This document shows positions 1-64,000 of a stretch of 64,000 nucleotides of DNA, piece by piece (the first letter of the stretch is position 1; each line of letters opens with the position of its first letter). The DNA is taken from positions 28,148,001 through 28,212,000 of the forward strand of contig NW_026889751.1 in assembly GCF_033153115.1 (NCBI RefSeq), given 5' to 3'. The DNA is from Saccostrea echinata. Lineage: Eukaryota. Under the pieces are notes generated by a model. It did not search any database and was not told where the DNA came from. It was given only the letters and a program-made list of their open reading frames with translations. A program made the translations under genes and the position numbers.

Positions 1-12279: not shown

Positions 12280-13200
12280 GATGCTTCTGTCATTCTGTCT
12301 GTCTGTATTTCTTTTCTTTCCAGATGATAAATCAGAAAATACTCGAGCTTTTGCAATGAAATTTTATATAATAACTCTCTATGACGTCATGAAGACTTCT
12401 TGTAATACCGAGGTAAAAAAGTCAGTCACAAATTCATATATTTCATGAAATGGTAATACTTAAGTCTTAAAGTACTTAAGGTTTCTGAAATTTTATATAA
12501 CTCCCTATGATTTGAATGAGATCCCTATTGATTTTGAGGTCTACAGGTCAAGGTTACAAATTCATATATTTTATAAAATTGTTTCCAGATGATAGTTAGT
12601 TCTCTTTGAGATTTTGAAATAGAACTAACTTATGAAAGACCTTATTCAGTTTGAGGTCAAAAAATTTAACGTCAATCACAAATTCATTTATGTTGCTTAC
12701 TGGTAAACTTTATTTCCGGGTGACATTTCTGAAAGTACTGAAACTTTTGCAATGAAATTTAATATTACGAATCAATATGACTTGAAGAAGGCCCCTTTTG
12801 ATTCTCACGAATGGATCTTTAGCTGGTGATTTTTATTTTTTAATCTAAAGCAGATCCCCGTTGATTCTTAGGTCAAAAGGTCAAGTACCAAATTCATAAA
12901 TGTCATATTAGGAAATGATACACTCTACTGTTCAGATATCTCTGAAAGTACTCAGACAATTGATTTTGAGAGCTCATAATTCCTAAGCTCTTAGGTCAAG
13001 TCACAAATCTATATATGGCCTCAATATACAGTCTGTTGTAATGAAAACTGAAATAAAAACTTTGCCCCTTTGATTCTGATATGAAAGGACCAAATATCTA
13101 GGTCACAAACTTTATACCGTTACACATTGTCCCTGGATAATATCTCAATGGACACCTGTCCTTAAAATGGGGATATAAGTTTTGAACTGGCTTGTTTAAG
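12280..13200 (-). mobile_element. Degenerate Helentron/HINE-type element with internal tandem repeats
   Basis: Repeated CCCTATTGATTTTGAGGTC..AGGTCAAGGTCACAAATT units, a (TCTG)n tract near 12285-12306, and a terminal CTTGTTT. Confidence 0.5.
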
Positions 13201-13494
13201 ATGCATGTACATGTATTTTTTAGTTACCCCACGGTAGGTGCGTTCTAATTCATTCTAAAGTTTCCCTATTTCATCGTCTCAAGCTATGGTCCGGAGTCCA
13301 GTCTTCTACCTGTGGCTGCTTGATCACATAAAGTATCGTATTCTTGAATAATCACGCTCCTAATATGTGACGTCATGCTATAAACCAATGGAAATAATTG
13401 TTAGAGACCAGGCAACATTTATCACCAGGATGGGACCGGTGCAAAAAAAATAATTAATTTAAAAAAAGTCTTGGTCCCACACCTTACAGAATGA

Positions 13495-14618
13495 AACAAG
13501 ATGTGTTTGTGAAACACTGATGCCCCCGAATGGCAACTTATAGCGAAGGTTAAACTTTCTCGAATGCAAATCAAATATGTTGGTACCCAAAGTAAGGTCT
13601 TGTCTCGAGGAATATACCTGTTATTCTTCACATGTGCATTAATTGTGACAAGACCTTCCTTTAGATACCAACAATTATAGCCCATTGAACTTGGAGTTTG
13701 GCCTACTTTTAGAAAACTTTAACCTTGGCCATTACTTTTGAGCAGTTGGTGCTAGGGCTTTCATACTTCACAAATGTAGTCCTTGTGACAAGACCTTCCT
13801 TTGGATACCAACAACTTTGACCCTTTGATCTTGACCTTGGAGTTTGACCTACTTTTGAAAAGCTTTAACCTTGGCTATATCTTTTGAAGGGTTGGTGCTA
13901 GGGCTTTCATATTTCATATGTATATTTCTTGTGAGAAGCCTTTCCTTGGGCACCATTAATTTTGATCATTTGACCTTCATGTTTGACTTACTTTTGAAAA
14001 CTTTAACCTTTTCCATATCTTTTCAATGGTTGCTGCTAGGACTTTTATATTTCACAGGTGTATTTCTCGGGACAAGACCTTACTTTGGGTACCAACAAAT
14101 TTGATTTGCATTTGAGAAAGTTTAACCTTCGCTATAAGTTGCCATACAGGGGCATCAGTATTTTACGAACACATCTTGTTCTTTTTAGAACTAAATATAT
14201 AGGAAATTTGAGTGTAATTCTGGATTACATTCAACTTGCAAATGCTTGAAATTTGGGTTAAATTTACATTTGGGATATTGGTACCCCAAAAAATAATCTT
14301 GTCAAAAGAAATCCAGATGTGAAATATGGAAGCCCTAGCACCTAACGTCCAGAAGTAATGGCTAAGGTTAAAGTTTTTCAAAAGTAGATCAAACTCCAAG
14401 GTCAAGGTAATGAGGTAAAAAAATGTTCGTACCCAATGAAAGGGCTTGTCACAAGAAATACACAGTCGTGTGAAATATGAAAGCCTTAGCACTAACCATT
14501 CAGAAGTAATAACCAAGATTAAAGTTTTCGCGGATAATCTGACATACTGATGAACAAACAGTCAGACAGACAGCCAAGAACTATATGTCCCTGAATCTCC
14601 GATTACGGGGGCATAAAA
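13495..14618 (+). mobile_element. HINE/Helentron-type element with ~135-bp internal repeats and an internal inversion
   Basis: 5' AACAAGATGTGTTTGTGAAACACTGATGCCCC; repeats TTGGAGTTTGACCTACTTTTGAAAA; (ACAG)n tract; 3' hairpin TATGTCCCTG..CGGGGGCATA. 13495-13620 is the reverse complement of 14056-14180. Confidence 0.7.
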
Positions 14619-15309
14619 AAGGAGCGTAGATGTAGCATAAAATGCAAGTTATTTTGTATTAGTACGAATCCTTTTTCAGAATTAAAGGGTATCCCAATAT
14701 ATAGGTTGAGTGGAATGAATAGGGATACCATCACCCTCCTCCCACCGCACTCTTAGTCTTTCTTATTTTTGGTTCTCGGTTTCCTCTTCTCTTTTTTCTC
14801 CAGTCTCCTTTCTTTGGCTCTCTTTTTTTTTGTCTTTGTTAATCCAAACACATTAATGCAATGCTGATGAAACAAGCATCTACTCGTAGTATATAAACTT
14901 GCCGCGGGAACGATCCTTGACCACAATCATTATATAAGTAATCGTATTGTTCTATAATTAGATATATCTACAAATATTACCAGTTATTCTTGTTTGCCTA
15001 TAGACAAACCCTTTCCCCAAATCTCATTGGAAGAGGATTCTAGTGGGCAGTTGGCGTTTTATGAGAGGGGATATGATAAGCATGAAAGTTTTCAAATCAA
15101 AAGCTCTGATAAATTTACTGTTTCCTATTGAAATAAACTGTTTTATCATGTTAATATGTAGGTTTTTATGGTGCATATTCCACGACTGAATTGCTTGGGA
15201 ACTGATGTATCAAAAACAAACTCTTGGTGAAAATCGGGTGGAAGGTGCAATTACAGAAAAAACTTTGGATACAGAGTCTTACGTTCGTTTGTGATGTGTA
15301 AAAACCCAT

Positions 15310-16698
15310 TGTTACAACGCCATATGTAATAACATCGCGAAATGTAATAAACCGGGATTATTGCATTTTGCGTAATTACATTTTGCGTCGATATCAACGC
15401 AGAATGTAATAACGTAAAATGTAACAACACACCTTTTAGGATTATTACATTTTGCATCGAGATCAAGGCAAAATGTAATAACACGATTTTTGGATTATTA
15501 CATTTTGCGTTGTTACATTTGCGTCGAGATTAAGCAAAATACAAAAACGCAAAATGTAATAACACATTTTTGGTCAGTCAGATTGAGAATAATTTTCAAT
15601 TGAGTAGTGGATGAAGAAAGTAAACGGAAGGAAAATAAAACAATATGCTTATTCTTACAATAGATCTGATTTCATCATATATTGATATCATTAGCCATTT
15701 AAAATCAGATGATATTCAAATCATAGGTGTTGCAAATTAGAAACGTGCGTGCACATGTGTGTGTGTGAGGGGGGGAGGGTTATTTCGTTTATCAGTGTAT
15801 CGGTTTGCTTTTTCTTTTTGCATAGGCACATGCACGAAATTTAGAAAAGAAATCTATTTTTACTAGCAAGTGTAACTATAGCGGGAAGGGGGTTTCTTGA
15901 CAATTAAGATATCACACTGTTTTACAAATCATGTGCATTGCAGACCAGGCAGACCAGCAAAACTAAAATTCCCCCTCTCTCTCTAATAATAAAATGGATT
16001 GTTTCTGCATGCGCATAAAAATACAAAGATCAACATGCGAAGTAAACCCTACCCCCCTTCTCCTCACCAGACACACACACACACACACACATGCACTTCT
16101 AATTTGCTAACCAATGTACACATGCATGTTGTACATGCATATCAAGAGCTTTTAATGGACCCATGGTCAATCTTTGGTAATTAAGAATGTCAGTGATGGA
16201 TATATAGTACAGACTGATTTATAAACAGACATGTCATGTTAGAAATAGAGTTTAAAAATATATACGATTAGATTTAATAATGTCCGTTAAGGCCGTAATG
16301 TTTGTCTAATATTCTTATAGGTCTGTCTGTTTACTAAATCGAGTTTCCCCATTGTTATATGTTTAAATCAATTTTGTGATGTTTCGCATTGAAAACAATA
16401 CCAAAAAAAAAAAAACAATTATATTTGTTTTATTACATTTTGTTTTATTACATTTTGCGTTGTCTTCGACGCAAAAAATAAAAAACGCAAAATCTAACAA
16501 CCAAAAAGTGCATCATTACATTTTGCTTTAATCCGAACGCAAAAAGTAATAACGCAAAATGTAATTATCCAAAAATCGCGTTATTACATTTTGTGTTATT
16601 ACATTTTGTGTTGATCTCGTCGCAAAATGTAATAACGGAAAATGTAATAATCCCAGTTTATTACATTTTGCGTTGTTATTACATTTCGCGTTGTAACA
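15310..16698. mobile_element. Foldback-type non-autonomous DNA transposon with long modular TIRs
   Basis: Termini TGTTACAACGC / GCGTTGTAACA; ~260-bp arms built from TTACATTTTGCG / CGCAAAATGTAATAA subrepeats; 6-bp TSD ACCCAT. Confidence 0.85.
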
Positions 16699-17367
16699 AC
16701 CCATGTTTTCTAAAAAAAAAAAAAAAAAAATACAACTTAATCCTTTATTCATCTGCGCTTTCCTAAATAATTATTCTGGTGCGTATACACCAAAAACCAA
16801 GACACATGCAGTAAAAAAAAATCTTATCACAGTTTTTTTAAAATAAAGTTTGCTGATAAGCAAACAGTCAGAAATATATATATACAAACCACAGGTGAAA
16901 AGCAGACATAGTTCCTTTATTATAACTTTACTACAAGATCTAGAGGAAATAACAAAAACATCGAATTTTTAGCAAGAAAAAAAAATAAAATAAAGAGACT
17001 AGTATTTTTTTAAATGTATACTCCAGTTAACTAATCAGGGATCCACATTTCAATTAGTGTAAATAAATCTGGCGTCAATATAAATGACCATATATCAAAA
17101 CAACGAAATTGTTTGTCACAACAAATTTAAGTACTCAGAGGTCGGGAAAATTCCAACAAGTATGGGATAAACAGTATTTGTTTGGCAATGGCGCGGAATT
17201 GAAGATAACCACAGCACTCCTGTAGAAAAATGTCTCCAGTAATATCTTACCATTTTTGTAGTGACAAGGACAGCCTTTCTTTGAAGAGGATCTGAGAATT
17301 AAGAAAGAGGTGGGTACTAGTATATCTCGTTTTGAAACCTCTGGTGATTCGACTGAACTTTAACACC

Positions 17368-19630
17368 ATGGTTTGGTCTTTTCTTCTCGTTTTGGCATTT
17401 ATAAATATGGAATCCATTGTCGGTAATGTTCAATTTTGACTTCAAAATTTGGTTTTAAAATTATATGTAGCAATCCTTTGACTGGAATCTTTGGTGTTTA
17501 GGAAAGCCTCATGCAAGAGTCGACACGTGCACAACAAGAGGTGGTTCGTGCATTCGGTCAAACATCCACTGTGATGGTTACATAGACCAATATGCTTTAG
17601 GATGTAGAAAGAATGTTTGCTGCAAACCAGCGCCATCTACTGTTAATCCTGAACCAGCACATCCAGGTTACCTACTTTTATCACATAACGACGTAACCTA
17701 AAATACAGTATGAAAAACTATATGATCAGTAATTAATTTTTCACAATGTGTCTTACGAGTTTTATGGATGTGTTCTAAACTGTTTTCAGTTATACATGTA
17801 TATTTATGGAGTTTATAATGATTTTTCTTTAAGTTTGGATAGATACTAAGGTTATTATCTTTGTAACCTGTCTTATTTTAAAGGCACAGACAAGTGCGGA
17901 CTAATAACACGGGTACAAACACGCCATTTAGATCCGCGCCTAAGAGTGGTGGGAGGTGACCCAGCTTTGGATGGTGAATGGCCCTGGCAAGTCAGTTTTC
18001 AGAATGACCGCGGCCATTTCTGTGGAGGGACGCTAGTGTCCGATCAATGGGTTGTTACCGCGGCTCACTGTCTCTATGGGTAAGCCAGAGGTGTTCGAAG
18101 GAAGCTTCATTTTATATAAGTTAATTAATAATCTAGAATGTTCCTTTATATTTCGAGATAGATATTAAAGCAGTTGATATTTTTGATGGCCAAATCTGTT
18201 TAAATTTTTGAGCAGATTATCTTTTAACTGAATTCATTGATAGACAATCCATTTCCGGTGTTTATTTGTTACTTGGCGAACATCACCAAGAATACACTTC
18301 GAACAACGAGCGGAATACAACGATCCAAAAAGTGCTTATAGTACGTTTGACAATCGGTAATAGATAGTAGTATTAGTAAACCCTGTATTTGAATATGATA
18401 TACAAATTTTTCTTGAACTTCCAGCATCCCAACTACTCCCCTGAACATGGCCTCCCCAATGACATAGCTTTAGTCCAGCTCTCACAACCAGTAAATCTGG
18501 CCGGACATTACGTCAGAACAGCCTGTCTGCCTCAGAAAGATGACGTATTTACTGATACAGACCATTGTTACATCAGTGGCTGGGGTTATACTCAAGGTTA
18601 GAAATTAATTTTATTTTTAGATATTCAAGTTACAGCCGCTCATCGGAATAGTGAATAGATTAATGTTTGACATGGCCGTAGGAACGGGGGGGGGGGGAGC
18701 GTGCCCCCCAATAATTTTACCGATATGTAGAATATTATAGAAAACATAGCTATGATATGTTTGTGCCCCCTCAATCATAACGTCTGATGACCTTTTTTTA
18801 TTTTTATTTTTTTTTTTTAGCTTGTCAAGAAATTTTGGTACATGATAGTGCCCCTCCAACTGAAAATGTATAGTTGTGCCCCCTCAAAGTGAAATTGCTT
18901 CCTACGGGCCTGTTTGATGTCGCCTTGATATCATTTGTACAAGAAAGAAAGATTTTATAATGGAGGGAGAAATCTTAGGTCTATTTTATAATTTTAATGT
19001 TTATTATGTTAAAGGAACTGGTGACAATGTTGTACTACGGCATCTTCGCATTCCTATAACTTCTACTTTGACGTGTAACTCCAGCTGGGACGGTGTCATA
19101 ACCGACAAACAGCTCTGTATAGGAAGTGGGGACACAGGGGCATGCCGGGTAATAGAGAGAAAAAGAGATGGGGGAGAGAGAATAGATATTGCAACATATT
19201 ATTTATTTAAACTCTTTCGATCGCATTGGTAAAGATTCGTCTGTCTGTCATTGAACGTCTGCTTTTACTTCTTAACGTATCCTGAAAGACAAGGTTTTTT
19301 AAAAAATAATTTCAATCGTTTTAATTTTTTTCCATTTTAATCACTATTTTTTTAGGGGGGGGGGGTATGACAACTGTGTTGTTGTTTAATTTGCTTTAAA
19401 GCAGTAGAGCTGCATTTCGGAGAAGACTCCTGATTGATGATTGTCAGCTTTGCTATAAATTTTAGGGAGATTCTGGAGGGCCGTTGGTGTGTAAACGTCA
19501 TGATTCGTTTGTACTGGTGGGTGCGACGTCATGGGGATCATCCACTTGCTCCGAGTTGGGTAAACCAAACGTGTTCACGAAAATCACCGCTTATCTCCCC
19601 TGGTTACAGAATGAACTATCGGCACTATGA
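17368..19630 (+). CDS. Secreted S1A (chymotrypsin-fold) serine protease with an N-terminal beta-defensin-like six-Cys domain, 327 aa, 7 exons
   Basis: Exons 17368-17422, 17502-17666, 17884-18079, 18244-18340, 18425-18596, 19015-19148, 19466-19630; all introns GT-AG, phases consistent, 984 nt total. Signal peptide [19 protein letters not shown]; activation site R|VVGG; WPWQVS; HFCGG; catalytic triad motifs TAAHC, NDIAL, GDSGGP. AATAAA at 19666. Confidence 0.93.
18671..18912. mobile_element. MITE with 5-bp TSD in protease intron 5
   Basis: Termini CATGGCCGTAGGAA / TTCCTACGGGCCTG; TSD TTTGA; second copy at 28390-28640. Confidence 0.8.
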
Positions 19631-22600
19631 GTTCAAATTCAGATAAGGAATGTCTATTCAGATTAAATAAATTGCGCAACAAACAAATCCAACGATATTT
19701 TTCCTTGTATATTAAATAGTGTTTAAGTGTCAGAATGATAAATTGCATATACATGACATGTACACTAGATAAAATTGCTAACGTACCACCAAAGGAAATT
19801 AATATTTTACTTTTTAAAACTTGTTAATGATGTATTTGATATATAATTATATTACTTAAATAAAAAATGAGGCATTTAAATGTCTTTTACTGATAGATAA
19901 CTACAATGTTTACTGAAGCGTAACCATTTCATAGAAAAAATTAAAATCGTGTCCATACTTTTTTGGAAGAATAAAATCTATTTTTTTTTCTTTGTGTTTG
20001 TGTTCTTTACATTTCTACTAATTAAAAACTCAGAAAAAAAGTTGCACAGTGTGCGGCGTTTGACCTTAGAAGAGCGTGCTAAAGCAGACTGTATGGTGGC
20101 TGCAGGGGGTTTCTATGAAGAAATTTGTAAAAAATAAAAACAATTTAAAGATTGTGAATTCCTTCAATGAGAAATTGTTTCAAATAGATTAACAAACATA
20201 AAAATGTTTACTATAGATAACCAGGGCATTAAGTAAGCAGCACACGATAATTTTAAAATTGTACCACAAAATTGGGTCAACCGGAAGTTGGGTGGATTTG
20301 GTATGGACACCAAGGCACTGAATGACTACTAGGCGATATGATAGTCAATACCTGTATGTTATTTGATTTTTAACAGGGAGACTGCTTCTGTGGCAACCTC
20401 ACGGACCACCTTTGGTGATCACCAACTTCATATCTGGGCAAAAACGGTTCGCAGTGCACGTCGAAAAATTGGTTTTCGGGCAAGAAGGTCATTTAAAGGC
20501 CGAGGTTTTCAACCGGTCGGTTTTCCTCAGGTAAATTTGGAGTGGGGTGGAGCTAAATTGAAACGGCTGAGAAGCCCCGAGGGAACCAAGCTGGCTTGTG
20601 TATACCTACCTATATACACAGTATTACCTGAAAATGTTTTCCTAAGACATTGTTTTACTTCGCGTGTTGGTCAATCGAAATGTTGATCGTCAAATTTCTG
20701 AAATAAATCATGCTAATTTTTTTATGTAGACTGATTCCTTTAGTTCAATTCTTTTTTAAAAATATATTTGAATAAAGGAGACAATTTTAGTTTAATTTTG
20801 TGCATTAATAAATTTCAAATCTTTGGTTGAAAGCTGGTGACACCGAGGGAAATAGTCATTCGCAAAACGAAAGTAGAAAAAAGCGCGGTCCTGAAAAAAC
20901 TTAGAAATCCTGTTGGAAGTCTAAATTTTGTAGAAAATATATAATAAATTAGATAAATATTTTTAATATAATTCCTATGTGATTAACCCATGATGCATGT
21001 TTCGTAAAAATGGTCATGGCATCCGCGTATTGTTTCTCCGACAGGTAGACGAAACGGGAATATAATCACTTTATCCTACTTTTTTCCTCGGGATCCATAA
21101 TTCTAAACATAACTTGCACACGCAATGACAGCTTTTATAATACAGCTTATTTCTCTTTAAAACTGGTTATTTTACCGTAACTTTCATCACCACGTCTCGA
21201 AGAAATATTACAGGTCTTAAAATTTTCAACTTGGACAATATGACTATCTCATAATTATAAAAAAGGAATTATTATTTAAATAAATTACACGATGCTTCCA
21301 AAGCAATTCAGTATTTTCTGTTTTAAGTAAAATCGATGTACGTGTAAATTTGGATAATCTATACCGCATTATAGATTGTATAGTGAAATGAACCCCCTTT
21401 CTTAATTACAATTTAAATAGATACATGACTGATTTTCTTTTTCATTTATTTAATTATTTGACAGACTGATTAAATATAAATCATATATGGCTAATTACTT
21501 TATCATAAAGTAAAAAAAATCATATCAGCTCTGGCTGCTTCTTTATCACGATGTATGCGGTAGGCATCAAAGACTGAATGTTAATTCAATGATCGGTACG
21601 ATCCCGAGCCAAGGTATACAAGATATACACAACGGCAAGTAACAAAATGTCAATCATTTTTCAGTATTTAATCTCAGGCTTAATTTCATCTGATTGACAG
21701 GGGTTCACAGACCAGGTAAAATTGAGGGTGGTGCTTATTTCCTCCCCCTTTAAGGGTCTTGTCATGATACCAAGACATTTGTCAATCCCATTGTTTTGGA
21801 AAAGATGGTGTATTATATATACTATTACCTATCGGGTAAATGTTCGATTCACAAATAAGAATAACAAGTGGTGCGTTAGCAATTTTGTCTAGTGCATATA
21901 CTAGTATGTTATCGTAAGCTGTCGTCGATTTGTGGGAATCTGACTCATTCTATGAACTTAACTATCTTACTACTATGTTATGGGAGAAATGCTGTCTTTA
22001 AAAAGAAAATTTGATTATTTTTTAATATATTTTCGGCTTGCGCAGGTTGTACTTCTGTTTTGATAATCCTGTAAAATTCAAAAGTAGTTTAAATTTTCTT
22101 CCAGCCTGATCTATAGAAGAAAAAAAAACCATTGATTCAAACAGTGTTTGCTTTTAAATATACTTTACCCCAGGACTGTGGATTGAACCTGTAATTATAC
22201 ATTCATACGTTACTTTTTCCCGGTGAAATTTTAATGTTTTCTAAACAAATTATACCTGAATAGATTATAATAGTCCACTCTTTTCTTCCGTCCATTTAAA
22301 TCTAATGACATCTACAGTCTATTTGGTAGCCATCAACGGTTTTGTGCTTAAACTTTAAACAGCCGGTTCAGGTTTAATTGTCAATATTGCGCTTTCACTG
22401 AGAAATTTTTTATCGATATTTCTGCAATAAATGATCCTCGATTAGAAGGTGTTGTGTTTATTAATAATTCATCACGTAAAGACCTCGGCGGACGGCTTCC
22501 CTAGAAACACAGGACTGTTGCATAAGACCAGGTAGGCCTAGATATCTTATGTATTTTCTACCTTAATCTTGAAAGCATTAACTAGAGTTATGTAAGATCG

Positions 22601-24467
22601 ATTGTGAATGATCAGAACTGAGTTAAAGGATTACCGGACATTTAACTTGTTCTTTTTCTGTAAAAGGTAAGTGTCTGCCGTGTTATCCCCAGGAGTTCAG
22701 ACAAATTTCAAAATCTAACCTGCTTTTGCACCTGACCAGGTAAATTAACATTTTATAAAATTCGATTTTGTTAATTCCAAAATTTTATTTTTTATTTTTA
22801 TTCGGTTTATTCAATTGTCACTGTTTTTATCTATTTCATATCTTATGTTGGTGACAGCTAGAATTGAAGTTCATAGGACTGTTTCTTAATACATGTGTTG
22901 AATATCATTCAATACAACGACCTGTGTGGAATCTGCATTTTATTGACATACAAATATAAGTTAAATATTCTACAAGAGAGCATTTGTATTTTTTGGATGG
23001 ATTACTTATCATACATGTAACGAGGTTATTGGAAAATTCCGGCCCTCCCCCTAAATGTGAGGCTAACGTATACTATACTCCGTGAGACGAAAAATCTTTT
23101 GAAAAAATGACTTCGAATAAATTGACAATTTTAACGTAAACGCCCCTGCTTATTTTCTTCTGTCTTCTTATGCCTGTGTTTGAAATGTTTCACAAAAAAG
23201 AACTAAATGTTTCAGGGTTATGACAAGCAGATAGTTTTTCATTACTCTTGGTCTAGCCAATATGCCTCGGATCAACATTGTGTCAACTAAAGCTGGGGCT
23301 GAATCGGTGGTGAGACAATTACTATGTGAACCCGTCGTAGCTGTTTCCTGTCAGGGAACAAGGCATATAAGTAAGATCCTAGGCAATTTATCGAAAAACA
23401 ATTCGGGTTCTGTAATATTTTGTATCATTTTCTTTTTTGAATACAACCGAGTTTGACAAATTTGAACAGAAATTCGTTTTTGAGGATTAATGATATCCTA
23501 GTATTAGCTTTTGATTTCCTCATCGTCTACAATTAAGCTTCCAGTAAATAGTGTATTTATGTGGTGGTCATTCTGTGAAAGAATCAAATTTTAAGATTTA
23601 AGTTTAATGATAATAATAACTCAGATTGAATTATTTTCTGACAAAAACTTTCTTAGATGTATTAACATCTGTGACAACATGTGTTCCCTCCGGAGATGTG
23701 TACGTGTTCGACGTGAAATCTTGTCCAACCATCGTACTAGCTGGTGGTCTCATACGGCTGTTTCAGTCTGTAGAGCTAGTTAAGGTACCAGTAATTTGAA
23801 CGTTTTAATGTCTGCTCTATATTTCCAAAAAGTAATACGTCATAAATTAAAAAAAAAGATGGTTTTATAGTATTTTTTTATTCAAGGTGTTTCATGACGT
23901 AGGCATTGCCAGCAAGTTACTTCATCCATACAGCATAAAAATACGTCATTATTTTGACACACAGGTAAGCTAAATGATGACTAATAGGTAAAAATCATAT
24001 GTATAGATTTCATGTAGAGCAAAAACTTTAACTTACAAGAATTGGTCAAAATTTCAGGTCGGCTACTCCGTTCTTCTGGAACAAAAAGGATTTCCGCCAA
24101 GAAAGATACCTTTACAGGAGCTATGTAAAAAGTTCCAGATCAATTTACCGGCTTCAGATGCCCAGGAACATGTAACTGTATTTGACTAATTGTCTATTAA
24201 CAAGTCTAGACAGTGACAAATAATCTCCATTTAAGGATATTTGCTCCTCAGCCATGAACGATAACTCTAAGAATTATTATTTAATTTAAAAAGTCTCAGA
24301 ATGAAGCTTGAAATTGAAATCTTTTCGTTCAACATTTTTCATTTCATGCATCTCAACATCCTTCAGGGTTCTTTGAAGCCTTAGAAAAAGAAAAAAAGTC
24401 TTGTAAAAAGAACCTGAGGATCGGACTACCTTAAATTATATGTTTCTAATTTTGGTTTCAGAAAAAA

Positions 24468-25879
24468 ATGAGTGAAGATGTAAATTACTGGGCAAAGCGA
24501 CCTCTGTCAAAATCTATGTTACACCTGTGTGCTATATCTGTGATGTCACTGGAACCTTTGTACACCTGTCTAGCCAGGTAAGAAATAAATATATAGGTTA
24601 AAATAGCGATATATATTTACGACGTAACACAAGCAACGTTTAAGGTACATGTATTTTCAATACATGTTCAACATCAGAATTTTAGTAGTATACGTACCAT
24701 ATGTTCGTCACACTTTTGAAGCACAATTATGTTAAACATATGTAGACTTCAAATGTGTTTAACATATACTGAACTATCATATACTAGTATTTAACACATG
24801 TAAAGAATAAGGACGTACAAGACGAACCAATCCACTGCTCTGAAACATGATATCTCTCAATTTTCAAAGTTCATCGAAAAGTTGTATTTTTCAAAAATTA
24901 TGTCATATTTAACATATTTGTTGTTTTTTTTTTTATTTAATTAAAAAACTAACTGATTGATATTTTTTTTTGAAGTTAACAGTTTAGCATATCAAGTAGA
25001 AAATGAGTCTATTGAAGCCTTAAAAAATCATTTTTGAATAAGAATAGGTCAAGTCTCCATTCCAAATAAACGTTTAAATGACGTGATAATGAAAGTAAAA
25101 TCTATTTTATGTTTTTAAAAAAATGGAGTCTGGGCCCATTTTTTATGAAAATGCATTCTATATGAAAAAAAAAGAAAATATCTGCAAAAATGATATGCTT
25201 CAACAAACTCGTTTATTTAAACCATACTAAAACACTCCAATGATGCGTAGTAGTGGTTAACGCGTTTTTTACATGTATTTGAACAGACAGCTTTGGTGAG
25301 TTCGAATCATGCGAGAGGCTTTTTTTCACATATTTTAAAAATATAGCTGAAAAATACATTATTTATCAGTAAGTTTTTCAATGAAATAAAGGAATCAAAT
25401 GTGTTTACAAATGATGTTACTGACAACACAATTTTCAAAATTATAACTATTTTTAATAAACTTTTGAAATTGAGATGTATATCTTGTCTCAGAGGAGGGG
25501 GGTTGTCCACGCCTTGTACCCTCCATTCTTTATGTGCAACATATATATTGTCCTTTATACATGGAAAACATACGTTTGCATGTCTGTTAAACATATGAAG
25601 CATTTTTACCTGTACGTGTACATTTACCTCTCTCTCTCTCTCTCTCATGCTTTCGTTTCTTCTTTCAGTCAGTTGGATCCGCACATGTGGGAGTGGTTTG
25701 ACTGTATGAGTGAGGAGAACCGTCTGTCACGGATCCAGAAGAGGCGGATCCAGTCCGTAAAGACCGCCAGGAGGACCCAGCAGTTTGTCGAGCACCTGTA
25801 CGAATATCCCGTGACGCACCTTACAGAGGAAGAACGACAACTCCTGTCCCACTCGCTACCAGAGGCTCATCCCGACTAA
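24468..25879 (+). CDS. Two-exon 106-aa ORF, probably the distal 5' exons of the SH2 adaptor gene
   Basis: Acceptor TTTCAG|24462, ATG at 24468, donor CAG|GTAAGA after 24577; acceptor TTTCAG|25669 in matching phase 2. Product MSEDVNYWAKRPLSK...LDPHMWEWFDCMSEENRLSRIQKRR...HPD*. GC-rich, coding-like composition. Confidence 0.55.
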
Positions 25880-27449
25880 GTGTTGACGTGACGTCTCTTT
25901 TATACAGTAGTTTAGTAAATCTATCTGTATAATTATTTTACCAAACCTGGACATTAACGATTCAAGTTTCCTTCAGACAATTTCAAGAAAAACGTGTTGT
26001 TGTTTTTTTTAAATATAAGACCAAATTTGACAAGATTTCAATAAGTAATATTTTCTTTAGTTCAGTAAAATTTCCGTAGATTTGAAGTCCAAGGACATGT
26101 CTGTCACATTTCAGAAGTACATGCAGAATGGAATTTTTGCATTTTTTATGATTATACTTTGAAAAGGATAAGGTAAAATTTCATTGAAAAAAGTGCTTCT
26201 CCGCTAACAAACCTTCCTTCAATTAGCAGTGTGAAACGCGTTCGTAATATTTGCGATTGTAGCAATGTGCGTGATTTATTGCACGAATTCAATATAAAAT
26301 TCATCAATATAATATTTGCCTATAAAGCTTCTAAGTCAACACAGTGATGCTTTGTGCTATTTCTTTTCCTTTCTCGCGTTAAACATTAACGTTTCTTTTG
26401 TTAATTGAAAAATGGTGTCAAGGTTTTGATATGTATAACAAAACCCTCTACCTATTATTGTACGTGTAGCTTTAGAACCTTTGGATATGATGTATAAGGT
26501 GATAATCCAAACCTATTTTATGTATATGTGCAATAAAGTGTTAAATATCATTATGTGTATATTAGTTGTCACTTCAACGAAAGGAAGTCACTCATTCTGA
26601 AGATTCAGTGATCTTGTTCGCTTCAGTGTTTGACCCCGTGAAGAGATGCAGTGTTCACTCCGCGTCTAGGAAGTGGGTACCCTGAAAAAAAATGTATTGT
26701 GTATACTATTTTTTTTAACACTATAAGTCTCCTTTACATGATAAATACATATACACAATATTTATCATGCTGTGTGACATATATATTAATGAACGTGCTT
26801 TGCCTTCCGAGTTGTTAATAATTTCACTGAATCACGACACTTGGTTGCCTCCCAGCCCCGCGTTCTGTCAGCAGCTCTATATACAGATTGGCATGAGGTC
26901 TCAAGACGCCGGTTAAAGTGGGCGTTGCCTCCGTCTTTCACTTCCTCCTTGTTTTGTTAATTGAATGGAGAGATTGATATTGAGAGGAAACTTCCTCCGG
27001 ATGCCTCACTTACTGGTCTTTGCTGTCTAACACTTTTTAAATGCGTACATTTAAGGATGTTTATATTTCTTACAAAGTCATGGATTTCATCGTCGGGGGT
27101 TAAAGATGATTCATTGAAGTTAACCATTTCCCCTTCAATCGATTTTGATACTGATGATTTTCAACACGTTTAAATTGTTAATGCACAAGCGTGCATTCTG
27201 TATTTTTTATTGTTAAACTATGAGACTGAGGTGAAAAGAAAAAAAAGAACTTGCACTGACAGAGGAAAACTGCCTCTTCATGCGGAAACCTTTCCTGTGT
27301 ATGCTGGAGATAACTTCCGACAAAAACTGAAAAGGACACACAAAGATGCACCGTTGTTCATCTTGCTGCTCCTAGCACGTTCATAGGTTAGTGTATTCCA
27401 AGGACGAACTGCTACTAGCACGTTTATTGACTTGTGTGTCCTACCCTAG

Positions 27450-27549
27450 GACGATGCAAACACGAAGAGAGAGAAGTATGAAGTGGTCTGCCAACAGTCG
27501 GCAAATCCGGCTCGGCAAAATCCAGATTGCCGACATCCAGTCGGACGAG
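27450..27549 (+). CDS. Putative upstream coding exon of the SH2 adaptor gene
   Basis: Acceptor CCCTAG|, donor GAG|GTAGGC. Phase 2 in (fits 24577) and phase 0 out (fits 47311). Encodes TMQTRRERSMKWSANSRQIRLGKIQIADIQSDE. Confidence 0.55.
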
Positions 27550-28005
27550 GTAGGCATACCCCAGCTTTCTTCCGTGTTTGTTTTAATTCCGAATTCATTG
27601 CTGTATACATACAATGTATAAATGGCGGAGCATGTTAAAAAATGATACAGACTTGGGCATCATTTAAAATACGTTTTTCTCCTATCCCGACCCAATTTCC
27701 TTAAGTTGGGTAGGTAGGAAGGAAAATAAGTTTATTTTCTTACGGATGCTTTGAAAAACATTCTGAAATTAATTAAGTTTAATAATACTTTTAAAAATTA
27801 CAACAAAACAAAAAAAAGCAATTTTAAAACAAAAGATAATGCAAATTGGTTGTGAAAACAAGCCTAATTCACAACTATTGTTCAATTGAACATATAAGTT
27901 ACATCTCACCAGTGTCGATTTCTAACATTGAAAAAGATAAGATCCTTAGACACCCAAAGATACTAACATCTTCCAGTGCCTGCACTGGCAAAGTGCCTTT
28001 TCAAG

Positions 28006-28230
28006 GGCCTTTCGTAGCACAGTGGTTCTAGAGTCGCAACGTAAGGAGGTAATCCTTAATTTACGGGTTCCAATCTCACTGTAAATACTAGGCCCTAGTC
28101 GTAAGCACGAAAAAATACTTCACTGCTTCATGGCCGTAGGTATCACAGGTCTAACAGCCCTCAACATGCAAGGGTGGCGTCCAAACATGTGTGAAAAATT
28201 CTTGAAGGGACTTAGAGCAAGCAAAACAAC
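28006..28230 (+). mobile_element. Degenerate copy of the tRNA-derived SINE
   Basis: Colinear similarity to 7844-8142 (AGTGGTT..CTAGAGTCGC..GTAAGGAG..CACGAAAAA..GTGAAAAATTCTTGA) with an internal deletion. Confidence 0.7.
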
Positions 28231-28389
28231 CTAGCTTCGCGGGCCTAATTAAAGGATTGTGTACTAGACATCTGAGGAATACTAGCTTTAGCTATCAAGC
28301 TGTAGTTGTCTTAAAATTAGTTTTGAAGATTTCAAAACCCATTTGGAAGGTAAAGGATACATTTATTAACAGTAATTAATTGAACTTAT

Positions 28390-28640
28390 TATGGCCGTAG
28401 GAGCCGGGGGAGGGGGGCACGGAGGGCCGTGCCCCCCCCCCCCGCCTTAATAATTTTGCTGATATATAGAAAATCATAGAAAACAGCTATTATATGCTTG
28501 TGCCCCCTCAATAATTACGCCTGGTGACCTTTTTTTTTTTGGCTTGTCAAGGAATTTTGGTACTTGATAGTACCCCCCCCCCCCCAACTGAAAATGTATG
28601 GTTGTGCCCTCTCAAAGTGAAATTGCTTCCAACGGGCCTG
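28390..28640. mobile_element. MITE of the same family as 18671-18912
   Basis: Colinear with the 18671 copy; 5-bp TSD CTTAT. Confidence 0.8.
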
Positions 28641-29989
28641 CTTATCATGCAAGAAACTATATAGTTGACACCTGATGACACTGGCCTTACTAAGTACCTT
28701 AGTAATCAATATTCAAAAAAGGTGCACTATAGATATATATATAATTAGCAATTGACTAAATGTTTCATTAAGAGTGTAGGATTCTTATGTTTAAGACATA
28801 TGGGATTACTAGGACGCCGTTGTTTTACAAAATGAACTTTCTTTTTCAGAAAACCCATTGAAACCGCATGTTGTGTCCGCTATTTTGTAACAAACAATAA
28901 TAGAAAGAAAACAACTTCTTTGATTAAAAAAAAAGATTTGGATGAAATTGGATTTTAAAAAGTTAATTTAAACAAATATCTAGACATTTTTGGTCAAAAA
29001 AATAATCAGTCGGCAAGATTTAGGTCGTGTTAGGGGCAACAAAAAGATTTCTTACTTGGGCCTAATCTGCCAAAGTTAATTAAGTAGAAGTTATCCGTCA
29101 GCTAAGAAACGAACTTTCATGTGCATTTCAGTTCTCCTAACGTACCTGTTCTTTATGAAGAATTCGATATTCTAAGCTGTGTTCTCAAGAGACTTCATTG
29201 TGTCATTCTTGGTCATCACCTAATACAGACAACTTTCATCCTCACGCTATTAAAGTCTAGGACTCTGTGTTATATGCAGGGATTTTTGCCTTGGAGGAGT
29301 TATGTTGCTGTGTCGTTTTTACAACCACTTAATCTTCAATTCTTGCAAAGAATTCCTTTTTCTCCTTCCTTCTGAAAAACATAATATTAAGTGCGTTTTA
29401 TTTGCTTTTATAAGATGATGAATATAGCAGTTAAATAGTTCCATGGCCTTCACCAGGTTTCTGGTAAGGGGGTGAAGGGGAGGGAAACACCGTAAACAAG
29501 ATTTTTTTATGTGTACTATTTTGGTGGGTTCTGCATTTTTTTTCTTCAAAATATAGAAGCATTACTTTAAACAGATGAATAATGAATATTTTGTTAACAA
29601 AATTATTTTGATTTCTTTAAAAGGTAGAAGGGGTAAATACGTTAACACCCAATCGTGAATTCACCCCCCCCCCTTTCTGACTGCCATAACTTCAATCAAT
29701 GCAAAAGAAGGAAATCTTACACTTATTACATGTAAGAAGGGGGTCGATACATGACATTGTTTTTAAACTTGTCGTTCTCTGTACACAAATTTGATGCCCT
29801 TATGAAAAAGCATTTGACAAATATTTTGTTAAGATAGGACTAAAAAATCTTAACCATGCCCTAGATGCTTTAGAAATGACACAAATATACGGGAAATTAT
29901 TCTTGTAGGAATATAGAACGTAACTAATGTAGAATTTTAGAAATCTAAAGCCAAGCTTATTCTTTGCTTTCTTTTTAAAGATTTTTTTT

Positions 29990-30835
29990 ATCAAAGGTCA
30001 TCTGTTGTCAATAACAGTTTACATTTTCGACTTCCCGTCAGAAACAACTGATCGAGCCAATTTAAAAAAAAAATTGCCACAAAGCATCCCCATTAGGTAA
30101 AAGTGGCACAAATTTCTTAAATTAAAGGGTCACGACCTTTTCAAGGGGAGGGAGAGAGATAATTTAGAAAAATAGAAAACAAACCTCATCAAGAGCAGAA
30201 AGATCATAATTGATCATATCAGTAAACAAACATCCCCATGTGGTAATGATTCACAGTGTTCAGATCCTGGCCGCCAAAGCAAGAATGGGTCACAATTGTA
30301 GAAATAGAAACTTGTAAAAATCCTCTTCATAAGAACGCCATGGTCATAACTAGTTATATTTATATAGAAATATTACCAACCAATGCCCAATAGATTGGTT
30401 TAAAAAAACTTTTAAAAATTTTAAAATCATTAATATCGCAGGGCCTCAGTTAGCCCCCCCCCCCCCCCCCCCACACACACACAAATGAAGCGCAGATTTA
30501 TGTTTGGCCAAGTTATTTTCCCCCGGAGGATGTAAAGGTCCACCATGGGTCAGATCTAGAGTAAAAGATATATATACAGATACAGAGAGAATATCTTTTA
30601 ATGTAGAACAGAAGGACAACAATGACAAGTATTCATATTGATATACATTTATTCTCATGTAGTGTGGATTCAAGTTTGGTGAAGTGAGTGTGCCCCTGAG
30701 ACAAGTTTGTGATCACAATATGGGATCTGATTTACATGGTTTATATAAAGAGGAAAAAATGTCTCAAACTCTCCACAAAAACAACAGGGCATGTGGGGAC
30801 TCATGTGAGCGCCGTAGCCCATATGCCTCTTGTTT
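29990..30835 (-). mobile_element. Degenerate HINE/Helentron-type element
   Basis: Ends in GTGAGCGCCGTAGCCCATATGCCTCTTGTTT, the reverse of an AAACAAGAGG.. 5' end; internal repeat remnants. Confidence 0.45.
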
Positions 30836-32267
30836 ATTCGTTCTTGAATTCAGTCTCTCTATAGGAGTGGTTTTACTTTCTTTACTTTTTAAACAATAAT
30901 TACGATATCCTTGAACAAAAGAAGAGGGGGAGGGGGGAGTTACGGTTATTTACTTGTTTTGCTATGTACATGTAGATATTAATGTTAGAACAAAGAATGT
31001 GTGAGAGCTTACTTCAAGCTCCAGTGAAGAGGCTCAACCATTCTGTTAACTGTAGTGATTGGAGAGGAAGGATTCGATAGATTCTGCATGGGTCTAAAAT
31101 GTCTAAAGAACAACTAGCTTTAAAATTCACCTATTTTAAATCAAAATTTACAAATGCACCATAAAAATATTGGACTTTAACTTTTTTCTCTTGGAAAAGT
31201 CATAGACATACTACTTGTATGTGAGTTTATACGACATTCGAGAAATAACAGCTTTATCTAAATAAATGTATCATGTGTCACAGTTGATATTTAATTAAAT
31301 GTTTTGTTAATAATTTATATTTGGTTAGCGCACATTGCTAATCAAACAAAGCGCTGTTTGAGTGAATGAGTGTCATGTGTGAATGTTTTATTTTGTCACG
31401 TGATGTTTCTATTTTTAGCTTACAAACTGACCAGGTATACGAATACGACCAGTGGACCAATGACAGACCACTATTTGATAATTAATATGCATGTATACTA
31501 ACTTCGTGCACTACATAAGCTCTTATTCCGCCAAATCCAATAACTATTAAATTTCTACCTTTACGGTCTAAGAAGTCCAACCCTTCATGTTACTTTTGAA
31601 GTCATCGATTTTCACGATGTCTTGATAACTATGATATTTTATGATTATACTGGATACCTGGTTTCATTTCTTTTTGTTATCAAACGTCAAAACTGAACCG
31701 AATCCAGCGTTTTCTTTAACGATTACCCTGTGACACATGTTTCTCCATGAAGTTTTATAAAGGACCCTCTATACATAGCAAAATAAGAAGCTCTAATTCA
31801 ATGGTATTTTCATAGAACTAGTGAAATAAGATATTCTTAAATCTTCAGTCCATTACTCAATTTGTGATCAATTCAAAAATTCTAAACATTTTATTAGGAA
31901 AAGATCAATTAATTTTACACTTTAATGGCATAAATTTTCCTCATTTAAGTGATGAACAGTGATCAATTTAACATTAATCATTGTCTATATGAACATTTTT
32001 CCTTTGGGAAAATGACATGTAACCTGTGTTGAAAATGAAAATGAATTCAGCATTTAAACCTTTATACATTTAAAAATTTTCCCAATATCCGGAAAACATT
32101 TATTACGCAGTAGTACATGTACATGTTTATTAAAGGTCCTTAAAAGCACACTTTTCTTTAGAAGATATCTCATAATTAAATATTTTTCAGAGTTACGATG
32201 AATTAAAGAAGATGAAATACGTATAAGGGACATGGATTTTAAGGAGAGTTTCTCTTACTGAAATATT

Positions 32268-32271
<4 letters not shown>

Positions 32272-32329
<58 letters not shown>
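32272..32329 (+). repeat. (CT)n microsatellite
   Basis: Seen directly in the sequence. Confidence 0.95.
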
Positions 32330-32332
<3 letters not shown>

Positions 32333-33685
32333 GGTTAGGGTGGAATTTTTTATACATGTATTTGACGTGCTTAAATATAAGAACCCGCGAACACAAAGAG
32401 CCTAAATCATTTAAACATTGTGTATAACCCCAAATGATATTTTCATTGATTTATATTAACACTGAACATGCAATTTGTATGATATTTATTTATTTATCTT
32501 TATGTTTGTTAGTTTTATTATTTGTTATCCTTTTTTTTGGGGGGGGGGCGTTTTTTAAGTACACAACATCCCTCTAAATACTTTACAGCATATTGTTTTT
32601 ATCAATGATTTTAGTTCTGGAGATGGAAGGGGGTAATCAAACATGATACATATGTACATTTATGAAAATGGTTTCTCAGATATTTTTGTAGATGACTTTA
32701 ATGAAGACGGGAAAATCCCTTGCTTGATCCGCACTTTACTTTAAACCCCCACCCCACCCATTTCAAATGTAAAATAAAAAGGATGGATTTCTATATTTTT
32801 AAGCTATATTAATTTCTTTTAAGGTCTGCATTTGAGATAAAGTCTAATCACAACACCTTATTTATAGCTTTATGCTTTATTTTCATTTCATTATTTAATT
32901 TCATTATTTTCTTTTCATTATTTTCTACATGTAACGAATTACAATCGATGAACGGTTGAACACTACAAAATCAATATTTGTACACTATTTTCAAAGAAAT
33001 CAGTCAAGAGAGGGAAATATTTTTATCTTAACAGAAACATAAAAGACATTGATGTTGTTTGTTTTTTATTTTTTAACAAACTCATGATAAAATGCGTTAT
33101 TTCAATTATTTTACATCAAAAAGAACAGAATGATAAAGGGGAAAAAAATCAGTGTCACATAGGCTTTCTTTGTTCTATAAAGAATGCCAAGTAATGTATT
33201 TGGCGACACAAAGTAAATAGAAATGTTTTACGCAGTTAATTCTTCTTTACAATGATGGTTCAGGGTGTAAGTTTATAGGAGGAGGTGTATCATATATATA
33301 ACGTATAGTAAGTTTGAAGTGAATGACAGTGTGAGTCAAACACGCTGGTTTCCCTGCTATCCACAGTTTATACTTCTGATGATAAAAGTATGAAATTTGC
33401 AGGCACGTAGTGAACGGAAAGTGGGGGGGTGGGGGGCATCCCACTTTTTTACGAGAATACTATTAATCTTTTGCTGCCAATATAGTATAAAAGTTTTCAA
33501 TTCGTTTGTGTCCCATCCCCTTCACTTTTTGTTGCAGTAGGGTCAAACCCTCAACCACCCACCACCACGAATTTCGATTATGGGCTGGTTCAAAGTTTTT
33601 TGAGGAACCTCTTTTGTTTCTGCTTGTCATTGATTTTCTGGGGCTGCCCCCCCCCCCCTTTTTTTGAAAAAAAAAGCTATGAGTC

Positions 33686-34230
33686 ACTCAGGTGACCTGT
33701 TGCGATCTGATTTTGTCCGTCGTTATATGCGTCGGTCATAAACTTTTTTTCACTTCTTCTCTCGAACCATTTGCATCTTCGGATAAAGGGAAACACAAAT
33801 TGTGAACTTGGTCGTTGTGCCCCCCCCCCCCCCCCCCGAGCCTGAAGAGAGGGGCAAAAACCACCAAAATTAATGCAATCTTCAAAAATCTTCTTTACTT
33901 CTGAACATTAAACAGAAAAAATATTGACCTGATTATATGTATTATATGTATAAGAAATATATAAGCTCTCTGCCAATATTGTGAAATTTAGTGGATTTGG
34001 TGTTCCGGTGTAAGGGCGGCCGGGGCTCTATTATCATTTTGAGAAAATGCCTTATTTAAAAAAGAAATCTCTACTCATGTTGTAGGATACAGTTGTACTT
34101 AGCAGACAAATCTAAATGCATGGTTACGATAATTTAAGCAAGGGTGCCTATACCTAAATTGTGAGCCTTTGGTCTTGAGGTTCTGGAGTTAGGGCGGGGC
34201 TCTATTGATCATTGTTATAGTGAAATACAA
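33686..34230 (-). mobile_element. HINE/Helentron-type fragment
   Basis: CACTCAGGTGACCTGTTGCGATC..TGTCCGTCGTT start, plus two internal repeat units (..GGGCGGGGCTCTATTGATCATT..) similar to the reverse of 56600-56950. Confidence 0.45.
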
Positions 34231-34370
34231 TTTTTATTTTAATTTACTTTGAGATAAGTTATTCCTCTTTGATTATTCACATATTATAGATAATCATGTA
34301 AATAATGTATTTAATCGTGTAATCGAAAGGTCACATGAATTTATTAAAAAAAAAAAAATTAATGTGATAC

Positions 34371-34392
34371 CAGGGACCTATATAGGTCCCTG
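34371..34392. mobile_element. 22-bp TIR-only transposon footprint
   Basis: Perfect palindrome CAGGGACCTATATAGGTCCCTG flanked by the direct repeat GTGATAC (34364-34370 and 34393-34399). Confidence 0.7.
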
Positions 34393-34929
34393 GTGATACA
34401 AAAGTACTTTTCTTATATTTCAATAGTCAGGAAATTTTAGTAAAAATATATGCGTTCAGTACATTACCAATATGTAGTATCATAAGTCCTCAAGAAATGG
34501 AACAATGTAAGTTTTTTTTTTTTTTTATCTCTGTCCATATTATACTGTTTATACTATTTGCATAATGATTATGTATAACTTCAAGTTGTAAAAGTAGTTG
34601 ACTTCACTGATTTGTACACTTGCATGTATGTATGTACTTTAGTATATGTTTTAGTAATCTGAAAACACACTGTATTTTTCATTTTGTTTGTAACATGGTT
34701 GTATGCCAACATGTTTGGTGAATCAATAAATTGAATTGAATTGAATTTTTTTTTTTTGCATTTTACCCCCCCCCCCAAAGTAGGACTAGGGCGGCTCTCA
34801 GACCCCCTACGTTATGGTAAGTGTTGCTCACTAGAATTCACCAAAGTCCTGGTACGTTACAACTAGACTAGTTGTTAACTTAAAGATATATTCTTTGAAG
34901 CCCCCCTTTCAAGATCAAGATGTGGGTTT

Positions 34930-35070
34930 AAATTTCGCGCCAATAGTTATAATTTTAGCCAATGGCTGTATTTCAAATTTTAACTGCTGAGCATAAGGAA
35001 GGAAATTTTAACTTCCTGGATTACGATGACGAGTTTGTAAGTGGTAGGGTTAGTGTGAATCGAGCGAGTA
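34930..35070 (+). promoter_or_regulatory. Probable proximal promoter of the SH2 adaptor exon starting at 35071
   Basis: Two CCAAT boxes (GCGCCAAT, AGCCAATGG) and ETS-like AGGAAG / ACTTCCTG motifs directly upstream of the ATG. Confidence 0.4.
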
Positions 35071-38000
35071 ATGTTAACAGGAAGTCAGCTGGATGCAGAA
35101 GATCGTGTTTATTCGGAGCCTTTTAGCCATCTCCCACCGAGTCTGCAAAAAGCAATCAATGACAGCGAATTAAAATCTGAGAAAAGGCCTATACGCCGCA
35201 CTCAAAACAGAACTGCTTTCAAAGACACACGAACCTCAGTCCCCCATAAAGCAGAGGCAGAACCCGCTAAACACGATCTGTCTGACCCCCCCTCCCCCCA
35301 GCATGAGGTGGGGCCAGAGGGGGAGGGGTCTCTAACACAGAGTAGAGATGGTGAAGGGTGCTTTTCCTGGTTACCTGGCGATAAGGTATACCAGCTCATT
35401 TCCCACCTATTTATTTCCTTCCCCTATATTTAGTTAACAAACATTTAATATTAGTAGAAAAAATGATACAGGAAATTATAGTCAGTTTAGATGGACACTA
35501 TTAGTTTAGGTTGACATGCTTGTTCTGAAAGTGAAACTATAGACAAGGAATGTTATTTGTTATTATGCAACTGTGTACAGTTATTCTGACTTTAAGCAAA
35601 AATATTTTCTTTTAAGTCTTGTAAATGATTCTTCAGTCTGCAATATTTCAACAGATTAAATTCCTGTGTCATAATACAAGACAAAAGAAATAATTATTTA
35701 ACATGGATAACATATTTCATTGTGAGCATTAAATAACAAAGGTACCCCATAATTGTAGACTTTAGTATTTGTATATTAACCATGCATTTATGTAGTTTCC
35801 TTCCTAAAATTTATCCTTGCCAGGTTAACTAAGTACAACAAACCTAAAGCACATGTTACATATAAATGTATGTCGCCCATGCTTTACTAACTTACTTATA
35901 TACTTGTAGAAGTACAGTTAATAGTTTGTTTTTGAAGACTTCTTAAATACTTGTGAGTCATGTGTTTATGAAATACAACTAAAAAAATTTAAATAGAACC
36001 ATGTAAAATTGAGGTTCAACGTTTACCAACTTTTTATTTTTAGCCTCTAGTATATCATATTGCACTATTTTAGTAATGGTCATATGATGAAGAATCATAC
36101 GATATTTACAGTCGTAAACATGCTCTGAACTGAGATGACTTTTCAGATATTATGGTAGCGACGTCATTGGGCTGATATTGTAAAGTGGGTTGGAAGACAG
36201 AGGAACATGCTTTTGTGAATGATTGCATCATATAACTGCATCCTCTCCTATAAACACTTAAATTGAAGTGTTTGTGGCAATTTGTACCAAGATACTTTTA
36301 AGAAAAACAAAATCATAGTTTAGGCTATTTATATACAACAGTGCATATATACTCTACCGATATTTTTTGTAATATAAGTAACTGTTTCCTAAGAATAGCT
36401 TTGTGATGTCATTGTGTCTCGGGTGATCTGGATATAAATGAGTCTGGCCGTACCAGCAAAGTTTTATTTAATTCACCTCTTAGTAAGCATCTCGTACTGT
36501 CACCAATGAAAGGGAAAAAAATTATCGGATTAAGCTTTGTGCCAAGATGTACGTGTTCCCATAAAGTAAGCTTTATATTCCTCTTTGTATAGGCCTAATC
36601 CTAGATATAATATTTATATCAGTTTGAGTACAGTAAAACATGCTTATAGTGCCAGGGATGAATAATTTTGATTGGTTACAAACATAATTCATTATATTCA
36701 TTAAGCTAGTTCACAAAACATTTTATTAAAACCATGGGGAATGAAAATCACTTCGCTGTAAGCATGAATAAGCGTTTGCTATAACCGTGTTTTATACGGT
36801 ATTGATATTTTATGAGAAATTGCGTTTTAAATTTTTTTTTTTTTTTTTTTTGATTCAAAGATATTTGAACAGGGAAAAAAAAAATGATTTTCACCAGGAT
36901 CTGACAAATATATTTTTTAATTTGTGAGAATTTCTATCACCTCATTCACATAGGCAACATTTATTAACTTATATTTGCCATTCTTACAATTTAGAGATGT
37001 ATATTAATGTAATTTAAGGGCCACCATTTGTTTAGAATAATCAGTATTGGACAGACTTGAACTACTTTTGTACAAAATATTTGTGGGGGAAAAACAATGC
37101 ATGAATAATACATGTAACTAGTGCTAATTGTAACGGGAACCGTTACAGATGTTCCCCAAACGGCTCCCAAATCCCTTATGATGCCCCATTCCCTACAAGC
37201 TTCAATAAATTAGACAATACTTTTGTGATATAGATGGACACTTTATTTTTAAGGGTATTTCGTTGGAAAACTACTCCTATATAGCCATATGGGTATTAGC
37301 CAGTCAAATTTCAGCGCATGTGCTTGCACATATTTTCTACATTTTTCACTTTAATTTTCTTATAGTGTCTCACAATACATATATTTGTGTTAAATATTAA
37401 AGAATCTCATTGAAAAATAAGAGAGATGTTACCCTTTAAATATTAGCCAATCAGAATTCAGCATACGCGCATGCATGGCCTTGCATTCAATTTTGATAGT
37501 ATCATAATGTAGGAGCTCTATGTGCCTATCCATGTCGTAAATTTCATCCTGTTTTGTGGAAAACCAAGGGAGTTATAGACATTTAAAGTTTCAACCAATC
37601 AGATTGCAGCATACCTGCATGCGCGTGTTTTCAAGAAATTTCCGATATAATATGTTGTAGCACCTTATAATATATACTTATATACTAAATTTCAAAGTAT
37701 TTTGTCAAAAAACAAGGAAATTATTGAGATTTTTGTATCAGCCAATCAGAGAAGAGCGCACGTGCATGCGCGTGAGTTCACGCTAATTTGACCATTTTAT
37801 CTTGTCTAGACTACTAATGTATCTTTATATTTTGAGTTTCAAAGCAATTCATCAAGAAATATAAAAGTTACGGCTTCATTAAGTATATCATTCATTTCAC
37901 TCATTGCATGCGCGCGCACGTGCATGCATGTGCGCGCAAAATGACCTTCGTTCCGAACACCTACACAACATGCCTATTAACCCTAAAAAGGTTTCATGTC

Positions 38001-49300: not shown

Positions 49301-52300
49301 TGGATATAGATTAAATAGTCTGAAGGACCTTAATAAGCCTTGACATGCAGGGGCCATAAAAAGATTACATCATGGTGAGATAATTAATCAGGTATTAATC
49401 CTACCTGTTTGTTCCAATCAGTGATGTCTATTGACTCATGTCAGTCATGCATGGCAATAGCTGTAGGCGTGTATTAGTAAACATCATGTATTCAGAATCA
49501 CTGTACTGGAACCAGACACGGTTATGTAGGAAATTGCTTTGGAATCTCTTGGAAACCACGCTGTTAATTGAGTGTACGTAGTACCAGTATCTAATGCCAT
49601 CACTTCCCTATGTGTGTATATAGTCCTACCTGTTGGCTTTTCCTCTGTGTGGAATAACATTTTGTTGGAACATATTTTTCTCGATTTTCTCAATCATCCA
49701 GAAAGGTTTGACAGTCTGGTAAGATATTGAAGGGTCTATACTATTTCCTTGAAAGAAAGTTATAAGTTATCTTTAAGAAAGAATAGTTTTACAATGTCCT
49801 TATTGTTATTAAAATCAGAATTGATAACTTTCATATGCAATCAAATAACTTCCTGTAATTCAATAATCTGAAACTAAGTCTGCATGATAAAGATTTTTTT
49901 TAAACATATGAAGGCTTAGTATGTAGATTTTTAACTTGATGATTAATTCATGGGGTCTGAAAATTTGATGACCAGGAATTATGAATAATTTTGAGACCTG
50001 TGTGTGATTAATGTCTTGTTCATGGTAAGTTTGAGTATTTAAAGTTTTTCTTCATGATGAAAAAGAGGTCTGGCATTTAAAGAATGTTATTCAATAGCCC
50101 CAGGGTTATCAATAAATTGTAAATATTCTGCACCTTGCTTGATAAACTTATTTTTTAAATGTAACCCTAAGTCGTAAGATAAATGTGTGTAACACCCCCT
50201 TTCTATGTATGACAATAGAACTGATGTGTATAAAGACATTCCAAACACATGGCTGGGTTAAGCAGATAGTGGGCTGTGTACATTACCAGTGATGATTAAT
50301 ATTTACTCTTTTAGTTTATTTTTTTGTAGCTATTAGAAGAGACGGAGGAGGAAACAGAAAGTCATCTCCCTTGGAAGAGAAATCAGGTGTCTACTCTCTT
50401 GCAAAGTCTGTCAGTGCCGCTCGACCACAAGAGACTAAGGTTCTCTACAGAACTCTCTCTGACCCAGCAGGAGGAATAACTGACGAGGGAAACCCCTCCC
50501 AAGACTACGACCATCTCAGTACCTGGAGAACCAAAGAAACTGTGTCCCCTAAGTCTCAGAATTCCCCCAAATCCCCACGATCTCCGAGTGGACCTGTGAT
50601 ACCACAGTATGAGGATCCATGGGATTCTAAAGGGAAACAGCAACACTTTAACCAGATTTGTGAGAAAGCAGAAATAGCATCACGTAATAGTCAGCCAACA
50701 TCACCTGCAAGTCCAAACAAATCTCGGAATAGAATGGATGTGTACGAGGACGCGTGGGACTCAGATTTTCAACAGAAACTGATAGAGGCTCGTGTACAGG
50801 AAGCTCGTAGAGCAAGTGAGTCGAGACCGAAGGGTCGATATGAATATGAGGAGCCTGTCTCCTCCTCCAAAACATCAGTGCGAAAACTTCCATCTGTAGG
50901 AACAAAAAACACTCAAAATGACGGGCAAGTGTACATGTCAAATTATGAACAGCCCTGGGACTCAAAAGAGAAAGAACAAGAGTTGGAGGAAAAATTTAGT
51001 CGTGTTGGGTTGTCTGGGGGTCAGAGATCCCCTGGGAGCCCCCCTCCCCCAGACTTTGCACCCCCTCCACCACCCCAGGCATATGAAGATGCCTGGGACA
51101 TCAGACCACAGTCCAAGATCATCTCACAGGTGTCATGTAAGTGTCAAATTATTGTTACTGTAATTTAGTTTGTATGGATGTGTGATTTTATCCGTATATT
51201 GGTATATTGTGATTTTTTATTGTGCAATATGTTTTGGTGCTACTGAGACTAAAGTACCATGATTTCTTATATGATTATAAATTCTGGAAATTCTTTAATA
51301 AAACTTTGGAAATTCATTCAAAATCATACTGAAAATTTGTGTAAAAATATCATGATGTTATCGTAATATTTGGGAGGGGGAATATGATATATCATGATAA
51401 AAATTTTTGGTGATACTCATCCCTAATGGCCTGGTTTTACTGTATGCAAAAATTGCTTGTAATTCCCACATAAAAGGTTGAAAAATAAAAATTTTCAACT
51501 CGCATACTACAGTAAAACATGCTTAAAACTAGATGTTTACCAGAATATAGATTTGCTCGCATACTCGCTACACTAACTTCATTGCTACAGTGACTTTCAT
51601 GTGACATAAGAACAGAACGAAAATCGAGATTGATCAGGATGACTCTTATTATACCTAAAATAAATGCACAATATGGGAGCAGATTTAACATCTAATAATA
51701 GATTGACAAAAGTACATATTTATGTGTATCACATATAAATTGATATGTGATTTTAAATAAATTTAACAGGAAAGATTTTACCTAAAATTTTGAGGGTAGA
51801 ATATACATGTACCTATAAGTTCTTAGGCTAAAAAAGGGCTGTTCTATAAATTGAATAATAGTTTATTAGAATTTCTTTTTATGATCATGTAGTACATATA
51901 CTACCTTGACTACCCTGTCTCTCTGACTTCAAATATGTGGGGGTTTTTTAATCAGTTGATTTTGAACACCCCCCCTTTTTTTCATTAAACCAATAATTTC
52001 CTATTTTTTGGATTAGATTTAACATATTAAGATTTGTTTGTATTATGCATATTTATAGTAAATATCTACGTCATATATATCAAGGCCATAGTTTGGGCAG
52101 CAAGAATTTCAGATTAATTATATGTAAATGTTAATTGGCTATAAATCACAGATACTGATATGGCTTAGCGATTTTGCTATCCCTAAAGGTTTGCTGTAGC
52201 TGTGTTTCTACTATGGTTTCCAGTTCCCCATTTAAAAAAACAAACAAACATCAAAATCTAATCTTTTTTGTACTCTTGAAATAAGTATTACCGGTATTAT

Positions 52301-54451
52301 TATCTTGTAGTACCCAACAGGACCCCAGAACATCCACCCCCTAGAAGAACGAGTTCCCCTCCCCTGTCTAAAGCTATGGCGGAGCCTATTGATCCCAAAC
52401 TACCCTTGGATATACAAAAGTAAGTCATTCTGAGTTTGTTTGTTTTTTCTGTGTAAAAAGGGAATTATTGTGTTAAACTGTGAAAAGATATGGATTAAGG
52501 ATGTGTACTGATTTGTTTCCTGTTTTGATATAAGATATATTAAAGTTTAATAATTTCTTAAAGTGCTTCAAGGTGAATCTAGAATTGTCTTTCCTGTGTG
52601 TTACGTGTTGTATACAATGCTTGTAATCCTCAAACAGGCACAAACCACAAACATGTTAACATGAGTTAAATATGGTGATTTAATCATTAGGTATTACACA
52701 CTTTCAAAATTATAAGTGAAATGTCAAAAAATGCCCCGAAAAATATCCTAGGGGAAGGGTTTACAATATAGATTTGTACATCAGTCATAGTATGTAATGC
52801 ACCTAGGGATCATTCTCTCAGTTTGTTTGTTTGTTTGGTTTTTTTTTCTTCAAAAATATAAAGTTCATGAAAATCTATAAGAAATGTCTTGCGTTACAGA
52901 TTTTACCACGGTGGGATAACGAGGCGAGATGCTGAGGAATTACTGGTGATCCACAAAGAGGGGAGTTATCTCGTGAGGAGAAGCGAGACCCAGAAAAATG
53001 TCTTCTCCCTGTCACTCAAGTAAGTCAACTTATATCAACAAAAGGGGTGGGGTAATGTAAAACCAAAAAAATGTCTTCTCCCTGTCACTCAAGTAAGTCA
53101 ACTCGAACCATAGCAAAAGGTTTAGGGTTATGTAAAAATTTTAAAAAAGTCTTCTCCCTATCACTCAAGTAAGTCAACTCGAACCATAGCAAAAAGGGGT
53201 ATGTCCTCAAGTAAGTCAACTTACACCATAATACTCAGACCTGTCACTCAAGTAAGTCAACTTGTTGGTAAATAAAATATCTTGTATCTTGTATACATAT
53301 ACATGTACCATATAAAAAAGGGGTGTTTTCTCAAGTTAGTCACTGTATACCATAACAAATGTTTAGTTTAATTAAAAACAAAAAAAAAATGTCTTCTCCC
53401 TGTCACTCAAGTAAATTATACCATAGCAAAAAGGGGTGTGTCCTCAAGTAAGATAACTCATACCCTAATAAAAGGAGGGGGGTAACGTAAAAAAACAAAA
53501 AAAGTCTTCTCCCTGTGATCTAGTAATTTAACTCGTATCATAACAAAAAGAGCTGGGGCAGTGTAAAACTCAGATCAGCAGTACTACAGGTTTTGTGGAG
53601 AGGCTAATTGTCTTCTCCCTACCACTAAGGCATAACAGCAAGGTTAGGGACATTAGAAATATATCTGCTGTCACACAATTGATCACATAACAACAGTAGG
53701 AACCAGATTACAGAGTAAGGTTTAATAGAGAAGATGGGGGCACAGTGATAAAACAGTGTTTTCTTCCTGCTACCAAGGTTAAAGATGACATAACCCAAAA
53801 ACAAGAAAGTACAGGATTTAGATATTGAAATGCACGTAGTGTTTTTTCCCCTGATACTTGAGTAGGCTTATGTTTATTGATATTCACAGCATTATCAATT
53901 TAACCCAGGCAACTCAGATACAATTAAAATGGTGTTTGTTTATGTGAAAGCAAAATATTAAGAAATGAAATAAGCAAGTATGTGCTATTTGTAAAGGAGC
54001 AAATTAGAAAATAATATAAGCTTGCAGTTTGTACTCTAAATTGCATTACTCCAAACCAGTTTGATTTTTCAGCATTAGTAATGAGATGTGTCGTATTAGT
54101 TATGGCCCTTGGACATTTAGCCAGATAGGAAATTATTATTCATTGTGGTTAAGATACCACACACACACAAATTTTTAAATAGATAAAGCCTTGAGTGTAC
54201 TTTTCCCTGAAAAATTGTCTGACTTTGCACTAACAGAGTGACTGATTTTTTTTTTTTTTTACAGGGGAATAGGGGGCATTCCAATGCACCTCAGAATAAG
54301 TTTGTTACACGGGGAGTACGTCCTTGGAGAGAACAGCCAGCCTTTTCCGACCGTGCCAGAGATGGTGGACTACTACACGCGACACAATCTACCGGTCCAG
54401 AATGCCAGTCATATTAAACTGCTTCATCCAATCGCTCGACCCCGAATGTGA
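35071..54451 (+). CDS. SH2 domain-containing adaptor protein, SHB/SHD/SHE/SHF family, ~551 aa for this isoform
   Basis: Exons 35071-35385 (first exon, donor less certain), 47311-47428, 50330-51136, 52311-52419, 52900-53019, 54265-54451; phases consistent. Repeated YxxP / YExxWD motifs; IDPKLPLDIQ pre-SH2 motif; C-terminal SH2 FYHGGITRRDAEELL..GSYLVRRSE..FSLSLK..MHLRI..YVLGENSQPFPTVPEMVDYY..LPV..LLHPI. AATAAA at 55871. Confidence 0.9.
38082..40866 (+). mobile_element. Nested HINE/Helentron-type element (B)
   Basis: 5' AACTAGAAA-CTCATTGC-GA-GCAATGAG-AGGTCTTCCGT; internal ACCGGAAGT repeats; (AAT)n; 3' hairpin TAAGGTCTTCCGT-GGAG-ACGGAAGACCTTA. Confidence 0.8.
39353..40288. mobile_element. TTAA-targeting non-autonomous DNA transposon (Kolobok-like) inside element B
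   Basis: TTAA on both sides; imperfect TIR GGAGGTTGGATCCTG / CAGGAGCGAACCTCG. Removing it restores the repeat unit seen at ~38907. Confidence 0.75.
40866..44815 (+). mobile_element. Nested HINE/Helentron-type element (C), same family as B
   Basis: 5' end identical to B; 3' hairpin TAAGGTCTTCCGT-GAAG-ACGGAAGACCTTA at ~44786-44815. Confidence 0.75.
42930..44757 (+). mobile_element. Nested HINE/Helentron-type element (D), inserted in the (AAT)n tract of C
   Basis: 5' AACTAGAAA-CTCATTAC-TA-GTAATGAG-AAGGTCTTCCGT; 3' hairpin TAAGGTCTTCCGT-CTGAA-ACGGAAGACCTTA. Confidence 0.78.
47387..47796 (+). repeat. Three ~92-bp tandem copies spanning an exon 3' end and its splice donor
   Basis: Unit CCRAGYACACTGA..TTAYGAGACYACC-AAA-TACTA.AGGGTAAATATTAGTGAGAT at ~47387, ~47479 and ~47744. 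Confidence 0.8.
47520..47687. mobile_element. 168-bp MITE, hAT-like (CAGGG termini)
   Basis: Perfect 17-bp TIR CAGGGTTGTCCCTAAGA / TCTTAGGGACAACCCTG; TSD CTACAG / CTACAT with one mismatch. Confidence 0.85.
52995..53630 (+). repeat. Tandem array of SH2-exon 3' end plus donor copies
   Basis: Repeated (AAAATGTCTTCTCCCTGTCA)CTCAAGTAAGTCAAC units, with spacing varying from ~40 to ~80 bp. Confidence 0.88.
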
Positions 54452-56469
54452 CCTTTGACCTGGGTGTTTAACACTTGTTTGATTGGTGCTTGTTAGTTTT
54501 AGTTAATGATGGTCATAATAGTTAATGATATTTATATAAACATGTGATGAATTTTTCCCCTTTGCTGCCAAAGTTCTTGATTTCTTCTTTGTTTTATTAC
54601 TTGTTAAATGCTTTCTGTTAGTTCTTGAACCAGAGTTTTGTTATTTTAGGGATTCCTAAGAAATGGTTTAGCTGTTTACTGTTTTTATATGTGACTTTCC
54701 TGTCTTACTGAAAAGTTTTAAAGCCAGATTCACTTTTATGCAAGATCTGATTACAGTGCACATTATGTCACAACAATGATTGTTCAGATTTGATTTTAGT
54801 TTCAAGTGTTCCTCTGAAAAATGTTTGTCACAGTATGAATGTTGTTGAATGTGAAGACCAGCAGATGTAATTCTGTCTAGGACCAACGATCTATATATAT
54901 AAACACAAGTGGTTCTTCCACTTTTAATTTGTAAAAACAATGTTTTACCATTTGTGATCATGTACTGAACGTATATATTATCTACCAATTCAACAACATG
55001 AGAGTTGCAGTATCATGTGTATTAATTACTCATGTGATCATCCAAATTTAAATGTTGCCTTAAGCCTTTTGCCTGTTTTCCCAGATGGTATTAATGTTCT
55101 GCATGCTCATGCAAAGAGGAAATTTTTGTGAAAGTTAGGGCAATTAATAGACAAGTTTGTATTATTTTCACAGTGTGCTTCAAGTGAATGGGTCATAATG
55201 ACTGTTGTGGTTTGAACATTTTATACAAATATTTCCAATAGTATTTATATAATACTCCAAGACGTATGCACTCGGCAGATTTATATGTGACAATCAGAGA
55301 GACTGCTGGGATTTGTTTACAGAATTGTTGCTAGGATTCACTCCTTTAAAATGCAAATATTTATATAACCATTGTATAATAACTTTTGATTTTGAACTTT
55401 AATCGGAGAACTTGACCAATTTATGTATCACGTACTGCACAAGTCAATCATCCATGTATTCAGTCTAGGGCTAAAAATCAGTATCTATTGTAAAAACAAA
55501 GTATGAGCAAAAAACAATATTTCAGGGTTATAGAAGTTTTGTTGTAAGTCATGTTTACCAATGTTGTCCACATAATGTCTTGTTATGAATAACAATACGG
55601 TTTATATACCATCTGTTTAGTGGTTAAAGTTTAAAACCGTTCAGAGTTTTATTTTTAGGAAATACACAGGAAGGGTGCAATAAGCAGTCCTTTATATGGT
55701 TTTATTTATATGTTATTTACAATCAACAGCTGATCTATACTTGGTCTATTGTTGAATACTCTTTATTGTTGCTGGGTTTGTTAAGAGCAAGCTTTAAACT
55801 TGATTCTTGTGATTTTTGCCAAAAAAACAACTGTTCATTTCTACACATGGTGTATATTTATCTTTGCTGAAATAAACACGAAATTAATCTGATTCTCTGT
55901 GTGTTACCTTAACCCTGGAACACAATACATGTACTTCCTTTTTCCGTCATAACATTCCCCTTTTAGTTTTCAAACCATTCAATAAAGAGGAAATGGAATT
56001 TTAAATTTCCAATAATCTTATTTTAGTTTGCTCTATGTCTTTTTAGAGTTGAATTGATATTTCCCTGTGTTTTTATTTTCTTTGGTAAGTGAGAACTTAA
56101 GATATTGGCAATATCTGTAAAACATGTTGGGAAATAAAAAGGGGGAGTTAAGCCTAGAGGAAATTATGCTAACATGGGTTGCTCTTCTCCTACAAGGAAG
56201 TTTATTTCATAATCGATCTGGGCAAATTCTAGCTTAGTAAAAGGATGGGTTCAAAGTTGTATAGGGATTTTACTAAATGTAGCCTTGTTGCCATTATTTT
56301 TCTCTAAGTGCCAGTATGTTCACAACTTGAATTGGCAATTGTTACTGTAACTTGGCCCTTTTCAAAAAAAAAATCTTTCGATTAAGATTAAAATTTGTCT
56401 GCAATTTCTTTGTTAAATTAAAGACTTTGTTTCTTTTAAAGGATTATTCACAATGTATTCAAATGTAAT

Positions 56470-57290
56470 ACAAGAAGTCCAAGGGCCTTAACGATTCACC
56501 TGAGTATAATACAACAGTATAAAGAATCCACAGATGTATAAAAAAAAATTGATTGATTGATAAGTATGTTTGCTAAATATACCCTGCAGCAGAGAAGAGC
56601 CCCACCCTAACACCAGAACGCCTGACCCAGGGGCCATGAATTTCAAATTTGGAAGATGCAGCTCATTGTTTGTTTACTTAATCCCAGGAGCAATGAAGAA
56701 TATTTTCAAAATATAATGCATTTTCACCATAAAATCATTAAAAACCCATCCTAGCACCAGAGCTCCTGACCCTGGGCCATGAATTTAACATTTTTGGAAG
56801 AGAACACCTTTGCTCATCGTAACCATGTGCTAAGTATCTATACTTAATTTCCAGGAACAGAGAAGATTTTCAAAGAATTAATGCATTTTTACCATATTAT
56901 CATAGAGCTCCACCCTAGCACCATAATCCTGATCCAGGAACCTTGAATTTCACAATTTTTAATAGTAAAGTGCTCATTGCTTGCTATAATCGTGTCAACA
57001 GTTAAAATTTGACTGCTTGGTGTCTTGGAGTAAGAAGATTTGTGAAAATTGTATTATGGTTTTGGCCCTACCCTTCAGGCCTAAAAGGGGGGGGGGGAGG
57101 GGGCAGGCAACATAATTCACAATTTTGGTTCCCCTTGACCCGTAGATGCTATTTACCAAAACTGCTCAGAATTGGTTAAGCCGTTGAGAAGAAGAGGAAA
57201 ATCTTCAAAAGTTTACGACTGATACACGACGGACAACGCACGACGACGGACGAAAACAGATAGCAATAAAAGCCTTTTTGTGACCTACTA
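56470..57290 (+). mobile_element. HINE/Helentron-type element with ~160-bp internal repeats
   Basis: 5' ACAAGAAGTCCAAGGGCCTTAACGATTCACCTGAG; repeats CCCTAGCACCA..CCTGACCC..GGCCATGAATTT; (ACG/ACGG)n; 3' GTGACCTA. Confidence 0.65.
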
Positions 57291-57723
57291 TACCTTAGAG
57301 ATGCTTTCTGGAGAATTTAAATGTTTTTGTCTTAGTCATATTATATTTTGAGAAAAGGTCCACAGATCTATGAAAGAATTTAACTTCATTCTAGCATGAC
57401 CAAGTGAAGGTTCAAGGTCCAAGCTTTGGGCCAATCCAAGGTCAGATAAAACACTGTTGCTGACAGTGGTTTTTTGTTTCATAAAAAATAAAATCTTGCT
57501 TCTCGAATGTTCCTTTCCAAAACCTGAACCCCCAATTAGTCAAGGTTTAAATATATTTAAGGAGAGATTTCACACTGAAATGAAGATTTTATCAATGTTT
57601 TGAGCAAATCCAACCAGGGTGGGATGGGTCAGAGAAGGACTTGTATGAGAAATGTCAGACCATCCTTTGGAGGAAAACTCTATCTTTATTAATGTTAAAT
57701 ATTCTTCTCCTTCTACTCTTCCC

Positions 57724-57837
57724 AAATGACCTTCCTTGGACTTGTAACATACCGTTGAGTAAATGACTTTCCTTGGACTTGTAACATACCGTTGAGTAAA
57801 TGACTTTCCTTGGACTTGTAACATACCGTTGAGTAAA
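57724..57837 (+). repeat. 37-bp minisatellite, three copies
   Basis: AAATGACTTTCCTTGGACTTGTAACATACCGTTGAGT three times, with one mismatch and no spacers. Confidence 0.95.
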
Positions 57838-58956
57838 ACACCCCATCCCTCCCTTTTATAGCTAGTCAGCTGAAGAGATCACCCCATCCACCCCAGCCAA
57901 AAAATAAAAATCCTGAAAATATTCCTTAATGTCGGTGTTATGACTTATGAAGGAATTAATTAAGGGCGCCAATTAAGTTAAGAAAATAAGTCTTGATGTG
58001 GAGAAGGAACAATAACCTGTACATAACGGAAGCTACAATACATCATGACGACAATCGTGTATTTCTACAAAACGCTTGAATTGCTTTGAAACTATTTCAT
58101 AAACACGTATTTTTCACCACTCTGCTTGAATTGCCTTAAAAAATGTCTCATTTATTTCAACTAATCCAGAGGAAGTACAATATAAAAAGAGGGTAGATTG
58201 TAATTAAATGAAAGGAATCCTTCATCATTATGATAGAAAAATTGAGAAATAGACATGGCACTTTTCAAGAAAGGAAAGTTAAATTAAACATGTGTAACGT
58301 TTAGAATCCAATTTATTCTATGTCTGAAAAGCCGCATTTAAAAGCCATTGAATGTGCACCTTTACAGTCAGTTAGCTCGCAAAAATGAATTTTAATTCAA
58401 TTCACACTTAAAAGTATACAGTCAACATAATGTACAGGAATTTTATGAAATAGAACTTTTATAAAGATTGTGAAAATGCATCGAGATTTAAATATTGTAC
58501 CCTAAGCCATTAAAAGTTCAAACATCTTTTCAGCTGAAAAAGAATTGAAAAAGGGTATCAAAGGATTCGCCATTGATAAATAGGCATACGTTTCGTCATG
58601 TTTGAATTAGATAATCAAGCCTATGATTGGCTCAGTATATTCTTTGAAAATGAGTTGACAAATTTTCAAAACACCACTGAATCATATGGTCAATACACAC
58701 ACATCAAATTTCATTTTCCCTACTGAAGAACTACTTGTGAGGTTTTCGAATCCGCGAAACGTAATATTCGTGGCTTATCGTCTACAAGAATTTGGAGCTA
58801 GGTATACTAAGCAGCTAAATAGGTTTGCTGGATATTTTCTGTGAAATCTTTTAGAATTTCCATTCTCAAGCTGTAAAATTCAAACTTTCGCGTGAACGGG
58901 ATCATTGGAATAGCCAGGAATTATGTCAATATTATAAACGGCACATCGACGTAAAG

Positions 58957-61724
58957 ATGGCGTGTTGTGGATACGCCTCTTGGTGGGCCAAACTGTCCTG
59001 GGGATGTGTGATGCTAGGCTCCCTCCTTCACGTGGTGGCATGGTCCACCCCCTCGTGGATGATCGGGACTAGTGGAGGAACAACCACGAGGGTCGGACTG
59101 TGGAAGACACGCACGTGCACAAGCACTTGCACGGAGACCTCTGTTGATATTTCATATAAAAATGGTTAGTTTATTTTAAACATTTTTTTTAATCTACAAA
59201 GGGGAAATACTTATGTAATACGTAATAAATAAATATATAATAATAAAAATATATATTTACAAAAACCGATGTTTGATGTATCCCCTTTCCCCAGGTTAGT
59301 GACCTTTAAGCTAGATTTGACCACGATTTAAGATGACAATAGACCTTTGGGTCATGCGCAACATCTCACTAAAATGGATTATTTCCAGCCAAGGATTCCA
59401 AATATATGACCCAGAAACGATTATGTGATAGAGAGAGAGAGAGAGAGAGAGATGAAATATATATGGAGATAACGAACAGTATTCAAGCTCAAAAGTAAAT
59501 TCAAACAATACAAATCAGGAGCAGAGCAAACACGGACCTCTAAGACATCAGAGGTGGATCAGGTGCCATGGAGGAGTGAGCATCTCCTGTCGACCGGTCA
59601 CATCCGCCGTGTGCTCTTTGTCATGTCGGGAATAACGGGAAAATCCGTTGACAATTCAGTGTGTAAATAATGGCCTAACAATTTACATGAAAAACGTCAG
59701 TCAGCATTTGACTTAATGATAGATTGTATTTGCTGACAAGGTCATTGTATCGACCATAGAACTTTAGAAATGATAACTTTAAACGAGACTCTTGATATTC
59801 TTGTTTCATCAACTTGTCTGTCAATAACTTATCTCGTTTTAAAAATTGTTCATACGTAAAGCATGCTTGCATATCGAATCAACTGAGAGATATAAACCCC
59901 ATATGCAGGTGATGAGGGTATATTGCTGCATAAGTAAGGGAAGTTGGCGATTGAAAAGTTAAAGTCATCACGTTTATCATAAAGCTTTGTTGTTAGATTA
60001 CCATTTACGTTTTTTTTTCTAGTAAAATATCAAAATATAAAACAGATGTCAGAGTCTGTGATATCTTTTATTTCAAGCTCACTGGGATATATCGTGTCGA
60101 CATATGAATGGAAATAACTATTGTTAATTGATAATACATCGTCGATGTATCTAAATGTCGAGTTGAAGGCCACAGCAAGAGTTTTCTTTTTCTCATGCAT
60201 AAGATTTTGAATAAATTCTGCTTCATATGTATAAAAAAAATAGGTCTGTTAATAACGGGACGAAATTGCTACCCATGGGAATTCCAACAAATCGTTCGGA
60301 GACCTGGCCTCCAAAAACCACATAGATATTGTCAATCAGAAACTCAAACATCTTTTTAATATCAACGTCAGAGCACTTAATTGTATGTACCATCAGAATG
60401 TTTTTTAACAAAATGATTCTGCAAATGACCAATGACAAGGTAAGTAAATTTACGAGTTCCATTTTTATTGAAAAAAAGCAGCTGTCAATTATGTCAAAAA
60501 GCCTTGACTTTAATTTACCGTGGGGAAGAGAGACAATGAGACAATCCCACTAGAACCTGTATAAAACATGTGTCTTCTCTATGCAGAAGACATAATGAAA
60601 GGTCATCATAGATACAATCTGATTAAAATCAGATCTTTGTTACGCTCCGAAATTCTGATGGTCGCTGTACAAAGTGTATACAGTGACCATCAGAATTTCG
60701 GAGGGTAACAAAGATCTGATTTTAATCAGATTGTCATAGATAGAATATAGGCGGAGCATATGTCTGATGGCAAGTGTTCGATTTTTTCTCTCTAATGGCA
60801 CGTGTTCGATTTTTTTCAGATTCTTTCCGGACAACCCAGGCTATGGAGACAATCGCCTTCATTCTATGCTTGCTGATACCGATACTGTTGGGTGTGTACG
60901 TAATGTCGGATCGCTTCAGGAGTCCCAGACTGGCGGCCTGGTGCATGGCGGGATGCTTTGTTACAGGTATCCTGTTTTATGTGGGTTAGTTGTGAATTGG
61001 ATGTTCATTGGTTAGATTATAAATATGATTTTAAGATTAACGGAGAAAATCTCTTGGTGCCATGGTTATGTTAACCAATAAACAACTGAATTCCTTTCAC
61101 TTCATAATTGAATGTGTTAAGTCACATCATTGCATCATTGATTTAAAGTGGTATTCACATTCTCAGAGACTGCAGGTTAACACCCACCCACCCCCCTTTT
61201 CTTGCTAAATATTGTTACTTTGCAAATGTTGCCATAGAACTTTAACGTAATTGGGCACCGGAATGGTGTTATTTAAATACAGTGTAAGTAAAAAAATCAA
61301 GTATTTTCCAGCTTTGTTTCTATTGATGGGGATGATAGCATGGCTCGTATACGTCACAGATCCCTGGGCGGTGTCCTACTCATTCGGATTCAGTGTAATT
61401 GCACTCGTATTGACGTTCATAGCTGGATTTCTTCTCATCCCAGACATTGACGAGGAGAGATCTTATGGATTTTGTACAGATTGTAATTCTTCTGGGTCAG
61501 ATGGTAGAAAGAAACCAAGATCTGTGTCTCCAGATTTCAGCAGCGAAAGATCCTTCTCCCGAAACGACCGAATCACGCCCTTATCGTCACGGTCTGAATA
61601 TGACCGCATGCCGCAACCTATGACACCGGTGGAAAATTCTTGGAACAGAAGCAATATGTCCAGTTCCGCTACTTATAATAATATATCTCCTATCACTTTA
61701 CAAAGGGATCGTGTGGCCTACTAA
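58957..61724 (+). CDS. PMP22/EMP/MP20/claudin-superfamily tetraspan membrane protein, 255 aa, 3 exons
   Basis: Exons 58957-59164, 60820-60966, 61312-61724 (phase 1 introns, 768 nt). Four hydrophobic helices; first-loop W..GLW..C..C signature (PSW..RVGLWKTRTCTSTC); YSF before TM4; Ser/Arg-rich tail. AATAAA at 61775. Confidence 0.9.
59500..60530 (-). mobile_element. Truncated, degenerate Penelope-like retroelement (RT) in claudin-like intron 1
   Basis: Minus-strand translation with frameshifts: FLIDNIYVVFGGQV..VGIPMGSNFVPLLTDLF..YEAEFIQ..FRYIDDVLSINN..IYPSELEIK..DKRDDFNFSIANFPYLCSNIPSSPAYG..KFYGRYNDLV. Confidence 0.85.
60615..60733. mobile_element. 119-bp palindromic MITE with 9-bp TSD (Mutator-like)
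   Basis: ~55-bp arms CAATCTGATTAAAATCAGATCTTTGTTAC..GGTCGCTGTA paired with their reverse complement, two mismatches; TSD TCATAGATA (60606-60614 and 60734-60742). Confidence 0.85.
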
Positions 61725-62241
61725 CTTTCACGATGTTCATTTTGACTACCTAGTTATTTGCACACTTTTCAGAAAATAAATTGACACTCATATCTCATGA
61801 TTGGATTAATTTTTAAAGAAAGCTTTGCTTTAAAAAATCATAATGACCTGCAATACATTTTTTTCATCTGTTAATTACATGTATGTTCATCGCAGTGTTC
61901 TATCTTAACATATCAAGCGAAGAAATAAAGCTTTTATGTGATAAGCTAAACTGAAAAGACGTTTTAAAAAAACAATACGAACTTCACACGATATGATCGC
62001 ATTGCATAGCAGGTAATTGTTTTCTTAACAAAGAAAAGAAAGCCAATCAAACGCTTGTCAGATTTTTAAAACACAGTGTTTAGTGACACAAAAAATACGT
62101 ATCTAAATGATTTACCCCTTTCATTTTATAATCTGGTTTAGTACTGTGCTACAACGACGTAATGAGAACATTCATGATAAGTTTAAGTCTTCCCATCAAG
62201 AACTATTTTTTGTGAAAAAAATAAACAATTATATATAAACG

Positions 62242-62461
62242 ATGGGTTGCTGCGGAGAGGCTTCCGGTTGGGCGAAGATTGGTTTTCTGCTGTTGATGTG
62301 TGCTACAGGACTTCAAATTGCGGGCAATGTGACCAACAACTGGATGACGTATAACACAGTGAAGGACACCTTCGACCTCCGGGTGGGATTGTGGTGGTTC
62401 ACTAACTGCTCCGGTGGGGTATCTTGTCACACCGAGAACACCCCCTCTCAGTATCTGTCGT
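62242..62461 (+). CDS. First exon of a second claudin-like tetraspan paralog; later exons not found in the window
   Basis: MGCCGEASGWAKIGFLLLM..NNW..RVGLWWFTNCSGGVSC aligns with the 58957 exon; phase-1 donor T|GTGAGT at the homologous position. Confidence 0.85.
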
Positions 62462-62585
62462 GTGAGTACAACTGATTCGGATATTTTGAAAATGTTTAAA
62501 AATAGTATTTTTCAAGATATTTTTTGTGTTTTTGAGAAATTGTCACAATTTTTCTAAAATGATAAAGTAGTAAACATTATACATT

Positions 62586-62982
62586 TATTGACTTGATTCG
62601 AGGGCAACATGCGTTTTGTCGGGCCCAAGAACCAAACTGTGTGCCTTAGGCCGTTAGGCCGAAGGCAAACAGTTTGGTTCAAGGGGTCGACAAAACGCAT
62701 TTTGCCCAAAATCACAGTCAATATTTTTTTTTGTTAAACCCTTTTCTTTCGACATATCTTGCGCTGCCTTGGAACCATGTTTGAGATAATTGGTAGGATA
62801 TATCTGATCCCGCCTACAGTGTGACGTAAAAAACGCCACAGCGGTCCAATATCTCATCGACAGGTCCAATATCTCACTCATCGGTCCAACATCGATTTTT
62901 ATGGACCGCTCAGAAAAACATTGGAAATGCTTTACTTTTTTTTAGTATTGATTTATATAGGAACAATTTTAAAGGTATAACA
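62586..62982. mobile_element. Hairpin-bearing non-autonomous element, possibly Crypton-like
   Basis: ~138-bp imperfect palindrome at 62586-62723, followed by a short inverted pair TGTTAAACC..GGTATAACA. Confidence 0.45.
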
Positions 62983-63128
62983 GCATCTTTTCCACAGTTG
63001 TATTATTTTGCGACTTCAATTTCTTGATATATGATTGACTCAGAATGCACTGTAGACCAATTAATTCTGAGTTTGATATTTATGATTGCATACTCTTTTT
63101 AAACTATATATTTACTTTTTACACTTAC

Positions 63129-63443
63129 CAGGCCAGTAGAACGCGGGGGAGGGGGGGGGCACTTTTTCCTGAGTAAAGTATTTTGCTATAGTAAATTTTC
63201 CATTGGATGCTTGTTCCCCCCCCCCCCCCCCCCCACTTTTTGATGTTGTAAGGTCGAACACTGGCAAATTCCAGGATCTGGACAGTAAATTAGCTTTTTT
63301 TTTATTTTGCTTGTCAGATAATTTTGGGAAGTTGCCCCCTCCCCCATCCCCACTTTTGGCCAGTTTTTTTTGGGGGGGGTTCAGATTTTTTGGGGGGGAA
63401 TTTTGTCCCCCCCCCCACTTTTGAAACCGTTGCTACGGGCTTG
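63129..63443. mobile_element. MITE with G/C homopolymer tracts
   Basis: Termini CAGGCCAGTAG / CTACGGGCTTG; flanks ACTTAC / ATTTAC; termini resemble the 18671 family. Confidence 0.6.
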
Positions 63444-64000
63444 ATTTACAACTAAATCAATCTAAAAAAATTAATTTATTTCAATAAATCTCTTGTTCTA
63501 AATTCACAGGCAATTTATATATCAAACCAACTTCGAAAGCCTAGGAATCTTTGATCAAAGAAACTCACCCCTTCTCACACTGTCGCAAGCCACATTCTGT
63601 TTGTGGAAATAGAATAGACACAAAACCAGTGGCTTGGGACGATGCCCTTAATTCCCACTTCTTCATGCTTCGTTAAGATTTTAAAAAAGATTCTGATTAT
63701 GGTTTAATATGTGTACATAAATTCTCATGTTCTTCTTTTTTCCAAGGAACTTTGGGGTTTTCCCCCTTTTTTCATGGGCGGAAAGGTAGACACTAGGTTT
63801 TGTCTTTTAAATTAACAACTACATGTATCATAAAGGTACTTAATATAAAAACGTCCTTTTAAAATCTACATGTAAGACTAAGAAATACTTTTTAAAGTCA
63901 GAATTAGATAAACGTTGCAAGTCACTTGAAATCTTCAATATATTTTATGCACATGGGAAGTTGTGCATGTTCCTCTTTTATATTGGCAGCATTGCCAAAT

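What the first reader, a model, noticed from the sequence alone, without database searches (positions are those of the whole stretch)
17368..19630. Secreted serine protease zymogen fused to a beta-defensin-like six-Cys module: a possible molluscan analogue of clip-domain proteases
Seen: exon 2 (17502-17666, absent from the ORF track) is a symmetric phase 1-1 exon encoding [32 protein letters not shown], i.e. C-x6-C-x6-C-x10-C-x4-CC (17528-17623). It is followed by a Pro-rich linker, a lone Cys (DKCG), R|VVGG and an intact His/Asp/Ser triad. Established: C-x6-C...CC with a GxC motif is the pattern of beta-defensins, big-defensin C-termini and tick carboxypeptidase inhibitor domains. Arthropod clip-domain proteases have the same layout (six-Cys module ending CC, linker, S1A domain), and the linker Cys normally bonds to Cys122 (here RTACLP), keeping the module attached after activation. 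Inference: an exon-shuffled defensin-fold module acts as a recognition, regulatory or antimicrobial head on a protease, possibly in a bivalve extracellular cascade.
Basis: partly seen in the sequence, partly recalled or inferred. Interest (0 to 1): 0.75.

Follow-up and report, generated by a model that had tools for sequence, protein, structure and literature searches.

The report
Oyster protease with defensin-like head
This spliced oyster gene encodes a chymotrypsin-type enzyme precursor with a small six-cysteine head that resembles beta-defensins in sequence and recurs on scallop, snail, brachiopod and annelid proteases; the head likely stays tethered after activation and likely works as a binding or regulatory module, much as clip domains do in arthropods.

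Summary
Observation confirmed. Seven GT..AG exons give a 327-aa S1A zymogen; all six introns are skipped in contigs of run X2, including exon 2 to exon 3. The gene matches Saccostrea echinata XP_061168955.1. Pfam does not annotate the module. The same head-plus-protease layout occurs in other oysters, a scallop, a snail, Lingula and Owenia; all but the snail form a Gly189 clade (100/99), so it is an old lophotrochozoan subfamily, not a bivalve novelty. A module profile matches beta-defensin-fold structures (AvBD11, tick carboxypeptidase inhibitor), not clip structures, but weakly and largely through cysteine spacing; the predicted fold was uninformative. Variable charge, enzyme-like conservation and the likely disulfide tether argue for an interaction head rather than a released antimicrobial. 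No tissue data: immune versus digestive role is open. Molluscan 'clip-domain' proteases are already in print (titles seen only) and may be this family. New variant of a known kind; interest 0.42.

The parts
17368..17422 (+). Coding exon 1: start codon and predicted signal peptide, phase-1 donor
   Evidence: joint to exon 2 in one X2 contig; hydropathy
17502..17666 (+). Exon 2, symmetric phase 1-1: short basic leader, six-Cys module, Pro-rich linker
   Evidence: joints on both sides in X2
17528..17623 (+). Six-Cys module C-x6-C-x6-C-x10-C-x4-CC with GxC, beta-defensin/tick carboxypeptidase inhibitor-like in sequence
17884..18079 (+). Exon 3: linker Cys (17895-17897), activation site Arg|Val (Val 17946-17948), catalytic His (18066-18068)
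18244..18340 (+). Exon 4 of the S1A domain; skipped in minor contigs of X2 and X4 (frameshift, 152-aa product)
18425..18596 (+). Exon 5: catalytic Asp (18461-18463), Cys122 equivalent (18524-18526)
19015..19148 (+). Exon 6: Gly at position 189 (19137-19139), floor of the S1 pocket
19466..19630 (+). Exon 7: catalytic Ser (19472-19474), Gly216, Asn226, stop; transcript continues to at least 19789
17281..17309 (+). Alternative upstream donor spliced to exon 2, bypassing the signal exon; no long ORF from the ATGs tested
   Evidence: one X3 contig, side 27

Best explanation
The gene encodes a chymotrypsin-family precursor, likely secreted, whose six-cysteine head likely stays disulfide-tethered after activation and likely serves as a binding or regulatory module, in the manner of a clip domain, in extracellular proteolysis that most likely belongs to body-fluid or mucosal defence. 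Steps: (1) shown: the seven exons are spliced and the triad is intact. (2) Inferred from S1A biochemistry: a trypsin-like enzyme cuts Arg94|Val95; with Gly189/Gly216/Asn226 the enzyme would prefer non-basic residues, so it would not activate itself and would sit downstream of another protease. (3) Inferred: Cys78-Cys205 (chymotrypsinogen Cys1-Cys122) holds the module-bearing light chain on the active enzyme. (4) Inferred: the module folds as a compact three-disulfide beta-defensin-type domain on a flexible Pro-rich linker and places the enzyme on a partner, substrate or surface. (5) Untested: tissue, partner and substrate.
For: Splicing. Module plus S1A in 3 oyster genera, Argopecten, Pomacea, Lingula (2 proteins) and Owenia. 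Oyster module scores 39.7 bits on a profile built from the 5 non-oyster modules, above the highest decoy with matched Cys spacing and GxC (26.9 bits, scored on the full profile). Module about as conserved as the enzyme among oysters: 24/32, 23/32, 20/32 against 181/233, 184/233, 182/233. Net charge -4 to +4 over 11 modules in 10 proteins. Cys1 and Cys122 conserved. 7 of 9 PDB matches of the module profile are beta-defensin-fold. Nearest language-model clusters are clip domains in both calls, scores 0.83 and 0.84, leads only. Clip proteases keep head and enzyme joined by a disulfide (PMC10643895, passage). Rusticalin is a precedent for beta-defensin-like heads on an enzyme in blood cells (PMC6339383, passages).
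Against: No expression, localisation or binding data were obtained. The best solved relative of the catalytic domain is digestive chymotrypsin(ogen) and the Cys1-Cys122 tether and Arg activation fit a gut zymogen equally. Three abalone proteins in the same clade lack the module, so it is dispensable there. The fold is not shown (pLDDT 63, two strands only, no structural match). PDB matches are weak (17-21 bits a domain) and 3% of decoys with inhibitor-like spacing and GxC reach 19.7 bits. Pomacea and Owenia modules score only 17.7 and 19.2 bits left out, within decoy range. Big defensins also range from anionic to cationic (PMC7203481 section 14), which weakens the charge argument.
Confidence: 0.5

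Rival explanations
1. A digestive chymotrypsin-like enzyme of the gut or digestive gland, activated by trypsin, whose head is an accessory substrate- or mucus-binding module with no immune role.
For: Best PDB match is chymotrypsin(ogen), E 7e-51; Gly189 pocket; chymotrypsinogen-type Cys1-Cys122 pair; ancient conserved clade with module-less abalone members; database names are chymotrypsinogen-like, by similarity.
Against: Only one S1A gene in the 64-kb window, no tandem cluster; three potential N-glycosylation sites; ordinary digestive chymotrypsins have no such head (established knowledge). None of this is decisive.
Confidence: 0.3
2. The head is a true antimicrobial beta-defensin-like peptide, released from the Pro-rich linker or acting while attached, making a two-function antimicrobial protein.
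For: Profile matches to AvBD11 and mouse beta-defensin 7; phase-1 intron just 5' of the Cys-rich region as in big defensins and beta-defensins (PMC7203481 passages); window module net +2; rusticalin proposal.
Against: Conservation like the enzyme and charge down to -4 in relatives; no basic site between module and linker Cys other than single Lys residues; no big-defensin hydrophobic domain; phase 1 after a signal exon is common.
Confidence: 0.1
3. The head is an inhibitory domain, like the tick carboxypeptidase inhibitor, that damps its own enzyme or a co-secreted carboxypeptidase.
For: Tick inhibitor C-terminal domain is the best single-domain PDB match, E 0.003; this reading was offered for rusticalin.
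Against: Single domain, not the two-domain inhibitor (passage); its C-terminus is not free, whereas the tick inhibitor is recalled to use a free C-terminal tail; the zymogen already has a standard activation switch.
Confidence: 0.07
4. The module is simply a very short clip domain, and the gene is an orthologue of the molluscan 'clip-domain' proteases already described (this concerns naming and prior art and is compatible with the best explanation).
For: Same Cys order, GxC and CC; clip and beta-defensin cysteine arrangements are described as identical (PMC11335235 passage); language-model neighbours are clip clusters; titles on scallop and abalone clip proteases. Recalled, no call: the Chlamys protein is about 354 aa with a low-complexity linker, like the 354-aa Argopecten hit, and a pearl-oyster one about 332 aa.
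Against: 0 of 8 modules match Pfam CLIP or CLIP_1 while 2 of 2 control clips match CLIP; profile-profile probability 0.3%; clip profile gives -2.7 to 2.5 bits on the modules; catalytic domains group apart from the 2 arthropod clip proteins in the tree. These tests penalise long loops, and the control holds only long-loop clips.
Confidence: 0.45

Closest known systems
Arthropod clip-domain serine proteases (Pfam CLIP PF12032, CLIP_1 PF18322; PDB 2IKD, 2IKE)
   Same: Signal peptide, six-Cys head ending CC with GxC, linker, lone Cys, activation site, S1A domain; head held by a disulfide after cleavage (passage).
   Different: Head is 31-36 residues with 5-7 between Cys1 and Cys2 and 9-10 between Cys3 and Cys4, against 9 and 16-22 in the two control clips; no Pfam or profile match; catalytic domains in a separate Gly189 clade.
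Beta-defensin-fold proteins: avian beta-defensin 11 (6QEU, 6QES, 6QET), tick carboxypeptidase inhibitor (2K2Z, 1ZLH, 3D4U), mouse beta-defensin 7 (1E4T)
   Same: Cys spacing, GxC, terminal CC; only coherent PDB matches of the module profile.
   Different: Those are free peptides; here one copy is fused to an enzyme. Similarity beyond the cysteines is modest; fold not shown.
Rusticalin (ascidian; PMC6339383, passages seen)
   Same: Beta-defensin/tick-inhibitor-like Cys repeats N-terminal to an enzyme.
   Different: Two repeats on a Zn L-Ala-D-Glu peptidase, in chordates, coral and placozoans; unrelated catalytic domain.
Chymotrypsinogen A (S1A; PDB 1ACB)
   Same: Best solved match (E 7e-51); Cys1-Cys122 pair, Arg activation site, non-Asp189 pocket.
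   Different: Extra six-Cys head and linker; Gly189 and Asn226.
Published molluscan 'clip-domain' serine proteases (Chlamys farreri, pmid 17046285; Haliotis discus hannai, pmid 29108972; a Pinctada fucata one, recalled)
   Same: Possibly the same family; titles seen in reference lists only.
   Different: Could not be compared: papers not held and sequences not retrieved.

Membership tests
S1A chymotrypsin-family protease | Trypsin domain with His/Asp/Ser triad | tested here: met
   Pfam PF00089 on 4 of 6 exon pieces and E 7.8e-66 on the Ostrea orthologue; triad located; fold matches
S1A chymotrypsin-family protease | Zymogen activation site and Cys1-Cys122 link | tested here: inconclusive
   Arg|Val-Val-Gly-Gly and both Cys present and conserved; cleavage and bond are inferred
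Trypsin-specificity S1A proteases | Asp189 | tested here: not met
   Gly at 189 by alignment to chymotrypsin; Pomacea relative has Asp
Beta-defensin fold | Six Cys, C-x6-C with GxC, terminal CC | tested here: met
Beta-defensin fold | Sequence-profile similarity to solved members | tested here: met
   7 of 9 matches, best E 2.5e-05 (two domains), single domains E 0.003-0.007; weak against spacing-matched decoys
Beta-defensin fold | Three-stranded sheet and 1-5, 2-4, 3-6 disulfides | tested here: inconclusive
   pLDDT 63, two strands, no Foldseek or VIA match; bonds not reported by the tool
Beta-defensins as antimicrobial peptides | Free mature peptide; match to a curated defensin model | tested here: not met
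   Fused to a protease; 0 of 8 modules match a defensin Pfam model (filters drop most matches above E 0.1)
Big defensins | Hydrophobic N-terminal domain before the Cys-rich domain | tested here: not met
   Only 9 residues lie between the predicted signal peptide and Cys1; feature from PMC7203481
Big defensins | Phase-1 intron 5' of the Cys-rich region | tested here: met
   PMC7203481 passage; low weight
Tick carboxypeptidase inhibitor (I68) | Two tandem domains, free-standing | tested here: not met
   One domain, internal; no Pfam match
Clip-domain serine proteases | Six-Cys head, linker, S1A domain, inter-chain Cys | tested here: met
Clip-domain serine proteases | Head matches a clip profile | tested here: not met
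   0 of 8 against 2 of 2 controls; hhalign 0.3%; language-model lead 0.83-0.84 points the other way; short-loop clips tested only through Pfam CLIP_1
Clip-domain serine proteases | Catalytic domain within arthropod clip-protease lineages | tested here: not met
   Separate 100/99 clade; only 2 clip proteins (5 domains) in the tree
Clip-domain serine proteases | Role in a haemolymph cascade | not testable with these tools
   No tissue or activity data
Published molluscan clip-domain proteases | Orthology with the Chlamys, Pinctada and Haliotis proteins | not testable with these tools
   Papers not held; sequences not among hits by name

The most novel reading that the evidence does not exclude
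An unannotated beta-defensin-fold module has ridden on a Gly189 protease since the common ancestor of molluscs, brachiopods and annelids, has moved onto other proteases as a phase 1-1 exon, and targets them to microbial surfaces in a lophotrochozoan defence cascade; it would be the structural bridge between clip domains and beta-defensins.
Probability: 0.2. Interest if true: 0.7.

Novelty: new variant of a known kind. Interest (0 to 1): 0.42.

Why it matters
Databases name these proteins chymotrypsinogen-like and miss the head entirely, and the RefSeq model for this oyster lacks the signal exon. Recognising the head defines a small, old subfamily that can be tested directly (delete or synthesise a 32-residue module). 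If it is a defensin-fold recognition head in a defence cascade, it gives bivalves a candidate counterpart of clip proteases and a handle on how clip domains and beta-defensins are related. If the published molluscan 'clip' proteases are this family, the gain is a reclassification and a wider range rather than a discovery.

Tried and rejected
No whole genome was held, so paralogues outside the window are unknown. Single-sequence searches with exon 2 found nothing in Pfam or PDB; NCBIfam 0 of 8. The search of protein representatives with the full protein was swamped by multi-domain proteases: only 5 of the 150 listed carry the module, so the range is a lower bound. The profile search of longer proteins gave 10 of 3411 candidates, 9 already known and 1 weak archaeal hit; free-standing short peptides were not searched. 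Module structure prediction and both fold searches were uninformative; the full-length model matched only S1 folds. Whether the module packs on the catalytic domain remains untested. No listed run is on record as RNA and none names a tissue; contig depth was not used as expression. A nucleotide scan of metagenomes with the module alignment gave no result. Independent gain in Pomacea: suggested by the tree, not forced (AU p 0.232). Literature: ten searches showed no paper describing a beta-defensin-like domain on a molluscan S1A protease, and 0 papers for six accession numbers; the library lacks most subscription journals, where the molluscan clip papers are, one search returned only noise, and supplements were not searched. 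Earlier scan findings: nothing relevant. Rejected: artefact of gene prediction (splice joints); bivalve-specific novelty; classical long-loop clip domain.

Full report
Observation. The region holds one seven-exon gene on the + strand (17368-19630). All introns are GT..AG, the joined frame is 327 aa, and intron phases are 1,1,2,0,1,0. Exon 2 (17502-17666) is symmetric 1-1 and holds a short leader, the module C-x6-C-x6-C-x10-C-x4-CC (17528-17623) and a Pro-rich linker. A loose pattern for the module occurs once in the window's six frames and once in 100 second-order Markov simulations. Four of six listed runs were laid. X2 skips all six introns; exon 2 joins exon 3 in one contig with 164 letters on the shorter side. 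X3 and X4 show two of the six joints each, X1 none. No contig spans the whole mRNA, and contigs reading through intron 1 are as deep in X2 as the spliced one. Minor forms: an upstream donor at 17309 joined to exon 2 (one X3 contig; no long ORF) and an exon-4 skip (X2, X4). The protein from exon 2 onward is identical to Saccostrea echinata XP_061168955.1, whose RefSeq model has a different start without a signal peptide; that start was not among the joints in the four runs.

Catalytic domain. It is an S1A protease with His135, Asp184 and Ser276, activation site Arg94|Val95, and Cys78 and Cys205 matching chymotrypsinogen Cys1 and Cys122. The S1 pocket is Gly189/Gly216/Asn226, so by established S1A rules it is not trypsin-like and would need another, trypsin-like enzyme to cut its Arg site. 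The best solved match is chymotrypsin(ogen), E 7e-51. It is the only S1A gene in the window.

Range. Orthologues with the module occur in Saccostrea cucullata, Ostrea edulis and Magallana gigas. Among the 150 best hits of a search of 1.84 billion representatives, 5 carry the module: Argopecten irradians XP_069128547.1, Pomacea canaliculata XP_025084188.1 (two module-protease units), Lingula anatina XP_013397940.1 and XP_013387554.1 (CUB-CUB-module-protease), and Owenia fusiformis CAH1772549.1. A tree of 48 catalytic domains (14 near-duplicate or partial proteins left out; 32 other top domains, one per protein) puts oysters, scallop, both Lingula proteins, Owenia and an abalone protein in one clade at 100/99; all have Gly189. 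The abalone members (three species) lack the module. The Pomacea units have Asp189 and fall outside, but a tree that holds them with the clade is not rejected (AU p 0.232). So module plus Gly189 protease likely goes back to the ancestor of molluscs, brachiopods and annelids; separate gains are possible, not shown.

What the module is. Pfam finds no defensin, inhibitor or clip model for any of 8 modules. A profile of the 8 matches 9 PDB sequences at E up to 10, 7 of them beta-defensin-fold: avian beta-defensin 11, tick carboxypeptidase inhibitor and mouse beta-defensin 7. As a control, two arthropod clip domains from the same hit list match Pfam CLIP and only the clip structures 2IKD and 2IKE; module and clip profiles do not align (probability 0.3%). 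Against this: the test is mostly one of cysteine spacing. Random decoys with inhibitor-like spacing and GxC reach 19.7 bits in 3.2% of 1000, and decoys with clip spacing never do, so the PDB scores of 17-21 bits show compatibility more than deep kinship, and short-loop clips were tested only through Pfam CLIP_1. A protein language model puts clip clusters nearest for both the Ostrea and Argopecten modules (0.83, 0.84; below the tool's 0.9 line). Clip and beta-defensin cysteine arrangements are described as identical (PMC11335235, passage). The structure model had pLDDT 63 with two strands and no fold match, which says nothing either way. Within the family the kinship is real for oysters, scallop and Lingula (29.5-39.7 bits left out) and weak for Pomacea and Owenia (17.7, 19.2). 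Fair label: a compact beta-defensin/tick-inhibitor-like module in a clip-like position.

How it most likely works. Shown: splicing, intact triad, conserved module and tether cysteines. Inferred: secretion; activation by a trypsin-like enzyme; the light chain with the module stays attached through Cys78-Cys205, as in clip proteases (PMC10643895, passage) and chymotrypsin. Among oysters the module is about as conserved as the enzyme (20-24 of 32 against 181-184 of 233) and its net charge runs from -4 to +4 over 11 modules. That fits an interaction surface better than a fast-evolving cationic peptide, although big defensins also vary in charge (PMC7203481 section 14). I put 0.5 on a clip-like binding or regulatory head in defence-type extracellular proteolysis, 0.3 on a digestive enzyme with an accessory head, 0.1 on an antimicrobial head and 0.07 on an inhibitory head. 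No tissue, partner or substrate data were obtained, so the choice between the first two rests on analogy and on recalled literature.

Prior art. Enzymes with beta-defensin-like heads are known: rusticalin (PMC6339383, passages). The phase-1 intron before the Cys-rich region is shared with big defensins and beta-defensins (PMC7203481, passages) but is common after signal exons. [quoted passage not shown] From memory only, the Chlamys protein is about 354 aa with a low-complexity linker and a pearl-oyster one about 332 aa, both found in haemocytes and responsive to Vibrio; the Argopecten hit here is 354 aa with such a linker. They may well be this family (0.45). That would lower novelty and raise the odds of a defence role. 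Ten literature searches showed no description of the head as beta-defensin-like, within a library that lacks most subscription journals; supplements were not searched. PMC4833078, PMC3039611 and PMC11818254 were seen as passages and added only background on arthropod clip proteases.

Verdict. Interest 0.42; the boldest reading not excluded (a defensin-fold targeting module bridging clip domains and beta-defensins in a lophotrochozoan cascade) has probability 0.2 and would merit 0.7.

Noticed in passing
window 17230-17238 and 17471-17501: The RefSeq model XP_061168955.1 appears to start with a 9-base exon at 17230 spliced to an acceptor at 17470, giving a form without a signal peptide; Magallana isoform X1 and S. 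cucullata models also have non-signal starts. Not seen among joints in four runs.
   Followed up: partly
window 297-2033 (-) and 9687-11396 (-): Two intronless-looking B-box, coiled-coil, NHL-type (TRIM-like) genes, paralogous.
   Followed up: partly
window 15309-15566 and 16400-16699: Two patches of a degenerate 69-70 nt palindromic repeat; outer arms 129 nt, 85% complementary, 1133 nt apart, possibly a foldback or MITE-like element upstream of the gene.
   Followed up: partly
window 18672-18915 and 28391-28643: Dispersed repeat in intron 5, 76% like a second copy in the window and deeply covered in all four runs.
   Followed up: partly
window 50296-51168 (+): Long exon with repeated Y-E-D/E-x-W motifs and a Pro-rich end, by eye like an SH2 adaptor of the SHB/SHF kind (recalled label); no Pfam match.
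   Followed up: no
window 61251-61724 (+): Exon with two hydrophobic stretches and a Ser/Arg-rich tail, by eye like the end of a claudin-type membrane protein (recalled label); no Pfam match.
   Followed up: no
P0169, residues 386-461: A Pacearchaeota hypothetical protein (755 aa, cluster of 5) has two tandem six-Cys units, the second with near-identical spacing to the module (E 2.8; 25.8 bits, within decoy range; no Pfam or PDB match).
   Followed up: partly
P0093, P0167, P0168: Abalone members of the clade lack the module but keep one extra Cys in a short leader, perhaps a remnant.
   Followed up: no
P0057, residues 22-27: The scallop orthologue has a multibasic, furin-like site just before the module; oysters have only single basic residues there.
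   Followed up: no
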